DNA from: an uncultured Verrucomicrobiae bacterium | Lineage (GTDB): Bacteria; Verrucomicrobiota; Verrucomicrobiia; Palsa-1439 | Direction: 5' to 3' | DNA length: 64,000 nt | NCBI GenBank assembly: GCA_963812605.1 | Contig: CAWEWF010000005.1 | Span: forward strand, 32,001-96,000 | In this document: piece after piece, positions 1-64,000 of the stretch | Layout of the letters: every line of letters begins with the position of its first letter | Position numbering within the stretch: position 1 is the first letter of the stretch | Notes under the pieces: model-generated | What the model saw: the letters and a program-made list of their open reading frames with translations, nothing else | Told to the model about the DNA's origin: nothing | Databases searched by the model: none | Position numbers and translations under genes: made by a program

Positions 1-369
1 TCAAAACGAGGCCCGGCCAGCCGTCGCTTTCACCATTACAGAGCCGGTAGCCGTTCGTCTGGGAATCAAAAAGGTTGCGTCGTCGGTCGAGTGTCGCGGT
101 CAGGTGCTGCTGCCACCAGGCGCCATCCACCTTTTGCGGCTTGCCGACATGCAACATGCGGACGCGGATGGTCCCTCGGGATCAAACAGCCCCATACCCA
201 GGAATTGATCCTTCCGGTCATAAATGACGGCTAGATCGCCCGCCTGGCCGGCGCGGTTTTGCTCGCGAATGCTGTCAGAAAAGAGCCACGGATGGCCCGA
301 GCGCAAAATCGATTCCGCCTTCTGTGAGACCCGCAGCCGGAAGGGCGGATTTGATTCAGAGTTGGTCAT
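1..369 (-). CDS. rlmI: RlmI-family SAM-dependent rRNA methyltransferase, N-terminal part (runs off the window; 1-nt frameshift at ~170)
   Basis: PUA-like [13 protein letters not shown]. Adding one C at 170-171 continues as GPIRVRML...[19 protein letters not shown], typical of the RlmI family. ATG at 369. Confidence 0.75.
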
Positions 370-474
370 CAAGCGTGAGGATACCATTCTGGCGGGCTAC
401 GAAAGAAGTCTGGCGTGGAGTTGACTTTCGAACGGCGGAATGTCATTCACTGTCCACTCTTTGTTCTCATATAA

Positions 475-3150
475 ATGAAAAGACTCCATTTTCTGTTTTT
501 CGCGTCGGCCGCGCTCCTCGTCGTGTTCTCTGCGCGCCCGTCCAATGCCCAATTCATTTCCGACAAAAACGAGCTCCGCGCGACGCTCAAGAATGGGCTG
601 CGCGTGGTGATTGTCCGCAATCCGTTGGCGCCGGTGGTGACCACGGTGGTCAATTACGAGGTCGGGTCGGATGAAGCGCCGGAGGGATTTCCGGGGATGG
701 CCCATGCGCTGGAGCACATGATGTTTCGCGGCAACCCGGACCTCACTGCGGACCAACTCGCCCATATTTCCGCGGCGATGGGCGGGAACTTCGACGCGAA
801 CACGCAGCAGACCCTCACCCAATATAATTTTACGGTTCCCGCCGACGACCTGGAGTTGGCGTTGCATGTCGAATCGCTACGGATGCGCGGCATCCTCGGC
901 ACCGATGAGTTGTGGGGGAAGGAGCGGGGAGCGATTGAACAGGAAGTGGCCCAGGACCTCTCCAATCCCGAATACCTGCTTTACAGCAAGCTGCTGGAAG
1001 CTGTGTTCGCCGGCACGCCCTACGCCCATGACGCCTTGGGCACGCGACCGTCCTTCGACAAGACGACTGGCGCGATGCTGAGAGATTTTTATGGCAAATG
1101 GTATGCGCCCAATAACGCGATTCTGGTCATTGTTGGCGACGTGGAACCGAAAGCCACCCTCGCGACAGTGAAACGGTTGTTCGAAAACATTCCATCAAAG
1201 AAACTGCCGCATCATCCCCATATTGATTTACAGCCGGTCAAACCCGCAACGCTTCAGATGACCAGCGATCTCTCGTACGGGCTGGCCGTGATCACGTTTC
1301 GCCTGCCCGGTTCGGATAGTTCCGACGATGCCGCTGCGCAGGTTCTGGACGACGTGTTGTCGAGCCATCGCGGCAATTTGTATGCGCTGGTGCCGGCGGG
1401 GAAGGCGCTGTCGGTGGAATTCGCGCTGGGTTCGTTGCCAAAAGCGAGCCTGGCCTACGCGATGGGCACGTTCCCGAAAGGCGGCGATGGCGCGGCTTTG
1501 ATCAAAGAAATGCAGGCCGTCATCGCCGGGTACGTGAAGCACGGGTTCCCTCGCGATTTGGTCGAGGCGGAGAAACGTCACGAGGTCGCCGACGCGGAGT
1601 TTGAGAAAAACTCGGTGGAAGGGCTGGCCATGTCCTGGTCGGCGGCCCTGGCCCTGGAACATCACCGCTCGCCTGACGAAGACATCGAGGAAATCAAACG
1701 CGTCACGGTTTCCGATGTCAATCGCGTCGCGCGCCAATACCTGGACCTCGATCACGCCATCGTGACCGTGATGACACCGGAGGATTCCGGGAAACCGACT
1801 TCCTCCTCGACCTACGGCGGTCACGAATCGTTTACGTCCAAAGAAGCGGCCACCGTGCCGCTGCCCGACTGGGCTGCCGCGCAATTGTCGCGCGTCCCGG
1901 GCGTCCCGTCGTCCACGGTGCATCCGGTGGTGACCACGTTCACGAACGGGCTGCAACTTATCGTGCAACCCGAGACGATCAGCGATACGGTCAATGTCGA
2001 CGGCCGCGTGCGCAACTATCCGGGGTTGGAAATGCCCGAGGGACAGGAGGGCGTGGACCAGGTGCTCGATAATCTGTTCTCGTTTGGCACCGAGTCACTC
2101 GACCGCGTGGCTTTTCAAAAGGCGCTGGACGACATCGGCGCGAACGAGTCCGCCGGCACCGGTTTTGAAGTGGATGTCCTGACCAAATACTTCGACCGCG
2201 GGACGCAACTGCTGGCGGACAACCTTTTGCATCCGGCCCTGCCGGAGGCGGCATTCAAAACCGTTCGCAAACAAGTCGCGGACGCGGTGGCGGGTTCGCT
2301 GGAGAGCCCGGATTACCTGAGCCAGCGGGCGTTGCTAGGCGCACTCTTTCCGAAGGGCGACCCGGGGTTGCGCCAGGCGACGACCTCCAGCGTGAGCGCG
2401 CTGACGTTGGACAATGTGCGCGCCTATCACCAGCACGTTTTCCGTCCCGACCTGACGACCATCGTGGTCATCGGGAACGTCACACCCGACCAGGCGAAAA
2501 CCGTCATCGGGAAATGGTTTGGTGATTGGACGGCGACCGGGCCGAAGCCGGAGACGGTTCCACCGCCGATTTCCAACAATGTAGCGTCGGTCATTGTCGT
2601 TCCCGACAAGAGCCGCGTGCAAGACAAGGCGGTCCTCGCGGAAACCCTCGGCTTGAACCGCTATGACCCGGATTATTATCCCCTGCAACTGGGCAACCTC
2701 GTGCTCGGCGGCGCGTTCTACGCGACCCGGCTCTACCGCGACCTGCGCAAGGACAGCGGGCTGGTGTACACCGTGCAGTCAGCGTTCGATGTCGGCAAGA
2801 CGCGGGCGATTTACGAGGTGGAATTCGGCTGCGATCCGCCCAACGTCTCGAAAGCCCGGGCCATCATCGAGCGCAACTTGAAAGACATGCAGACCAAGCC
2901 CGTGACCGCGGACGAATTGCAGCAGGCCAAGGCGCAATGGCTCCGTGAAATTCCGCTTTCCGAGTCCAGCATTGGCAACATCGCGTCCACACTGCTCTCG
3001 CTCGCCACGCGCGACCTCCCGCTCGACGAACCCACCCGCGCCGCCCAACGCTGCAGCACCCTGACCGCCGAAGAAGTGCAAACCGCCTTCGCCAAATGGC
3101 TGCACCCCGCCGATCTGGTCCAAGCCGTGCAGGGGCCGGAACCGAAGTGA
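475..3150 (+). CDS. Secreted M16-family (pitrilysin/insulinase-like) zinc peptidase, two halves fused
   Basis: Signal peptide; inverted HxxEH motif GMAHALEHMMFRG; WYAPNNA; second half with SGLVY; 891 aa. Confidence 0.92.
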   Translation: MKRLHFLFFASAALLVVFSARPSNAQFISDKNELRATLKNGLRVVIVRNPLAPVVTTVVNYEVGSDEAPEGFPGMAHALEHMMFRGNPDLTADQLAHISAAMGGNFDANTQQTLTQYNFTVPADDLELALHVESLRMRGILGTDELWGKERGAIEQEVAQDLSNPEYLLYSKLLEAVFAGTPYAHDALGTRPSFDKTTGAMLRDFYGKWYAPNNAILVIVGDVEPKATLATVKRLFENIPSKKLPHHPHIDLQPVKPATLQMTSDLSYGLAVITFRLPGSDSSDDAAAQVLDDVLSSHRGNLYALVPAGKALSVEFALGSLPKASLAYAMGTFPKGGDGAALIKEMQAVIAGYVKHGFPRDLVEAEKRHEVADAEFEKNSVEGLAMSWSAALALEHHRSPDEDIEEIKRVTVSDVNRVARQYLDLDHAIVTVMTPEDSGKPTSSSTYGGHESFTSKEAATVPLPDWAAAQLSRVPGVPSSTVHPVVTTFTNGLQLIVQPETISDTVNVDGRVRNYPGLEMPEGQEGVDQVLDNLFSFGTESLDRVAFQKALDDIGANESAGTGFEVDVLTKYFDRGTQLLADNLLHPALPEAAFKTVRKQVADAVAGSLESPDYLSQRALLGALFPKGDPGLRQATTSSVSALTLDNVRAYHQHVFRPDLTTIVVIGNVTPDQAKTVIGKWFGDWTATGPKPETVPPPISNNVASVIVVPDKSRVQDKAVLAETLGLNRYDPDYYPLQLGNLVLGGAFYATRLYRDLRKDSGLVYTVQSAFDVGKTRAIYEVEFGCDPPNVSKARAIIERNLKDMQTKPVTADELQQAKAQWLREIPLSESSIGNIASTLLSLATRDLPLDEPTRAAQRCSTLTAEEVQTAFAKWLHPADLVQAVQGPEPK

Positions 3151-3156
3151 ACGGAT

Positions 3157-3191
3157 TTAACATTCAACGTCCAACGTCGAACGTTCAACGT
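3157..3191. repeat. Five tandem heptamers (YNAACRT)
   Basis: TTAACAT TCAACGT CCAACGT CGAACGT TCAACGT directly after the M16 stop. Confidence 0.75.
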
Positions 3192-3296
3192 TGAAGGGAT
3201 ATGGAAACGACCGCAGGAGCCAGCTTGTGTAGCGGCTCGCCTTTCTTTCTCGCTTGTCCGATGTTGACGACCTGACCCGATTTCTTCCGCCTAAGT

Positions 3297-3968
3297 TCAG
3301 CGACGGGGGGAAGCCCCATTCGTTGGAGGATATGATCCGACGTTGGAAGTCATCTTAACGCTTGCTTCAAGCACGATAACTGTGTCGGTCGCAACCTGTG
3401 CATACTCAATTGTGAACTTCTTGCCGGCATAGTACAGCATCCACGGGTATTTCTGTGGCGGCTCGGAAATCCTGAATTGAAACTCGCCCTTGTTATCTGT
3501 GACCTGCCGGCACTGATACCAGAATCCCCTTTGCGGTATCCGCAGCTCGACCTCGGCATATATGATAGGCACGACTTGGTCATTCGCTCGCTCTACGATA
3601 CGCCCTCTCAAAACTTTCCCTTCTGTCATTACGACCCTCAGGGGAGAGTCAGCAGGCTTGACCTTATAGAGGAATGTTGGCGCGTGTGAACCGCCATCGA
3701 ACTGGAGATCAACCAAAGGATCTGAACGCGGAAGGGGAATGCTGAATCTTCCCTCCTTGTCGGTAAAGTGGAACGAAGGCGCTCCGCCGTAAGAAATATG
3801 GCCTTCTGAAGGCAGCGGGAAACCACTGACGCTACATCTCACGCTCTCTATGGGTTTGCCGTCTCCATTAACTACTACTCCCGTTACTTCAGTTTGCGCA
3901 AAGCTGTGATGCACAAGCTGCGGGAACAGTATGCCGCAAATAAGAAGACTCAATCGCGATGATTTCAT
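3297..3968 (-). CDS. Exported protein with carboxypeptidase-regulatory-like (beta-sandwich) repeats
   Basis: Signal peptide; VTGVVVNGDGKPI, TDKEGRF and TDNKGEFQF motifs; visibly more AT-rich than neighbours. Confidence 0.65.
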   Translation of the reverse strand: MKSSRLSLLICGILFPQLVHHSFAQTEVTGVVVNGDGKPIESVRCSVSGFPLPSEGHISYGGAPSFHFTDKEGRFSIPLPRSDPLVDLQFDGGSHAPTFLYKVKPADSPLRVVMTEGKVLRGRIVERANDQVVPIIYAEVELRIPQRGFWYQCRQVTDNKGEFQFRISEPPQKYPWMLYYAGKKFTIEYAQVATDTVIVLEASVKMTSNVGSYPPTNGASPRR

Positions 3969-4064
3969 TTTCCTATGCCCAACGAATCAAGGCACGCCGC
4001 AATGCATTACGAGCCTACAAACGCCATTAAACAGCTGATTGAAGCGCGAAGAAAGCCAAATTTG

Positions 4065-4700
4065 TCACGGCTCGGGTTCAATGGGTTGGAATTGTTGGGT
4101 GGAGAGATCGTAGGCGAAGAGTTCGGCGGTGGCGATTTGGAAGAACCAACCGTGCAGGCGGAGGGTGCCGGCGGCGAGGCGCGTGGCGACGGCCTGATAC
4201 GTGTGTAAATTCTCCAGAGCGAACAAGACGTTCTCTCCGGCGGCGGCGGTTGTGCGCGCGTCGCGGTCGGTGAGGTGCTGGTAGTGGCGGTCCATCAATT
4301 CGCGGACGGGAGCTGCCGTGGCAATCCATTCCTGCAAATGCGGGGTTTCCGGCGACTCCGGCAAACCGTCGAGTAGCGCCATCATCGCCCCGCACTGCGA
4401 ATGGCCGCAAACCACAACGTCGCTGACGCCAAGTATTTTTACCGCAAACTCGATGGCTGCGGCGGTCGAATTTCGGCCAGGGACATCGGCACGGGGGACG
4501 ATGTTGCCGACGTTTTTCACCACAAAAAGGTCGCCGGGCTGGCTCTGCGTGATCAATTCCGCCAGGACGCGCGAGTCCGAGCAGGTGATGAACAGCGTGT
4601 GCGGATTCTGTTCCTCCCGCGAAAGACGACGAAACAGTTTGCGGTATTTTCCGAGTTCGTCCTGCTGGAATTTATGAACGCCCGCGATGAGTTGTTGCAT
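4065..4700 (-). CDS. Beta-class carbonic anhydrase
   Basis: CSDSR and GHSQCG zinc ligands; PGDLFVVKNVGN. Confidence 0.93.
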   Translation of the reverse strand: MQQLIAGVHKFQQDELGKYRKLFRRLSREEQNPHTLFITCSDSRVLAELITQSQPGDLFVVKNVGNIVPRADVPGRNSTAAAIEFAVKILGVSDVVVCGHSQCGAMMALLDGLPESPETPHLQEWIATAAPVRELMDRHYQHLTDRDARTTAAAGENVLFALENLHTYQAVATRLAAGTLRLHGWFFQIATAELFAYDLSTQQFQPIEPEP

Positions 4701-4866
4701 GGTCAACCGCTGTTATTTTTGCGGAGCCGGTCCCTCCGGCTCTGGTACAAACTTCGGAACGTGCGAGCGGTGTTCGGCTGCGCGATTTGCAATCTCCCTC
4801 GAAAACCGCAAGCGGGACGTTCGCGCTACCAAGCGAAAACATTGCAGACCTAACAGGGATTGTTCC

Positions 4867-4892
4867 CCGAGTCGTAAACGCGGCTCCGGTTG
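4867..4892. repeat. 26-bp hairpin repeat, copy 1 (copy 2 at 37704-37729)
   Basis: CCGAGTCGTAAACGCGGCTCCGGTTG vs CCGAGTCGTGAACGCGGCTTGGGTTG, 23/26 identical. Confidence 0.6.
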
Positions 4893-4912
4893 ACTCGTTG
4901 GTGTTTGGTCCT

Positions 4913-7900
4913 TTATGGCACCAGCACGCGGACGCGGTAGTATCGCGCGGGCTGGTTCGTTGCCCCGCCCGGATCCACCATGTTGGTCACCATACCCAGA
5001 CCGATGCCGCCACTGAGGACATCAGTCACGCCGGCGCTGGCGAAGTTGTTGCTGTTGTAGCTGCCGTTCGTGCCCGCGGTGAACTCCAGCACGTTGGTGC
5101 GCGACGCGAGGCCGGGCGAGTATGTGCTATCGCCGCTGGCTCCCAGATAGTCCACCCGGATGTCAGTACCGCTGTTCGTCTTGGAGATACTGGTGATGTG
5201 AACGTACGCCGCGGCGTTGGTGGGATTGAATCCCGCCAGGAACTGGTTGGTATTGCTCATCCCTTTGCCCAGCGGATCGGCGCCCGGCCCGCTAAACGAC
5301 GGGTTACCCAGTTCAGCCATGGAGAAGTAATTGCTCTGCCACGTGGTGAATGGATCCGCTGGCGGCGGCGAATTGGTGGCCACGAGGAAGTTGTAAACGG
5401 CCGTATAGTTCGTTGACAGGGCCATCCTGGAAATCAAGAAGCCCGGCTGAGCGTTTTCCGAGCAATAATTGTCAATGTCGACAGACCCGAATCCGGTCGG
5501 CTGGTCCGGACCTTGATAGCCGGTTAAACCGGCCACGTCGGGTCCGTCGTGCGCGTCCCAGGCCATGGCGAACAGACTGGCGGTGCTGTTGTTTGTCGGG
5601 TTGACAAATACCCAGGCGTTGGAATTGACGCTGTCTTCCGCGATAATCACGATATAGTTTGTGAAGTAGGTGCGCGGAGTTGTGCCATGGTAGAAGGAAT
5701 CGCCGCCGTTGACCTTGGTGTTCCACACGTAGTGTCCGCTTCCATTATCGTTGACGGCGGTCCGGGCATCGTTGTACGTGACATTGGCAGTGGGACTATC
5801 CGCGGGCCCCGTGGGGAGGAGTGTGAAGTCCCACGTGTTGGGCGCGGCTGGCGCACTGGTGACGGTGATCGAAATACCCAGATAGGCGAATGCCGTGGCG
5901 TCGGTAACGACCGAACCGGCGATGTTCTTGGCGGGTTCCTCATCCATTTGCGAACCCGCGCAGTTATTCCCGACACCGGGCGGAGTGAAGAGCACGCCGT
6001 TGACGATCTGATAGCCGTTGTCATTGAGGCCGGGGGTGGGGTTGTACCAATTATTCTGGCCGACGATGTCACCATTAGAGTACGTGCTGAAATCGTCGAA
6101 GAACCCGAACCCGACCTGAAGGGTGACCGTGCGCGAGGGGAGGGCAGCGCCGGCGTTGACGTTGGTAAACACAAGCGTGTCCGAGTAAGCGCCCAACGGC
6201 AGGGTATTGGCACTGGCGCTGACGATGGAAACGGTGATGTTCGTGGTCGAGCCGGCGGGCAAGCTGCCGCTCGTGGCGCTGAGCGTGTCCCAACTGGCCG
6301 ATGTGCCCGCGGTCCAGGATATAGCATTGGGAGTCACGTTGGTGAGCGTGTAGGTGTAACTGGACGGCGCAAACGGTCCGCCGAACTCACCGATCGCAAG
6401 ATAGTTGGATGTCGGCGTAATGAAGATCGCAAAGTCGTTCAGCGTGGCAATGGGTGAGGCCACTACTGGGCCGCCCGCGCCACCGGTGTGAAAGAGCAGC
6501 CGATCCGAATAAGTGAAACCGCCGGCGTCTGAGTTGGCGGTTGAGTTGGGAGTCACAGTGACGTTGGTGGTGGCACCGGGAGCCAGCGTGCCGCTGGATG
6601 GAGTGACCGTGGCCCAAATACCGCCGCTTGTTGGGATAATCGTCACGGTAAAATTCTGAGTTCCGCTGCCCAGGTTGGCGACCGAGTACGTGACGCCGTT
6701 TGTCGGGGAGAACGGACCGCCCTGCGGCCCGGAGAAATACGGACCGAATGGCGGGCCGACCGAAATCACACCTGCACCGGCGCTGATGGTGCCCGAGTCG
6801 CCTCCCTGCGGGGCAAACGCGATGCCGCGGGTATTGATCAGGCTGGCATTGACCCCCGGAGGCTTTAATAATACGTGATTTCCGTTGGCGGAGCCGAAAG
6901 GACTGCCGCCATTAATCGAGGAATTGGCCGAGCCCGCGAACCCGCTCATGTCAACGAATGGGTACAGGACGTTGAACGGGGTGACGGTACCGCCTTCCGT
7001 AATGTAAAGCGTGACATTGGTCCCGTTTTTCACTCCCGTTACCCCGGTGGCGCCCTCGGCGTAAATATATCCGAAGTTGACCCACGCGTTACTGGATGGG
7101 ATGTAGCAATACTTCACCACACCGCCCGAATGTCCCAAGGGTTCACCCGGAGCGTTGGTGTTATTGTCAGCGACATAGAGCGTGTCCGGAGCGGCGCCTC
7201 CGTTGAGACTGAACATGCAGAATGCCCACGGGCTGCCGATGGCGGGCGAACTGGTGATGCTATTGCCCATGACCCCGGCCAGATACAAAAAATTGGAATT
7301 AACAAAGGAGGTCGGCAAGGAGCCGCCGAACGGGTTGACTGCCACACTGGCGTTCGTCGCACCGCCAACGGCGTGGTTGGCGGAATAGTAGAGGGTCTTG
7401 TTGTAAATGCCGAAAGTCCGGCCGTTGAACCTCGAGACTTCCTCCACCTGCGTCGAAACCATCGATCCCCGCGTCGTATACTTACCGCCCATCGCGTTCC
7501 CCTCGCCCACATGCCAGATGTTGGTGCCATCGAGGCTCACCGCGGTGTGGATATCGTTGGCATCCTCGTTGGCGTCGATCAGGGTCGTGGTCGTATAGAT
7601 GTGGCCGTTCCCGTCCACCAATCCGATCACCCGGGACACCTGACCAACCACGCCGGTGGTAGTCGTTGTGGCGAGATCCTGTGTCGCTTGTCCGAAGGTC
7701 GCCCCGTACCCGGCGAAGGAAAGGTACCGGCCATCCGTCGAGAGGCACAGCTCGCCATCGCCGAGCGTCGTGCCCGACATAATCAGCGGACCGTTGGCGC
7801 CGACCCAGTTGGTTGGCATCAGAATCGATTGGACCGGGGTCGGGTTGTTAAAGGTCCCGGCCGCCGCCCAAATAGCGTTGGTAGTATACTCATCGAGGTA

Positions 7901-8053
7901 GACCGAATTGCCGGTATTGGTCAGGGCCTGCGTCCCATCGCCGACGCGGACGATGACGATGTTGCCCGCTCCAAACGGGGCCGCGACCGCGTTCATCCCC
8001 AGCGCCCCTACCGCCAGCGCCGCAACCAACCCGAACATATTTTTTATTTTCAT
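4913..8053 (-). CDS. Large secreted surface protein with two BACON-like domains and a verrucomicrobial-type C-terminal domain
   Basis: Signal peptide MKIKNMFGLVAALAVGALG after AAGGA SD; GPFSP/GPFAP...TYTLTN BACON-like units; C-term DPFTTWQ...FLAGFNPTN...ARYYRVRVLVP. Confidence 0.75.
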   Translation of the reverse strand: MKIKNMFGLVAALAVGALGMNAVAAPFGAGNIVIVRVGDGTQALTNTGNSVYLDEYTTNAIWAAAGTFNNPTPVQSILMPTNWVGANGPLIMSGTTLGDGELCLSTDGRYLSFAGYGATFGQATQDLATTTTTGVVGQVSRVIGLVDGNGHIYTTTTLIDANEDANDIHTAVSLDGTNIWHVGEGNAMGGKYTTRGSMVSTQVEEVSRFNGRTFGIYNKTLYYSANHAVGGATNASVAVNPFGGSLPTSFVNSNFLYLAGVMGNSITSSPAIGSPWAFCMFSLNGGAAPDTLYVADNNTNAPGEPLGHSGGVVKYCYIPSSNAWVNFGYIYAEGATGVTGVKNGTNVTLYITEGGTVTPFNVLYPFVDMSGFAGSANSSINGGSPFGSANGNHVLLKPPGVNASLINTRGIAFAPQGGDSGTISAGAGVISVGPPFGPYFSGPQGGPFSPTNGVTYSVANLGSGTQNFTVTIIPTSGGIWATVTPSSGTLAPGATTNVTVTPNSTANSDAGGFTYSDRLLFHTGGAGGPVVASPIATLNDFAIFITPTSNYLAIGEFGGPFAPSSYTYTLTNVTPNAISWTAGTSASWDTLSATSGSLPAGSTTNITVSIVSASANTLPLGAYSDTLVFTNVNAGAALPSRTVTLQVGFGFFDDFSTYSNGDIVGQNNWYNPTPGLNDNGYQIVNGVLFTPPGVGNNCAGSQMDEEPAKNIAGSVVTDATAFAYLGISITVTSAPAAPNTWDFTLLPTGPADSPTANVTYNDARTAVNDNGSGHYVWNTKVNGGDSFYHGTTPRTYFTNYIVIIAEDSVNSNAWVFVNPTNNSTASLFAMAWDAHDGPDVAGLTGYQGPDQPTGFGSVDIDNYCSENAQPGFLISRMALSTNYTAVYNFLVATNSPPPADPFTTWQSNYFSMAELGNPSFSGPGADPLGKGMSNTNQFLAGFNPTNAAAYVHITSISKTNSGTDIRVDYLGASGDSTYSPGLASRTNVLEFTAGTNGSYNSNNFASAGVTDVLSGGIGLGMVTNMVDPGGATNQPARYYRVRVLVP

Positions 8054-8220
8054 TTCCATATCCTTTCCCTGTGGCCCTTCCAACCAGCGATCATGAAAGT
8101 TCCATGTTTAGCCGATACGAGAACGCGCGCGAACGCCACCCTTTGTCTCCCAGGTGACATCCATCCGCTTGGTTCGTTAAATTTTCGCGACATTCGTGTC
8201 TTGTCCCTGGGTAATCCGCA

Positions 8221-9009
8221 TCAATTCTGACTCGTGTTCGCATCGAGGAAGAACCACCAGTGGTACGGTATACCGTTTGCCCAGTCGCCGCCGGAGCTAC
8301 TATCATCCCACTGGATGTTGCTCAGTGGCGTAGGGCAGAGCGTATTACCCGACCTGCAGAAAGCGGCCAGCGTGATCCATTCCACATGTCCATCACCGAG
8401 AACGAAATTCGAGCCGCCGGAGTGGCGCGTCACCATGTCATACGCTCCATTGGTTTCTGGAAACTTGTCTTCCACTTCCTCGCAAAAGACGATCGTGGTG
8501 GAGGGCGCCACCATCCGGTCGCGTCGGAATCCAACCGAGGTCGTGCCTTCCTCGTGTATGCACGTACTGAGCGAGTAATAGAAGACGGCATTATTCGGCG
8601 CAATGTTCGGTGTTTTGTTGACCGCGCTCGGACAGACGAAGATGCTATGCCCGGTGCGCGGGGTTGGCGCGAGGTTGTTGGCATACAGCGTGCACAGGGG
8701 CTTCTGCTGGAGGTACGGAGTAACGACATTAAACCAGGCGTTGCTGTTAGCAAAGGCACAGGGTGGATTGTTGTAGCTGCCATCGTAGGGGTAGTACTCG
8801 TTCCAGTCATCGCAGTACATGTCCAGCCCCACTGCCCACTGGTGCATGTTACTGACACAGACTGCGGCATTGCCTTTCTCTCGGGCCTTGTTCAGGGCAG
8901 GTAGCAACATCGCCGCCAGAATGCTGATGATGACAATGACCACCAGCAACTCGATGAGCGTGAAGGCGCGAGTTTTTCTCCGAAACCAAATGACAGTCAC
9001 CTTTGGCAT
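8221..9009 (-). CDS. Prepilin-type N-terminal cleavage/methylation protein (DUF1559-like, H-X9-DG motif)
   Basis: AFTLIELLVVIVIISILAAMLLPALNKARE; CVSNMHQW; RHSGGSNFVLGDGHVE; GGAGG SD before ATG 9009. Confidence 0.92.
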   Translation of the reverse strand: MPKVTVIWFRRKTRAFTLIELLVVIVIISILAAMLLPALNKAREKGNAAVCVSNMHQWAVGLDMYCDDWNEYYPYDGSYNNPPCAFANSNAWFNVVTPYLQQKPLCTLYANNLAPTPRTGHSIFVCPSAVNKTPNIAPNNAVFYYSLSTCIHEEGTTSVGFRRDRMVAPSTTIVFCEEVEDKFPETNGAYDMVTRHSGGSNFVLGDGHVEWITLAAFCRSGNTLCPTPLSNIQWDDSSSGGDWANGIPYHWWFFLDANTSQN

Positions 9010-9194
9010 CTCGATCCTCCGTGCGCGCCGTTTGGAACCCTCGCTCTGTTCCCCAACGGCCATTGTTAGTGGCCCTACCAATCAACGATCTATTTGGTTA
9101 CGTCTACCTAGCATCTGAATAAAAGAAAAATCTGGACAATTCAATAACAAAAGCACCGGTTCTGTGATTTTTTTTGGACTGGGCGTGGATGTCC

Positions 9195-9310
9195 TCTGTA
9201 TCCGCCCTCATCAAGCTGCGCTACTTCATCGGCATGACAACTACGGAAGTTGCTGACATCCGAGGCGTTTCCGAGCCAACTGCGAGGGGCCGCCGGGCTG
9301 ATGCCCATAA
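9195..9310 (+). pseudogene. Remnant of an ECF sigma factor region 4
   Basis: Translates as SALIKLRYFIGMTTTEVADIRGVSEPTARGRRADA, like the C-terminal HTH of PVC-type ECF sigma factors; no region 2 upstream. Confidence 0.55.
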
Positions 9311-9349
9311 CTGCGGAGCTTTGCAACACGTTGCTGGCAATTTGGGAGT

Positions 9350-9381
9350 TTGCAGGCGGTTTTTGCAAATGGGCTCGTTTT
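9350..9381. repeat. Half copy of the AAACGAACCC-type palindromic repeat at 21371-21489
   Basis: 30/32 identity to 21438-21469. Confidence 0.8.
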
Positions 9382-9553
9382 TTGGGTGGGAGCGCTTGGA
9401 ATGGTGAAGGCGCTTTGGTTGTGAGAAGGGTTGTTGGTGTCGAGGGAGACGGTTGCCGCAAACAACAGCGGCGTCTTGTCTGACTCGGCTCGACAAGCTC
9501 AACATGACAAACCGGGGAGAAAAGACCAGAAAGAGACGGTCCCTGCAAGTTTC

Positions 9554-9583
9554 TTGACAGGCGAATGGCATGGCAAATAGAGT
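9554..9583 (+). promoter_or_regulatory. sigma70 promoter, leaderless arrangement
   Basis: TTGACA-18nt-TAGAGT, 6 nt before ATG 9590, no SD. Confidence 0.6.
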
Positions 9584-9589
9584 GACGCT

Positions 9590-10174
9590 ATGAAGACGAT
9601 TGCGCGTTCTCTTTGGATTTCAGCGATTTTTCTCCTGTTCACCAGCGTGGGCGCACAAGCCCATATCTTGCCCAATGACGTGCATGGATTTGGCAGCGGG
9701 TTCGCGCATCCCTTGCACGGGCTCGATCACATTCTGGCGATGGTGGCGGTCGGCTTGTGGGCGGGGCAACTCGGGGGCCGGGCGCGCTGGCTGGTGCCGG
9801 CGAGTTTTGTCGGCGTGATGGTGCTTGGCGGAGCGCTGGCGATGGCCGGGCTGCATGTGCCCTATACGGAAGAGGGGATTTTGCTTTCGGTGTTGGTACT
9901 GGGAATCCTGATTGCCGTGGCCACGCGGTTTCCGCTGCCCGCGAGCATGGCGATGGTTGGTCTCTTCGCATTTTTTCACGGGCATTCCCACGGCATGGAG
10001 ATGCCGGCGAATGCGGTCGGCTACGCGTATGGTGCGGGTTTCGCGCTGGCGACCGTGCTGCTGCACGCGAGCGGCATTGGGTTGGCGTACGCTGTGCATT
10101 CCGTGAAACTGCCGGTCGTGCGCTGGGCCGGCGCGGCGATTGCCTTGGCGGGGATTTGTCTTTGGGCGTTCTAG
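9590..10174 (+). CDS. HupE/UreJ-family Ni/Co transporter
   Basis: Signal peptide ending AQAH; GFAHPLHGLDHILAMVAVGLW; FHGHSHGMEMP. Confidence 0.93.
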   Translation: MKTIARSLWISAIFLLFTSVGAQAHILPNDVHGFGSGFAHPLHGLDHILAMVAVGLWAGQLGGRARWLVPASFVGVMVLGGALAMAGLHVPYTEEGILLSVLVLGILIAVATRFPLPASMAMVGLFAFFHGHSHGMEMPANAVGYAYGAGFALATVLLHASGIGLAYAVHSVKLPVVRWAGAAIALAGICLWAF

Positions 10175-10221
10175 TTGACGGACGGAACGCGAACAGTTGA
10201 TTACCTTTTAAGGAGACCACT

Positions 10222-11235
10222 ATGCAAACATTGTTACGAGGCAAGGACTACATCGAGACGCCGGACTGGACGAAGGAAGAACTGGAAACCGTGCTCGAGG
10301 TCGCGGGCGACCTAAAGAAGCGCTTTGCGCTGGGCGAAGCGCATCGGCTGCTGCAGGACAAGACGTTGTTCATGATGTTCTTCGAGCAGAGCACGCGCAC
10401 GCGCAATTCGACCGAAGCCGCCATGACGCAACTCGGCGGTCACGCGCACGATCTGACGCCCGACAAGATGCAGATTTCCCACGGCGAAACGCCGAAGGAC
10501 ACGGGCAAGGTCCTGTCGCGCTACGGTCACGGCATCGCGATCCGCAACTGTTTCTACGGTGTCGGCAACCAGTACCTTCGCGAAGTGGCCGAGCACGCCT
10601 CCATCCCGATTGTCAGCTTGCAGGATGACGTTGACCACCCGTTACAGGCCATTGCCGACCTGATGACGATGCGCGAGAAGTATGGCAACAACCTGCGCGG
10701 CGTGAAATGTCTCGTCTCGTGGACCTATGCGCCCGCCTATGCGCGTCCGCTCAGTGTGCCGCAGGGATTGATCTGGCTGCTGCCGCGCTTTGGCATGGAC
10801 GTGACGCTTTCGCATCCGAAGGAATTCAATTTGATGCCGCGCACCGTCGAGGCGGCGAAGAAGTTCGCCAAGGAAAACAAGACCAAGTTCGAGATCATCC
10901 ACGACATGGACGACGGCTTCAAGGACGCGATCGTTTGTTATCCGAAATCGTGGGGGTGTCACCAGTATCTCTCCGACCAGGGTGTGCCCGAAGCCGAGCG
11001 CAAGGAAGCGGGTATGAAGATCCTCAACAAGTACAAGAGCTGGGTCTGCACCGAGAAGCGGATGAAGATGGCGAAGAAGGAAGCCTGCTACATGCACCCG
11101 CTGCCCGCCGACCGCGGCGCGGAAGTCGAGGACGCCGTCATCGACGGCCCGCAATCCGTCGTGTTCGACCAGGCGGAGAACCGCTTGCATACCGTGAAGG
11201 CGATTTTGTCGTTGGTGATGGGTGGAAGACCCTGA
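10222..11235 (+). CDS. YgeW-like carbamoyltransferase (ATCase/OTCase superfamily)
   Basis: STRT carbamoyl-phosphate motif, HPLQ, MHPLPADRG; WTYAPAYARPLSVPQG and YPKSW resemble YgeW rather than the ArgF SMG motif; AAGGAG SD. Confidence 0.8.
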   Translation: MQTLLRGKDYIETPDWTKEELETVLEVAGDLKKRFALGEAHRLLQDKTLFMMFFEQSTRTRNSTEAAMTQLGGHAHDLTPDKMQISHGETPKDTGKVLSRYGHGIAIRNCFYGVGNQYLREVAEHASIPIVSLQDDVDHPLQAIADLMTMREKYGNNLRGVKCLVSWTYAPAYARPLSVPQGLIWLLPRFGMDVTLSHPKEFNLMPRTVEAAKKFAKENKTKFEIIHDMDDGFKDAIVCYPKSWGCHQYLSDQGVPEAERKEAGMKILNKYKSWVCTEKRMKMAKKEACYMHPLPADRGAEVEDAVIDGPQSVVFDQAENRLHTVKAILSLVMGGRP

Positions 11236-11239
11236 AGTG

Positions 11240-11350
11240 ATTTTGGATTGGGGCGAAGGCGAACTGGTCGCGATGACCGTTGCCTCTCTCAAGACGCTTC
11301 GTTCCCGCAGTCGATAATCGAAAATCGGCAATCCGGAATCCAAAATTCCT
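11240..11350. repeat. AATCNNN heptamer array with an inverted partner
   Basis: AATCGAA AATCGGC AATCCGG AATCCAA AATTCCT (11316-11350); ATTTTGGATT at 11240 is the reverse complement of AATCCAAAAT. Confidence 0.7.
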
Positions 11351-11399
11351 CCATCCGGCTCGACGTTCACGAGAATTATTGCGATAGTCGCCACTTCCT

Positions 11400-11882
11400 A
11401 TGGGTACGCAGAAACGTCGCGACATTGGATTTATCATCATTGGGATTTTCAAATTGGTGAAGGGAGTCTTGTTGCTCGCCTTCGGCCTGGGCGCCTTGTC
11501 GTTGATTCACCGCGACGCGGCGCAAGTCTTCCGTCACTGGGCCCATGTGTTCCAGGTCGATACGGACAGCAAATTTGTCCAATACTGGCTGGTCGAGGTG
11601 GGCCTGGTACAGAAGCGCGATCTGGCGCTGATTGTCACGACCTCCCTTTTCTACTCGGCGCTCCTGTCAACAGAAGGCATCGGCCTGCTGATGCATAAAG
11701 TGTGGGCGGAATACCTTACCTCGATCATCACTACGTCCTTCATCCCAATTGAAGTCTATGCGCTGGTAAGGCACGCGACCGTCGCGCGTATCAGTTTGCT
11801 GTTGTTAAATGTTCTCGTGGTGGCTTATCTGGTGTTTCGGTTGGGTCAGCGGAATCGTCTGGATAAAGCGTCCGCAAGCTGA
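11400..11882 (+). CDS. DUF2127-family membrane protein
   Basis: IGIFKLVKG, EGIGLL..KVWAEYLT, IPIEVY motifs; 4 hydrophobic segments. Confidence 0.85.
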   Translation: MGTQKRRDIGFIIIGIFKLVKGVLLLAFGLGALSLIHRDAAQVFRHWAHVFQVDTDSKFVQYWLVEVGLVQKRDLALIVTTSLFYSALLSTEGIGLLMHKVWAEYLTSIITTSFIPIEVYALVRHATVARISLLLLNVLVVAYLVFRLGQRNRLDKASAS

Positions 11883-11893
11883 TTCCGGCGATC

Positions 11894-12241
11894 TTATTTC
11901 GAACCGGTTTCGAGATGGAATTTGTGGAGGAACCGATGCACCACTGGGGCGAACATCACGCCCACGCTGGTAATGAAGGCCACGCCGCTGAACAGCGCAT
12001 AGAACGAAGCGAACCACTTGCCGGCATCGTGATGCAGTTCGTTGACGGGGCCCATGCCTGATAAAATCATCGACGCATTGACCAGCGCGTCGAGCCAGCC
12101 GAGCCCTTCGCTGAGATGATACCCAATGATCCCCATCGCCAGGCTCACGCCCACCAGTCCCAATCCGATTCCCACGTGTCGCAGCAGGCGGCGGTGGTAT
12201 TGTGGACGTGACGCCAGCGGCTGTTGTCGACGCTCGAACAC
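11894..12241 (-). CDS. Small two-TM protein with a K-channel-like pore fold
   Basis: GIIGYH..EGLGWLDALVNASMILSGMGP...GKWFASFYALFSG; GTG start at 12241 inferred. Confidence 0.7.
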   Translation of the reverse strand: MFERRQQPLASRPQYHRRLLRHVGIGLGLVGVSLAMGIIGYHLSEGLGWLDALVNASMILSGMGPVNELHHDAGKWFASFYALFSGVAFITSVGVMFAPVVHRFLHKFHLETGSK

Positions 12242-12355
12242 GCGCCGAGCTATACCGCTTTCCGCCGCTTGCGGCCAGAGGAATTTCCGCGGTTCGAAAG
12301 GATGGTACAATTCTCTGGGCAAATTTTATGTCAAGGGATATTCTGGATCCCGACC

Positions 12356-13294
12356 ATGAAGACCATCGTTATCGCCATCGGCGGCAATTCTCTCATCAAA
12401 GACGACCAGCACCGGAGCGTGCCTGATCAATACGCAGCAGTGGTGGAAACCGCACGCCATATCGTCGACCTGGTCGAAAGCGGTTGCCGCGTTGTGATCA
12501 CCCACGGGAACGGCCCGCAAGTCGGGTTCATCCTCCTGCGCAGTGAATATTCGCGCGGGATCTTGCATGAAGTGCCGCTGGATTCCATCGGCGCGGACAC
12601 GCAAGGCGCGATTGGTTATCAGATCCAGCAGGCGATGCAGAACGAATTGCGCCGGCGCAAAATGAGACAGTCGGTCGCGACGGTGGTGACGCAGACGTTG
12701 GTGGACAAGAATGATGCCGCTTTCCAAAAACCCACCAAACCCATCGGCCAGTTTTATAAAAAGGAAGAGGCCGAAGACCGCATGCGCGTCGAAAAATGGA
12801 CGATGGTCGAGGATGCGGGTCGCGGCTGGCGGCGCGTGGTGCCATCGCCAAAACCCGTTCGGATTATCGAAGCGGACATCATCCGTCACCTGGTCGACGC
12901 CGGCTACGTCGTCATCGCGGCGGGTGGGGGCGGGATTCCCGTGGCGCAGGATGAACAAGGGAATCTTCATGGCACCGCGGCGGTCATTGACAAGGACCTC
13001 GCATCCGCCGTGCTCGCGAAGGAAATCGCCGCCGATCTGCTGGTGATTTCAACCGCGGTCGAGAAGGTCTGCCTCAATTTCGGCAAGCCCAACCAGAAGG
13101 CGCTCGACCGCATGACGATTGCGGAAGCCAAACAGTATCTTGGCGACGGGCATTTCAAACCCGGATCGATGTTGCCGAAAGTCCAGGCCTGCATCCACTT
13201 TATCGAGGAAGGCGGCACGGAAGCGCTCATTACCTGTCCCGAAGTTCTCTCCTCGGCCCTCGCGGGCAAGACGGGTACCTGGATGGTGAAATAA
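12356..13294 (+). CDS. arcC: Carbamate kinase
   Basis: IAIGGNSL, THGNGPQVG, PTKPIG, GWRRVVPSP, AVIDKD, GSMLPKV. Confidence 0.95.
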   Translation: MKTIVIAIGGNSLIKDDQHRSVPDQYAAVVETARHIVDLVESGCRVVITHGNGPQVGFILLRSEYSRGILHEVPLDSIGADTQGAIGYQIQQAMQNELRRRKMRQSVATVVTQTLVDKNDAAFQKPTKPIGQFYKKEEAEDRMRVEKWTMVEDAGRGWRRVVPSPKPVRIIEADIIRHLVDAGYVVIAAGGGGIPVAQDEQGNLHGTAAVIDKDLASAVLAKEIAADLLVISTAVEKVCLNFGKPNQKALDRMTIAEAKQYLGDGHFKPGSMLPKVQACIHFIEEGGTEALITCPEVLSSALAGKTGTWMVK

Positions 13295-13331
13295 GCTTTA
13301 ATCAAGCCCTGATTCGGCTTATCATTCCCTG

Positions 13332-16055
13332 ATGTCCGTGGCAACTGCTAATCAGATCGAGTTTGCGCTCAATGGCGAAAACGTCTCGACGGAAGTCGAC
13401 GACGAGTTGATGCTGTTGAACCTTCTCCGCGATAAGTTCGACATTGTTTCCCCCAAGAACGGCTGCCAGCCAATGGGCCAATGCGGTTGTTGCGCGGTCA
13501 TGGTGGACGGCAAGGTAATGCTCTCGTGTGTCGTCAAAGCCAAAACCGCGGCGGGGAAAAAGGTCACCACGCTGGAGGGGCTGGCCCTGGCGGAGCGCGA
13601 ACTTCTGGCCCGGGCTTTTGTGACGACGGGCGGCCTGCAATGCGGTTTCTGCATTCCCGGCATCGCCATGCGCGCCAAGTGGATGCTGGACCAGAATCCG
13701 GCGATGCCGCGCGATGAAATTGCCCGCTGGCTCGGTCCCCACCTTTGCCGTTGCACCGGCTACACCAAGATTCTGGACGCGATCGAGCTGGCGGGAAAGG
13801 TCCGCCAAGGCGAAAAATTTCCCGAACTCGACGAATCAGGCCGCGTGGGCACATCCCTGGCCATAGTCGAGGGCGTTGACAAGGCCCTTGGCGACAAGAA
13901 CTATATCGACGATTTGAAGGTGCCGGGTCTCCTGCTGGGCGCGTTTGTCTTCTCACCGCATCCGCGCGCGAAAGTGTTGAGAATTGATACCAGTGAAGCC
14001 GCCAGTATGCCCGGCGTCACGAAGATCATTACCGCGCGGGACGTGCCGGGCGCAAAGTGCGTCGGCCTCATCTACAAGGACTGGCCTGTGTTTATTGGCG
14101 AAGGCGAGGAAACCCATTGCGTGGGCGACATTATTGCGATGGTCGCTGCGGTGGATGAACGCACCGCTCGCAAGGCCGCGAAGCTTGTCAAAATCGACTA
14201 CGAAATCCTCAAGCCTGTTCTTACGCCCGAGGAGGCGATGGCCCCGGACGCGCCGCTGGTACATCCGCCGAAAGCGAACAAGCTCTGCCAGACCGGGATC
14301 ACGCGCGGGGACTTTGAGAGCACGTGGCAGGCGTCGGCGCACCGGATCAATACCAAGGTGCAAACCCAGCACATCGAGCATGCCTTTCTCGAGCCGGAAT
14401 CCTGTCTGGCGATTCCGTTAATGAACGGCGCGACCACTGCCCGGCTGGGCAATTTATCGAAGGACCAGCAGGCTGCGGCGCTTACCGCCCTGGCCAACGG
14501 CGCGGAACTCATCGTGTATTCGCAAGGACAGGGAGTATATAACGACCGCGACCAGATTGCGGACGTCCTTGGTCTTCCGCACGAGAAGGTTTATGTCGAA
14601 CTCGTTAGCAACGGCGGGGCGTTCGGCGGCAAGGAAGACCTGGCGATGCAGCAGCACGTTGCGCTGATGGCCTGGCTCACGAAGCAGCCCGTCAAAGCGA
14701 CATTCTTGCGCACGGAGAGCACCCGCTACCATCCGAAGCGGCATCCAATCAAGTTCGAGTACTGGGCGGGCTGCGACAAGGACGGACATCTCACCTGCGT
14801 GAAGGTCCGCGCCGTCGGCGACAAGGGTGCGTACGCCTCCGTTGGCACCAAGGTTCTCGAACGCGCGGGCGGCCACGCGTGTGGCCCTTATAAAGTCCCG
14901 GTCATCGATATTCAATCCGTCGGCGCCTATACGAACAATCCGCCCTGCGGCGCGATGCGCGGGTTTGGCGCGAACCAGGCCGCGTTCGCCATCGAGACGG
15001 TCATGGACATGCTGGCGGAGAAAGTCGGCATCGATGGTTGGGAAATACGCTGGCGCAACGCGCTCGAGGTTGGCGACATGTTCGCCACGGGCCAGGTGCT
15101 CAAGCACAGCGTGGGATTGAAGAAGACGTTGCTTGCGGTCAAGGATATCTACCGCAACTCCAAGTACGCAGGCATCGGCTGCGGCATTAAGAATGTCGGC
15201 ATCGGCAATGGCGCCGAGGATGGCGGGCGCGCCATGATTAGCATCGAGGAAGATGGCACGATTGTCGTGCGCACCGGTTTTACCGAGATGGGGCAGGGGC
15301 TGTTCACGGTGCAACTCCAGACTTTCTGCGAGGAAACGGGCCTCGCGCCGGGTCTGGTTCGCGTCGTGACAGATACGCGGTACGGGCTCAATTGTAACCA
15401 GACCACCGGCTCGCGCGGGACGCTGCTCGGTTGCCAGGCGGTGCGCGCGGCCTGCGCGAATTTCAAACCCGATTTGGCGGCGCTGATAAATGGTGGAGGA
15501 CGCGAAGCGAAGAGCGTCACGAAGGAAGAGTTGAAAAAACTCGCGGGGCGGGAATGGTACGGCGAGTTCATCGTGAAGGACACGCACCCGCTCGGGTACA
15601 CCGGCCCGAACGTGAAAACGCACATCACGTACGGATTCGCCACGCAGGTCGTCATCCTCGACGATGACGGCAAGCTAAAAAAAGTCATTGCGGCGCATGA
15701 TGTCGGCAAGGTGATGAACCCCGTGCTGCTGGCGGGCCAGATCGAAGGCTCGATCCACATGGGCCTGGGCTACGCGTTGACCGAGGAACTGCAGCTTGAG
15801 GGCGGCCAGATCGTGAGCAAGGATTTGCGCGCGCTCGGCATCCTCCGGGCGAAGGACATGCCCGAAATCGAATGCATCTTCATCGAGGAGAATGAACCCG
15901 CCGGACCCTATGGCGCCAAGGGCGTCGGCGAAATCGGACTCGTGCCGACAGCGCCCGCCGTTGCCGGCGCGCTCTTCAAGTACGACGGGATTCGTCGGAC
16001 AAAACTTCCCATGAAGGACAGTCCGGCGGCGCGGGCCATTCTCGGTAAGAGGTAG
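13332..16055 (+). CDS. xdh: Xanthine-dehydrogenase-family molybdenum hydroxylase, 2x[2Fe-2S] fused to the Mo subunit (selenium-dependent XDH-like)
   Basis: GCQPMGQCGCC and QCGFC...CRCTGY Fe-S motifs; GGAFGGKED, AMRGFG, EMGQG, GAKGVGE; no FAD domain. Confidence 0.85.
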   Translation: MSVATANQIEFALNGENVSTEVDDELMLLNLLRDKFDIVSPKNGCQPMGQCGCCAVMVDGKVMLSCVVKAKTAAGKKVTTLEGLALAERELLARAFVTTGGLQCGFCIPGIAMRAKWMLDQNPAMPRDEIARWLGPHLCRCTGYTKILDAIELAGKVRQGEKFPELDESGRVGTSLAIVEGVDKALGDKNYIDDLKVPGLLLGAFVFSPHPRAKVLRIDTSEAASMPGVTKIITARDVPGAKCVGLIYKDWPVFIGEGEETHCVGDIIAMVAAVDERTARKAAKLVKIDYEILKPVLTPEEAMAPDAPLVHPPKANKLCQTGITRGDFESTWQASAHRINTKVQTQHIEHAFLEPESCLAIPLMNGATTARLGNLSKDQQAAALTALANGAELIVYSQGQGVYNDRDQIADVLGLPHEKVYVELVSNGGAFGGKEDLAMQQHVALMAWLTKQPVKATFLRTESTRYHPKRHPIKFEYWAGCDKDGHLTCVKVRAVGDKGAYASVGTKVLERAGGHACGPYKVPVIDIQSVGAYTNNPPCGAMRGFGANQAAFAIETVMDMLAEKVGIDGWEIRWRNALEVGDMFATGQVLKHSVGLKKTLLAVKDIYRNSKYAGIGCGIKNVGIGNGAEDGGRAMISIEEDGTIVVRTGFTEMGQGLFTVQLQTFCEETGLAPGLVRVVTDTRYGLNCNQTTGSRGTLLGCQAVRAACANFKPDLAALINGGGREAKSVTKEELKKLAGREWYGEFIVKDTHPLGYTGPNVKTHITYGFATQVVILDDDGKLKKVIAAHDVGKVMNPVLLAGQIEGSIHMGLGYALTEELQLEGGQIVSKDLRALGILRAKDMPEIECIFIEENEPAGPYGAKGVGEIGLVPTAPAVAGALFKYDGIRRTKLPMKDSPAARAILGKR

Positions 16056-16087
16056 CTCTGGACAGTGGGCTGGCCCGGCCCGCTCTA

Positions 16088-16145
16088 TGTAGCCGCGAAA
16101 CATTTTCGCGGCGGGCAAGGGCCGCGAATACGATTCGCGGCTACA
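16088..16145. repeat. GTAG-type REPIN (two inverted REP hairpins)
   Basis: TGTAGCCGCGAA...TTCGCGGCTACA, each arm itself palindromic; related single REP at 16283-16302. Confidence 0.85.
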
Positions 16146-16343
16146 ATCCGGTGACGCTGTCAAAATGCGCTCTGCGGCGTCTTTCGGAGCAGGAAAGATT
16201 GTATCACGGTCGTCCTGCTGTACACTCCGCTCCTCATGTATCAATTTGTGCGGACACGGCGCGGCTTTTAGCTCTTGCCTGCTGTAGCCGCGCTGAGCGC
16301 GGAGTTTGACTTGCGCGGCGGTTACTCTAAACTTTATTTGCGC

Positions 16344-17558
16344 ATGGGCACTGAGTCAAAAGAGAATCGGACCGCGTGCAGCATTGTGGGCGGCGGCCCG
16401 GCTGGCGTCATGCTGGGTTTCCTCTTGGCACGGGCCGGTGTCGAAGTCATGGTGCTGGAGAAGCACAAGGACTTTTTCCGGGACTTCCGCGGCGACACGA
16501 TTCATCCTTCCACGCTGGAGCTCATGCGCGAACTTGGTTTGCTGGAAGAGTTTCTCCGCCAACCGCACCAACAATTGCAGCAAATCACCGCTCATTTTGG
16601 CGACCAGATGGTGCACATCGCCGATTTCTTCAGTGTTCCCACCAAATGTAAATTTGTCGCGCTGATGCCGCAGTGGGACTTTCTGAATTTTCTCTCCAGC
16701 CACGCCAGGAAATATCCACAATTCCAACTGCGAATGGAAACGGAAGTTACGGACTTGATTGTTGAAGATCAGCGAATTGTTGGAGTGCACGCGGTCACGC
16801 CGAATGGACCGCTGAACATCCGTGCCGACCTGGTCGTGGGTGCCGATGGCAGGAGTTCCACCGTTCGCGCCCGGGGTGGACTCGAAGTAATTGACCTCGG
16901 CGCGCCGATTGACGTGCTTTGGTTCCGAGTGTCGAAGCAACCGAACGACCCGGCGCAGGCGTTTGGGTTTGTCGCCGCTGGGCAATTCATGGTGCTGATT
17001 GATCGCGCCGAGTATTGGCAATGCGCCTACGTCATCCGCAAGGGTGGTTTTGAGAAGCAACGCGCCCGTGGCCTGGCGGCCTTTCGCGAAGACATCGGGC
17101 GCTGTACCCCGTTCCTAGGGTCGCGCATGGGCGAGATCAAGACATGGGACGATGTGAAGCTCCTCTCTGTGAAAGTCGATCACCTGCGCACGTGGTATCG
17201 GGAAGGCCTGCTGTGCATCGGGGATTCCGCGCACGCGATGTCTCCCATTGGCGGCGTGGGAATCAATCTGGCGATTCAAGACGCCGTGGCGACGGCGAAC
17301 CTGTTGGCGGAAAAACTTCGGACCCGCCAGGTCAAGATGGCGGATCTTCGCTCGGTGCAAGTACGCCGCGAGAAACCAGCGCGGCTCACACAAAAAGTCC
17401 AGGTTTTTCTCCACAAACATTTACTGGAGCGGATTTTCGATTCCCCCGAGACCATCCCGCCACCGCTGCTTATGCGGCTGTTCGAGGAATTCCCCCGTCT
17501 GCGGACTCTCCCTGCGCGCATGATCGGAATCGGTTTTCGACCCGAGCATATTCAGTAG
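16344..17558 (+). CDS. FAD-dependent oxidoreductase/monooxygenase (UbiH-like superfamily)
   Basis: IVGGGPAG, RDFRGDT, VVGADG, IGDSAHAMSPIGGVGINLAIQDA; start refined to ATG 16344. Confidence 0.9.
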   Translation: MGTESKENRTACSIVGGGPAGVMLGFLLARAGVEVMVLEKHKDFFRDFRGDTIHPSTLELMRELGLLEEFLRQPHQQLQQITAHFGDQMVHIADFFSVPTKCKFVALMPQWDFLNFLSSHARKYPQFQLRMETEVTDLIVEDQRIVGVHAVTPNGPLNIRADLVVGADGRSSTVRARGGLEVIDLGAPIDVLWFRVSKQPNDPAQAFGFVAAGQFMVLIDRAEYWQCAYVIRKGGFEKQRARGLAAFREDIGRCTPFLGSRMGEIKTWDDVKLLSVKVDHLRTWYREGLLCIGDSAHAMSPIGGVGINLAIQDAVATANLLAEKLRTRQVKMADLRSVQVRREKPARLTQKVQVFLHKHLLERIFDSPETIPPPLLMRLFEEFPRLRTLPARMIGIGFRPEHIQ

Positions 17559-17622
17559 CGAAACGTCCGCGCAGGGATAGGCAGTAAGAACCGCAGCGTT
17601 CAGTCGTTCCACGCCACTCGCT

Positions 17623-17886
17623 TCAGTCGCGGTAGGCTTCGCTGCGATGACGCACCGCAACGATGTCAATGTTCCGTCGCGGGTCGTCCAGCGAATAGAC
17701 CACGCGGTAATCGCCAACGCGGATCCGCCACAAGTCCTGAGCGCCTTTGAGTTTTTTGCAACCGGAAGGGCGGGGTTGCAGCGCCAAGACTTCGATTTTG
17801 GGGAAAATCCGCTCGACCAGGTGTCTCGGCAGATGCTCCAATTCTTTGCGCGCGGTTCGACTGAAGGTGACCGCGTACTCAGCCAC
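17623..17886 (-). CDS. RelE/ParE-family toxin
   Basis: PRPSGCKKLKG...WRIRVGDYRVVY...VRHRSEAY. Confidence 0.92.
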   Translation of the reverse strand: MAEYAVTFSRTARKELEHLPRHLVERIFPKIEVLALQPRPSGCKKLKGAQDLWRIRVGDYRVVYSLDDPRRNIDIVAVRHRSEAYRD

Positions 17887-18070
17887 GGAGTTTCCCCGAA
17901 CGAATCAAGCGCCGCTTCACGCTCGCCAAAGACTCACGCGGCACATGCGCACGCTTCCGTGCGAGCAGGACATCATAAAAATCCTCCCACACATCAGCAT
18001 GTTTCTTCAGGTCAATGACCGCAGCCGTCTTATGCCCCCGATCGTCCACAAGGAATTGCACTCCGCTCAT
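17879..18070 (-). CDS. Putative antitoxin (63 aa) overlapping the toxin start
   Basis: MSGVQFLVDDRGHKTAAVID...WEDFYD; 8-nt overlap with the toxin gene. Confidence 0.8.
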   Translation of the reverse strand: MSGVQFLVDDRGHKTAAVIDLKKHADVWEDFYDVLLARKRAHVPRESLASVKRRLIRSGKLRG

Positions 18071-18076
18071 GCTCGT

Positions 18077-18105
18077 ACTGTAAGAACGGACGGAGAACTT
18101 GTCAA
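18077..18105 (-). promoter_or_regulatory. Near-consensus sigma70 promoter of the TA operon (leaderless)
   Basis: TTGACA-17nt-TACAGT, 6 nt before ATG 18070. Confidence 0.75.
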
Positions 18106-18193
18106 ACCCCGCTTCGCGTGGGTGACAAAATCGGCAGTAGTGGAACCGGGCAAGACCCTGCCGCATCTAAACTATAGGGGTTCTGATAAACAC

Positions 18194-18655
18194 ATGAAAC
18201 CTTATCATGCCGAAGGATCGAGGATCATCAAGGCGCCGCCGGAGCGGGTGTACGCGATTTTGACCGACTACCGAAATGAACATCTGCGCATTCTGCCGAA
18301 GCCCTATTTCATGTCTCTCCAGGTCGAAAAGGGCGGGGTCGGGGAAGGCACGCTGATCAATTTCCAGATGAGTGTGCTCGGAAAAACGCAGAACTTTCGC
18401 GCGGCGATCACCGAACCCGAGCCGGGCCATGAACTCGACGAAATCTACCTCGAACCCGAAGGCGTTATCACCCGATTTTTCGTCCGCTCTTTCGGCCACG
18501 ACAAACAGTCGCAGGTGACCATCCAGACCGAGGGCACAATTCACAGCAAGGGTGTCCTCGGTTGGTTCGAGCGGTTCTTCGCCGCGATGTACCTGGAGCA
18601 CGTTTTTCAAAAAGAACTGGAACTGCTGGCCGCTTCCGCCGAAGAGAATCAGTGA
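18194..18655 (+). CDS. SRPBCC/polyketide-cyclase-family protein
   Basis: SRIIKAPPERVYAILTDY...GGVGEGT...ITEPEPG; ATG 18194. Confidence 0.85.
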   Translation: MKPYHAEGSRIIKAPPERVYAILTDYRNEHLRILPKPYFMSLQVEKGGVGEGTLINFQMSVLGKTQNFRAAITEPEPGHELDEIYLEPEGVITRFFVRSFGHDKQSQVTIQTEGTIHSKGVLGWFERFFAAMYLEHVFQKELELLAASAEENQ

Positions 18656-18738
18656 ACTCTTTGACGCGGTGACGTCCGAAATCCACGCGACGAATCCTCT
18701 TTATGCTTTCCCCGCGGTTCCATCGGAGGTGTAATGGC

Positions 18739-18870
18739 ATGATGAATTGGATGCGCGCGGCGTTGACGGTGTTGGCCGGAGGGTTCGTGGCGTCGCTCAC
18801 CGATTGGCTGTTCATGGGCGATTGGCCCTACTTGATTCCCAGCTTCGCTTTCACTTCGTCAGCGCTGTAG
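18739..18870 (+). pseudogene. Probable truncated membrane-protein gene
   Basis: GGAGG SD, then MMNWMRAALTVLAGGFVASLTDWLFMGDW, which runs into the antisense of the next gene. Confidence 0.4.
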
Positions 18871-19010
18871 GTGCTCTTGCCCTCATTCACTGCGCGCGCC
18901 TCCAGCAGGTCGAGGTAATCCTGAAGATCGCCCATTTCCTCACGCATCTTGCGAATCTGCTTGAGGACTTGCGCCTGCTGCTTCTGAAAGTTTGCGGTTG
19001 GCTTAATCAT
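18828..19010 (-). CDS. Putative orphan antitoxin (60 aa)
   Basis: EEMGDLQDYLDLLEAR...YSADEVKAKLGI; overlaps the stop of a RelE remnant. Confidence 0.7.
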   Translation of the reverse strand: MIKPTANFQKQQAQVLKQIRKMREEMGDLQDYLDLLEARAVNEGKSTYSADEVKAKLGIK

Positions 19011-19092
19011 AAACGTCCTTCCGATGCCCGATCTTCTGTATCAGGATTATATCACCTCTTACATTCAATAAAACCCGATAATCACTCATCCG
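19003..19092 (-). pseudogene. C-terminal remnant of a second RelE-family toxin
   Basis: Hand translation RMSDYRVLLNVRGDIILIQKIGHRKDVYD*; N-terminal two-thirds absent. Confidence 0.7.
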
Positions 19093-19325
19093 CACATGGG
19101 CCGAAACGGTTCCCGGTGTCATCGACAATCGTTCCGTCGGGATGCACCGTTACGGGGACCACGTATTCCTCAATGGTGATGGCATCACCGAAATCTCGTT
19201 CACCATCCAGAAACTGTTCGAGGTGGATCATAACGTTATCGACAATTTCCTTTTGCGCCTCCAACTCAGTTTCAAAAATGACGTACTTTCCCTCGCCATC
19301 ACTCACGACGGGCACAGGCCCTTGA
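19082..19325 (-). pseudogene. Small acidic hypothetical protein, apparently 5'-truncated
   Basis: QGPVPVVSDG...ETELEAQKEI...FLDGERDF; no ATG or SD upstream in frame. Confidence 0.5.
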
Positions 19326-20539
19326 CCGGAGCACCGGCATGTTTTGCGACAGGAAATGGCCCTTTGTTGAAAGTACTGAAGGCAGCCTTAACGCGAAATC
19401 GTTCAAAACCTGGTACACTCCGTCGTGAGGTGAGGCATGAAATCAGTGCCCCAGTGCAAAGTGTACATGACTTTGGGATCGGCCACTTAGCTTCTGGAGA
19501 TGAAGGTGTACCGGCTTTTAGAGTTGTTGTGTTCGATGAAGCTCAACGAGTGTGGACAGCGAAACACTTGGAAGATTCTCTCAAAAGACCTCGTCGTCAA
19601 AGGGACGAATCAATTCGTAAAGTAGTTCAACAAATTCATGGGTGGTCGGAGCCCGATATACTTCTGCAAGTCATGGAGCGCCTTGATTGGTGTGTAGTCA
19701 TAGCGCTTGTTGGAGGTGGGCAGGAAATAAATACTGGTGAGGCAGGTCTATCCGAATGGGGAAGATCCATCGCGAAAGGACACTCGAAATGGAAGGTATG
19801 GGCGTCGCCGGAGGCATTACGTGGAGATGTGAGCTCTGCTGGACAAGTGCTCTTCGATGGTTCAGTACCTAAAAACTTTAGGGTAGCTGAGGATAAATTA
19901 TTTCATCTCTCGGTGACTCGGAGGAGCCCTAGAGCGCAAGTGTTAACGGAGTGGGTGAATTGCGTCTTGGACGGGAAATCATCGGTTGCTTCGAAACTTT
20001 TCAAACATTTGGCTGAATACCCAATACTACTCACGCGTGATTTAGTAACTGCCAAAAAACGAATGTGTGAATTTGGTGCGGGCAAGCGTTTTGGCCTAGT
20101 AGCGAGTTCGGGAGCGTTGCGCCTCCGCGCTCACGGAGTAGAAGTCAGGAAGGAATTTCGCGACGCAATCGATTACGCCGACTGGTTTCTAAATGATGTG
20201 ACAGATTTCCGTTCATCAAATGGGCTTGAGATTGCCGCGACGGAGTTTGATTGTCAAGGATTGGAGTTGGATTGGGCGTGCGTGTGTTGGGGAGGAGATT
20301 TTGTCCGAAGCAGCGAGGATGCTTGGCGCTATTTACAACTGCGTGCATTGAAATGGAACAATGCGCCATCGAACAAAGTGGATTTCATCCGTAATAAATA
20401 CCGAGTCCTGCTAACACGCTCACGATACGGCATGATTATTTTCGTCCCTCCTGGCAGTGCCGAGGACGTAACTCGATCCGCCGACTCTCTCGATGCAACG
20501 GCCGAGTATCTTAAGAAGTGCGGGCTTTCCGAAATCTGA
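19326..20539 (+). pseudogene. 5'-truncated DUF2075 / Schlafen-group-3 helicase-like gene
   Basis: TGNGPL, VVVFDEAQR (Walker B), GGGQEINTGEAG, QGLELDW, NKYRVLLTR present; Walker A and native start missing; AT-rich. Confidence 0.75.
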
Positions 20540-20560
20540 ATCCCCATGCCCATCTAACCC

Positions 20561-21061
20561 ATGAAAACTTTACTACCACTTCTCATTATTCTGGCGCTAG
20601 TGCTGGTAGTGGCACCTGTACTCCTGAAGAATCTATTGGGGAAGCGCCCGCCTTCTTCAGATGGTCTGCCTTATAAGAAGAAAGATTACCTGCTGACAGC
20701 CGCGGAACGTTCTTTCTACGAGGTCTTGTGCGGTATTATGGATAATCAATTGCATGTGTTTCCAAAGGTCAGACTCGTGGATTTGGTTTATCTGCCCAAA
20801 GGTGTCGAGAGCAGGCAGGGGCACATGAACCGCGTCATGTCCAAACACGTCGATTTCGTGCTGTGCGACCGCCAAAACATCGTACCTTTACTTGTTATCG
20901 AATTGGATGATGCTTCCCATGAGCGTGAAGACAGACGAGAGCGCGACGCGTTTCTCGATAAGGCTTTGGCTGCGGCCTCTCTGCCAATTCTGCATGTCGC
21001 GGCAAAACGCACATACGCGCCGAAGGAATTGGCGGAGTTGATCCAACAGAAGTTGCAATAG
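20561..21061 (+). CDS. DUF2726-domain protein with N-terminal membrane anchor
   Basis: LLTAAERSFY, FPKVRLVD, KHVDFVLC, IELDDASH, RDAF. Confidence 0.9.
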   Translation: MKTLLPLLIILALVLVVAPVLLKNLLGKRPPSSDGLPYKKKDYLLTAAERSFYEVLCGIMDNQLHVFPKVRLVDLVYLPKGVESRQGHMNRVMSKHVDFVLCDRQNIVPLLVIELDDASHEREDRRERDAFLDKALAAASLPILHVAAKRTYAPKELAELIQQKLQ

Positions 21062-21370
21062 CTCAGGGTGAGCGGCTAATCCCCGCTCACCGCGCGCGGC
21101 TACAACGGACAGATTCCGCAGCGGAGGGTGCGATTTTGAAGAAGATGAGGAACGGCGGCAAGCGGTTCATCGCGAGGATTCACCACGAGCGGGACGCTCG
21201 CCCAACAATTTCAACGGCGAAGAGATTCCTTCTCGACATCGGATTCCGATAATGGTATGGTTGGGACAGTTCTTTGATAGGGGAGAAGCGCGGCGCTGTT
21301 TTTCAGGGGAGGATCCGCCGCCGCCAAGGCTGTGGCGAGACAAGGGGCTTGAAAAAACATGTGTTTCTGC

Positions 21371-21489
21371 GAAACGAACCCATTTTAGGTCTTCTCGGAA
21401 TTGTGTGTATTGTGCAGTGGCAGAATGAGTTGGAAGGTTGCAGACGGTTTTTGCAAATGGGTTCGTTTTCGTGAAAAGTGGGTTCGTTT
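21371..21489. repeat. AAACGAACCC-type long palindromic repeat element
   Basis: AAACGAACCCATTT (21372-21385) inverted to AAATGGGTTCGTTT (21455-21468); third arm at 21476-21489. Confidence 0.8.
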
Positions 21490-21571
21490 ATGGGATTGCC
21501 CGAGTTCAACTTGACTCCAAAGCGGCTCGCCGTTATGAGGGAGCTTCGGGTTTCGGATGGGAGTTTACACG

Positions 21572-22558
21572 ATGACTGATAAAGCGCCTTGGATCACGTA
21601 TCGGCCGGAGTTGCGGGTGCTGGATTGCACCATTCGCGACGGGGGGTTGATCAATAATTCGAAGTTCACTGACGACCAGGTGAAGGCGGTGTATCACGCC
21701 TGCGTGGCCAGCGGGATCGATTACATGGAGATCGGCTACAAGAATTCCACCGACCAATTCCCGCGCGCGGAGTACGGGCCGTGGCGGCATTGCGACGAGG
21801 AGGACCTGCGGCGGATTGTGGGCGATCACAAGAAGCTGGCGCCCGGCTTGAAGCTCGCGGCGATGGCTGATGCGGGCGGCAAGAGCGATTGGAAACGCCA
21901 GATCATCCCGGCCAAGGACAGCGTGCTCTCGATGATCCGCGTGGCCTGTTACGCGAACCAGATTTCCGAGGCGGTGGAGATGATCCATTATTGCCACGAG
22001 CAGGGGTACGAGACGACGCTGAATCTCATGGCGATCTCGATCACGCAGGACGCGGAGATTGACACGGTGCTCCAGCTCGCCGCGAAAACGCCGATTAGCG
22101 CCGTGATGGTCGTGGACAGTTACGGCAATCTCTATCGCGAGCAGATCGATTATCTCGTGCGGAAGTACGCCAAGGCGGTCGAGGGGCTGAAGAAGGACGT
22201 GGGCATTCACGCGCACAACAATCTGCAACTGGCCTTCGCCAACACCATCGAGGCGATCATCCTCGGCTGCAATCGGGTCGATGCCACCTTGATGGGGCTC
22301 GGTCGCGGCGCGGGCAATTGCCCGATGGAACTGCTGCTCGGGTTCCTGCGCAATCCGAAGTTCAAACTGCGTCCCGTGCTGGACGTCATCCAGCACACGA
22401 TCCTGCCGATGCGCAAACAGTTCGATTGGGGCCCGTCGATTCCCTACAACATCACGGGCCAAATGAATATGCATCCGCGTTCGGCGATGAGTTTCCGCGC
22501 CGGCCAGACGCCCGATGATTACCTGGCGTTTTACGACCGCGCCGTGGCGGATGTCTAG
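21572..22558 (+). CDS. DRE-TIM metallolyase, 4-hydroxy-2-oxovalerate-aldolase-like (HMGL-like)
   Basis: LDCTIRDGG, VVDSYG, GIHAHNNLQLAFAN, GLGRGAGNC. Confidence 0.88.
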   Translation: MTDKAPWITYRPELRVLDCTIRDGGLINNSKFTDDQVKAVYHACVASGIDYMEIGYKNSTDQFPRAEYGPWRHCDEEDLRRIVGDHKKLAPGLKLAAMADAGGKSDWKRQIIPAKDSVLSMIRVACYANQISEAVEMIHYCHEQGYETTLNLMAISITQDAEIDTVLQLAAKTPISAVMVVDSYGNLYREQIDYLVRKYAKAVEGLKKDVGIHAHNNLQLAFANTIEAIILGCNRVDATLMGLGRGAGNCPMELLLGFLRNPKFKLRPVLDVIQHTILPMRKQFDWGPSIPYNITGQMNMHPRSAMSFRAGQTPDDYLAFYDRAVADV

Positions 22559-22559
22559 C

Positions 22560-23090
22560 TCACGTTTTCCAGTAAACCATCACCGGCCCATCGGCGCCGT
22601 AGATCGGGTCGGATTGGGGAAGGGGAACGCGAGCGATATTCTCATCGGCTTGGGGGCGTTCGTCAGCTTTGCCATAACACATGTCCCAGTCCTGGCCTCG
22701 CGGATAACCGCCCACGATGGCGAAGTCGTCGGTGGCGTGGAGATTTTTGTGGCCCGTGCCGGCGGGAATCAAAATGACATCGCCGGCGTTTATCGTATGC
22801 ACGATGCCCGGCTCGCCGCCGAGTTGCACATCCGCCGAGCCGTGGTAGCAGGCGAGGACTTCGTGGGCGGTGCTGTGATAATGATGGTACGGATAAATGC
22901 CGTTCCGCCATGTCCCGCCCCAGTGGTTGGCCGCCAGCAATTTTTCAATCGTCTGCGCTGGATTCTTCTTGGGCAGCGCGAGCGCGTTCACATAGATCAA
23001 GAGCGGACACTTGGCGTTGTTCGGGATCGCTCCCGTGTCCTCGAACGGCTGAACCAGGAGAGTGCATTGAATGACGGCACTGGCCTCCAT
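22560..23090 (-). CDS. Cupin-domain protein (YjlB-like)
   Basis: WRNGIYPYHHYHSTAHEVL, GDVILIPAGTGH, VGGYP. Confidence 0.88.
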   Translation of the reverse strand: MEASAVIQCTLLVQPFEDTGAIPNNAKCPLLIYVNALALPKKNPAQTIEKLLAANHWGGTWRNGIYPYHHYHSTAHEVLACYHGSADVQLGGEPGIVHTINAGDVILIPAGTGHKNLHATDDFAIVGGYPRGQDWDMCYGKADERPQADENIARVPLPQSDPIYGADGPVMVYWKT

Positions 23091-23160
23091 GACCACTGAA
23101 TATAATCCAGATTGCCATTTCACCCAAATTTTGGTGATGTCTTAATTTGCATCCGCCGAC

Positions 23161-23224
23161 TGTAGCCGAAGCGTAAGCTTCGGGAATCCGCGTTCCTACC
23201 ACCGAAGCTTACGCTTCGGCTACA
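23161..23224. repeat. GTAG-type REPIN, perfect 23-bp inverted repeat; may also terminate rpoD transcription
   Basis: TGTAGCCGAAGCGTAAGCTTCGG / CCGAAGCTTACGCTTCGGCTACA. Confidence 0.9.
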
Positions 23225-23339
23225 AAACACAGACAATGAGCAATGCGGCAAATTAAGACACCACCCAAATTTTTGACGCTGCCGTTTGCCGGGCGCAAGA
23301 TGGAATCCATCAGCAGTCTGCGGGAGGATTACAACTTTG

Positions 23340-25022
23340 TTAGAAACCCTGCGCTTGCAGGAAACCTTCGACTTGGCGCAGCCGCGTGGGGTGACGCATC
23401 TTTCGTAGCGCCTTGGCTTCGATCTGGCGGATACGTTCGCGCGTGACGCGGAACTGGCGGCCGACTTCCTCGAGCGTGCGGCAGTAGCCATCGCCCAAGC
23501 CGAAGCGAAGTTGCAACACTTTGCGCTCGCGCTCGGTGAGCGTATCGAGCACGTCGTTAAGCTTTTCCTTGAGCAGCGAGTACGACGCCATGTCGGACGG
23601 GTTCTCGGCGGACTTGTCCTCGATCAGGTCGCCGAAGCTGGTGTCTTCGCTGTCGCCAATGGGGGATTGCAACGAAATCGGCTGCTGCGCCATCTTGAGG
23701 ACGGCGCGGACGCGGTCGACGGGCATCTGCATTTCCTCGGCGACTTCCTCGGGGGACGGTTCGCGGCCGAATTCCTGGAGAAGCTGCTTTTGCACGCGCA
23801 TCAATTTGTTGATCGTCTCGATCATGTGGACCGGGATGCGGATTGTGCGCGCCTGGTCGGCAATGGAGCGGGTGATGGCCTGGCGAATCCACCACGTGGC
23901 GTAGGTGGAAAACTTGTAGCCGCGGCGGTACTCGAATTTTTCCACGGCCTTCATCAGGCCCATGTTGCCTTCCTGGATCAGGTCGAGGAAGGAGAGGCCG
24001 CGGTTGGTGTATTTCTTGGCGATGGAAATCACGAGGCGCAGGTTGGCCTCCACCATTTCGCTCTTGGCCTGGACCGCTTTTTTCATCCACGACTTGAGTT
24101 CGTCGTGCGCCTTGATGAATTCCACGGTGTTCATGCGCGCGCCCAATTCGAGCTTCTTCAACTTGCGTTCTTCGTTCCGCTGGTCCGCTTCGAGCGCGGG
24201 GGACTTGCGCAGCTTTTCCAGCCGTTCGATCTGGAACAGCGCCTCGTCGAATTTCTCGCGGACCTCGTTGGCCTTCTCGACAAATTCCTCGAGTACTTTT
24301 TGCTTGAAGTAGAACTTCTCGAACAATCGCTGGAGCGAGGTGTCGGACTTCTTGAATTCGCGCCGGAGCTTTTCGGTTTCCTTCTTGTTGAGTCCCGACC
24401 GCGTCGCCTTCTCGTATCGGCCATCGACGGCCGCATCGGATTTCTCGACCTGGGTTAGCAACCGCGGCAACACGCGCATGTACTGTTCGCGGCTGTCGAT
24501 TTTCTTGTCGATGATCACGCGGTCGAACCGTTCTTTGCCGCTGAGCAGTCGTTTCGCGAGCGCCATGTGCTCTTTGGCGGTGAAGCCGAAATTGTTGATG
24601 ATCTGCTTGACGTGGTTCTCGGCGGTTTCGATGCGCTTGGAGATTTCGACTTCCTGCTCGCGCGTGAGCAAGGGCACCTGGCCCATCTGCTTCAGGTACA
24701 TGCGCACCGGGTCATCGAGAATGTCGAGGCGGGAATCGACCTTGGCGGTCTCTTTTTCCTCTTCGGCCTCGCGTTTGAAGCGATCCACTTCCGAGGCGTC
24801 GATGATTTCGATATCCATCCCGCGCAGCATGATCAGGATCGCGTCGAGTTCGTCGGGAGAAAGAATGTTCTCCGGCAGGATGTCATTTACGTCGCCATAG
24901 GTCAGGTAGCCCTGTTCCTTGGCGAGCTTGATCAACTCTTTGATCTTCTCGTTTTTCTCGTCACGATCGAGCTTCGGTGGTTCCGGAACGACGGTTTTCT
25001 TCCGATGATTATCCTTGGACAT
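23340..25022 (-). CDS. rpoD: Primary sigma factor RpoD
   Basis: Region 1.1; DDPVRMYL; [12 protein letters not shown]; [12 protein letters not shown]; TRERIRQIE. Confidence 0.97.
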
Positions 25023-25057
25023 AATAAAAATAAAATCTCTGACCAACGCCGGGTAAG

Positions 25058-26881
25058 TTACGTTTTCCCCTTCAAAAACGTGGCAATATGCCGTAGTTTG
25101 GAATCCAAGTCAAGCAACTGTTGGTGCAGCGGGGCTGATTCCTCCGCGCGCAGACCCGGCTGTTCCAATTGTCTTCGGACTTCGCTCAAACGTTGCTTTA
25201 TCCAGCGTTGTTCCAGCGTCGCAAGGCAATCTGCCGCAGCCGCTTCAGGGTGTTTGACCGCGCGCTGGTTCAGCAGCAATTCCGAGATCAGGCGACTTGT
25301 CTGGTCACTCTGCGGCTGATTGAGCAGCGCGTTCGGCCCGGTCCAGTTCCGTCCATTGTAGAGACGCAACACGTCCTGAATCGTTTGCCCCGCGAGGCTG
25401 TTGCTCAGCCACGCCAAATCCAAGCGCTCCGCTGTCAGTTCGATGATGCGTTCATCCGTCAGCATCGTTTGCAAGAGCGTCTCCTCCGCCGGCAACCCGC
25501 GCGGCCGTTCCCCATCGAAATCCGCCGTGTCATCCGCCTCGTCGTCGCCGCCAGCCATCTGATTGCGGACGCGCCGGTTGCCCGCCAGTTTCGTGACTTC
25601 CTTTCGCAGCACGTCTTCGCCGATGTCGAGACGCTTTGCGGTCTGTTGCGCATACGTCGCCAACAGGATTGGCGACGGAATACGCGCCAGCCATTCGGCC
25701 ATTTGCCGCGCAATCTGCAATTTGCCCCGCTCGGAACGCGGGTCATGCTGCTGGGAAAGCCGGTCGAGTAGATAAACGAAGAAACTGGGGGCTCGGGTAA
25801 CCAATTCTTTCAGTTTTTCCGCGCCGAAGGCCTTCACAAAGCTGTCGGGATCGTGACCGGGTGGCAGGACTGCCACGCGACTGACCACGCCCGCGTCCCA
25901 CAACGGCTCGGCGCTGCGCACGATGGCATTCTGACCGGCCGCATCGGCATCGAACATCAATACTACTTCCTCGGCGTAACGTTTCAGGATGCGCGCGTGC
26001 TGTTCGGTCAGCGCGGTGCCCTGCGGCGCGACCACGTTTTCGACACCCGCTTCGTGACAGGAGATCGTGTCGACCTGTCCTTCGCAGACAATCGCGTATT
26101 TCTCGTCGAGAATCGCGCGTTTGGCCTTGTCGAGCGCGAACAGGATGCGGCCCTTCTGGAAGATCGGCGTCTCTGGCGAATTGACGTACTTCGGCTGGTC
26201 CTTGGCGTCGGTCAAGATGCGACCACTGAAGCCGACCGTACGCCCCTGTTCGTCACCAATCGGGAACATCAAGCGTCCACGAAACCGGTCGTAGTAGCCG
26301 TCGCCCCGTTCCCGCTCCAGGGCCAGGCCCGCCGCCGCCAGCACTTCGGCGGGGAATTTCTTCGCGGCGGCGTGTTGGATCAAGCCGTCCCAGGCATCGG
26401 GCGAATAGCCCAGCCGCCACTTTTTGGCGGTCTCGGCAGTGATCTGGCGCTTTTTCAGGTACTCGCGAGCGATGTTGGCACTCGGTTCCTTCATCAGGTT
26501 GTGATGGAAGAAATTCGCGGCCACTTCGTGGAGCTTGAGGAGTTGGTCCTTCTGGTCTCGGCCCGGTTCGCCGTCGCGTTCCTCGTATTCCAGCTTGATG
26601 CCGGCCCGCTCGGCGAGTCGGCGGACCGCGGTGATGAAGTCGATGTTTTCGTACTTCATCACAAATGTGAAGACGTTACCGCCCTCGCCGCAGCCAAAGC
26701 AGTGCCAGATTTGCTTCTGCGGATTCACGTTGAAGCTCGGCGTCTTCTCCTTGTGAAACGGACAGAGGGCGCGGAAATTCGCGCCCGCGCGTTTTAGCGG
26801 AAAGTAGGAGCCGATCACCTCGACAACGTCGTTGTTCTGGCGAATCTGCTCGAGAACAGGTTCGGGAATTAAACCGGGCAC
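25058..26881 (-). CDS. dnaG: DNA primase
   Basis: CPFH...HCFGC zinc finger; PKYVNSPET; TOPRIM EG..D and FDAD; upstream of rpoD. Confidence 0.97.
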
Positions 26882-26884
26882 AGC

Positions 26885-27472
26885 TTATTTGGGAATCGTT
26901 TCCGAAGGTTGCGTATTGGTCGGGCCGCCGGCTTCGTAGTTCAGCTCCGGTCGCCGCTTCACGTCCTGCAAGAACCAGTCTTTCTCCGGCAAATTTTTTT
27001 CCATGGCCGATCGGACGGTGGGAAGCGCGTTGAGGACCAGCGTTCCAAAACGGGACTTTACACCGACCTGGTCTTGTAACGAAGTGCTCGTCGACAAGCT
27101 CAGCACCACGGTCACCCAGGCCATGACCAGCACCATGCGAACCACGCCCGCAAAACCACCGCCCACATTCTCCACGAGCGCCGCGGTTTTCAATTCCTGC
27201 ATCCGCTTGCGGGTCGCCAGTCGGATCCAGAGCGTGATCAGGTAAACCACCACGGCGATGCTCACAAAGGCAATGAGCTGGGCCCCCGCCTCGGGCAGGG
27301 GGGAATTTGCGTAAATCCAGTCGCCCAGGGATTGGTGGAACTCCGACGCGATCACGAGCATCAAGACCATACCGATGACACGAATAATCTCACCTGTCAA
27401 TCCAGCGCGGATGCCACTCCACACGCCGTAGAACAGGGCGACGACCACCAAGATATCGTACCAGTTTACCAT
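26885..27472 (-). CDS. CvpA-family membrane protein
   Basis: MVNWYDIL...GIRAGL; 4 TM; VGGGFAGVVR. Confidence 0.85.
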   Translation of the reverse strand: MVNWYDILVVVALFYGVWSGIRAGLTGEIIRVIGMVLMLVIASEFHQSLGDWIYANSPLPEAGAQLIAFVSIAVVVYLITLWIRLATRKRMQELKTAALVENVGGGFAGVVRMVLVMAWVTVVLSLSTSTSLQDQVGVKSRFGTLVLNALPTVRSAMEKNLPEKDWFLQDVKRRPELNYEAGGPTNTQPSETIPK

Positions 27473-27508
27473 CCCGAATTTGGCTCAACCCCCCAGCACA
27501 CCACCGCT

Positions 27509-28285
27509 TCACCGTATCGAAATCGACTGCAGAATTCTACACAATTCGCGAAAACCGCTTGCCAACGACGGACCCGGCTGCAGGATAAGGCTCGAATCCA
27601 TTTCGTAAATGCGCCGGTGTCGCACCGCGTCGATCATTTCCCAACCTGGCCGCTGGCGGATCTCGTCCAGCCGCGCCTTTCTGCCGCACCAACTGGCAAT
27701 GATGACTTGTGGGTTGCGGCGGACGATTTCCTTCGCGTCCACCAAGCGGTCGCTCGCGCGGCGTCGGCCACGCAGTTCGCTAAAAATATCTTTACCGCCG
27801 GCCCGTTCAATCAGTTCGCTGACCCAACCGATGCCGCTAATCATCGGATCCGGCCACTCCTCGAAGTAGACGCGAATGCGTCGCGAAGGCCGGGCCTTAA
27901 GTCGTGCGCGAAACCTGTGGACCAAGGTCCGCGCCCGGGTTTCTTTCCCAACGATCCGTCCCAACAGCAGCATTGTGTCTTCGATTTCCCGAAGCGAGGT
28001 CTGCTGGGTCACCAGCACGTTCACTCCATCCTTGATCAGCCGGGCGGCGATCCCGGCTTGGACATCACTATAACCGATGACCAAGTCCGGCTCCAGCGCC
28101 AGGATTCGGTCAACATTGGCTGCCGAAAAGCCCGAAACCCGGGGCACGCCCCGTAGCGCGTTGGAGGAGGAAGCATACGCGCTGGCGCCCACAATCCGAT
28201 CGGCGGCGCCGATGCGGCAAAGGATGTCAGCCGATTCGGCACTCAGGCAAACGATGCGACCCGGTGCGGAAGACGAATGGGCCAT
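27509..28285 (-). CDS. BtuF/TroA-like cobalamin-binding-family protein
   Basis: RIVCLSAE, ILALEPDLV, VYFEEWPDP, IIASWCG, ILQPGP. Confidence 0.85.
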   Translation of the reverse strand: MAHSSSAPGRIVCLSAESADILCRIGAADRIVGASAYASSSNALRGVPRVSGFSAANVDRILALEPDLVIGYSDVQAGIAARLIKDGVNVLVTQQTSLREIEDTMLLLGRIVGKETRARTLVHRFRARLKARPSRRIRVYFEEWPDPMISGIGWVSELIERAGGKDIFSELRGRRRASDRLVDAKEIVRRNPQVIIASWCGRKARLDEIRQRPGWEMIDAVRHRRIYEMDSSLILQPGPSLASGFRELCRILQSISIR

Positions 28286-29136
28286 CAATCCGTCTGGGGT
28301 TTCAGGTGCAGGATGTAGTCTTCAAAGTCGGCCTGCCAGCGGTCCATGTCCGACCCAAACTCTTTTTGCAGGCTCCGGAGACTGTCATTGCCGAACTTCA
28401 GGTCCTGCAAATAGTGGCGGAACCGGCTCTGTTCGTACCGATCATTGTTGGAGTTCAGCAAGTAATAGACAAGCGCCCAACTCATCGGGTAAGCGACATT
28501 CGCGTTCGCGTAAAATGTGGCCTGGTCCCAGGTGACCAACTGCGCGATTGGGGGCCCCTTTTTGTTGAGGATCAAAGCTTGCGCGTAAAGCAGTTTGTTG
28601 CGGCTGACCTGGCCGACGTTGAAATGGGAGCCGGTGATGAAACTGGTTTCGAAATACTGCGCGGTGCCTTCATTCAGCCACGTCGGGATCTGCAAGCCCA
28701 GTTCGTAGCCGATGAACTGATGGAACCCCTCATGCGCCAGCACGCGCCACAAGTTTGCGTCCTGGTACGTCACGACCTCATAAAACTGGTTGCCCGCTTC
28801 GTCGGTCTTGAGATGACAGTAACCCGCCAGCCCCGCATGGGTCAGCGACACCACGTTGCCGGCGTAATTGCGAAAGTCCGTGACATTGTCGAAGACGATG
28901 ACACGCGCACCGGCTTTGCCGGACCAGTTGTTGAAGAACTTCTCATACTGGCGCAACATCTCATTCATGAACATGTTGACCTCGAACGCCAGTTGGTGGC
29001 CGCCTTGCGCGAACACCTGGTAGCGTCCCTGGGTGACGTTCGCAAAATTCGCAATCGACGGCGCGGTCGTGTCTTGCGCCCGAGTTACACTCGTAATTGT
29101 CAGTACCAAAACCGCCAGGAAGCCTTTCAGTTTCAC
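28285..29136 (-). CDS. Exported DUF1570-like zinc metallopeptidase
   Basis: Signal peptide; LAHEGFHQ...PTWLNEGTAQYFE; YPMSWALVYYL. Confidence 0.8.
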   Translation of the reverse strand: MKLKGFLAVLVLTITSVTRAQDTTAPSIANFANVTQGRYQVFAQGGHQLAFEVNMFMNEMLRQYEKFFNNWSGKAGARVIVFDNVTDFRNYAGNVVSLTHAGLAGYCHLKTDEAGNQFYEVVTYQDANLWRVLAHEGFHQFIGYELGLQIPTWLNEGTAQYFETSFITGSHFNVGQVSRNKLLYAQALILNKKGPPIAQLVTWDQATFYANANVAYPMSWALVYYLLNSNNDRYEQSRFRHYLQDLKFGNDSLRSLQKEFGSDMDRWQADFEDYILHLKPQTD

Positions 29137-29196
29137 GCGGGCACGGTAACGCAAGCCGGAGAGGAATTCCAGCGTGGGAAAGCGGAATGTTTAGCG

Positions 29197-29225
29197 TTGC
29201 CCGCGCCGGAGACTGCGGCTATTCT
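29197..29225 (+). promoter_or_regulatory. sigma70 promoter of lysS (very short leader)
   Basis: TTGCCC-17nt-TATTCT, 9 nt before ATG 29235. Confidence 0.55.
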
Positions 29226-29234
29226 TCGCGCGGC

Positions 29235-30674
29235 ATGGAACCCCAAGGTGAACTGACCAAGCCGCGCTTGGAGAAACGACAAAAGCTGTTGGAGATGGGG
29301 ATCGACCCGTATGGCGGGCGATTCGAAGTCAGCGAGTCGATTGACTCCGCGCGCACGAAGGCCGCGCCGGACCGTGAGGTGCGGTTGGCCGGCCGCGTGT
29401 TGAGCCACCGCGACATGGGCAAGAGCCTGTTCGCGGACATCAAGGACTCCACCGCGAAGATCCAGATTTACGTCCAGAAGCAGGCCCTGGGTGAAGAACA
29501 ATTCGATCTCTTCAAACATTTTATCGATCTCGGTGACATCATTGGCGTGAACGGCAAACTGTTTACGACCCATGCCGGGGAGTTGACCGTCAAGGTAGAG
29601 AGCGCGACACTGTTGAGCAAGGCGATCCAGCCGCTGCCGAAGGAGTGGTACGGCATCAAGGACGTTGAAACGCGCTTGCGACAACGTTACCTCGATTTGA
29701 TTCTCAACGAGAAGTCCCGCGAGACGTTCCTGGCGCGCAGCCGCATCGTGGCGGAGATCCGCAAATTTCTCGACGCCCGCGGCTTCATGGAAGTCGAGAC
29801 ACCAATGATGCAACCACTGGCGGGCGGCGCGGCGGCCAAGCCGTTCGAAACGCACCATGAAGCGCTGAATATCGACCTGTTCCTGCGCGTGGCCCCGGAA
29901 CTCTATCTCAAGCGGCTGCTCGTGGGCGGTTTCGAGCGCGTCTATGAGATCAATCGCAATTTTCGCAACGAAGGGATCTCGCGCCGCCACAATCCCGAGT
30001 TCACGATGCTCGAGGTCTATCAGGCGTATGGCGACTTCGAGAGCATGATGGACCTCGCGCAGGGGCTGGTGGTTTCGGTCGCGGAGGCCATCACGGACTC
30101 GTTGCTCCTTCGGCGCAGCGACGGCCAGGAAATCGACCTCACGCCGCCGTGGCGCCGCGTGCCGTACCGCGAGTTGGTCGAAGAGCGGATTGGCAAAGAG
30201 TGGTTCACGCTCACCCCCGAGGATCGCAAGGCGCAGGCGATCACGATGGGAGTGGAAGTTGCGCCCACCGCGCCCGATTACGAAGTGACCAACGCGATTT
30301 TCGAAAAGATCATCGAGCCGTCGTTGATGAACCCGACATTCGTGACGCACCTGCCCGCGGAGTTGGTTGTGCTGGCGAAACCCAACCGGCAGGACCCGAG
30401 CGTGGTGGATGTTTTCGAGTTGATTATCAACGGCCAGGAGATTGCGCCGGCCTACTCCGAACTGAACGATCCTGTCGTGCAGCGCGAGCGATTGCTGGCG
30501 CAGGCGGAAGGGCACGCCGAGAAACTCGACGAGGATTTTCTTTTGGCGCTGGAGCACGGGATGCCGCCTGCCGGCGGGATGGGCATGGGAATCGATCGTC
30601 TGGTTATGATGCTCACGGGCGCGGAAAGCATCCGCGACGTGATCCTGTTCCCGCTGATGCGACCGCAAACATGA
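29235..30674 (+). CDS. lysS: Lysine-tRNA ligase (class II)
   Basis: RQRYLDL, GGAAAKPF, FRNEG...HNPEF, GMPPAGGMGMGIDRL, IRDVILFP. Confidence 0.97.
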   Translation: MEPQGELTKPRLEKRQKLLEMGIDPYGGRFEVSESIDSARTKAAPDREVRLAGRVLSHRDMGKSLFADIKDSTAKIQIYVQKQALGEEQFDLFKHFIDLGDIIGVNGKLFTTHAGELTVKVESATLLSKAIQPLPKEWYGIKDVETRLRQRYLDLILNEKSRETFLARSRIVAEIRKFLDARGFMEVETPMMQPLAGGAAAKPFETHHEALNIDLFLRVAPELYLKRLLVGGFERVYEINRNFRNEGISRRHNPEFTMLEVYQAYGDFESMMDLAQGLVVSVAEAITDSLLLRRSDGQEIDLTPPWRRVPYRELVEERIGKEWFTLTPEDRKAQAITMGVEVAPTAPDYEVTNAIFEKIIEPSLMNPTFVTHLPAELVVLAKPNRQDPSVVDVFELIINGQEIAPAYSELNDPVVQRERLLAQAEGHAEKLDEDFLLALEHGMPPAGGMGMGIDRLVMMLTGAESIRDVILFPLMRPQT

Positions 30675-30684
30675 TGCAAGCCGC

Positions 30685-30754
30685 TGTCATTCTGAGCGAA
30701 GCGAAGAATCTGGCTCGCTGCACGGCAAGACCCTTCGCTTCACTCAGGGTGACA
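30685..30754. repeat. TGTCATTCTGAGCGAAGCGAAG-type palindromic REP element
   Basis: 22-nt inverted arms TGTCATTCTGAGCGAAGCGAAG / CTTCGCTTCACTCAGGGTGACA; relatives at 59069-59093 and 9490-9510. Confidence 0.85.
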
Positions 30755-30780
30755 CCCCGCAAAAATGACGGTGCTCGCCC

Positions 30781-32016
30781 ATGACCCGTCTCCCTTTCGA
30801 GCTTTTCCTCGGTCTTCGCTATCTCAAGCCCAAGCGCACGTTCGTTTCCGTGATCACGCTTATCTCCCTGTCGGGGGTGGCGATTGGCGTCTGGGTGCTT
30901 ATCGTTGTCATCGCTGTGATGAGCGGTTTTGACCGCGAACTGCGCGAGAAGCTCATGGGCATGCATGCGCACGTGACAGTGACCTCCGGCGGTTTGATCG
31001 AGCACAGCGACAAATTGCTCCAAACCGTTCTGGAAACGCCGCATGTGAAAGCCGCGTCGCCGTTTGCGATGGGGCTGGTATTGGTCGAATTCGAACACCG
31101 GGTGGCGACTCCCTACCTCAAGGGCATCGATCCGGAACGCGAAGTGACGGTCAGCCAGCTAACCAACTATATGAAGGAAGGCAGCCTTGACCTGAAAGGC
31201 GACAAAGTGGTCATCGGTCGCGAGTTGGCTTCGCAGTACGGTATTTTTCTGGGCGACAAAATCACCGTCTACTCACCGCGCAATCTCGAGAAAAAAGGCG
31301 ACGAAGTTTATTTGCCGATGGAACTGACGGTCACCGGCATCTTCGAGTCGGGAATGTATGAGTACGATATCGGCTTGATCTTCACATCACTCGAAACCGC
31401 GCAGGAACTTTACAGTTTGGGCCACGCCATCCACGGGATCGAGATTCGCACGGACGACCCGATCAACGGCGCCCGCGACGTTGCCGATGCGCTGAATGAA
31501 AAGCTCGCCCGGCCCCTCCGGGCGCAGACCTGGGCGGAACTGAACCAGCGGTTGTTGGGCGCGATCCAGGTCGAAAAGTCGGTGATGTTTTTTATCCTGA
31601 CGTTCATCATCATCGTCGCGGCCTTCGGCATCATGAGCACGCTGATCACGGTCACCGTGCAGAAAACGCGTGAGATCGGCGTCATGAAGGCGCTCGGCGC
31701 GGCTTCGGGAAAAATCCTCCGCATCTTTGTGCTTCAGGGTTTCATCGTCGGCGTGTTCGGCGTGACCGTCGGCATCGGGCTGGGCTTGCTCACCGTCCAG
31801 AACATCAATCCGATCAATCACTGCCTCTCCCACGTTGTCGGCATCGATTTGTTTCCACGCGACATTTACAATTTCCCGAGCATCCCCGCGTATCTCACGC
31901 CGCGCGATCTCCTGACGATTGGCATCTCTGCGTTGGTGATCTGCACGCTCGCCGGCCTGTTGCCCGCGCTGCGCGCCGCCCGCCTCGAACCCGTGGAAGC
32001 CCTGCGTTATGAGTGA
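30781..32016 (+). CDS. Lipoprotein-releasing ABC transporter permease (LolC/E family)
   Basis: LIVVIAVMSGF, TREIGVMKALGA, PALRAARLEPVEALRYE. Confidence 0.93.
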   Translation: MTRLPFELFLGLRYLKPKRTFVSVITLISLSGVAIGVWVLIVVIAVMSGFDRELREKLMGMHAHVTVTSGGLIEHSDKLLQTVLETPHVKAASPFAMGLVLVEFEHRVATPYLKGIDPEREVTVSQLTNYMKEGSLDLKGDKVVIGRELASQYGIFLGDKITVYSPRNLEKKGDEVYLPMELTVTGIFESGMYEYDIGLIFTSLETAQELYSLGHAIHGIEIRTDDPINGARDVADALNEKLARPLRAQTWAELNQRLLGAIQVEKSVMFFILTFIIIVAAFGIMSTLITVTVQKTREIGVMKALGAASGKILRIFVLQGFIVGVFGVTVGIGLGLLTVQNINPINHCLSHVVGIDLFPRDIYNFPSIPAYLTPRDLLTIGISALVICTLAGLLPALRAARLEPVEALRYE

Positions 32017-32695
32017 GGTCGGCGCCGACATTTTGGTTGCGAGCGGACTTCGCAAAAACTACACTCTCGGCTCGCAGGAAGTTGAGGTGTTACGAGGGAT
32101 CGATGTGCGCGTGCGCCGCGGCGAAGCGCTGGTGATTGTGGGCGCTTCCGGGGCGGGGAAAAGCACGCTGCTGCATTTGCTGGGCGGATTGGATGCGCCA
32201 TCCGCAGGCGACGTGAGCCTGGATGGCGCTTCGCTTTTTGGGATGTCAAGCGCGGCGCGGACCCGGCTGCGCAACGAGCGGCTGGGGTTCGTTTTCCAGT
32301 CGTACAACCTCCTGCCCGAGCTGGATGCACTGGAGAATGTCTGCCTGCCGGCGTTACTGCAGTCACGATCACGCGACGGCGTGGAGGAGCGAGGGACCGA
32401 ATTGCTGAAAGCCGTGGGGCTCGAGAAGCGTTTGGAACACCGGCCCGCGGAATTGAGTGGTGGGGAGCAGCAACGCGTGGCGATTGCAAGGGCCCTGATG
32501 AATCGGCCCAGCCTGGTGCTGGCGGATGAGCCAACGGGCAATCTTGATTCGAAAACGGGCGAGTCGATCCTCGATTTGCTCTGGCGGTTACGGGAGGATT
32601 CGCGCACGACGCTGGTGATGGTAACCCACGACCAGCACATCGCGACGCGCGGAGAACGGGTGTTGGAGATTGCGGACGGGAGAATTTTGGGGTAA
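32009..32695 (+). CDS. lolD: Lipoprotein-releasing ABC transporter ATPase
   Basis: GASGAGKST, LSGGEQQRVAIARAL, ADEPTGNLD; follows lolC/E. Confidence 0.88.
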   Translation: MSEVGADILVASGLRKNYTLGSQEVEVLRGIDVRVRRGEALVIVGASGAGKSTLLHLLGGLDAPSAGDVSLDGASLFGMSSAARTRLRNERLGFVFQSYNLLPELDALENVCLPALLQSRSRDGVEERGTELLKAVGLEKRLEHRPAELSGGEQQRVAIARALMNRPSLVLADEPTGNLDSKTGESILDLLWRLREDSRTTLVMVTHDQHIATRGERVLEIADGRILG

Positions 32696-32720
32696 ATAGA
32701 GGCACCGTGAGGGCAAGACT

Positions 32721-33593
32721 GTGAAGATTTATTTGGATGGCAAATACGTTCCGTCAGACGAGGCGAAGGTTTCGGTCTTCGACCACGGACTATTGTATGG
32801 CGACGGTGTTTTCGAGGGCATCCGTCTCTACAGTGGGCGCATTTTCCGTCTCGACCAGCATTTGGATCGGCTCTTCAATTCGGCGAAGGCGATCATGCTG
32901 CCGATTCCGCTGACAAGGAAGCAGCTCGTCGAGGCCTGCTGCGGGACGTGCCGGCAGAACAAGTTGAAGGACGGCTACATTCGGCTCGTCGTGACGCGCG
33001 GCGTCGGCTACCTCGGATTGAACCCGTTCCGCTGCAAGAACCCGACGGTATTCATCATCGCAGACCGGATTGAGTTGTATCCCGAGAAAGTTTACCGCAA
33101 AGGATTGAAGCTAATTACCGCGAGCACGCAGCGGACGAATCCGGCGGCCATGAGTCCGTCGGTCAAGTCGCTGAACTACCTGAACAATATCCTGGCGAAA
33201 ATCGAAGCGGTGAACGCCGGCACGCTCGAGGCGATCATGCTCAACGCGCAGGGACATGTCGCCGAATGCACCGGCGACAACATTTTTATTGTCCGTAACG
33301 GCAAACTCGAAACGCCGCCCGTCAGCGCGGGCGCGCTCATTGGCATCACGCGGCAGGTCGTCATCGAACTGGCGGCGAAACGCAAAATTGGAGTCAGCGA
33401 GCCGAACCTGACGCGTTACGATTTGTCGACTGCGGACGAGGTATTTCTCACGGGCACGGCGGCGGAGATTGTTCCTGTCTCCAGTATCGATGGGCGGATC
33501 ATCGGTTCGGGCCCGGGCCGGCTGACCTTGAAATTGATGGAAGATTTCCGTAAATTGACACGTTCCGAAGGAACGCCGATCGGAGCACGGTAA
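32721..33593 (+). CDS. ilvE: Branched-chain amino acid aminotransferase
   Basis: HGLLYGDGVFEG, KSLNYLNN, ECTGDNIF, LIGITR, LTGTAAE. Confidence 0.93.
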   Translation: MKIYLDGKYVPSDEAKVSVFDHGLLYGDGVFEGIRLYSGRIFRLDQHLDRLFNSAKAIMLPIPLTRKQLVEACCGTCRQNKLKDGYIRLVVTRGVGYLGLNPFRCKNPTVFIIADRIELYPEKVYRKGLKLITASTQRTNPAAMSPSVKSLNYLNNILAKIEAVNAGTLEAIMLNAQGHVAECTGDNIFIVRNGKLETPPVSAGALIGITRQVVIELAAKRKIGVSEPNLTRYDLSTADEVFLTGTAAEIVPVSSIDGRIIGSGPGRLTLKLMEDFRKLTRSEGTPIGAR

Positions 33594-33597
33594 CACA

Positions 33598-34107
33598 ATG
33601 GTCTGCGACATTTGCAAAAAAGCCGATGCGACGGTGTACCTGGCCAAAATCGTGGAAGGGAAACTGTTGAAGGCAAATCTCTGCGAGTCCTGCGCCAAGG
33701 AAAAAGGCGTGGAGGCGGCCGCGGGCTTTGAGGAAGATTTGCTGGTCGGACTCGGCGCGGAAATCAAGGTCGAATCGCCGGGCGCGCAATGTTCCGTTTG
33801 TGGTTTCACCCAGGCGGACTTCAAGAAAACCGGGCGGCTGGGTTGCAGCGCCTGTTGGGAAACTTTCGAGGTCGGGCTGGCCTCGCTTTTAAAGGCGATG
33901 CACAAAGGGGACCATCACATCGGCAAAGTGCCGACGAAGGCGATGCACACGCTGGTGTTGAGCGGGAAGATCCGGGAGCTCTCGGAACAGTTGGACAAGG
34001 CGGTCAGCGAGGAAAAGTATGAGGACGCGGCGCAGGTTCGCGACGAGATCCGCGAACTGGAAGCGAAGTTGAAAAAAGCGGGGAGCGCTGTACGCTCTCC
34101 GGAGTAA
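33598..34107 (+). CDS. mcsA: McsA arginine-kinase activator
   Basis: Four CxxC motifs plus C-terminal UVR domain (EKYEDAAQVRDEI). Confidence 0.92.
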   Translation: MVCDICKKADATVYLAKIVEGKLLKANLCESCAKEKGVEAAAGFEEDLLVGLGAEIKVESPGAQCSVCGFTQADFKKTGRLGCSACWETFEVGLASLLKAMHKGDHHIGKVPTKAMHTLVLSGKIRELSEQLDKAVSEEKYEDAAQVRDEIRELEAKLKKAGSAVRSPE

Positions 34108-34110
34108 TCC

Positions 34111-35220
34111 ATGAAAATCGATGATTTGCTGAAAAGCCCGGGCGAATGGGTCAAGGCCGACGGACCCAACAGCAAGATCGTCATGTCGTCCCGGGTCCGC
34201 TTTGCGCGCAACATTCGCGATTTTCCGTTTCCGGGCTGGGCCAAAAAAGCCGAGCGCCAGAAACTGCTCGAGATGATCCAGCCGGTGGTCGAGGAGTTGC
34301 CCGAGATGGCGGATCACTTCGGCGACTCGATGGACAACATCAGCGCCATTCACAAGCAGGTGCTGGTGGAACGGCACCTGATCAGCCGCGAGCACGCCGC
34401 GAAAAACGTCGGCAGCGGGGTGGTCATTAATGACCGCGAGACGATCAGCGTGATGATCAATGAGGAAGATCACCTGCGCATGCAGACGATCAAGTCGGGC
34501 CTGCAACTCAAGAATATTTTCAAGATTATCGACAAGGTGGACACGGAACTGGAGGAACACCTCGAATTTGCGTTCTCGCCGAAGCTGGGTTATCTGACAG
34601 CGTGCCCAACAAACGTGGGCACGGCGATGCGCGGTTCGGCCATGGTGCACCTGCCGGGGATGGTGTTGAGCGACCAGATTAACCAGGTAGTGCAGGCGGT
34701 GAACAAGCTCGGCCTGGCGGTGCGGGGTTTGTATGGGGAAGGGACGGAAGCACTTGGGAATGTCTTCCAGGTTTCGAACCAGACAACTTTGGGCGAAAAA
34801 GAGTCGGAAGTGATCGAACGCCTTAACAAGGTAATCTTGCAGATCATTGAACACGAGGAGAATGCGCGCATCACCCTCCTTGAAAAAAAGCCAAAACTGG
34901 TTTATGATCAAATCGGTCGAGCGTATGGCATTCTAAGCAATGCACATACAATCAGTTCCAAAGAGGCACTCAATCTGCTTAGTTTGGTACGTATGGGGGT
35001 AGATTTAGAGATATTTCCGGCGACAGCGCGGGTCACGGTGGATGAAATGTTCATCCTCTCGCAGCCCGCGCACGTACAAAAGGCCGCCGCTCGAAAATTG
35101 ACTGCCGAGGAACGCGACATTTCGCGGGCGGAATTGATCCGCACGCAGTTGGCGGGTATTTCAAAACCGAATCTGAGCGACCGGCCGCCTCTGGAGAGCG
35201 GTCGCGTCGAACCAGAATGA
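34111..35220 (+). CDS. mcsB: Protein arginine kinase
   Basis: SSRVRFARN, MINEEDHLR, GYLTACPTNVGT, VRGLYGEG. Confidence 0.95.
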   Translation: MKIDDLLKSPGEWVKADGPNSKIVMSSRVRFARNIRDFPFPGWAKKAERQKLLEMIQPVVEELPEMADHFGDSMDNISAIHKQVLVERHLISREHAAKNVGSGVVINDRETISVMINEEDHLRMQTIKSGLQLKNIFKIIDKVDTELEEHLEFAFSPKLGYLTACPTNVGTAMRGSAMVHLPGMVLSDQINQVVQAVNKLGLAVRGLYGEGTEALGNVFQVSNQTTLGEKESEVIERLNKVILQIIEHEENARITLLEKKPKLVYDQIGRAYGILSNAHTISSKEALNLLSLVRMGVDLEIFPATARVTVDEMFILSQPAHVQKAAARKLTAEERDISRAELIRTQLAGISKPNLSDRPPLESGRVEPE

Positions 35221-35230
35221 GAGGAGGGTG

Positions 35231-37693
35231 ATGGAAATGAACAATTTTACGCCGCGGGCGCAACAGGTGCTCGCGTTGGCCCGCAAGGAAGCGGACCGGT
35301 TTAACCACAACTATGTGGGCACGGAGCATCTGCTGCTCGGTCTGATCAAGCTCGGCCAGGGCGTCGCGGTCAATGTTCTCCAGAAGATGGGCCTGGATCT
35401 CGAGACCGTCCGCATGGAAGTGGAGAAACAAATCGGCACCGGCCCCGAGACCAAGATGGTCGGCAACATTCCCTACACCCCTCGCGTAAAGAAAGTCCTC
35501 GCGCTGGCGCAGAAGGAAGCCAAGCAGCTCAATCACAATTACGTCGGCACCGAACACATCCTGCTCGGCCTGCTGCGCGAAGGCGAGGGCGCGGCCGCGC
35601 GCATCCTGAAATCGCTCGACGTTGATATCGAGCGGTGCCGCAATGAGATTCTCAAGGAACTCGATCCCAATTTCACCCCCAGCGAAGGCGGCGTCGAAGA
35701 AGGCGAAGCCAGCGGCAGCAAGAAGGAAATGAAGACGCCCGCGTTGCGCATGTTCGGACGGGACCTGACCGAATTGGCCCGCAAAGGCGAACTCGATCCC
35801 GTCGTGGGCCGCCAGAATGAAATCGAGCGGGTCATCCAGATCCTTTGCCGTCGCACGAAGAACAACCCGGTGTTGCTTGGCGAAGCGGGCGTGGGAAAGA
35901 CGGCCATCGTCGAGGGCCTGGCCCAGGAAGTTGCCAAGGGCAATGTCCCCGAGATTTTGCGCGATAAGCGGGTCGTCACCCTCGACCTGGCGTTGATGGT
36001 GGCGGGCACGAAGTACCGCGGCCAGTTCGAGGAGCGCATCAAGGCCGTCATGGACGAGATCAAGCGCTCGAAGAACGTCATCCTCTTTGTCGATGAGTTG
36101 CACACCATCGTTGGCGCCGGTTCGGCCGAGGGCGCGATGGACGCCAGCAACATCATCAAGCCCGCGCTCTCACGCGGAGAGTTGCAGGTGGTCGGCGCGA
36201 CCACGATGAACGAATATCGCAAGTACATCGAGAAGGACGCCGCGCTGGAGCGCCGTTTCCAAACGGTCATCGTCGAGCCGCCAACAGTCGACCAGACCGT
36301 CGAGATCCTGAAGGGTCTGCGCCCGAAGTACGAGGAACATCACCACGCCAAGTTCTCGGACGAAGCGCTGCTGGCGGCCTCGCGGCTTTCCGACCGCTAC
36401 ATCACCGGCCGATTTCTTCCGGACAAGGCAATTGATGTGGTGGACGAAGCGGGCGCCCGCGCCCGCATTCAATCGATGACGCGCCCGCCGAACATCCAGG
36501 ATTCGGAACGCGACATCGAAAAGATCAAGGAAGAGAAAGAGGCGGCGATCAAGGCCCAGGACTTCGAATTGGCGGCGAGCCTCCGTGACAAGGAAAAACA
36601 CGCGCGCGAGGGTTTGGAACAGACGCTGGCGGAATGGCGCCAGACGCGCGATGAAAAACAGATTGTCATTACCGAAGACGACATCATGCAGATTGTCGCC
36701 AAATGGACCGGCATCCCCCTGAGCCGCATGGAACAGAAGGACGCCGAGAAGTTGCTCCAAATGGAAGGGGAACTGCGCAAGACGGTGATCGGCCAGGACG
36801 AGGCGGTGATCGCGATCAGCAAAGCGCTGCGTCGCAGCCGCGCCGACCTCAAGGACCCGAACCGTCCCATCGGCTCCTTCGTATTCCTCGGGCCGACGGG
36901 CGTGGGCAAAACGTTGATGGCCCGCGCGCTGGCGGAATTCATGTTCGGCGACCAGGATGCGCTCATCCAGCTCGACATGAGCGAGTACATGGAGAAATTC
37001 AATGTCTCGCGGCTCGTGGGTTCGCCACCGGGCTATGTCGGCTACGAAGAGGGCGGTCAATTGACGGAACGCGTGCGTCGCCGTCCGTACTCGGTCGTGC
37101 TGTTCGACGAAATCGAGAAGGCGCATCCCGACGTCATGAATATGCTCTTGCAGATCCTGGAGGATGGTCACTTGACCGACTCGCTCGGCCGCAAGGTGGA
37201 CTTCCGCAATTGCGCCGTCATTATGACATCGAACATTGGCGCCGAGACAATTCGCAAGGCGGGTGAACTGGGTTTTGCTCCGGCCAAGGAAGAACACGTC
37301 TACGGCGATATGAAGGGCAAGCTCCTGGAGGAAGCCAAGCGCGCGTTCAAGCCCGAGTTCATGAACCGCCTCGACGATGTCATCGTCTTCCACACGCTGA
37401 CCAAGGCCGACATGGGCCAGATCGTCCATCTCGAAGTCGAGAAGGTCAAGAGCCGCCTCAAGTACAAGGACGTGGAGATCAGCCTCACGCCGGCGGCGAC
37501 GGACTTCCTGATCGAGAAGGGTTACGATCCGCAGTTTGGCGCGCGGCCCTTGCGTCGCGCCGTGGAAAAATACCTGCAGGACCCGCTGGCCGAGGAAATC
37601 CTGCGTGGCAGCATCAAGCCGAGCGAGACAATCGAAATTACGGTGGGTGACGGGAAACTGGACTTCAACCAGCTTGCCGCGAGCGCCAGCTAA
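35231..37693 (+). CDS. clpC: Clp protease ATP-binding subunit ClpC
   Basis: Two Clp-N repeats, [11 protein letters not shown] middle domain, [11 protein letters not shown] loop; GAGGAG SD. Confidence 0.96.
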
Positions 37694-37703
37694 CTGTCGG
37701 CGA

Positions 37704-37740
37704 CCGAGTCGTGAACGCGGCTTGGGTTGTTGTTTCGTTG
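37704..37740 (+). terminator. Probable clpC terminator (also repeat copy 2)
   Basis: CCGAGTCG/CGGCTTGG stem followed by a T-rich tail. Confidence 0.5.
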
Positions 37741-37778
37741 CCGTTTTGTCCTCACGGCTGCGCTCTGCAAACACTGGT

Positions 37779-40016
37779 TCACGGACCGACTGTTTGCAAG
37801 GAATTGAAGTAGACGTTATTACCCGAGCCGGCTCCGGCGTTGTTGTTGAACAAGGCGATGCTGTCCACCGTGCTGCCCAACGTGCCGGCCAGCGTGCCGC
37901 TGAGCGTGCTGTTGGTTGCGCCGCTCGCGTTATCGATCGTCACCAGGGTATAGGTGTTGGTGTTGTTCAGCGTGAACACCAGGTGCAAGCCCGTGCTCGT
38001 AAACGGTACGCCGAGGTTGTGCTGGCCGCCCGAGTCCACCACCTTGTAGCTGTTGCTGGAATCATTCCCGATATACAGAAACTGCAAGCGGGCACCCGTG
38101 GTATAGTTGGTCGGGCTGCTGGTGAAGTTGCCGTTGCGCAGGACAAAGCCCACTGTTCCACTCGCATTAACGTAGCCGTTGTCCATGTCAACCCCCAGTA
38201 TCCCGCCAGCCGCTAGCGAGTTGCTGAACGCCCGATACGCCACCGCGAGATTGGCGCTGTTAGCATACAGGCCCCACGAGGTGCCACCGATGTCGATATC
38301 ATTCGTCCCGTTCCCGTTATTCGTGGAACTGCCGATGAAGAAACCGTCATTGTTAAGGTTGGTACTGGTCTTCGTCAACGTCCACGAGCCGAAGCCCCTA
38401 CCGGCAGTGCTACCACTGACCCAGGCGTTGCTGTACACGCGGGCGATGGTGCTGTCAAAGGACACGTAGGGCACGGAGGGTCCCGGCTTCACGGACATGA
38501 CGACCCGATAGAACTGCTGGGCCACGTCCGGGCTGTTGGTTATATCGAATTCCATGATGCCGCCGGTGCCGATGAGACTCCCCGGAAGAGTCGACCATGT
38601 GTTCGTGCGAAGATCACCTGTGCTCTGCAAACTGATCGTGGCGTTACCAATGGAAGAGAACCGCAAGCGGAAGGAGTTGAGCAGACAATGGATATCACAG
38701 ATAGGGGTAAAAGAGTAGGTGGGTTGCTGTGATAGAGCTTGCAACTCGAACGCGCCAATATCGCTGCGGTCTCCCAGGCAGGGAGGCGTTTGGTTGAGCA
38801 AGTTGACCGGTCGCGGGAGGCCGCGCTGGTCCGTGGAGCAGTTGAAGCTGTAGCCTGCGTCAATGGCAGGGCTGCTATTTGAAAGCGCCATTGTAAAGGT
38901 TGGCCCGCCATAGTCACCGAGTGGGAGGAGGCCCGGATTCACCGGAAGTCCGGTAGAAGGGGTCGGGCCGACGATGTCGCAGGGTCCCGTCCATCCGTCG
39001 CTGCCGCTCCATTGGCCGATGAGGTTGTAACCTTGACTGCTAACGTCACCATCGACGTCCGGGCCCGGGCCCGGGCCAAAATCTGGCGGGCCAGTAATTG
39101 AAGTGTTGCCTGCGATGATGGAGTTTTGGACAGTTACTGAACCGCCCGCATAAAGACCGCCGCCGCCGCCACCGCCGAATTCGCCGCCGGCGTGATTTCC
39201 GCTGATGGTGCAGGCGGTCACCGTCAAATTACCGGTGTTGTTGATTGCTCCACCGGTATTGGCGCTGTTGTCACTGAATGTGCTCAAGGTCACCACCGTC
39301 AAACTATCACCGTAGATTGCTCCACCAGCACCATAATTCCCTGCGATGTTGCCACTGAACGTGCAGGCGGTCACCGTCAAATTACCGGCGTTGTAGATTG
39401 CTCCACCATTTTGAGACATCCCTGAACTGTTGCCACTGAACGTGCAGGCGGTCACCGTCAAATTACCGGCGTTGTAGATTGCTCCACCGTGAACGGCGCC
39501 GTTGCCACTGAACGTGCTCAAGGTCACCGTCAAATTACCACCGTTGTAGATTGCTCCACCCTGGGCATAGACCTGGTTGTTAGTGAACGTGCAGGCGGTC
39601 ACCGTCAAAGTACTGTTGAGGTCATTGGAGATCGCTCCACCAGAACCAGCGGAGCCGTTGGCAATTGTCAGGTCGGAGATGGTGACCGTTACTCCGGAAG
39701 CGATATTAAACACTTGGTACTGTTGGGTACCGTCGATTGTTAGTGAACTCGCGCCCGGTCCGGCGATGGTGAGGCTTTTGTTGATTGTGGGCAGTGTGCT
39801 GCCCAGCGTGATGGTGCCCGTGGCACTGATCGTGATCGTATCGCCAGGCGCTGCGTTATTCATGCAGAACCGCAACGAGCCGTTTTGCATGGGAACGCTC
39901 CCGGTGCCGGGATCGGCGGTGTTGTTGACGGTCCAGGTGGCCGCCTTCGCGGTGGTGGCAGCGAAGAACGCCACGTAACAGAACCCAGGCAAAAGTTTCC
40001 GCAGCAGTCTGTTCAT
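37779..40016 (-). CDS. Secreted beta-helix protein: GGAI/FxxN repeats, choice-of-anchor-Q-like domain, extra C-terminal module
   Basis: Signal peptide MNRLLRKLL...AKA; repeated GGAIYNAGNLTVTACTFSGN; GYNLIG...GGPTFT...SPAIDAG...DQRG...DIGAFE; AAGGA SD before 40016. Confidence 0.85.
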   Translation of the reverse strand: MNRLLRKLLPGFCYVAFFAATTAKAATWTVNNTADPGTGSVPMQNGSLRFCMNNAAPGDTITISATGTITLGSTLPTINKSLTIAGPGASSLTIDGTQQYQVFNIASGVTVTISDLTIANGSAGSGGAISNDLNSTLTVTACTFTNNQVYAQGGAIYNGGNLTVTLSTFSGNGAVHGGAIYNAGNLTVTACTFSGNSSGMSQNGGAIYNAGNLTVTACTFSGNIAGNYGAGGAIYGDSLTVVTLSTFSDNSANTGGAINNTGNLTVTACTISGNHAGGEFGGGGGGGLYAGGSVTVQNSIIAGNTSITGPPDFGPGPGPDVDGDVSSQGYNLIGQWSGSDGWTGPCDIVGPTPSTGLPVNPGLLPLGDYGGPTFTMALSNSSPAIDAGYSFNCSTDQRGLPRPVNLLNQTPPCLGDRSDIGAFELQALSQQPTYSFTPICDIHCLLNSFRLRFSSIGNATISLQSTGDLRTNTWSTLPGSLIGTGGIMEFDITNSPDVAQQFYRVVMSVKPGPSVPYVSFDSTIARVYSNAWVSGSTAGRGFGSWTLTKTSTNLNNDGFFIGSSTNNGNGTNDIDIGGTSWGLYANSANLAVAYRAFSNSLAAGGILGVDMDNGYVNASGTVGFVLRNGNFTSSPTNYTTGARLQFLYIGNDSSNSYKVVDSGGQHNLGVPFTSTGLHLVFTLNNTNTYTLVTIDNASGATNSTLSGTLAGTLGSTVDSIALFNNNAGAGSGNNVYFNSLQTVGP

Positions 40017-40309
40017 AAAGAATCCTTTCCATGTTGGGAGCGTCCCGGGCCAAGCCGGGGAAGGTGGGAGACAGAGTGATACTGCGTCCTGATGAGCCAC
40101 TGCTCGATGTGCCTGCGTGATGCGCCAAAAATCAACGTGCCCTGCGATTCTGGAGGGATACGGAGGAGCAAACGCAAACGAGACGCCAACCTCGCCATTT
40201 CTCCAAGCGGGTCGCAGTACAGCAAAACATCGCCCGACGGTCAAGATAATTCAGGCTTCCAGAGCATGTGGCCGCCGCGCCGGCCTCACCCGCTCAGAGG
40301 TTGTAGCAG

Positions 40310-40390
40310 GTATCCTCAGCATTGCCATCCTCGTCCAAGCCGGTCCGCTCAAGAACCAGCCCCACCCCACGTGCCCCGTCAGCCGGATAC
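40310..40390. repeat. Diverged structured intergenic motif, copy A
   Basis: 40334-40390 aligns to 42627-42682 (42/57 identical); both copies bounded by TATCC...GGATA. Confidence 0.65.
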
Positions 40391-40421
40391 AAAGAAAGAG
40401 CCCCGCAACCCTGCGGGGCTC
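40390..40421 (-). terminator. Rho-independent terminator of the 528-aa gene
   Basis: Perfect 10-bp stem GAGCCCCGCA/TGCGGGGCTC followed by TTTCTTT on the minus strand. Confidence 0.8.
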
Positions 40422-40456
40422 ATCCCGATGACGGACGCGATTAACGGGTCTGGACG

Positions 40457-42043
40457 CTAATTCTGCTGGTAGAGGTTGAGTGTTACAGTTGCAGTTTTGG
40501 TCTTTGTTCCAACTTCATACTTATACTTCATCTCCGTTTTTCCAAGCAGGGTGAAACCTGCAGGGGCCACAGAGTTAGTCGGCAGAGCTAGGTACGCACC
40601 TTGCGGCAGTACAGAACCCGCAGGTCCTTGTGGGCCTGTCGCTCCTGTCGCTCCCTGTGGACCCACAGGTCCTTGCGGGCCTACTAGAGCGGTCAGGTTT
40701 GTCGTCCCGAGTTGACCTTGGGAGTTCACGACGACCACTGCGCCGCCTGCCAAACTGACTCCACTAATCCCAGCGATAAACGTATTCGTGTGGGTGCCTT
40801 GTGTGCCGATACGAATGATGCCAGCTTCATCGGCGACACCTTGGTTGCCAATATCAATATTGTTTTCGCCCACAGTAATATTGGAACCAGCCGATGCTCC
40901 CAGTGCGATGTTGTTGCTGCCCGTCGTGTCTCCTGCGAGCGCCTCGAACCCGATGGCCGTGTTATTGTCGGAATCGTTGTTGTAAAGCGCGTGGAAGCCT
41001 TCGGCAGTGTTCGCAGAACCGTCGGCGTTGAGATACATCGCAAACGCGCCATCCGCCGTATTCTGGCCGCCCGTTATATTGAATTGGAGCGCCGCCGTGC
41101 CGGAGGCCGAGTTCTGGGTGCCGATCGTGTTGGAGAGGAGAGCGTTCTGGCCGATGGCGGTGTTCTGGCCGCCCGTCGTGTTGTCTTCGAGCGCATTTTC
41201 GCCGACGGCCGTGCTCCCGGAAGCCGTCGTGTTGGACTGGAGCGCCGAGATGCCAACGGCTGTGTTCTGCCCGCCCGATGTGTTGGATACGAGCGCCTCG
41301 TAGCCGATGGCCGTGTTGCTGCTGCCCGACGTGTTGTCTTCGAGCGCGTAGGCGCCGATGGCCGTGTTTTGGTCGCCATCGTTGTTGTAAAGCGCGTGGA
41401 AGCCTTCGGCAGTGTTCGCAGAACCGTCGACGTTGAGATACATCGCAAACGCGCCATCCGCCGTATTCTGGCCGCCGGCTATATTGAATTGGAGCGCCGC
41501 CGTGCCGGAGGCCGAGTTCTGGGTGCCGATCGTGTTGGAGAGGAGAGCGTTCTGGCCGATGGCGGTGTTCTGGCCGCCCGTCGTGTTGGACTGAAGCGCA
41601 TTTTCGCCGACGGCCGTGCTCCCGGAGGCCGTCGTGTTGGATTGGAGCGCCGAGATGCCAACGGCTGTGTTCTGCCCGCCCGATGTGTTGGATACGAGCG
41701 CCAAAGCGCCGACGGCCGTGTTGCTGCTGCCGGTCGTGTTGACGAGGAGTGCGTTGTAGCCGTCGGCGGTATTGTACCCGCCACTCGTGACGTGATTGAG
41801 CGCAGCGACACCTCCTGCGGTGTTCGTGCCGCCACTCAGTGTGAGGTTGCCAGCCAACTGGCCGACAAAGAAGTTTCCATTGTTATCGGCATCCAGCAGC
41901 AGAGCAGTTCCAGAGTAGATGATGTCGTTGGTCACCTGGGTGGCGGGCAGGTACAACGTCGTGAATGTTTGGCCGACGGCGATCGAAAGCGGCGCCGCGA
42001 CCAGCGCCAGTGTGATGACGAGTATTCCGAGCTTGGATTTCAT
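40457..42043 (-). CDS. Secreted beta-solenoid repeat (NTAxG..AL) adhesin-like protein with a short collagen segment
   Basis: Signal peptide; >20 fourteen-residue NTA(I/V)G repeats; GPQGPVGPQGATGATGPQGPAG; GAGGAG SD. Confidence 0.85.
   Translation of the reverse strand: MKSKLGILVITLALVAAPLSIAVGQTFTTLYLPATQVTNDIIYSGTALLLDADNNGNFFVGQLAGNLTLSGGTNTAGGVAALNHVTSGGYNTADGYNALLVNTTGSSNTAVGALALVSNTSGGQNTAVGISALQSNTTASGSTAVGENALQSNTTGGQNTAIGQNALLSNTIGTQNSASGTAALQFNIAGGQNTADGAFAMYLNVDGSANTAEGFHALYNNDGDQNTAIGAYALEDNTSGSSNTAIGYEALVSNTSGGQNTAVGISALQSNTTASGSTAVGENALEDNTTGGQNTAIGQNALLSNTIGTQNSASGTAALQFNITGGQNTADGAFAMYLNADGSANTAEGFHALYNNDSDNNTAIGFEALAGDTTGSNNIALGASAGSNITVGENNIDIGNQGVADEAGIIRIGTQGTHTNTFIAGISGVSLAGGAVVVVNSQGQLGTTNLTALVGPQGPVGPQGATGATGPQGPAGSVLPQGAYLALPTNSVAPAGFTLLGKTEMKYKYEVGTKTKTATVTLNLYQQN
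40975..41702. repeat. Near-identical intragenic duplication, 405-bp period
   Basis: TGTAAAGCGCGTGGAAGCC at 40981 and 41386; TGGAGCGCCGAGATGCC at 41238 and 41643. Confidence 0.9.
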
Positions 42044-42603
42044 TACGGTCTCCTCTTTGGGGTTTGTCTGGGGTTAGCCCAGACGTTGTTTGTTTGTGCG
42101 ATTCTGTGGAAGTGAAGCGCTCCCTGCTGGTTGGCCATGTCGCCGCCGGCCGCTTCGGGGACGGGCACATTGAAACCGATGCCCGAGCCGACCCGTTTTG
42201 CACAGTGGCCAGATATACCAATCGGGATTTCCCATTTGTCATCAAATTCAAGCGACGAATCTTCCTGGTCGGTTCTTCTCTGGAAAAAGGCAGTGGGGAA
42301 CCGTCCCGGCCGCAAGACCAGTGCGATAGCCCGGTGGCATGCGCCGATTCAAAAAGATTAGCGGCTGGGCGTGGAGATATCGTCGCGTGTGGATGAACCG
42401 CTTTCCGGTGCGACCCGCAAGATTCGTCGAACGTCAATGTGACCTGAGATTCTGGAAGAGCAAGAAGGAGGGAAACGCGAACGCGACGCCAGCCTCAACC
42501 TGTCACCAGCGAAGAGCAGACAAAAAAACGACCGAAATGTCCAGCAAATTCAAGGGTTTCAAGGCGATGATGATTGCAGTGTTGTAATCTTCTAGTAAGG
42601 CTT

Positions 42604-42682
42604 TATCCGACATCTACGTACGGCTCTCCAAGCCGTCCGCTCAGGAGCTAATCTTAATCTGCGCGCTCCGTCACCCGGATAC
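42604..42682. repeat. Diverged structured intergenic motif, copy B
   Basis: Stems TATCCG/CGGATA, ACGGCT/AGCCGT and GGAGC/GCTCC form a three-way junction. Confidence 0.65.
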
Positions 42683-42694
42683 GTTGTTTCATCC

Positions 42695-42734
42695 AAGGCC
42701 GTCCCGGAGAAGTCCGGGGCGGCTTCTGGTTTTT
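42695..42734 (+). terminator. Rho-independent terminator with no upstream plus-strand gene
   Basis: GCCGTCCCGGA-GAAG-TCCGGGGCGGC followed by TTCTGGTTTTT. Confidence 0.7.
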
Positions 42735-42762
42735 GGGCGGGGGGCCGACGATCACGACGGGC

Positions 42763-42791
42763 TTGCAACAATCTGCGCGCTTCCCTATGCT
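42763..42791 (+). promoter_or_regulatory. sigma70 promoter of mlaE (leaderless)
   Basis: TTGCAA-17nt-TATGCT, 8 nt before ATG 42800. Confidence 0.65.
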
Positions 42792-42799
42792 CACGCGAC

Positions 42800-43585
42800 A
42801 TGACCGAGGCGCTTGCAAGTTTTCGAGAGTTCGTGATCGGCCAGCTTAACCAGCTGGGCGCGATGCTGCTGCTCCTGCTCGACATTCTCAAGACGGCCGT
42901 TACGAAGCGACCGCGCTGGAAGGAAATGCTCGAGCAAATCTACAAGATCGGCTGGCAATCCCAGGTGGTCGTGGTGATCACCGGCGCGTTCACGGGAATG
43001 GTGTTTGCCGATCAAATCTACACCCAGTTTCACAAGGTGAAGATGGATACGGCGGTCGGCCCGGTCATCAGCGTGGCCATGACCCGCGAACTGGCCCCGG
43101 TCTTGACGGCTTTGATGGTCGCGGGTCGCGTGGGCGCGGCAATCGCGGCGGAACTGGGCACGATGAAAGTGACCGAGCAATTGGATGCCCTCCGCACGGT
43201 GGGAACGGCGCCGGTGGACTATTTGGCCGTGCCGCGGTTCATCGCCCTGCTGCTGGCGCTGCCGCTGCTCACGGCCGAGGCGATGTTCTTCGGCATTTTC
43301 AGCGGGTATTTGGTCGGGGTGGACATGCTGGGGATCGACCAGGCGTACTTTTTGACGAACATGTACAAGTTTACGAGCGCCAAGGATGTGGTTAGCGGCC
43401 TGATCAAGTCCGTCTTCTTCGCGGTCTTCATCGGGCTGATTTCCTGTTACAAGGGTTTCCAGGCGGGTGAAGGGGCGGAAGGCGTCGGGCGCGCCACGAC
43501 GCAGGCCGTCGTGGTGTCTTCGCTGACGGTTCTCATCGCCAATTTTTTCATTGCGGTGCTGTTCAACGCTATCATCCCCCCATGA
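42800..43585 (+). CDS. mlaE: MlaE-family ABC permease
   Basis: RELAPVLTALMVAGRVGAAIAAELGTMKVTEQLDAL; GAEGVGRATT. Confidence 0.93.
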   Translation: MTEALASFREFVIGQLNQLGAMLLLLLDILKTAVTKRPRWKEMLEQIYKIGWQSQVVVVITGAFTGMVFADQIYTQFHKVKMDTAVGPVISVAMTRELAPVLTALMVAGRVGAAIAAELGTMKVTEQLDALRTVGTAPVDYLAVPRFIALLLALPLLTAEAMFFGIFSGYLVGVDMLGIDQAYFLTNMYKFTSAKDVVSGLIKSVFFAVFIGLISCYKGFQAGEGAEGVGRATTQAVVVSSLTVLIANFFIAVLFNAIIPP

Positions 43586-44346
43586 TCAAGATCGAGGGAC
43601 TATGGAAGAGTTTCGGTGATCTGGAAGTCCTGCGGGGCCTGGATTTGGAGATCCGCGACGCCGAAACCATTGTCATCATCGGGCGCAGTGGCGGCGGCAA
43701 AAGCGTGCTGTTGAAGCATCTCTGTGGGTTGCTCAAGCCGGACAAGGGCAAGATCTTGGTGGACGGCGTGGACATCGTGCCGCTGGACGAGGAGGAACTT
43801 ACGCCGATCCGCAAGCAGTTTGGCTTTCTCTTCCAGGGTGCGGCGCTCTTTGACTCGATGACGCTCTATGACAATGTGGCCTTTCCGCTGCGCGAGGAAC
43901 GCCGCCCCGAGACGGAGATCCGCAAGCGCGTCGACGAGGCGCTGGCCATCGTCGATTTATTGAAGGCCGAGGACAAGAAACCGGCTGAACTCAGTGGTGG
44001 CATGCGCAAGCGCGCGGGTTTGGCGCGGGCGGTGGTGGCCAACCCAAAATACATTCTCTACGACGAACCGACCACGGGGCTGGATCCCATTCGCGCCGAC
44101 AATATCAACCAGTTGATTTTGCGGTTGCACGACCAATTGCACTGCACGGGGGTTGCAGTGACGCATGACATGGTCAGTGCGTACAAGATTGCGGATCGCA
44201 TCGCGATGCTGCACGAGGGAACCATCCATGTGGTCGGTACGCCGGAAGAAATCCAGGCAACCCAGGACCCGATCGTAAAACAATTCATTACAGGCGTTGG
44301 CGACGTCAATCAGGAGGTGCAGCATGGCGCAGCAGCGGTTCACTGA
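43582..44346 (+). CDS. mlaF: MlaF-family ABC ATPase
   Basis: GRSGGGKS, FQGAALFDSMT, LSGGMRKR, YDEPTTGLDP. Confidence 0.93.
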   Translation: MIKIEGLWKSFGDLEVLRGLDLEIRDAETIVIIGRSGGGKSVLLKHLCGLLKPDKGKILVDGVDIVPLDEEELTPIRKQFGFLFQGAALFDSMTLYDNVAFPLREERRPETEIRKRVDEALAIVDLLKAEDKKPAELSGGMRKRAGLARAVVANPKYILYDEPTTGLDPIRADNINQLILRLHDQLHCTGVAVTHDMVSAYKIADRIAMLHEGTIHVVGTPEEIQATQDPIVKQFITGVGDVNQEVQHGAAAVH

Positions 44347-45352
44347 ACTCAGAGTAGGGATTTTCGTAGCGGTTTCCCTGGTGTTGGTTGCCGGCTTGAT
44401 CCTCAAGTTCGGCAAATACGAGCGGTTGGCGAGGAAGAGTTACCGAATCACCGTCGTCTTCGCGGACGTGGGCGGCATCGTCCGGGACGCCGATGTGCTG
44501 TACGGCGGCATTGCCGTCGGCAAGGTGGGGAACATCACGCTCGATCAAGAGGGGGTGCTCAAGGTCAGCGTCCAACTGGACATCGATCAGACGGTAAAGA
44601 TCCGCAACGACGCGAAGTTCGTCATCAACCAATCCGGACTGCTCGGCGACCGGTATATCGATGTGATGCCACAGGGCGCAACCAACGAGTTTCTCAAGGC
44701 CGGAGATACCGTCGAGGGGACGGCCAGCATGGATCTTACCGAGGCGATCCACGGGGTGGTGGACGTCCTGCATCAAGCCGGGGGCACGATCGAGCGGGTG
44801 GACAAGGCCATCCAGCGCATCGACGAGACAGTGTTGAGTCGCCAGAGCCTGGAGCATATCGACGCCTCCCTGGCCAACATCGATGTGGCCAGCAGCAACG
44901 CCGTCGGGCTGACGGCAAGCATGCGCAGTATCGTTGATGAGAATCGCGGCAAGGTGGACAGTACGTTGACGCGGTTTTCGGATGCCGCCGACAATCTCAG
45001 CCGGACTTCCAAAAACGTCGACCAACTTGTCAGTGCCAACCAGGATGACATCCGCGCGGCGATGAAAAACCTGGCCGAAAGCACAACGCGGGTAAACGAT
45101 ATTCTCGCGCGATTGGAGAAGGGCGAGGGAACGGTCGGTAAGTTGCTCGTCGATCCCACGTTGCATGACGAAATTGTGCACCTGGTGCAAAATTGGCGTA
45201 AATACGGCCTGCTGTACAAAGAAGGCAACCGCGCGGACTCCAGACCCCCCGTCCACTCGAACATTAACGTCGGCCCGCAGCCCTCGCGGCCTGTCCCAAG
45301 TGGGGGCGGAACCCTCATTTTCGGCACCGACTCCACGACACCGGCCCGGTAG
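44324..45352 (+). CDS. mlaD: MlaD/MCE-domain protein with long helical stalk
   Basis: ELRVGIFV TM; GIAVGKV; GLLGDRYI; GEGTVGKLL; AGGAGG SD. Confidence 0.9.
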   Translation: MAQQRFTELRVGIFVAVSLVLVAGLILKFGKYERLARKSYRITVVFADVGGIVRDADVLYGGIAVGKVGNITLDQEGVLKVSVQLDIDQTVKIRNDAKFVINQSGLLGDRYIDVMPQGATNEFLKAGDTVEGTASMDLTEAIHGVVDVLHQAGGTIERVDKAIQRIDETVLSRQSLEHIDASLANIDVASSNAVGLTASMRSIVDENRGKVDSTLTRFSDAADNLSRTSKNVDQLVSANQDDIRAAMKNLAESTTRVNDILARLEKGEGTVGKLLVDPTLHDEIVHLVQNWRKYGLLYKEGNRADSRPPVHSNINVGPQPSRPVPSGGGTLIFGTDSTTPAR

Positions 45353-45428
45353 CGAAACCACGGTGCGGGGGATGGTGCTCTGGCCTTAAACCTGCTTCTT
45401 TTGTTCACGAAGCTATAGGTTTAGAGCT

Positions 45429-46496
45429 ATGACGCTGTTAATGTTACGGGTGTTTTTTCTGATCCTCTGCGTGATGGGGAGTTGGTCCATTTCGCAGTTG
45501 GAGGATCAGTGGGCGCAGCATCCCGTCATCGCCATCCTGATCGGCCTGGTCGGCGGCGGTGCGTTCATCGGCATCGATAAGCTCCTGAAAGGTTTCTCGT
45601 TGCGCGGGCTTTCCGCCGCCACGTTCGGCATTCTCACCGGGTTCACGATCAGCTATTTCATTGGCAATTCCGTATTATTCAAATTCATCGATGACGAACC
45701 CAAACTCATCGCGCAGATCGTCATGTACGTGGTCGGCACCTATCTCGCGATGGTGATCGCTCTGCGGGCCAAGGACGAGTTCAACATGGTCATCCCCTAC
45801 GTGAAGTTCATCAAGGAGAACAAGCCCGAGCGGCTCGTGTTGCTCGACACGAATATCATCATCGACGGTCGCATCCAGGAGGTTTGCCTGACCGGCTTTC
45901 TCGATGCGGTGTTCATCGTGCCGCGGTTCGTGCTGGATGAATTGCAGTACATCGCCGACGCCGGGGATGAAGTGAAGCGCGTGCGCGGACGTCGCGGTCT
46001 CGAAGTGCTCAAGATGCTCCAGCTCAACCCACGCGTGGAAGTGAAGTTTCACGAGAACGACCTGCCCGAGGTGAAGGAAGTGGACGGGAAGCTGGTGCAG
46101 TTGGCGAAGATGCTGCCGGCCGAAATTTTGACCAATGACTACAACCTCAATCGGATCGCCGAGTTGCAGCACGTGAAGGTGCTCAATCTTCACGAGCTTG
46201 GCAAATCCTTGCGTCCCGTCGTCTTGCCGGGCGAAAAGCTTACGGTTCGCCTCATCAAGGAGGGGCGCGAACCGCAACAAGCCATCGCCTATCTCGACGA
46301 CGGGACGATGATCGTCGTCAATCGCGCGCGCCGTTCTATTGGACAGGAGATTGAGGTCACCATCGCCAGCGTACTGCAAACGGCCGCGGGCCGCATGGCG
46401 TTCGCCGAAGTGGCCAATGGCCATGCGAACGGGAATGACCACACCGAGACCGAGTCGCCGGCCGAAGAGCCGGGCAAGCTTGCTCCTGTAAACTGA
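45429..46496 (+). CDS. YacL-like membrane PIN/TRAM-domain protein
   Basis: 4 TM; LDTNIIIDGRI; RGRRGL; TNDYNL; YLDDGTMIVV; LQTAAGRM. Confidence 0.92.
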   Translation: MTLLMLRVFFLILCVMGSWSISQLEDQWAQHPVIAILIGLVGGGAFIGIDKLLKGFSLRGLSAATFGILTGFTISYFIGNSVLFKFIDDEPKLIAQIVMYVVGTYLAMVIALRAKDEFNMVIPYVKFIKENKPERLVLLDTNIIIDGRIQEVCLTGFLDAVFIVPRFVLDELQYIADAGDEVKRVRGRRGLEVLKMLQLNPRVEVKFHENDLPEVKEVDGKLVQLAKMLPAEILTNDYNLNRIAELQHVKVLNLHELGKSLRPVVLPGEKLTVRLIKEGREPQQAIAYLDDGTMIVVNRARRSIGQEIEVTIASVLQTAAGRMAFAEVANGHANGNDHTETESPAEEPGKLAPVN

Positions 46497-46516
46497 GTTC
46501 TGTTAGTCTCCCGCGC

Positions 46517-47200
46517 ATGGTTACGGCCATCGTGCTGGCTGCCGGGCGCTCGACGCGCATGGGCGGCGGCCCCAACAAGCAATTCATCGAGCTTCTCGGG
46601 AAACCGCTCATTTGCTATTCGCTGACGGCGTTTGAGTTGTGCGGCGCGGTCGACGCGATCATTCTGGTGCGCAGCCCCGATTATGCGCAAGAGGCGGAAC
46701 AGATTGTACGCGAGTTTGGCTTCCAGAAAGTGGTCGCTGTCACCGACGGCGGCGTCGAACGCCAGAACTCGGTGTGGAACGGCCTGGAGAAATGCGATCC
46801 CGCCACGGAAATTGTTGCGGTCCACGACGGCGCCCGGCCATTGGTGACCGCCGCTCTGATTCAATCCACGATCGTCAGCGCCCGCTCATTCGGCACTGGG
46901 ATTGCCGCCACCAAGGTTGTCGATACCCTCAAGGAGGCTAACGACGACAAAACCGTTGTCCGCACGGTAGATCGCACGAAGCTGTGGGCCGTTCAAACGC
47001 CACAGACGGTTCGTTATGCGTTGCTCAAGAATGCTTACGCGAAAATATTTGCGGACAAGGCCATCGTGACGGACGAAGCCGCCGCCGTCGAGTCGCTGGG
47101 CCAGAAGGTCCATCTGGTCGAGACGCCGTTCCTGAACCTGAAGATCACGACATCATCGGACCTCGCAATTGCCGAAGCCTTGCTACGTGTGCGGTCATGA
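46517..47200 (+). CDS. ispD: 2-C-methyl-D-erythritol 4-phosphate cytidylyltransferase
   Basis: LAAGRSTRM, RQNSV, VHDGARP, VQTPQ, NLKITT. Confidence 0.95.
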   Translation: MVTAIVLAAGRSTRMGGGPNKQFIELLGKPLICYSLTAFELCGAVDAIILVRSPDYAQEAEQIVREFGFQKVVAVTDGGVERQNSVWNGLEKCDPATEIVAVHDGARPLVTAALIQSTIVSARSFGTGIAATKVVDTLKEANDDKTVVRTVDRTKLWAVQTPQTVRYALLKNAYAKIFADKAIVTDEAAAVESLGQKVHLVETPFLNLKITTSSDLAIAEALLRVRS

Positions 47201-47923
47201 AGCCTCGCCACATTGTAGCCTTGGGCGGAGGAGGCTTCAGCGACGAGCCCGACGGTTCATCGTTGGATGATTTCATTTTCGGTTTGTCACGCAAACGTCG
47301 CCCGAAAATCTGTTTTCTGGGTACCGCTACTGACGATAGTGATAGCTATTTCCAAAAATTCTACAAAGCGATGGCTCGACGAAAATGTGAGGCCTCGCAC
47401 CTGGGACTTTTCAATCGGACGCATCTGGACCCGGCCAAGTTCTTGTTGCAGCAGGACGTGATCTACGTCGGTGGTGGAAATACGGCCAACATGCTGGCGA
47501 TTTGGCGCGTCCATGGCGTTGATCGCGCGCTGCGGACGGCCTGGCAGCAGGGGATTATCTTGGCGGGCATCAGCGCGGGGGCGAATTGCTGGTTCGAGGC
47601 GTGCAGTACGGATTCATTTGGACCTCTGGCACCCTTGCACGACGGCTTGGGGCTCTTGCCGGGGTCAGTCTGTCCGCATTACGATGGGGAAGAAGAAACG
47701 ACGGCCGACGTTGCTCCGTTTTATCGCCAGCGGCCAACTGCCGGATGGCTTCGCCCTGGATGACTGCGCGGCCGCACATTTTGTCGGGCGTCGATTTGTC
47801 GAAGCCGTGAGTTCGCGGCCCAAGGCGAAGGCGTATCGCGTGGTTCGTGTCGGAAAGCGGGTGGTGGAAGAAGTGATCCCCACCCGATTTCTCGGCGTTG
47901 CTTCAGGTACGCGGGTAAGGTAA
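47197..47923 (+). CDS. Peptidase E (S51 family); 1-nt frameshift at ~47690
   Basis: ALGGGGFS, YVGGGNT, GISAG, CPHYDG, then KKRRPT...GFALDD in the shifted frame. Confidence 0.85.
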
Positions 47924-47936
47924 GCTCCGAAATCTT

Positions 47937-48410
47937 ATGAACCGCGTTGGAATTGGAATCGACGTGCATCGTTTTGTCCCCGGCCGCAAGTGCATCCTGG
48001 GAGGGGTCGAAATCCCGCACGACGTTGGGTTGGAAGGCCACAGCGATGCAGACGTGCTGGCGCATGCCATTGCCGATGCGTTGCTGGGAGCGGCGGCGCT
48101 CGGGGATATCGGGAAGTATTACCCACCCAACGACATGAAGTTCAAGGACATGAACAGCATGGTCATTGTGAAGGAATGCGCCGAGCGCGTGAGGCAGGCC
48201 GGCGGCCGGATCAATAATATCGACGCCATGATTATTGCCGAAGCGCCGAAGATGGCCCCGCACATCCCGAAGATGCAGGAAATCCTGGGAAAAAACCTGG
48301 GTGTCACGCCAACCCAGGTTGGCGTCAAAGCAACGACCAGCGAGCACATGGGATTCACCGGCCGCGAAGAAGGCATTGTCGTGGTGGCGATCGCCTCGGT
48401 GGAAATGTGA
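47937..48410 (+). CDS. ispF: MECDP synthase
   Basis: GIGIDVH, GHSDADV, GDIG, KATTSE. Confidence 0.96.
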   Translation: MNRVGIGIDVHRFVPGRKCILGGVEIPHDVGLEGHSDADVLAHAIADALLGAAALGDIGKYYPPNDMKFKDMNSMVIVKECAERVRQAGGRINNIDAMIIAEAPKMAPHIPKMQEILGKNLGVTPTQVGVKATTSEHMGFTGREEGIVVVAIASVEM

Positions 48411-49793
48411 AATTTTTCAACACGCTCACGCGGACGAAGGAAGAATTCGTTCCTCTCAAACCGCCGCAGGTCGGCCTGTACACCTGCGGCCCGACGGTGT
48501 ACGGCTTTGTTCACATCGGCAATCTGCGGGCGTTCCTGTTCGACGATTTGCTGCGCCGCTGGCTCGAGTACCGGGGCTTCAACGTCACCCACGTGATGAA
48601 CATCACCAACGTCGAAGACCGCATCATCAACAAAGTCCGCGAATCCGGCCAGTCGCTCAAGGAAGTCACCGATTTCTACACGACTGCTTTCCTAACCGAT
48701 CTCGACACGCTCAACGTCAAACGCGCCCACATCATCCCGCGCGCGACGGAAGCGATTGCCGGCATGATTGCGATGATCGAAAAGCTTATCGTCAAGAATC
48801 ACGCCTACGTGAGCGACGACAAATGCGTGTATTACTCGATCAAGTCGTTCCCCGATTATGGCAAACTTTCACATCGGCGGATCGCCGATCAGAGCGCGGC
48901 GGTTGAGCGCATTAAAAACGACGACTACGATAAGGAAGAAATGGCCGACTTCGCGTTGTGGAAGGCGTGGGACGAGAAAGACGGCGACGTAAAATGGGAT
49001 TCGCCCTGGGGCCGGGCCGACCGGGTTGGCACATCGAGTGTAGCGTGATGAGCATGCAACATCTCGGCGAAGTCTTCGACATCCATTGCGGCGGCGAAGA
49101 CCTGATCTTTCCCCATCACGAGGACGAAATCGCCCAGAGCGAGGCCGCGACCGGCAAGCCGTTCGTCCGGTACTGGCTGCACAATGCGCACTTGCTCGTG
49201 GAAGGCAAGAAGATGAGCAAACGGCTTGGCAATTACTACACGCTCCACGATTTGCTCGCCAAGGGTTGGACGGGGCGCGAAATCCGCTACGTCCTGGCGT
49301 CAGCCCACTACCGCGACCCCTGAATTTCACCTTCGACGGCTTGCAAGGCGCGCGCTCGGCGCTTCAGCGGATCGACGAGTTTCTCCTGAAGTTGCAGGAG
49401 ATGGCGAAACCGCCCTCATCAAATTATGAGCCGGTCCTTAGATTCCTAGTCGAATTCGATGCCAAAATGGACGACGATTTGAACATTAGCGGTGCGCTTG
49501 GAACAGTCTTTGATTTCATCCGATTTACGAACAAGAAGATCGTGGAGGGCTCGCTACGATCGCCAGATGCCCAAGACATTCTTGAGGAGTGGAAGAAAAT
49601 CGACGGCGTCCTCGGCTTCGGCGTGCCGATAAGGTCCGATGTGCCGGTTGCCGTTGAGCGCCTCCTTGTGGAACGCCAGATTGCCCGCAAAGCCAAGGAT
49701 TTCAGACACTCCGACGAAATCCGCGAGCAACTCGTGAATCTTGGTTGGACAGTCGAAGACACTCCGCAAGGCCCGCGAGCGAAAAAACTCTAA
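48407..49793 (+). CDS. cysS: Cysteine-tRNA ligase; two 1-nt frameshifts (~49012, ~49320)
   Basis: CGPTVY, HIGN, DFALWK | [20 protein letters not shown] | LNFT, DDLN; each join repaired by one base in a C/G run. Confidence 0.93.
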
Positions 49794-49832
49794 GCGCCGT
49801 TCCCGCCCAAGTAGCGGATTTCACAATGGTTA

Positions 49833-50647
49833 TCAAAGGTGAAGTGCCCTCTTCTGACGATGAGTCCTCCACAAGTGACCATGTTCGCAGCCGTAGTGAA
49901 TTGCATCAGTTGTGTATGACACGAGGCAGGGAAGACCGAGACAACCGGGCTCGCGACATTGGTCCGTCCGCTCGCCGCACGTGAGCATCTCTGATAGAGC
50001 ATCCATTGCATCGCCGGCGTCTGCGCCGGTAACTGTCACTGCGATATTAGCTCCGGGCTGCCCGGAAAGACAAAGAAGGCCCATGATGCTTCGGGTGTTT
50101 GTAATCGACTCTCCGTCAGAGAGTTGAATTGTTGAACTGAATCGATTGCCGAGTTTTAGAATCAGACAAGCTGTTCGAGCTCCCAATCGCCATTTGAGTT
50201 GGAACTGCCGTTGGACTCGTTTCGACGACCGCGCGCCAGCGACCGGTGGCAATCCGCAGTTAGCCGTCAGGTATTCGAGATCACTAGCGGCTTGGAGCGC
50301 CTGTTCCTTAATTTCTGAAAGGCTTCTTTCACCCGCAAGAAAAGCGCGATGAGGAAATTTTGGAATCCGATCACGGAGTTCAAGATCAAGCAGCGCGTCC
50401 CGGTCCAGATCGCTCTGAAGCAGGAAGGCGCGAATTATTGCGCCGTACTTGGCACATGCGCATGCCCGATGGTTACCATCTAGCACGACGTAGAATCTGC
50501 GACTCCGATCATAGGCTGGGAAGACCACGATTGGAGCCGTTCAATCCCCACTGCCAGATCCTCTCGGAGAGCGTGCCAATACGGAGTGTCGTCGCTGACT
50601 TGATTTGTCAGGACGATCTGCTTCGGAGGGACAACGATTGACTTCAT
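49833..50647 (-). CDS. Putative ParB/Srx-like + HPr-like + Cys/His-tail fusion protein (1-nt frameshift at ~50540)
   Basis: APIVV...YVVLDGNHRAC; LGARTA...FSSTI...RSIMGLL...GADAGDAMDAL; C-x4-C...CEHGHLW; upstream frame from ATG 50647. Confidence 0.65.
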
Positions 50648-51025
50648 TTCCCGAGTGTCAAATAGCCGAAAGCCCGAACGATAGTCGAATGGGTGGCTTT
50701 GAAGAGTTCACGGCGAGAAGTGTAGCGCAACAGAAATCCTTCGACAAGTCGGAGTTCCGGGATGCCACCGAGGCGAAAGACCCGCCCAAGACGTCTCCGT
50801 CATATAGATTATCTTGCGTAGGCTTGCGGCGTTTCCCCGCCAATGGCAAGGCAGCGTTTGTTGAATGCCCGCTGTGGTCGCAATGAACTTGAAGAAGTCG
50901 TGACCTTGCGGCACTTGACCAGTGACACGGACTTGTGTTCCGCGGGTCCACAGCCCTCGCCATGACCCTCCTCATTCAGCGTTGGATTGACAAGGCCGTC
51001 TCGATATGATGTTTGTGTCTCAGCA

Positions 51026-53092
51026 ATGAAGCGCTATCCGCCGATCAATCCCAAGTGCCCGCATTTCCTCCACGGCGGCGATTACAATCCCGACCAGTGG
51101 TTGCAGGCGCCGGAGGTGTTGAAGGAAGACCTGCGATTGATGAAGCTCGCGCACTGCAATGCGATGTCGGTCGGCATTTTCTCGTGGGCCGCGCTGGAAC
51201 CGGAAGAGGGCCGGTTCACTTTCGATTGGCTCGACCGTGTGTTGGACGATCTTGCAAAGAATGGGGTGTTCGCGGTTCTCGCCACACCCAGCGGCGCGCG
51301 TCCTGCATGGATGTCGCAGAAATATCCGGAAGTCCTGCGCGTGAACGCCGACCGGGTCCGCATCCTTCACGGGGCCCGTCACAATCACTGTTACACGTCG
51401 CCGGTTTATCGCGAGAAAACGGCGATCATCAATCGCAAGTTGGCCGAGCGGTACAAGGATCATCCCGCCTTGTTGCTGTGGCATCTCTCGAACGAATACA
51501 GCGGCGAGTGCCATTGCCCGCTGTGCCAGGACGCATTTCGCGCGTGGCTCAAACGACGCTACACTTCGCTCGATGCTGTTGAACCAGGCATGGTGGACCG
51601 CTTTTTGGAGCCATACTTACACCGATTGGTCACAAATTGAATCGCCCGCACCGCATGGCGAGTGGGCGGTTCATGGGCTCAACCTCGACTGGAAGCGGTT
51701 TGTGACCCATCAGACGACCGATTTCATGAAACATGAGATCAGGCCGTTACGCGAGATCACGCCGAAGGTGCCCGTGACCACGAACATGATGGGCACGTAC
51801 ACGGGGTTGGACTATTGGAAGATGGCGCCCGAGCTGGATGTCGTCTCTTGGGACAGCTATCCCGCGTGGCACGGACAAGAAGAGGATTGGCGATTGGGGA
51901 GTTCGATTTCTTTCGTGCACGACATTTATCGTTGTCTGAAAGGCGGCAAGCCGTTCCTCTTGATGGAGAGCACGCCGAGCTTCACGAACTGGCAGGAGGT
52001 CTGCAAGCTCAAGCGCCCCAACATGCACCGGCTCTCGTCGTTACAGGCCGTCGCCCACGGCGCAGATAGCGTGCAATATTTTCAATGGCGCAAAAGCCGC
52101 GGGGCGTTCGAGAAGTTTCACGGCGCGGTTGTCGATCATGTCGGCCACGAAAACACGCGTACATTCCGCGATGTCGCGGAAGTGGGGCAGGTTTTGGAGA
52201 AGCTGGACGCGGTCGTTGGCACAACGATTCGTCCGGAAGTGGCGGTCATCTACGACTGGGAAAACGAGTGGGCCATTGGCGACTTGCAGGGATTGTCGCG
52301 GAAACGTCGTGATTATGGCGGGACTTGCGTGGCGCAATACCGGCCATTTTGGTCGCGCGGCGTGCCCGTCGATGTGATCAACATGGACGGCGATTTTACG
52401 GGCTACAAACTGCTGATCGCCCCCATGCTTTACATGCTGCGACCCGGTGTCGCGGAGCGGATCGAAAGATTTGTGAAACGGGGCGGCGTATTCGTCACGA
52501 CCTACTGTAGCGGAATCGTCAATGAAACCGATCTCTGTTTCCTCGGCGGGTTTCCCGGACCGCTGCGCAAGGTCCTCGGCATTTGGTCCGAGGAAATCGA
52601 CGCGCTTTACGAAGGGGAGACGAATGTCGTTCTGCCCGTCGCGAAGAATGGTCTCGGGCTCGCTGGCCGGTATCAGGCGCGCGAGCTCTGCGATCTCATT
52701 CATGCGGAGACGGCGCAGGTGCTGGCGAAATACGGCGCGGACTTCTACAAAGGCCGTCCCGCGCTAACCGTGAATACATTCGGCAAGGGCCGGGCGTATT
52801 ACATTGCCTCGCGCAACGACGACCGTTTCCATGAAAGCTTTTACGGCGGGCTATCGGCCAACTTGGCCTGAAACGGACTCTCCGCGCCAACCTGCCCAAA
52901 GGCGTCACCGCCCAGATGCGCACCGATGGCGAGCATGACTTTGTGTTCCTGTTGAATTTCCAGCCCGCGGCCCGCAAGGTGAATTTCAGCCGCGAAGCGT
53001 TCACGGACATGACCTGCGGTAAGAGCGTCAAAGGAACCGTCACCATGCCCGCTTACGGCTCGCTGGTCTTGCGCCGCCCGCACGCTGCGTAG
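51026..53092 (+). CDS. GH42 beta-galactosidase; two 1-nt frameshifts (~51578, ~52865)
   Basis: HGGDYNPDQW, WHLSNEY (acid/base), LMESTP (nucleophile), EKFHGA; C-terminal LPKGVTAQMR...YGSLVL in a shifted frame. Confidence 0.92.
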
Positions 53093-53131
53093 GTTGACAA
53101 TCGGCGGCGGGTGTGGTGAGTTAGCGGTGCC

Positions 53132-54246
53132 ATGATTGAAGATTTCAAGAACAAGGTGAGCGATTTGCGCGAACGCCATCAGGCGTTAACGAGGTATCTT
53201 TGACGTCGACAAACAACGCGCTCGCCTCGTCGAGCTAGAGAACATCATGGCCGGCCCGACTTTTTGGGCCGATCAAGCCAAAGCCCGCACGATCCTGGAC
53301 GAAGCGACCACGATTCGCCGCAAACTCGACACGCAGGCGGCCCTCGACCAAAAAATCTCCGACGCGGCCATGCTCATCGACCTCGGTGAAACGGAGCAGG
53401 GGATTGCGGCGGAGGTCAATGCCGCCGAGCAGAAGTTCAACCAATTCGAGTTGGAAAACCTTCTCGGCGAGGAACACGACAAGTCCAACGCCATCTTCAG
53501 CATCCATGCGGGCGCGGGCGGCACGGAGAGTTGCGATTGGGCGAACATGCTCCTGCGCATGTACCAGCGCTACTCCGAATCGCGCGGCTTCAAGGTCGAC
53601 CTGGTGGACATCCAAGGCCGGCGATGAAGCGGGCATCAAGAGCGTCACCATGCTGGTGAGCGGCGAGTACGCCTACGGCTACCTGAAGGCCGAGCGCGGG
53701 GTGCATCGGCTCGTGCGGATTTCGCCGTTCGACTCGAACAAGCGCCGCCACACGTCTTTTGCCAGCGTGGACGTGATCGCGGAATTGGGCGCGTCGGCCG
53801 AAATCGAAATCAAGATGGAAGACGTGCAAGTGGACACGTTCCGGTCCGGTGGCAAGGGTGGACAGAATGTAAACAAGGTCGAGACGGCGATCCGCATGAC
53901 CCATCTGCCGACCGGCATCGTGGTGCAGTGCCAAAACCAACGCAGCCAGTACCAGAACCGCGAGCTGGCGATAGCCATGTTGAAGTCACGCCTCTACGAA
54001 AAGGAGCAGGACGAGAAGCGCGCCGCGATGGAGAAATACTACGGAGAGAAGGGCGCCATGGCCTGGGGCAACCAGATTCGCAGTTATGTGTTCCAGCCGT
54101 ACCAAATGGTCAAGGACCTGCGCACTGGCCACCAAACCAGCGACGTGCAGGGCGTGATGGACGGCGATCTCCAGCCCTTCATCAGCGCCTGGCTCAAAGC
54201 GGGCCAGCCGCGTAACCGCAAGCAGGGTGTGACAGATGAAGAATAA
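53132..54246 (+). CDS. prfB: Peptide chain release factor 2 (programmed +1 frameshift at 53201; additional apparent error at ~53615)
   Basis: 23-codon ORF ending CTT TGA C; GAGGTES, SPF and GGQ motifs. Confidence 0.96.
53191..53204 (+). promoter_or_regulatory. RF2 autoregulatory frameshift signal
   Basis: GAGG-TAT-CTT-TGA-C: internal SD, slippery Leu codon, weak stop. Confidence 0.95.
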
Positions 54247-55033
54247 GGTGAACATCCTCGACACAATTGTCGCCGAGAAGAAACTGGAGGTGGCGAAGCT
54301 GCGTCCGCAGGCGGGCAAGCTGAAGCAGGCGGCGGCGGAGCGCAAGGACTTCCGCGATTTTGCCGGCGCATTGCGTAGGGACGATGGTGTGACACTGATT
54401 GCTGAAATCAAGAAGGCGTCGCCGTCGGCTGGGTTGATCCTGAAGGATTTCGATGCAATTCGCATTGCCCGTGATTACGAGGGCGCGGGCGCTGCGGCGT
54501 TGTCGGTGTTGACCGATGAGAAGTTTTTTCAGGGACGCATCGAATATTTGCAACTAATCCGTGATGCGGTGAAGCTGCCGCTGCTGCGAAAGGACTTTAT
54601 TATCGATGAATTGCAAATTCATGAGTCCGCCGCGCGTGGCGCCGATGCGATTTTGCTGATCGTCGCGATTCTCGATGACGCGCAACTAAAGGGATTTCGT
54701 GAGTTGGCGTCACAACTGCGGTTGGCGGTGCTGGTAGAAGTCCATGACGAAGCGGAACTGGATCGGGCGCTGGCTTCCGGGGCGGAGATTATCGGGGTCA
54801 ACAATCGCGACTTGCGCGATTTTTCAGTGAGCCTGGCGACGACCGAGAAGCTCGCGATGAAATTGAAGCGCGGGATGTGCGGAAAGCACACCTTGGTGGC
54901 CGAGAGCGGCATTCATGTCCGAACAGATGTCGAACGGGTGGCAAAAGCCGGGGCAAACGCGGTCCTCGTAGGTGAATCCTTGATGCGCAGCGGCGATATT
55001 GCGGGGAAGGTGAGAGAACTGCTCGGCAAATGA
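54236..55033 (+). CDS. trpC: Indole-3-glycerol phosphate synthase
   Basis: [35 protein letters not shown]. Confidence 0.96.
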
Positions 55034-55647
55034 ACACCAAGATCAAAATCTGCGGCACGACGAACCTGAACGATGCGCTGTTGGCGGTGGAACTCGGCGC
55101 GGATGCGCTCGGCTTCATTTTCTACGCGAAAAGCCCGCGTTCGATCAGCGTGAGCGACGCGGCCAATATCTGCAATGCCTTGCCGCCGTTCGTGACCAAG
55201 GTGGGCGTATTTGTCGATGAACTGGAATACGAGATTGAGAAGGCGTTGAATGAGTGCCTGCTCAACGCGTTGCAGTTTCATGGCGACGAGCCGCCGGGCT
55301 TCTGCCAGAAGTTCGCCGCGAAGTCGATCAAGGCCATTCGCATGCGGGATGAAGACTCCTTGCGGATGGCCGCGGAGTACGATGTTGACGCGCTCTTGTT
55401 GGATACCTACACTGACGAATCGCGAGGTGGCACGGGCAAGACGTTCGACTGGTCGCTGGCGGTACGCGCGAAGGAGATTGGAACGCCAATCATCCTTTCG
55501 GGCGGTTTGACAACGGCCAACGTGCAGGAAGCCATTCGGCGCGTCCGTCCCTACGCGGTGGACGTGGCCAGCGGGGTGGAGCGCGAGGCGGGCAAGAAGG
55601 ATCCGGAGAAGCTGCGGAGATTCATCGAATTGTGCAAAAGCACCTGA
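55030..55647 (+). CDS. trpF: Phosphoribosylanthranilate isomerase
   Basis: [29 protein letters not shown]. Confidence 0.96.
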
Positions 55648-56834
55648 CAACCGTACCCGACAAAGGCGGCCATTTTGGGCCGTACGGCGGCATGTTCGTG
55701 CCGGAGACGTTGATGGAGCCGCTGCACGAACTGGCCCGCGAGTACGAGAAGGCGCGCCGGGACAAAGAATTCCGGGACGAGCTCGCCTATTATCTGCGCG
55801 AATACTGCGGTCGCCCGACGCCGCTGTATCTTGCCGAGCGGATGACCCGCGAGCTCGGCGGGCCGAAGATTTATCTGAAGCGCGAGGATTTGCTGCACAC
55901 CGGCGCGCACAAGATCAACAACACCATCGGCCAGATTCTCCTCGCCAAGCGGATGGGCAAGCGTCGCATCATCGCCGAGACCGGTGCCGGTCAGCACGGG
56001 GTTGCCACGGCGACCGTGGCGGCGATGTTTGGCTTGGAATGCGCTGTGTACATGGGCGCGGTGGATATGGAGCGCCAGTCGTTGAACGTCTATCGCATGC
56101 GCCTGCTGGGCGCGGAAGTGCGCGCGGTCAACGCGGGCCAGAAGACGCTCAAGGAAGCCATCAACGAAGCGATGCGCGATTGGGTGACGAACGTCCGCAC
56201 GACGCATTACATCCTCGGCAGCGTCCTCGGGGCGCATCCGTACCCGATGATGGTGCGCGATTTCCAGAGCGTGATCGGACGCGAGGCGCGGCGGCAGATT
56301 TTGGAGAAGGAAGAACGGCTGCCGGACGAACTCGTGGCCTGCGTCGGCGGCGGCAGCAATGCCATCGGATTGTTCCACGCCTTCCTGAATGACAAGGGCG
56401 TGCGGATGGTCGGCGTCGAAGCCGGTGGCGAAGGAATCCGGGCGGGCAAGCATGCGGCGCGTTTCCAGAAAGGCGGTTCGCTCGGCGTGTTGCAGGGTAC
56501 GCGCACGTTCGTATTGCAGGACGACGACGGCCAGATCATGCTCACGCATTCCGTTTCGGCCGGACTCGATTACGCGGCGGTCGGTCCGGAGCACAGTCAT
56601 CTGCGGGATTTGAAGCGGGCCCGGTACACGTACGCCACGGACAATGAGGCGCTCGAAGCCGCGAAGTTCTGTTCGCGAATCGAGGGCATCATTCCGGCGC
56701 TCGAATCAGCGCACGCGGTCGCATATGTCATGAAGAACGCAAAGAAGCTTGGCCGGGAGGCCATCGTGATTGTCAACCTGAGCGGCCGTGGCGACAAGGA
56801 TGTCAGCCAGATGGCAAAATTATTGAAGCTATAA
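55632..56834 (+). CDS. trpB: Tryptophan synthase beta chain
   Basis: [41 protein letters not shown]. Confidence 0.97.
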
Positions 56835-56999
56835 GACCGTATTTCCGATGCTGGCACTACCAAAAACGATTGGTTCAGCGGCTCCCGGGACCCGGTGGCG
56901 CCGTGCTGGTGCTGGCTTTGTGGCTGCCGCTGTATGTGTTTATCGTCTGGCCCGCGCTCTTTGCGTTGCTGGGCAATTTCCGATTGAAATGAGGATGGC

Positions 57000-57878
57000 A
57001 TGAGATCAATGACCGGCTATGGCCGCGGGGACGCGGGGAAAGATGGGTTCAAGTTCACGGTTGAACTCAACTCGATCAACCGCAAACAGAGCGACATTTC
57101 GATCAACCTGCCGAAAGAGCTCATCGAGCTCGAGCCGCGCATCCGCGACGAGATCAACGCGCATCTTTCGCGCGGTCGCATCAACGTGGTGGTCGCCTTT
57201 CACCGGACCAACGCCAAGCCGGAGGACCAGGTCGAACTGGACACGGCGCTGGCAAAAGCCTACCACCGCGCGATCCAGAAACTACAAAAGGAAGTGAAAC
57301 TCAACGGCTCGCTGACACTGGATACGATTCTCCGGGCACCGGGCGTCATGAAACTGGGCGAGACTACGGTGGACGCGGAAAGCGTCTGGCCCCACGTGGA
57401 AGCCGCGTTGCGCAAGGCCATTGGGGGGCTGGTTCGGATGCGCGAGAAAGAGGGCAAATTCCTCGCCAACGATCTTGCAGCGCGGCTGGGCTTATTGGAA
57501 AACGGGTTGCAACTGATCGCCAAGACGGCCCCGGAAATCATCACACGCTATCGAGAACAATTGCATGCGCGGATCAAGGAGGCGGGGCTGGACGTTTCGC
57601 TGGATGATGAGCGGCTGGTGAAGGAGGTCGTTTTCTTCGCTGATCGCGCCGACATCTCGGAGGAAATCACCAGGCTCAGCAGCCACCTGAAGCAGTTCCG
57701 GGATTGCCTCAAGCCCGGTGAGCCCGTCGGGCGCACCCTGGATTTTCTGGCACAGGAGATGGGACGGGAGATCAATACCATCGGATCCAAGGCGAACGCG
57801 GCGGAGATTTCGCAGCAGGTCGTGAAGATGAAGGCCGAGTTGGAAAAAATCCGCGAACAGATCCAGAACGTCGAATGA
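57000..57878 (+). CDS. YicC/YloC-family endoribonuclease
   Basis: MRSMTGYG, DISEEITRL, GRTLDFLAQEMGREINTIGSK, REQIQNVE. Confidence 0.95.
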   Translation: MRSMTGYGRGDAGKDGFKFTVELNSINRKQSDISINLPKELIELEPRIRDEINAHLSRGRINVVVAFHRTNAKPEDQVELDTALAKAYHRAIQKLQKEVKLNGSLTLDTILRAPGVMKLGETTVDAESVWPHVEAALRKAIGGLVRMREKEGKFLANDLAARLGLLENGLQLIAKTAPEIITRYREQLHARIKEAGLDVSLDDERLVKEVVFFADRADISEEITRLSSHLKQFRDCLKPGEPVGRTLDFLAQEMGREINTIGSKANAAEISQQVVKMKAELEKIREQIQNVE

Positions 57879-58540
57879 ACGAGTCTACCACCATTCCGCC
57901 GCGCACGGGCCTCATTCTTGTCGTCTCCGCGCCTTCGGGCGGCGGGAAAAGTTCGCTGTGCCAGCGGTTGTTGAACTGGGCGCCGAACATGGTCTACTCG
58001 GTTTCCTGCACGACGCGGGAGCCGCGTGGCGGCGAACAAAACGGTCGCGATTACTTTTTTCTGAGCGTGGAAGAATTCGAGAGGAAAATTGCGGCGGGTG
58101 AGTTTCTGGAGTACGCGAAGTACAACAACCATTATTACGGCACCCCGCGCAGCTTTGTCGAAGAGCAACTGGCCGCCGGGTGCGACGTGCTGTTGGACAT
58201 CGAGGTGCAGGGGGCGCAACAGGTGGCCCAGTGCGTGCGCGGCGGCGGGTTTGCCTATCCCGATGCGCTGGTGATGATTTTCCTGATGCCGCCATCGTTG
58301 GAATTGCTGGAGACACGGTTGCGCCGTCGCGGGACGGACAGCGACGAGACAATCCGCAAACGGCTGACGCTGGCGCAAGCGGAGATGAAGCATTGGGCGG
58401 AGTACGATTACGTGATTGTCAGCGGCCGGCTGGATGACGATTTCGAACAGGGCAAGGCAATTGTTATTGCCGAGAAGTGCCGCACGACGCGTGTAGCAAA
58501 GGACGATAAACCATGGCAGCAAAAAGAACTATCCTTCTAG
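57875..58540 (+). CDS. gmk: Guanylate kinase
   Basis: SAPSGGGKS, SCTTREPR.GE.NGRDYFF, YYGT, DIEVQG. Confidence 0.96.
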   Translation: MNESTTIPPRTGLILVVSAPSGGGKSSLCQRLLNWAPNMVYSVSCTTREPRGGEQNGRDYFFLSVEEFERKIAAGEFLEYAKYNNHYYGTPRSFVEEQLAAGCDVLLDIEVQGAQQVAQCVRGGGFAYPDALVMIFLMPPSLELLETRLRRRGTDSDETIRKRLTLAQAEMKHWAEYDYVIVSGRLDDDFEQGKAIVIAEKCRTTRVAKDDKPWQQKELSF

Positions 58541-59064
58541 GCGTCACGGGTTCCATCGCGGCATACAAGTCCGCCGACTTGGCGAGCCAACTGAAGAAGC
58601 TCGGCCATGACGTGTTTTGCGTGATGACGAGGGACGCGTCGCGTTTTATTACGCCCCTGACCTTGCAGACGCTCTCGCAGCATCCCGTGACGACCGATCT
58701 CTTTGAGGAAGGCGAAGGAGACTGGCGGCCGAGCCATCTGCAACTGGCCGACACTGCCGATCTGCTGATCATCTCGCCGGCCACCGCCAATGTTATCGCC
58801 AAGCTCGCCCATGGCATTGCCGACGACGCGCTGAGTACGATTGCCCTTGCGTTGCGTCCCAAGGCCAAGGTGCTTGTCGCGCCCGCGATGAACGGCAAGA
58901 TGTGGCTGCACCCGGCGACGCAGGCGAACGTAAAACTCCTGCGGTCGCGCGGCGTCGAATTCATCGGGCCCGATAAAGGTTTGCTGGCTTGCGGTTACGA
59001 AGGCATCGGGCGGCTGTGGAATGTGGATGAGATCGTGAAGAAGATTCAGAAGACGCTTGGATGA
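58513..59064 (+). CDS. coaC: Phosphopantothenoylcysteine decarboxylase (stand-alone CoaC)
   Basis: GVTGSIAAYK, PATAN, APAMN, LACG..GIGR. Confidence 0.9.
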   Translation: MAAKRTILLGVTGSIAAYKSADLASQLKKLGHDVFCVMTRDASRFITPLTLQTLSQHPVTTDLFEEGEGDWRPSHLQLADTADLLIISPATANVIAKLAHGIADDALSTIALALRPKAKVLVAPAMNGKMWLHPATQANVKLLRSRGVEFIGPDKGLLACGYEGIGRLWNVDEIVKKIQKTLG

Positions 59065-59089
59065 ACTCGTCATTCTGAGCGAAGCCAGG

Positions 59090-59728
59090 ATGAAATCGCC
59101 GGCCGACATTCGTTTCCTCATCACCGCGGGACCGACCCGCGAGTTTTTCGATGCCATCCGCTATGTCTCCAATCGTTCGTCGGGGAAAATGGGCTACGCG
59201 CTTGCCGAGGCGGCGCGCGCGCTCTCGTCGCAGGTGGTGCTGGTCAGCGGACCGACGGCGCTCACGCCGCCGCAGGGAGTCGAGTTTGTCCCGGTGACAA
59301 CGGCGCAGGAGATGGCGGAGGCGGTGTGGAGCCGGTTCGGGAAGGCGGACATTTGTATCATGGCGGCAGCGGTCTGCGATTTCAGGCCGACGAAAACGGC
59401 GACGGGCAAAATCAAAAAAGGCTCATTCAACGGCGTGCTCGAGTTGGAGCCGACGCCGGACATTCTCGCGGAACTGGGACGACGCAAGAAATCCCAGGTG
59501 CTGGTTGGTTTCGCGGCGGAAACGGATGATCTCGAAAAGAATGCGCGCGAGAAGTTGCTTCGGAAGGGACTCAATTTCATCGTAGCGAACGATGCCAGCG
59601 CATTTGACGCGGAGACGAATCGCGTGGCCGTCATCGGCGGCGAAGGAAAGGTTGAGCGGCTGCCGGAACTGCCAAAGATCGAGGTTGCGAAGGCGATTAT
59701 CGAGCGAGCGGTGCGGCTGGTCCGCTGA
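59090..59728 (+). CDS. coaB: Phosphopantothenate-cysteine ligase (stand-alone CoaB)
   Basis: ITAGPTRE, NRSSGKMG, AAAVCDF, VGFAAET, IVAND. Confidence 0.9.
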   Translation: MKSPADIRFLITAGPTREFFDAIRYVSNRSSGKMGYALAEAARALSSQVVLVSGPTALTPPQGVEFVPVTTAQEMAEAVWSRFGKADICIMAAAVCDFRPTKTATGKIKKGSFNGVLELEPTPDILAELGRRKKSQVLVGFAAETDDLEKNAREKLLRKGLNFIVANDASAFDAETNRVAVIGGEGKVERLPELPKIEVAKAIIERAVRLVR

Positions 59729-59731
59729 CCG

Positions 59732-60148
59732 TTACGAATTGTGGGGTTTTTTGGAAAGGTCGCTGCGGATTTTCTCGAAGCGATTGTCCTGCCGGAGATT
59801 ATCGAGGTCGGGGTCCTTGGTGAGCCACTGGGCGTCGCTATAGCCGAGCTTGACCGCCTGGCGGAGGGCGGCGAACGCCTGCTCCACATATTTCAGGAGC
59901 GAATAGCTGCACGCCAGGTTGTAGAACACCAGCGAATTGTCGGGACAAAGCCTGGCCAGCCGCTCGTCGATTTTGAGCCCCTTTTCCCATTGTCCCGTCT
60001 TCGTGTAGGCATCACCAAGGATTTGCAGGGCTTCGATGAAGTCGGGATCGTGGTGCGCGATGCCCTCGAAGAACCTGATTTCGAAATCGAGGTCCTCTTT
60101 CGTGGCGGCTTTGCCACGCGGTAGTTTTGTCTCCCGGATCGGCAACAT
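59732..60148 (-). CDS. TPR-repeat protein
   Basis: ALQILGDAYT, VFYNLACSYS, DPDLDNLR C-terminal cap. Confidence 0.85.
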   Translation of the reverse strand: MLPIRETKLPRGKAATKEDLDFEIRFFEGIAHHDPDFIEALQILGDAYTKTGQWEKGLKIDERLARLCPDNSLVFYNLACSYSLLKYVEQAFAALRQAVKLGYSDAQWLTKDPDLDNLRQDNRFEKIRSDLSKKPHNS

Positions 60149-60162
60149 GGCGATCGTTCTCC

Positions 60163-61458
60163 CTAGGCTGCGCTGTCGGGCCGCAAATCGTTGATCACGA
60201 TTCCCGAAAGCAACTTCGGGTAGAAATCCGTGCTCTTCTGCGGCATCCGCGAACGGGCGTCAGCAATGACTTTGACCTCCTCAATCTGCGTTGGATTCAG
60301 AAAAAATGCAAGCTGCGACTTGCCGGCCTGAACCGACTCCGCGGCCTTCTCCGGCTCGCGCCAATAGGCGACATTGGACTCTTCGCGCAGGCGAATTTCG
60401 TCGATGCCCAGCAGGGCTTCGAGGATCCCGACGTGAAGAATGGCCACGTCCAACGTATGCCACAGCGGTGGCTTGTCCACGAACAGCGGTCGCAACGCGT
60501 CGAGGTTTTTGGGCTGCAGCAATGCGAAACCATCCGCATCGCGCATCCCAATGAGATGTTGTCCGCCTTTCATGGCCCCGAGCAGTTCCTCCAATGACGG
60601 ATGGAGTTCAATCGAAAAGGTTTTTGCCAGCAACTCACGGAAGCGCTGCCGGTCAAAGCCGCTGAGATTTGCCACGGTCCGATGCGTCGGCAGGACGATC
60701 AATCCAGGGTCGCTCATGTCCACCAGGGTTGCCATCACAAATTCAGATGGCGAGTTTGGGTCGGCCTTGTGAGCCGCCGCGCGACACTCATCGCGGTACG
60801 CCAGCGCGGTCTCATAACGATGGTGTCCATCCGCAATGTAGAATTTTACCTCCCGCAACGCATCCTGGGCGGACGCGATCGCCTTGGGATCGCTGATTTC
60901 CCAAAGCCGGTTCACGACGCCGTAGTCGTCAGTCGCGGTCAATGCGGGGTCGCCCTTGGGAGTGGGGAGGGGATTGCGTTTAGGACGCGGGTACAGCATA
61001 AAGATCTGACCTTGCTGTGAACCGCACGCGCGCAGCAGCGACAGACGGTCGGCTTTCGGCTTGGAGAGCGTATGTTCGTGCGGCAGGATCACACCCTCGT
61101 CCCAGCGGTGAAGGCGCACGCGGGCGATCAACGCCCGGCGCGTCCGTTTTCCGGAACCGTCAGGCGCGGCGAAGGTCTGTTCGAGATAATAAAGCGCCGG
61201 CTTCGCTGCCTGCCGCAATACACCTTCCCGCAACCACGCTTGATACAAATCGCGCGCCCGGGTGTACTTGTTGTTCGTTTCCGAGTCACCGGGCGCTTCT
61301 TTCCCCAGTTCAATTTGTACGAGGTTGTAGAGAGAGAGCTTTTGGTATCGCTCTTGCATTGCGGGCGTGATCTTGTCGTAAGGCTGCGTCAGCACGTCAT
61401 TGAGCTTGACCCGCTGGGTGTTGTAGAGAACTCCGCGAAAAGGTTGAATATCCGCCAT
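60163..61458 (-). CDS. DUF1015-family protein
   Basis: IQPFRG, PYDKI, LPHEHT, YIADGHHRYETA, PTHR, MPQKSTDFYPK. Confidence 0.92.
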   Translation of the reverse strand: MADIQPFRGVLYNTQRVKLNDVLTQPYDKITPAMQERYQKLSLYNLVQIELGKEAPGDSETNNKYTRARDLYQAWLREGVLRQAAKPALYYLEQTFAAPDGSGKRTRRALIARVRLHRWDEGVILPHEHTLSKPKADRLSLLRACGSQQGQIFMLYPRPKRNPLPTPKGDPALTATDDYGVVNRLWEISDPKAIASAQDALREVKFYIADGHHRYETALAYRDECRAAAHKADPNSPSEFVMATLVDMSDPGLIVLPTHRTVANLSGFDRQRFRELLAKTFSIELHPSLEELLGAMKGGQHLIGMRDADGFALLQPKNLDALRPLFVDKPPLWHTLDVAILHVGILEALLGIDEIRLREESNVAYWREPEKAAESVQAGKSQLAFFLNPTQIEEVKVIADARSRMPQKSTDFYPKLLSGIVINDLRPDSAA

Positions 61459-61560
61459 AAGTATCTGTAAGTTGCGGTCGATACTAGGCGGTGCCCCGCA
61501 TAGCGTCAAGAACTGCGAAACGAATGGCCGCGACAGGCATCCAAAACAGAGTCACGGATC

Positions 61561-62133
61561 ATGAAACGAAACGGCAACCGTGTAGCTCTACTCGCAGCCC
61601 TGGCTCTAGCTGGCGCTTTTTTGCCGTTGGGGTTCGCGAACGAACCGAACCGATTGACGGAAAAGGCCACGTTTAGCGCCGGGTGTTTTTGGGGCGTGGA
61701 AGCGGCGTTCCGCCAGGTGAAAGGCGTGACGGATACGGTGGTCGGCTACATGGGCGGGACGCTGAAGAACCCCACGTATGAGGATGTGACCACCCATCGC
61801 ACGGGCCACATGGAGGTTTGCCAGGTCACGTACGACCCGTCGCAAACCAGTTATGAAAAACTGGTCGCGGTATTTTTTCAGATCCGCAAGCCGACCTCCT
61901 TCAACCCCGCGGGGCATGATCTTGCCAGCCAGTACCGGTCGGTAATCTTTTTTCAAAGTCCCGAGCAGGAAAAAACCGCCCTGGCGGTAAAGGACCGGCT
62001 GCAAGCGTCGGGTAAATTCGACCAGCCGATTGCGGTGGCGATCGTCCCCGCGATGGAGTTTTGGCGTGCAGAAGAGTATCACCAGCGCTATGCTGAGAAA
62101 CACAATTTGCCGAGTTGTCAGATCGCACCATGA
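61561..62133 (+). CDS. msrA: Methionine-S-sulfoxide reductase with signal peptide
   Basis: AGCFWG, QYRSVIF, AEEYHQ; N-terminal [19 protein letters not shown]. Confidence 0.95.
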
Positions 62134-62693
62134 AATCCAATACCTGGTACATGCTGGCAGGCGCAGCCACGGTAATCGTGGCCGCGGGCTTTGCGCGATT
62201 CCTTCTCGGCGCCGAGGGCAACGTGCAAAACACAAACAAGAATCAAAAGGTGCAGATTGTGGAGTTTAGCGATTCCGGCGAGCGACAGGGAGTTGTCACG
62301 GTTGATCGGATCGTAAAAACGGACGCGGAATGGAAGAAGCAACTCGCACCGGAACAGTTCAAAGTGACGCGACAGGAGGGCACGGAGCGCGCCTGCTCGG
62401 CGGGCTACTGGAACAACCACGAGACGGGTCTTTACCGTTGCATTTGCTGCGGCACGGCGCTTTTCAAGTCCGACACGAAGTTTGAGTCCGGCACCGGTTG
62501 GCCGAGCTTTTGGGAGCCGGTGGCGGAAGAGAACATTGAATCGCGGCCCGACAATTCTTTCGGCATGGAACGCACGGAAGTACTCTGCAAGCGTTGTGGG
62601 GCGCATCTGGGCCATGTGTTTGACGATGGCCCCAAGCCCACCGGGCTCCGTTATTGCATCAATTCCGCGGCCCTGACTTTCGTGAAGAAATGA
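62130..62693 (+). CDS. msrB: Methionine-R-sulfoxide reductase with N-terminal anchor/signal
   Basis: GTGWPSF, HLGHVF, RYCINS, two Zn CxxC; ATGA overlap with msrA. Confidence 0.95.
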
Positions 62694-62711
62694 TGCCTGG
62701 GGTGCTTTCCC

Positions 62712-63131
62712 ATGGCTGAAGACCTCGCTGAACGACCAGTGCCTTCCAACCCGCCCTTGAAGCGGCGCGACTTATTGGTGGGCATCGGCTTTTCGGCGGT
62801 CAATGCCGGTGCGCACCTGATCTGGAACCCGATTGTTGATTACTGGCAGTACGTGGTGACAACGCTGGTGTTTGTGTCGGCGCTGACATTTTGGCTGACC
62901 AAGGAGTGGCGACGCCTGGACCTGTTCATCACGAAGTTTTACTGCGTCGCCGTGATCGTCGATGTTTTCGCCGAAGGACTCCTGCAACCGTTCCATCATT
63001 GCACGTTCGACAACCTGATGTGCACGGGTCGGATGTTCCTCGTGTTTTTTGCGGCGTGGTTGCTGGTGTATCCCTTGGAACGCTGGTTCACCATGCGCAA
63101 GACGGCGGTCGGTCCGGGGCCCGGCGTGTAG
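62712..63131 (+). CDS. Hypothetical 4-TM membrane protein with Cys/His cluster
   Basis: Four hydrophobic segments; FYC and HHCTFDNLMC. Confidence 0.65.
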   Translation: MAEDLAERPVPSNPPLKRRDLLVGIGFSAVNAGAHLIWNPIVDYWQYVVTTLVFVSALTFWLTKEWRRLDLFITKFYCVAVIVDVFAEGLLQPFHHCTFDNLMCTGRMFLVFFAAWLLVYPLERWFTMRKTAVGPGPGV

Positions 63132-63141
63132 ACAATCCAGC

Positions 63142-63984
63142 CTAACGTTCGAGTGCGGCGAAGAATTTCGAAAGGGCAGCGCGATAAGTCAGCGCGCTGG
63201 TCGCGAAAGCATCGTTGTGGCTGCCGCGAAGTTCGACGAATTGTTTCGGTTCATTGGCGGCGGCGAACAAACGTTGTGAATGACTGAAATCCACAAGGGT
63301 GTCGTCGCGACTGTGCAGGATCAGGAGCGGAACGTGGATTCCCGGCAGCTTGGCAATGGTGTCGTACTTGTTGCGCACCAGCCAGCGCACGGGAAAGAAC
63401 GGGAACATCCTTTGGCCGACATCGCCGATTGACGTGAATCCCTCCTCAAGCACAAGCCCGCGGACTTCCACTTTGCTCGCCAGATCGGCGGCAATGGCGG
63501 CGCCAAGCGATTCGCCGTAAGCGACGATCGAGCGCGGGGCGAGCTTGCGCTTTTGCGTCAGGTATTCATAGGCGGCTTGCGCGTCACGATAGGTGCCTTC
63601 CTCATTCGGCTGGCCTTCGCTGCGACCATAGCCACGGTAGTCGATAATGAACGTGTCGACACCGAGATCGCGGAACACGGCAATTTTCTCGAGACGATGG
63701 GAGATGTTGCCGGCATTGCCATGGCAGAAAAGCACGGTCAGCCTTGTCACATCAGCGTCCTCCGCCAGATTTTCCCCCGGCACAAACCAGCCGTTGATTT
63801 GAACGTCATCGGAGGTGGTCAGGGTGATGTTTTCGTATTTGAGTCCCACTTTATCGGGTGTTTGTTCGATCACGCGGTTTGGGTGGTAAAGGAGACGCGG
63901 CTCACTCCAGCGCAGCCAGAGGATGAACCCGATGATGACGATGAGAATGAGGAAGAGGTCGATCAACATGCGTCGCTTCCGCAT
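63142..63984 (-). CDS. Membrane-anchored alpha/beta hydrolase
   Basis: HGNAGN, DYRGYGRS, GESLG nucleophile, HND. Confidence 0.92.
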   Translation of the reverse strand: MRKRRMLIDLFLILIVIIGFILWLRWSEPRLLYHPNRVIEQTPDKVGLKYENITLTTSDDVQINGWFVPGENLAEDADVTRLTVLFCHGNAGNISHRLEKIAVFRDLGVDTFIIDYRGYGRSEGQPNEEGTYRDAQAAYEYLTQKRKLAPRSIVAYGESLGAAIAADLASKVEVRGLVLEEGFTSIGDVGQRMFPFFPVRWLVRNKYDTIAKLPGIHVPLLILHSRDDTLVDFSHSQRLFAAANEPKQFVELRGSHNDAFATSALTYRAALSKFFAALER

Positions 63985-64000
63985 ACAGTCGGGCGAGGTA

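Follow-up and report, generated by a model that had tools for sequence, protein, structure and literature searches.

The DNA analysed here, referred to as the window, is a stretch of 64,000 nucleotides from an uncultured Verrucomicrobiae bacterium, the genome of which is designated G000. Between a clpC-like gene and an mlaE gene, both on the plus strand, it contains two genes on the minus strand and two copies of a repeated motif, designated M1. The features of the locus are:

35228..37693, plus strand: clpC/clpA-type AAA+ chaperone gene, left flank (Pfam Clp_N, AAA, AAA_2, ClpB_D2-small and UVR)
37680..37789, plus strand: E1, palindromic intergenic repeat at the insertion's other end (nhmmer E 3.3e-24)
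37694..42682, no strand: lineage-specific insertion of 4,989 bp, the flanks of which adjoin in 10 of 16 relatives' loci
37779..40016, minus strand: gene for an exported beta-helix protein, 745 aa from ATG 40016 (Beta_helix and Chlam_PMP repeat matches)
40079..40265, minus strand: leader-like block below copy A, aligning with the copy-B block (six-locus alignment)
40308..40391, minus strand: M1 copy A (nhmmer E 3.2e-25; Infernal match C5:72304-72393, E 1.1e-21)
40398..40421, minus strand: intrinsic terminator of the adhesin-like gene, a 10-bp stem followed by TTTCTTT
40457..42043, minus strand: adhesin-like gene, 528 aa (signal peptide, NTAxG-type repeats, collagen-like GPQG stretch)
42378..42551, minus strand: the same leader-like block below copy B (pairwise and six-locus alignment)
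42604..42683, minus strand: M1 copy B (nhmmer E 2.5e-20; Infernal sequence-model match G000:C5:74599-74686, E 4.4e-17)
42696..42735, plus strand: terminator of the clpC-like gene, a strong hairpin beside copy B, separated from its gene by the insertion
42800..43585, plus strand: mlaE permease gene, right flank (Pfam MlaE, E 8.9e-78)

The insertion at the clpC-like/mlaE locus

The segment 37694–42682 is an insertion that splits the clpC-like gene from its own terminator. Sixteen loci were fetched from other genomes of the genus, and in the 10 relatives with both flanks readable the sequences matching ..37693 and 42683.. are only 3–26 nt apart, compared to 4,989 nt here. A homologous terminator hairpin is located approximately 10–25 nt past the clpC-like stop codon in relatives. 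None of the 16 loci has an M1 at this site. The whole 5-kb element was not found elsewhere in the family's 45 genomes, where only paralogue-level pieces and short repeats were matched.

Read on the minus strand, the insertion consists of M1 copy B, the leader block, the adhesin-like gene, its terminator, M1 copy A, the leader block, the beta-helix gene and E1. Copies A and B head two tandem gene units, the second of which starts directly past the T-run of the adhesin-like gene terminator. The right-hand joint of the insertion falls at the first base of M1 copy B (42683/42682) and reads ...GGATACG followed by TTGTTTCA, with TTGTTTCA homologous to the relatives' site. An initial annotation of the locus described a strong hairpin abutting each copy. 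Both hairpins exist (40398–40421, minus; 42696–42725, plus), but they are terminators of other genes. The same annotation overlooked that M1 marks the end of inserted DNA.

The adhesin-like protein has only a weak Pfam match, to Collagen (E 0.0018), and its gene has paralogues in relatives at 65–70% DNA identity. The leader-like block at 40079..40265 contains TGGCGTCTCGTTTGCG and CCAGAATCGCAGGGCAC. Many copies of this block are found in relatives with 76–89% identity, some of them distant from M1. E1 is a palindrome with an 11-bp outer stem and an inner hairpin, and its outer arm is either truncated or overlaps the clpC-like stop codon. There are about 12 copies or part-copies of E1 in G000, and copies of 86–95% identity in many relatives. 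Only the E1 in the window is near an M1 among those of G000, and E1 was rejected as a regular partner end. An nhmmer search for an M1-like inverted end at the left joint was empty even at E <= 1000.

The M1 family

Recounting from the sequence gives 42 identical columns of 57 between 40334–40390 and 42627–42682, with one 1-nt gap and 14 substitutions, in agreement with the initial annotation. This similarity is far above chance, since a profile built from the two copies and searched with nhmmer against the 4.17-Mb genome recovers both of them (E 2.6e-22 and 8.3e-22) and six others. The bias towards transitions reported for the pair is present (12 transitions and 2 transversions), but the excess is weaker across the family (554:371 against the consensus). 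Likewise, the TATCC...GGATA closure spans 79 nt in copy A (TATCC 40311–40315, GGATA 40385–40389) and 78 nt in copy B (TATCC 42604–42608, GGATA 42677–42681), but within the family it is confined to these two copies. Both downstream genes are on the minus strand, at the distances previously given: copy A is 294 nt from ATG 40016 and copy B is 562 nt from ATG 42043.

Iterated nhmmer searches identify eight M1 copies in G000 (E <= 4e-16), and further copies are present in relatives, so the search of genome and relatives proposed as a check on the motif returned many more. Matches are found in 28 of the 101 genomes searched, G000 included, and all 17 of the other sampled genomes of the genus are positive, with 1–21 matches each; the search gave roughly 150 matches in total. 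These genomes are metagenome-assembled and mutually related, and their genes were annotated by a crude codon-usage caller. All eight G000 copies are located in segments that have no synteny in five compared relatives. Orthologous M1 copies are approximately 75% alike between species, beside intergenic DNA that cannot be aligned. Two M1 patterns had no match in viral contigs, and a phage origin of M1 was rejected on this basis.

Mean pairwise identity is 72% inside M1 (range 49–100%) and 30% in the 13 columns upstream; the 5' edge of the motif is therefore sharp. Conservation along the motif is uneven, with 18 columns conserved at 90% or more in 65 copies, and single copies have indels of 1–2 nt. 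Partial copies comprising the 5' 40–55 nt are frequent, and the neighbouring modules alternate, giving a mosaic make-up. M1 is dispersed, modular, multi-copy and intergenic, as mosaic intergenic repeats are. Closely spaced pairs of M1 are mostly in direct orientation. An internal direct repeat, possibly representing paired binding sub-sites, was noticed by eye.

Coding potential and promoters

The absence of codon periodicity noted for copies A and B extends to the family, with mean column information by phase of 1.18/1.16/1.24 in 68 M1 copies. An open frame spans the opposite strand of copies A and B, with the second conserved block in different frames between them. A coding sequence or leader peptide was rejected on the lack of 3-nt periodicity and the 1–2-nt indels. 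An ATG-led mini-ORF at the 3' end of M1 was rejected as well, its ATG being replaced in one module class and its frame shifted in another.

No housekeeping promoter is seen by eye within or just upstream of M1, and a scan of 39900–42900 gives no σ70-type sites. Copies A and B have an 8 of 12 match to the σ54 promoter consensus. A σ54 enhancer with a -24/-12 promoter was rejected, TGGCAC-N5-TTGCW occurring at 10/12 or better in only 2 of 68 downstream regions, equal to the reverse strand. An ECF-type promoter on the opposite strand (GGAACC ... CGTC) would, as the consensus is read here, have a spacing of 13 or 20 nt, rather than 16–17 nt, and would fire into the upstream gene; it was set aside. 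A promoter-like site, TTGTCA-N16-TGnTAnnnT, is present in one module class at a fixed 30–34 nt after M1. It was found in 7 of 68 downstream regions on the forward strand, compared to 2 on the downstream reverse strand, 1 upstream forward and 2 upstream reverse.

RNA structure

The initial annotation described a three-way-junction fold and offered a cis-regulatory RNA as one reading; the model assessed here is such an RNA or a riboswitch-like element. For copy B the junction is indeed the fold of minimum energy on the plus strand, at -22.8 kcal/mol (z -2.0; 7 of 200 shuffles do as well; z -1.27 on the minus strand). Copy A does not form it, with z +0.47 on the plus strand and z -0.66, with a different fold, on the minus strand. 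Across 65 copies the three proposed helices pair in 44.6%, 85.9% and 36.9% of cells, and the proposed fold as a whole pairs 53.5% of cells compared to 53.4 ± 0.5% for shuffled partners, a value that 205 of 500 shuffles reach. RNAalifold returns a consensus of no pairs on either strand for 65–68 copies. M1 has no conserved fold. Searches of Rfam bear out the statement that no known riboswitch or ribozyme is present: window positions 39800–43000 gave nine chance-level matches at E <= 10, the best at 17.9 bits against a gathering score of 37, and 18 related loci gave none at E <= 0.1. Two observations had been named beforehand as speaking against the structured RNA, a lack of further copies and a lack of covariation; copies are plentiful, and covariation is absent. 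A three-way-junction RNA is therefore extremely improbable.

It is also very unlikely that M1 acts as RNA without a stable fold, as a linear leader or small RNA segment that is bound by protein or pairs with another RNA. Conservation extends over approximately 80 nt and is strand-asymmetric, the motif strand being rich in G, and GGAGC/GGUUCC-type pairing is possible in the 85.9% of cells given above, being limited to the motif strand because it uses G-U pairs. A small hairpin across the M1 3' end in one module class has, by eye, some compensating changes. The hairpin of the class-1 module resembles genuine RNA structure. Against this, the five pairs of the 85.9% helix have two-sided changes in only 0, 3, 0, 0 and 1 cells, and RNAalifold is empty. 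In at least 12 of 68 copies M1 begins 1–22 nt past the upstream stop codon, and copy A begins straight after the terminator T-run, leaving no room for a promoter. In some module classes the promoter-like modules are located downstream of M1.

Genes downstream of M1

M1 is linked to the gene downstream of it. In a metagenome sample of 21 distinct loci, 14 of the 18 right neighbours with a call are co-oriented with M1, compared to 7 of 17 left neighbours; in the genome sample the values are 47 of 60 and 47 of 64, respectively. M1 is positioned 55–700 nt upstream of the next gene, mostly in the same orientation. The genes behind different copies are unrelated to each other, and their products include GH28, kumamolisin-type peptidases, MipA, PEP-CTERM, LamG, BACON and pilin-like proteins, as well as kinases, an ECF sigma factor and a MacAB-type pump. 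Signal-peptide-like or TM-like features are seen in 50 of 68 downstream ORFs, a number that is not evidence of enrichment because the choice of ORF favoured such starts. What stands of the initial annotation is the character of the motif, which is undescribed, non-coding and multi-copy and mostly precedes, in the same orientation, genes encoding exported or envelope proteins; its reading as a structured RNA is not supported.

Joints at other loci

The joints fall at the first base of M1. In addition to the insertion in the window, five further comparisons place the joint at, or no more than 7 nt from, this base. On contig C14 a 4.19-kb segment lies between two inverted M1 copies and is missing from four of the five genomes compared (G012, G006, G007 and G009). 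Genome G015 has a 1.84-kb one-gene cassette that is missing from G011, with the M1 end 7 nt from the flank homology. In G015 and G011 also, an upstream gene common to both genomes shows 97% identity as far as M1, from which point the sequences differ, over M1 and a further 5.9 kb in one genome and 3.45 kb in the other. Two G010 contigs are 99% identical for approximately 3 kb from the first bases of M1 on and are unrelated before it. At one further locus (L084), M1 is fused into a truncated E1 repeat.

M1 is present at one end only of the window insertion, while an inverted M1 pair bounds the C14 insert. A transposon or MITE with terminal inverted repeats was rejected on the grounds that the window insertion has M1 at one end only. 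Target-site duplication is inconsistent: a 4-bp CTAC flanks both ends of the C14 insert, which could be chance, and there is none in G015. TTGTTT flanks the window insert only when part of E1 is counted as flank. A palindromic recombinase core (arm-spacer-arm) was found in 1 of 87 copies (L151, 12-6-12), with the same score distribution as controls, and was rejected. There is no recombinase or transposase among the 63 first downstream ORFs, or among the 31 downstream ORFs of the metagenome sample. Two transposases, of the IS256 and IS110 families, were encountered; both lie upstream of M1 and belong to ordinary IS copies. One G000 copy has a truncated phage-type integrase 465 nt upstream of it, where synteny breaks next to a 91-nt stretch recurring in relatives.

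Interpretation of M1

M1 is tentatively interpreted as a module that acts at the DNA level and is bound by protein, forming an end or boundary of non-autonomous accessory cassettes, and perhaps also as a promoter-distal regulatory platform, with a probability of about 0.4. Accessory gene cassettes would have M1, a non-coding DNA module of approximately 80 bp, as their outer head, distal to the promoter. Behind M1, each would carry one of several alternative promoter/leader modules and then between one and three genes, most of them encoding exported or envelope proteins; two such cassettes in tandem would form the 4,989-bp insertion in the window. M1 would work as double-stranded DNA: bound by protein, it would be the end at which a recombinase or transposase acting in trans joins the cassette to the chromosome. 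A second role, as a regulatory platform upstream of the cassette genes, is possible. The cassettes would be inserted and swapped among genomes of an uncultured soil Verrucomicrobia group. We infer that a protein binds M1 and that M1 does not merely ride along but is where joining takes place. A protein-binding DNA array, the third alternative of the initial annotation, is compatible with the data. Several observations go against the end-module and joining-site reading. M1 has no recombinase or transposase linked to it, and an M1-like sequence at the other end of the window insertion, a consistent target-site duplication and a palindromic core are all lacking. In about one fifth of cases no co-oriented gene follows M1. 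The opposite end of the unit varies: it is E1 in the window, a second M1 on C14, and in G015 a point 9 nt past a stop codon. Several of the joints directly adjoin stop codons, a position at which alignments tend to end in any case.

That the joints look exact could in part be due to the loss of junk DNA up to the border of a functional regulatory element. Alternatively, M1 would be regulatory DNA only: an upstream activating sequence, or promoter-distal binding array, through which a transcription factor governs an exported-protein regulon. As the functional element furthest out in the control region, it would accompany genes that are exchanged horizontally, and joints would look exact because adjacent non-functional DNA is quickly deleted. 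This is possible, although somewhat unlikely. The location 55–700 nt upstream of mostly co-oriented genes suggests such a role, as do the promoter-like site at a fixed distance behind M1 in one module class, the persistence of orthologous copies beside unalignable intergenic DNA, and the theme shared by many of the products, from GH28 to pilin-like proteins. The recent duplication in G010 already begins at the first bases of M1, however, and at 99% identity there has been no time for trimming. Convergent genes, or none, lie behind some copies, such as the second M1 after a VanZ gene (L050), and the kinases, ECF sigma factor and MacAB-type pump do not fit an exported-protein regulon. A dyad or repeat typical of a known regulator family is not established, and the downstream σ54 promoter is rare (2 of 68).

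It is quite unlikely that M1 is a currently functionless repeat in decay, selfish or hitch-hiking, and one module of a mosaic intergenic repeat system of the BIME or BOX kind. M1 is multi-copy within genomes, is mosaic with alternative neighbour modules and frequent part-copies, is located in accessory DNA, and lacks a co-oriented gene in approximately 20% of cases, all of which is consistent with such a repeat. The uneven conservation of the columns argues against this, as does the persistence of M1 at orthologous positions between species where neighbouring intergenic DNA no longer aligns. In the metagenome sample, the orientation of M1 also correlates strongly with that of the gene behind it.

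Comparison with known systems

Integron gene cassettes are small gene units in tandem, each with a conserved attC site of 60–140 bp, and attC clusters without an integrase exist. M1 units resemble them as small promoter-to-stop-codon units in tandem with one conserved site each, in their tight insertion beside stop codons, and in content that is swapped between close relatives. Unlike attC, M1 has no inverted-repeat hairpin, is located 5' of the genes, and is followed by a promoter-like module of each unit's own. The copies are dispersed, rather than in long arrays, and no integron-type integrase is seen nearby. M1 was rejected as an attC site: the R''-L''/L'-R' hairpin is lacking, with consensus pairing absent and TATCC/GGATA in copies A and B only, the site is 5' rather than 3' of the ORF, and there is no integrase among the scanned ORFs. 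M1 might nonetheless be the recognition end of an undescribed, one-ended cassette-exchange system with an integron-like outcome and a different design, although this is doubtful. It would have a linear, hairpin-less site at the 5' head of the unit, a promoter for each unit, and an enzyme supplied in trans from elsewhere in the genome, and by it soil and peat Verrucomicrobiae would shuffle genes for exported or surface proteins.

In IS91/ISCR-type and ISEcp1-type one-ended mobilisation, and in the system of upstream/downstream homology sequences of the Borrelia vsp/vlp cassettes, a transposase is present on the moved unit or there is high-identity homology. These systems are similar to M1 in having one specific conserved end and one variable end and in exchanging surface-protein genes as units. 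The M1 units differ in that there is no transposase aboard and the M1 copies are only about 72% alike.

BIME/REP, BOX and Correia units are palindromic or have terminal inverted repeats, can carry promoters, and are located at gene boundaries. M1 is, like them, a dispersed, modular, multi-copy intergenic sequence. It is neither a palindrome nor bounded by terminal inverted repeats, its orientation follows that of the downstream gene, and the inserted gene units that it delimits at one end are kilobases in size. A REP/BIME/BOX palindromic unit was rejected for M1, the neighbouring E1 being the palindromic element. Enterobacterial BIMEs/REP, pneumococcal BOX and Neisseria Correia elements have been named as mosaic intergenic repeats (PMC3575422).

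Putative mobile promoters (PMPs) were defined by at least 80% identity over at least 50 nt in the -150 to -50 window, and their mode of movement was stated to be unknown (Nijveen, Matus-Garcia & van Passel 2012; PMC3575422). Like PMPs (PMC3575422), M1 is a homologous non-coding sequence before unrelated genes, within and between genomes, without an Rfam match. M1 differs in its lower mean identity (72%, range 49–100%) and in being mostly further upstream than -150 to -50. It is only the distal module of a mosaic, and its joint with the chromosome has been mapped to its first base.

Significance

A tempting mis-call is corrected here, in that the tidy fold of a single copy does not make this conserved 80-nt motif a riboswitch-like RNA. 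On the modest reading, in which M1 is regulatory DNA that travels with genes, it would provide a worked example of a 'mobile promoter' with mapped insertion joints. If M1 is the joining site, it would point to a route by which promoter-equipped genes for surface and secreted proteins are moved without an on-board transposase, in a soil and peat lineage that is widespread but uncultured, and would be a sequence tag with which such cassettes can be found in metagenomes.

The M1 family

The motif studied, M1, is repeated in the window and elsewhere in the genome from which the window derives (G000).

Features associated with M1 (window coordinates unless a contig is named)
40308-40391, minus strand: M1 copy A
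42604-42683, minus strand: M1 copy B
40079-40265 and 42378-42551, minus strand: leader-like block, common to both cassettes and many loci in relatives
37680-37789, plus strand: E1, palindromic intergenic repeat of ~95-120 nt
Near 4856-4912: E1 part-copy
C5:295745, C10:28647, C6:207002, C8:53549, C1:585001, C14:846624, C14:92780: other E1 sites in G000
0-130 nt after M1 in L020, L023, L051, L057, L062, L077, L081 and other M1-bearing loci: class 1 module, a promoter-like site of the extended -10 type and then a hairpin

A recount from the sequence agreed with the initial annotation of this pair: 42 of 57 columns are identical (40334-40390 against 42627-42682), with one gap and 14 substitutions, 12 of them transitions, and from TATCC to GGATA copy A measures 79 nt and copy B 78 nt. 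The hairpins, and the genes lying downstream on the minus strand, are likewise located as first annotated. A two-copy profile search of the 4.17-Mb genome found six additional copies, and an iterated search returned eight at E <= 4e-16, the next matches being at E 0.28 or worse.

A sequence-only Infernal model made from these eight copies was run against relatives with Infernal's stricter filters. Among the matches listed, at least 28 of 101 genomes were matched, G000 counted; M1 was present in all 17 other genomes of the genus (1-21 matches per genome) and in 8 genomes from other genera of the family, with only two weak matches outside the family. The records carrying a strict core pattern of M1 are uncultured Verrucomicrobiae metagenome-assembled genomes (MAGs) from soil and peat. 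The sole pattern match beyond Verrucomicrobia-labelled records (L092) is on a 1.6-kb contig filed under Acidobacteriaceae and, because this contig is short, mis-binning is more probable than the genuine presence of M1. The core pattern is also found on 25 metagenome contigs, and none of the viral contigs searched carries it.

In an alignment of 68 non-redundant copies, read on the window's minus strand, the 5' edge of M1 is sharp at CGTATCC and the motif runs for ~80 nt to ...GCTGAGGCC. Mean identity among the copies is 72%, and 30% just upstream.

M1 is neither a folded RNA nor coding. The conserved fold proposed initially was not recovered by RNAalifold, which predicted no consensus pairing for either strand, whether run on 68 copies or on 65, and the 17 proposed pairs form in 53.5% of cells, against 53.4 +/- 0.5% with shuffled partners. 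Pairing occurs in 44.6% of cells at the closing helix and in 36.9% at the ACGGCT/AGCCGT helix. GGAGC/GGUUCC, the only widely possible helix (85.9%), is formed by two conserved words in which changes on both sides are almost absent. The three-way junction is the minimum-energy structure of copy B (z -2.0) and does not extend to copy A (z +0.47, plus strand), which has a different fold on the minus strand (z -0.66). Within the family, the TATCC/GGATA closure is limited to copies A and B. Rfam has no match in the window region or in 18 related loci. Three-nucleotide periodicity is absent from M1, and indels of 1-2 nt are present in single copies.

Insertion of the window segment

With mlaE as the anchor gene, the corresponding locus was taken from 16 other genomes of the genus. 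In 10 of these, 3-26 nt separate the clpC-like gene end (window ..37693) from DNA matching 42683..; in the remaining six the second flank is outside the available stretch. None of the 16 loci contains M1. The same flanks are 4,989 nt apart in G000, and the segment between them (37694-42682) is an insertion. In minus-strand order, it has a first unit of M1 copy B, leader block, adhesin-like gene and terminator, a second unit of M1 copy A, leader block and beta-helix gene, and lastly E1.

The right joint reads ...CCGGATACG|TTGTTTCATCC. Since TTGTTTCA and the next hairpin are homologous to the clpC terminator in relatives, the joint is at the first base of M1, and the strong hairpin initially annotated beside copy B is therefore the displaced terminator of the clpC-like gene. 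The whole inserted element was not found elsewhere in the family in a search of 45 genomes, the matches being paralogue-level gene pieces and short repeats only.

E1 may be REP-like. Its outer stem measures 11 bp (GAGCGCAGCCG / CGGCTGCGCTC), its inner hairpin is GTTCAC-CGAGTC-GTGAAC, and it also has a T-rich arm. G000 contains ~12 full or partial copies, and many relatives have copies at 86-95% identity.

Further joints at M1

Other joints were compared among genomes that are all metagenome-assembled and interrelated, and fully resolved joints are few. A 4.19-kb segment on contig C14, delimited by two M1 copies in inverted orientation, is missing from G012, G006, G007 and G009, and G005 has other DNA at this place; one joint abuts the first base of M1 and the other is within 7 nt. 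A 1.84-kb unit in G015 that is not in G011 consists of a partial M1 copy, a leader and a single adhesin-like gene, with its M1 end 7 nt from flank homology and its other end 9 nt past the stop codon. In another comparison of these two genomes the same upstream gene is 97% identical as far as M1; from there on the M1 copies and genes differ, over 5.9 kb in one genome and 3.45 kb in the other, and the sequences become similar again from an E1 repeat onwards. Another two copies in G015 are kept in place in G011; M1 copies are therefore not all recent. Two G010 contigs share 99% identity over ~3 kb from the first bases of M1 and are unrelated before it, which could be duplication or strain variation inside the MAG. 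L084 has a fusion of M1 into a truncated E1. The DNA surrounding the remaining G000 copies is without synteny in five relatives.

Several individual loci have additional features. L100:2996-9100 and L101 (G015:C19 and G011:C76, two species) have different cassettes in the same place, with flanks ~96% identical: three genes, one of them for a tail-fibre-like protein carrying a Peptidase_S74 chaperone domain, against one 1,003-aa gene. On one side of this place is the gene for a 250-aa membrane protein, and on the other a gene pair for a histidine kinase and an NtrC-type regulator. L002:2046-2960 (G000 C8:167852-168766) is a truncated phage-type integrase gene just beyond the end of synteny with relatives (C8, ~168.8 kb). 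It adjoins a 91-nt stretch recurring in relatives at 86% identity, which is tRNA-like by position only, and one of the remaining G000 copies of M1 is 465 nt beyond. L151:250-1660 is an insertion sequence of the IS256 family (Mutator transposase, E 8.8e-112) that ends beside a 13-nt inverted M1 terminus. Six nucleotides separate this terminus from the full M1 that it faces, giving a 12-6-12 palindrome (24 nt as 11-2-11), an arrangement seen in 1 of 87 copies.

Modules and genes downstream of M1

M1 is followed by three classes of alternative conserved modules. In class 1, conservation continues for ~130 nt past M1. A promoter-like TTGTCA-N16-TGnTAnnnT is fixed 30-34 nt from M1 in 7 of 68 copies (controls 2, 1 and 2), and a hairpin immediately precedes the ribosome-binding site. 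This hairpin is CCGCGA...TCGCGG, or CAACA/TGTTG in L057; in L077 it lies ~20 nt ahead of the ribosome-binding site and a signal-peptide gene. Rfam gives no match to the class 1 module, which is a better candidate than M1 for a genuine 5'-UTR RNA element. The second class has a short GC hairpin. The third, which includes copies A and B, has ~250 nt in common, containing the pairwise-aligned leader block. This block is found in relatives also away from M1, and may be an operator, promoter or 5' UTR. It contains the word CCAGAATCNCAGGGCAC and a 7-nt direct repeat with an 11-nt period (GCGTCTC-GTTT-GCGTYTC), also readable as a weak sigma-54-type TGGC-N8-TTGC.

The genes downstream of M1 are mutually unrelated. 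Their products include glycoside hydrolases, kumamolisin-type peptidases, MipA, PEP-CTERM, LamG, BACON and pilin-like proteins, VanZ and glycosyltransferases. Other products are Ser/Thr kinases, a MacAB-type pump, an ECF sigma factor and a response regulator. No transposase or integrase is among the downstream ORFs scanned (63 + 31). By the rough calls of a crude gene caller based on codon usage, the neighbour on the right at the 21 distinct metagenome loci has the same orientation as M1 in 14 of 18 cases and that on the left in 7 of 17; the genome sample gives 47 of 60 for the right and 47 of 64 for the left. M1 frequently starts 1-22 nt from an upstream stop codon, and some copies, a minority, have a convergent gene or no gene ahead of them. 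Many unrelated exported proteins near M1 have a similar C-terminal tail, ...FYRV/I-x-V/I-x-x-P (such as KFYRVYISLP, EFYRIQISVP and RYYRVRVLLP; loci on G000 C14 and C8, L050, L073 and L100), which could be a final domain strand that they share or a signal for sorting.

Origin and role of M1

The closest described concept is the 'putative mobile promoter', for which the means of movement is stated to be unknown (PMC3575422). M1 differs in its lower identity, more distal position, mosaic context and mapped joints. Its units resemble integron cassettes in outcome, without the integron-defining features. The limited literature search found no description of M1, which is a thin basis for considering it not in print.

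The main rival explanation, that M1 is purely a regulatory element, is unlikely but deserves weight: joints at such an element could become sharp if neighbouring junk DNA were deleted. M1 shares the modularity of BIME and BOX mosaics, though it is not palindromic, and a mosaic repeat without function is improbable. Action as a linear RNA is more doubtful still, and the structured RNA first proposed, visible in copy B and not across the alignment, is highly improbable.

The data fit a DNA-level element: M1 is part of a unit of inserted DNA and forms its end, and the genes of this unit come with promoter modules of their own. The preferred reading, tentatively given a probability of about 0.42, is that M1 is an end or boundary sequence bound by protein, where a trans-acting enzyme would join non-autonomous cassettes to the chromosome. 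The weaknesses of this reading are that no such enzyme was found among the downstream ORFs scanned and that M1 units have no conserved second end, regular target duplication or palindromic core that could be found. M1 may also be an upstream regulatory platform for the cassette genes.

Follow-up and report, generated by a model that had tools for sequence, protein, structure and literature searches.

A fusion gene on an insert between cysS and GH42

The DNA analysed here, a stretch of 64,000 nucleotides that we call the window, carries between cysS and a GH42 gene an insert of about 1.2 kb, and on it a gene that very probably joins a domain of ParB/sulfiredoxin (Srx) fold to a module derived from HPr. 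The host is a soil bacterium. The features of the locus are as follows:

49794..51013: insert of about 1.2 kb with the fusion gene, between cysS and GH42
49833..50647, minus strand: fusion gene, 271 codons and a stop once a missing base is counted
50540..50647 (codons 1-36) and 49833..50537, minus strand: the two open reading frames into which the window copy is split
50538..50539: site of a one-base deletion (plus strand G for GG; minus strand gaa-c[c]g-gct)
50648..51013: spacer of 366 bp from the start codon to GH42
49790..49810, minus strand: terminator-like hairpin and T run, 23 nt past the stop codon

When the insert (query part 1386-2628) was compared with 17 genomes of the same genus, it matched none of them, and in 12 of the 13 genomes that have both cysS and GH42 these two are immediate neighbours; a different insert, of 2 kb, occupies the same cysS-GH42 junction in the genome G012. 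The GC content of the insert is 0.544 against 0.58 for the window, and the codon usage of the fusion gene is as atypical as had been read from the sequence, with a GC3 of 0.50 where nine neighbouring gene pieces have 0.62-0.79. Within the gene, GC3 is 0.48-0.61 in the N-terminal part and 0.52 in the C-terminal part. The fusion gene thus lies on an insert that was acquired horizontally, as one unit. It is indeed divergent from GH42, and the 366-bp spacer between the two yielded no sigma-70-like site, no Rfam match at E<=1 and no Pfam match for its two open reading frames. The hairpin past the stop codon belongs to a weak class of signals, with three terminator-like sites found against 1.9 expected in shuffled sequence.

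In the window copy the frame is interrupted behind codon 36. The sequence-only reading had noticed YVVLDGNHRAC with APIVV upstream in the same frame, and both are present in the minus-strand open reading frame of 49833-50528 (APIVVFPAYDRSRRFYVVLDGNHRAC); it had also proposed that the frame starting at ATG 50647 (MKSIVVPPKQI...LAVGIE) joins this one if a single A is added at about 50540. The one-base join holds, but what is missing from the minus strand is a C, as given by two sources. P0001, a protein encoded on another contig, is intact at 271 aa, shows 100% identity across the whole 234-aa window query and reads GIEPAP across the site, while a 385-nt read-derived contig from run X1 has an extra G behind 50538 and 0 mismatches otherwise. 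With a C supplied, codon 37 is Pro (GIE-P-APIVV), and homologues of the N-terminal domain show P-P-I-V-V at the repaired site. Six frame breaks fall within 48.4-54.2 kb, namely two each in cysS and GH42, one in prfB, additional to the natural one there, and that of the fusion gene, and the five outside the fusion gene lie within about 5.9 kb. In a stretch where the assembly carries about one indel per kilobase, the break at 50538/50539 is most likely an assembly error, as P0001, the X1 contig and the broken genes nearby show, and what the window holds here is a single, real gene with 271 codons.

Predicted layout of the product

The AlphaFold2 model of the fusion protein, made with a 41-row alignment, has a pLDDT of 92.4 (35 only when predicted from the single sequence), and in it the product takes the form of two compact units connected by about 10 disordered residues. 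A combined alignment of 73 rows (A5) was discarded, because the two families were misaligned in it. The modelled parts are:

50259..50647, minus strand: ParB/Srx-fold domain, residues 1-130 (pLDDT 91-98 over residues 1-120)
50466..50480, minus strand: D57-G58-N59-H60-R61, a GxxR-type phosphate-binding (Box II / P) motif
50229..50258, minus strand: inter-domain linker, residues 131-140, predicted disordered (pLDDT <50 at 130-137)
49971..50228, minus strand: HPr-like domain, residues 141-226
50181..50183, minus strand: codon of Gly156, at the position of the phospho-acceptor His15 of HPr in the alignment to 1y4y
50088..50090, minus strand: codon of Ser187, at the position of Ser46 of HPr (the HprK/P target in canonical HPr) in the same alignment
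49854..49970, minus strand: Cys/His tail, residues 227-265, with C231, C236, C254 and H258 as a putative zinc site

Since the pTM is 0.55, the model gives the two halves no fixed arrangement, and a complex prediction of the N domain against the module, with ATP and Zn included, reached a score of 0.31 against a mark of 0.32, which is no support either way.

The N-terminal domain and its family

Residues 1-125 of the model have nine fold matches at Z 5.8-9.3: SerK (5x0b, Z 9.3), two sulfiredoxins (6ky4, Z 8.8, with 86 of 89 residues aligned, and 1yzs, Z 7.8), SbnI (5ujd, Z 8.7), KorB with CTP (8qa8, Z 8.0), PadC (Z 7.4), pNOB8 ParB-N (Z 5.8), Osa and Atu1540; Spo0J follows at Z 4.6. Eight of the nine are ParB/Srx-fold entries, if Osa is counted among them, as we take it to be, and the title of the Atu1540 entry names no family. 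Foldseek returned PadC, Noc, SbnI, KorB, ParB and Srx at E about 1e-2, and in a viral structure library the top matches for the N domain were phage ParB-like proteins, at E 1.5e-4 and up.

At the level of sequence the domain stands apart. Residues 1-130 have no sequence match to any solved chain, and the ParB/Srx signature that had been read at this site finds no counterpart in Pfam, the fusion protein having no match to PF02195 (ParB_N) at E<=1, whereas the predicted fold agrees with it. The same holds for the family, whose alignment of 37 rows was made from 36 of 38 one-domain homologues and P0001: a single member of the 37 scores against PF02195, with 20.9 bits, below the cut-off of 26.3. 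Aligned to the canonical ParB_N alignment with hhalign, ILDGNHRA falls over LIAGERRW at a probability of 1.65%, which is not significant. Three PHROGs families are matched, each by one or two of the 37 members, and the ParB-like one of these by one member at E 1.3e-4; none of the 37 was matched by PADLOC. When the family profile was run against solved structures, the sole match was a designed repeat protein and was dismissed as spurious. For residues 1-132 the ESM Atlas gave no more than leads, all of them hypothetical clusters, with 7 of 30 matches in a set of which 27% carry ParB_N.

The conservation within the family is nevertheless strict, as D57, G58 and R61 are invariant in all 37 rows and Asn59, which completes G-N-H-R, in the 10 closest ones, and there is an additional invariant block, E90...F98-P99-x-R101-x-x-L104. 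Residues 1-130 are thus, in the predicted model, a ParB/sulfiredoxin-fold domain of an unnamed family with its own invariant D-G-x-x-R.

Although the domain resembles Srx, SerK and SbnI in being a single ParB-fold unit without a helix-turn-helix (HTH) or dimerisation domain, and in its motif of the G-x-H-R type, it has no detectable sequence similarity to them, and they lack its extra invariant block. Sulfiredoxin carries its catalytic Cys in G-C-H-R, so that identity was rejected for a protein with G-N-H-R, in which Asn59 takes the place of the Cys. With ParB, KorB, Noc and PadC the domain shares the fold and the invariant GxxR, but its motif is G-N-H-R where ParB has G-E-R-R, it lacks both an HTH and a parA partner, and it is invisible to PF02195. 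A role as canonical ParB of a ParABS system was likewise rejected, as the protein has no HTH or C-terminal dimerisation domain and its neighbours are cysS and GH42 and not parA; the canonical ParB of this genome is encoded at another place (C5:346968-347258).

The main text of PMC12704722 describes GxxR as the P (Box II) motif of the ParB-CTPase fold, and holds that nucleotide specificity in this fold is predictable neither from sequence nor with AlphaFold3. According to the same text, orphan fusions of the fold, surveyed with PF02195, are sporadic, lie near mobile genes and have lineage-specific partners. The family described here is much like these orphans in its sporadic occurrence, its mobile-gene neighbours and its lineage-specific partner domains. 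Its members are otherwise alone or have C-termini of DNA-binding type (HNH_repeat, HTH_8), and their genes adjoin transposases, HNH or restriction genes, among them a restriction-modification pair. One family locus was found in genome contigs and three in a metagenome collection, and none of 123 pattern matches in viral contigs was confirmed.

The HPr-derived module and its Cys/His tail

That the middle part of the protein follows the HPr pattern is borne out by profile and structure alike. PF00381 is matched with 45.3 bits (cut-off 23) and the NCBIfam HPr profile TIGR01003 with 45.6, just under its cut-off of 47.9. Five HPr/NPr fold matches have Z 7.9-12.6, the HPr chains among them Z 11.4-12.6 with an rmsd of 1.1-1.7 over 81-83 residues (for instance 7ff5, Z 12.6 and rmsd 1.1 over 82 of 84 residues, and 1kkl_H, Z 11.4), and Foldseek gives E 5e-6 with a TM(target) of 0.84. 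The ESM Atlas offered no usable match for residues 140-271.

The alignment to the best solved HPr, 1y4y, places I14-H15-A-R-P-A over L155-G156-A-R-T-A and K-S46-I-M-G-V-M over R-S187-I-M-G-L-L, in line with the earlier statement that His15 is lost while the Ser46 motif is intact. The loss is a property of the family, since the His15 position is Gly in 42 of the 44 homologues that cover the module, which therefore performs no His phosphotransfer and is derived from HPr without being a phosphocarrier. Arg17 and the Ser46 helix are retained, and the latter differs little from the one in the genome's own HPr (TRSIMGLLCL against GKSIMGLMML). Ahead of the old active site, a Trp-Arg pair has been added.

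Behind the HPr fold comes the C-x4-C...CEHGHLW tail that had been seen in the sequence, and it is indeed there as C231-x4-C236...C254-E-H-G-H258-L-W260. It is modelled as three short strands (241-245, 249-253 and 259-263), at a block pLDDT of 95-97 for residues 221-260, and its residues are conserved across the 44 rows (C231 in 41, C236, C254 and H258 in 43 each, W260 in 42). A hidden Markov model of the tail alone matches only proteins with the module and never plain HPr, and the tail would probably hold a structural zinc. Residues 141-265 are thus a pseudo-HPr, that is, an HPr fold with Gly at the His15 position family-wide and an appended C-C-C-H tail.

The Ser46 position behaves differently from these family hallmarks. 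It is Ser in 24 of the 44 rows and Asp or Glu in nine, although it is Ser in all seven modules derived from genomes; a replacement of Ser by Asp or Glu is a pattern often seen at phosphosites. Because Ser46 is kept in 24 of 44 rows and Gly15 and the C-C-C-H residues in 41-43, the core function of the family needs no Ser46.

The closest known parallel is Crh, an HPr paralogue that likewise has no His15 and keeps Ser46, and of which three chains (1zvv, 1mo1 and 1k1c) are among the sequence and fold matches. With about 85 aa, Crh is a protein on its own; it has Gln at position 15, is phosphorylated by HprK/P and acts with CcpA in Bacillales. The module, in contrast, has Gly15 after a conserved Trp-Arg, a 40-residue C-C-C-H tail and a Ser46 that is not invariant, and it occurs fused, in Verrucomicrobiota; the multidomain architecture and the tail speak against an assignment to Crh. 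Similarly, the module shares with HPr and NPr the fold, Arg17 and the K/R-S-I-M-G helix, but differs from them in the absence of His15, the extra tail and the multidomain setting.

Occurrence of the two halves and origin of the fusion

A homologue search in 1.84 billion representative proteins gave 328 matches at E<=1e-3. Among the best 150 of these, clustered at 50% identity, 44 comprise the HPr part with the tail, 38 are confined to residues 1-146, and one, the protein itself, covers both halves; no other protein with both halves is among the matches listed. A description of the ParB/Srx plus HPr-module architecture was not found in the literature either, and the main text of PMC12704722, supplements excluded, has no mention of HPr, phosphocarrier, phosphotransferase or PF00381. 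The earlier remark that no such protein had been described therefore stands, for databases to the extent of these best 150 matches.

Elsewhere, the module follows a receiver (REC) domain in P0002, P0004 and L059, forms the N-terminus of the EIIA_2-ending proteins L055 and L058, and is standalone in L054 and L056; the REC and EIIA(Ntr-type) partners come from metagenome-assembled genomes of Verrucomicrobiota. A phylum-wide search for the module (G000 and 400 other genomes) gave, among the matches listed, a clean tail-reaching match only in G000, one in G159 that reaches the tail only by reading through two stop codons, and otherwise plain HPr, with 202 further matches beyond those listed. No gene neighbour is conserved among six module loci and four loci of the N-terminal family, and at none of these 10 loci is a gene of the latter adjacent to a module gene.

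One-domain homologues had been named beforehand as the sign of a chance chimera or a misassembly. All homologues among the matches listed do have one domain only, which means that the architecture is not conserved and, with no orthologue of the fusion, that there is no way to demonstrate selection on the combination; the evidence nevertheless speaks against misassembly, and the fusion is a single-lineage one on a horizontally acquired insert. That the two halves were brought together by a chimeric contig is extremely unlikely. Such an origin would fit the indel-rich assembly, the homologues that never span both halves and the position of the read-derived contigs placed on the region, which span 50464-50968 and miss the domain junction. 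However, the same junction is found in two assemblies, those of the window contig and of the 82,002-base contig that encodes P0001 (which may share data), the linker runs in frame between two complete domains of uniform composition, and a comparison with 12 relatives shows clean flanks on both sides of the insert.

A second alternative accepts the junction but regards it as an evolutionary accident without a working function, joined before or during transfer into an insertion hot spot and maybe decaying. Its singleton architecture, the absence of the insert from the 17 same-genus genomes, the other insert of G012 at the same junction, the foreign GC3 and the broken frame of the window copy would all agree with this. 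We consider it unlikely, as the 271-codon frame is open apart from the one base that P0001 and the X1 contig supply, neither half lacks any residue that is invariant in its family, both halves are modelled at pLDDT >90, and the domain boundaries of the fusion protein match the ends of standalone family members. Furthermore, since the same assembly breaks essential genes such as cysS, the frameshift says nothing about decay.

Possible functions of the fusion protein

The genome that carries the fusion has a regulatory context for an HPr-derived domain, because the genes for enzyme I (EI), HPr and HprK are adjacent in it, and there are five EIIA_2 matches too; hprK is thus present, beside canonical HPr and enzyme I. 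HprK was also found in three of the five other module-bearing genomes searched, whose completeness is not stated. Ser46 is conserved in the HPr of organisms without HprK as well, so its presence is weak evidence for a link to HprK, which is a plausible candidate regulator of the protein.

We propose that the N domain would bind an NTP and supply the activity, as a switch, a nuclease or a phosphotransferase, and that the pseudo-HPr module may tie this activity to the regulatory phosphotransferase system (PTS). As it cannot carry a His phosphate, the module would act as a docking and regulatory domain, with a tail that would hold a structural zinc. The most likely route of control would be phosphorylation of Ser187 by HprK/P, and binding of the module to EI or to EIIA-type partners could be an alternative one. 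This PTS-linked mechanism is offered tentatively, and the statement of anatomy and mechanism as a whole falls somewhat short of probable. A more far-reaching form, in which the module is a previously unrecognised Verrucomicrobiota signalling domain that is addressed by HprK/P at Ser46 and plugs the PTS, and with it carbon and nitrogen status, into unrelated effectors such as a ParB-fold NTPase, a receiver or an EIIA(Ntr), with phospho-Ser187 gating the N domain, is rather unlikely. If true, HprK/P would gain targets beyond HPr and Crh, and a regulatory PTS without sugar-transporting permeases would get a direct, testable output.

The arrangement of the module elsewhere may also be read in a different manner, namely that the HPr fold has been co-opted outside the PTS as an output domain that binds a target, be it nucleic acid or another ligand, in what would be an NTP switch or nuclease of the ParB type belonging to mobile elements. 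The module takes positions that are typical of output or DNA-binding domains (after REC, N-terminal to EIIA_2, after the ParB fold), relatives of the N domain carry HNH_repeat or HTH_8 in its place, and conservation across the family falls on K152, W153, R154, R158 and the Cys/His tail, not on Ser46. In addition, L059 lies between an HEPN_AbiU2 gene and a gene for an RNase_T-type exonuclease, which can be set beside the transposase, HNH and restriction-modification genes around the N-terminal family. KH-type RNA-binding domains are fold matches of the HPr part as well, although weak ones, whose Z of 4.2-4.9 lies within the range (below 5) of chance arrangements. Nucleic-acid binding gains no support from the charge of the module, which is not basic (median pI 6.8 and median net charge 0 over the 44 rows, with pI >8 in 17 of them), nor from the tail, which has no match to a DNA-binding family, and a surviving connection to the PTS is the simpler reading of the fusion to EIIA_2 and of the retained Arg17 and Ser46 helix. 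Co-option is thus possible, though doubtful.

Finally, the N domain might be a phosphotransferase of the SerK/Srx type that acts on Ser187 of its own protein, which would make a switch independent of HprK. Its best fold matches are phosphotransferases and not DNA clamps (SerK 9.3, Srx 8.8, SbnI 8.7), G-N-H-R is nearer to the G-x-H-R of Srx than to the G-E-R-R of ParB, and the fused module exposes a helix with a conserved Ser. This is very unlikely, however, as both families mostly occur apart, no fixed contact between the halves is predicted and SerK acts on free serine, not on a peptide serine, according to a passage in PMC5120207.

Apart from its function, the fusion brings together two protein families that are unnamed in current profile libraries, the Gly15/C-C-C-H module and the D-G-N-H-R domain of ParB/Srx fold. 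Since PF02195 misses the latter family, surveys of the ParB-CTPase fold that are based on this profile miss part of its diversity.

Two families and their single fusion

Both folds combined in the fusion protein are already known; what is new are two unnamed families and the unique combination of them. When P0001, an intact 271-residue copy held in a protein collection, was compared by phmmer with 1.84 billion representative proteins (E<=1e-3), 328 matches were obtained, and among the 150 listed only P0001 itself spans both halves, with residues 1-146 alone covered in 38, the HPr-like part plus tail in 44, and 67 being of plain HPr type. The claim, made from the sequence alone, that no protein of this architecture had been described agrees with this count and with a literature search that turned up no account of HPr fused to ParB, nor of an HPr that lacks the His and bears a metal-binding tail; in the main text of a ParB-fold survey (PMC12704722), the terms HPr, phosphocarrier, phosphotransferase and PF00381 are all absent. 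A functionless accidental fusion is a less likely rival account of this single occurrence.

In the N family (alignment A1, 37 rows), D57, G58 and R61 are invariant and E90, F98, P99, R101 and L104 nearly so; Pfam finds nothing for most members, HNH_repeat in two, HTH_8 in one and ParB_N below threshold in one. In the C family, that of the pseudo-HPr module (alignment A2), the canonical His15 site is Gly in 42/44, Trp153 is kept in 40/44 and the Arg17 site is Arg in 35/44, and the tail conserves C231 (41/44), C236, C254 and H258 (43/44 each) and W260 (42/44). The Ser46 site is Ser in only 24/44 and Asp or Glu in 9/44. An HMM of the tail alone matches module proteins exclusively and plain HPr never, and this Cys/His tail would bind zinc. 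All cluster members looked up are unnamed metagenomic proteins, save one annotated as an HPr-family protein.

Fold of the two halves

The HPr-like part scores 45.3 bits against PF00381 (cut-off 23), no other Pfam domain being found in the fusion protein at E<=1, and 45.6 bits against the NCBIfam HPr-family model, slightly below its cut-off of 47.9. Its best sequence matches among solved structures are HPr and Crh chains, and the alignment with 1y4y places His15 at Gly156 and Ser46 at Ser187, which bears out the sequence-only reading of an HPr-like domain lacking His15 with the Ser46 motif present. An AlphaFold2 model built from 41 rows (short members of both families, alignment checked by eye) reached pLDDT 92.4 and pTM 0.55, compared with pLDDT 35 from the single sequence; in it, linker 130-137 is disordered and the tail forms three short strands. 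Searched against representative structures, residues 143-227 of the model match four HPr entries (Z 11.4-12.6) and NPr (Z 7.9).

Residues 1-125 match SerK (5x0b, Z 9.3), Arabidopsis thaliana sulfiredoxin (6ky4, Z 8.8, 86/89 residues), SbnI (8.7), KorB-CTP (8.0), human sulfiredoxin (7.8), PadC (7.4), Atu1540 (6.4), Osa (6.1) and pNOB8 ParB-N (5.8). Foldseek against the PDB returns the same two classes, HPr-type and ParB/Srx-type, and phage ParB-like proteins rank first in a library of viral models. The earlier ParB/Srx assignment of this half is thus supported by the predicted fold but not by sequence profiles, given the Pfam result and an hhalign probability of only 1.65% between the N family and canonical ParB_N, in which ILDGNHRA is paired with LIAGERRW. 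The N domain would bind an NTP via GxxR. The SerK match also bears on an unlikely rival mechanism, in which a SerK-like N domain would phosphorylate Ser187 in cis.

Occurrence of each half elsewhere

When one genome per species was scanned by pattern, six module loci came up, every one in a MAG recorded as Verrucomicrobiota; three loci of the N family were found in metagenomes. These include:

L054 and L056: standalone module
L055:5980-7401: 473 aa, N-terminal module, C-terminal PTS EIIA_2
L058:2804-4120: 438 aa, N-terminal module, C-terminal PTS EIIA_2
L059:4440-8121: 490-aa protein with receiver, Toprim_Crpt zinc ribbon and module
L061:3568-6411: standalone N-family gene, 155 aa, directly downstream of tyrS
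Second N-family metagenome locus: adjoins a transposase fragment and an HNH gene
Third N-family metagenome locus (weak match): adjoins a methylase-XhoI pair

The L055 and L058 proteins share 76% identity; L058 cannot be aligned over the latter half of the Cys/His tail, and L055 adjoins two DDE transposase genes. L059 has an HEPN_AbiU2-like gene upstream and a 549-aa RNase_T-type exonuclease gene 10 nt downstream, a context that looks defence-like. Further receiver-module fusions occur among metagenomic members (P0002, P0004), and a same-family relative (L006) carries an unrecognised N-terminal region before the module. The module proteins P0002, P0003, P0004 and P0008 have in common a conserved N-terminal peptide of ~35 residues (...ALV..P.A.EK..PG.KRILS.M...L.L...), in which Pfam finds nothing and which stands before the receiver domain or directly before the module.

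A search of the window's own genome (G000) and 400 other genomes of the phylum showed, among the matches listed (202 more lie beyond), a clean match into the tail in G000 alone, one other row attaining it only through 2 stop codons. In genome contigs the N family was found at one locus, an HNH_repeat fusion in a Sedimentisphaerales MAG with an IS110 transposase adjoining; no match was confirmed in viral contigs. Module loci and N-family loci do not contain each other's gene, and no other neighbour is conserved. The fusion gene lies directly downstream of, and convergent with, cysS; that N-family genes twice stand beside aminoacyl-tRNA synthetase genes (tyrS, cysS) may be coincidence.

Possible connection with the PTS

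An hprK gene, sought following the sequence-only reading, is present in G000, side by side with enzyme I and canonical HPr (105 bits) on the same contig (C5:~17900-20550), ~12 kb ahead of where the window begins; the genome also has five EIIA_2 matches. In a relative (L013) the genes stand in their usual order: ribosome hibernation factor, hprK, HPr and ptsI. This set is a regulatory PTS of the sort typically found where PTS sugar permeases are lacking. Since HprK is encoded in the genome, the Ser46 helix of the module (TRSIMGLLCL) is close to that of G000 HPr (GKSIMGLMML), and Ser occupies the site in 7/7 genome-derived modules, phosphorylation of the module by HprK is possible; HprK was found in 3/5 other module-bearing genomes. 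The EIIA_2 fusions argue that the module remains part of the PTS world. Without the capacity for His-phosphate, it would have a regulatory or docking role, its partner most likely being HprK/P or other PTS proteins. Against this reading, the most strongly conserved features of the C family are Gly15, the Trp-Arg pair, Arg17 and the C-C-C-H tail; Ser46 is not among them. Alternatively, the module could be an output or nucleic-acid-binding domain outside the PTS, which agrees with the domain order in all three architectures, although its charge gives no support to nucleic-acid binding.

Reading frame and assembly

In the window, the fusion gene (49833-50647, minus strand) is divided between two frames:

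50528-49833, minus strand: ORF from GTG to stop, containing VVFPAYDRSRRFYVVLDGNHRAC, then the HPr-like stretch and the Cys/His-rich end
From 50647, minus strand: ORF of 55 codons from ATG (MKSIVVPPKQIVLTNQVSDDTPYWHALREDLAVGIE...), overlapping the first, one frame off

The same sequence, exactly identical, stands in G000. P0001 matches the window's 234-residue reading at 100% identity and full coverage and reads GIE-P-APIVV across the break; the window's minus strand therefore lacks one C. Among public read-derived contigs aligned to this stretch, one of 385 nt from run X1 (depth 2.5) spans 50464-50847 with 0 mismatches, its sole difference being a G inserted behind plus-strand 50538, the missing base. 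Both support the one-base repair proposed earlier, with this C in place of the A suggested there; X1 may be the sample from which the window was assembled, so that its support is read-level and not independent. Almost certainly, the break in the frame arose in assembly. Chimeric assembly is an unlikely rival explanation for the union of the halves.

Comparison by tblastn with orthologues from a same-genus genome revealed further breaks:

48371-49793: cysS, three frames (48371-49012, 49009-49320, 49317-49784)
51014-53086: GH42, three pieces, two shifts
53190-54240: prfB, shift at ~53615, absent from the same-genus orthologue

Six breaks within ~5.9 kb, two of them in one essential gene, point to an indel-rich assembly and not to gene decay. 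At ~one indel per kilobase around cysS, GH42 and prfB, gene calls across the whole genome will be fragmented, and the completeness estimate of 89.96% may be lowered by indels. The heptamer CTTTGAC (53198-53204, plus strand; 12 matches in the window against 8.2 expected) lies inside the first prfB tblastn segment (53190-53615), at a distance of 49 nt upstream of the start codon (ATG) of the first listed prfB ORF; it probably marks where RF2 undergoes its natural programmed +1 frameshift.

The insert between cysS and GH42

Across 17 same-genus genomes, cysS was matched in 17 and GH42 in 13, and the two abut in 12/13, with a gap of 26-41 bp in the eight fully aligned and a similar one in the remaining four once unaligned cysS ends are allowed for. 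The other genome (G012) carries a different insert of ~2 kb at this junction (L053, G012:C25:163200-165700), with long minus-strand ORFs of 384, 159 and 140 aa, and thus the junction looks like an insertion hot spot. The 1,243 bases that separate cysS from GH42 in the window have a match in 0/17 of these genomes; the insert has a GC of 0.544 (window 0.58), and the GC3 of the fusion gene is 0.50, compared with 0.62-0.79 in nine neighbouring gene pieces, the low value being common to both halves. It follows that horizontal transfer brought in the fusion gene as a single unit, at a variable site. Past its stop codon lies a weak hairpin of terminator type, and no recognisable feature is seen in the 366-bp spacer to GH42.
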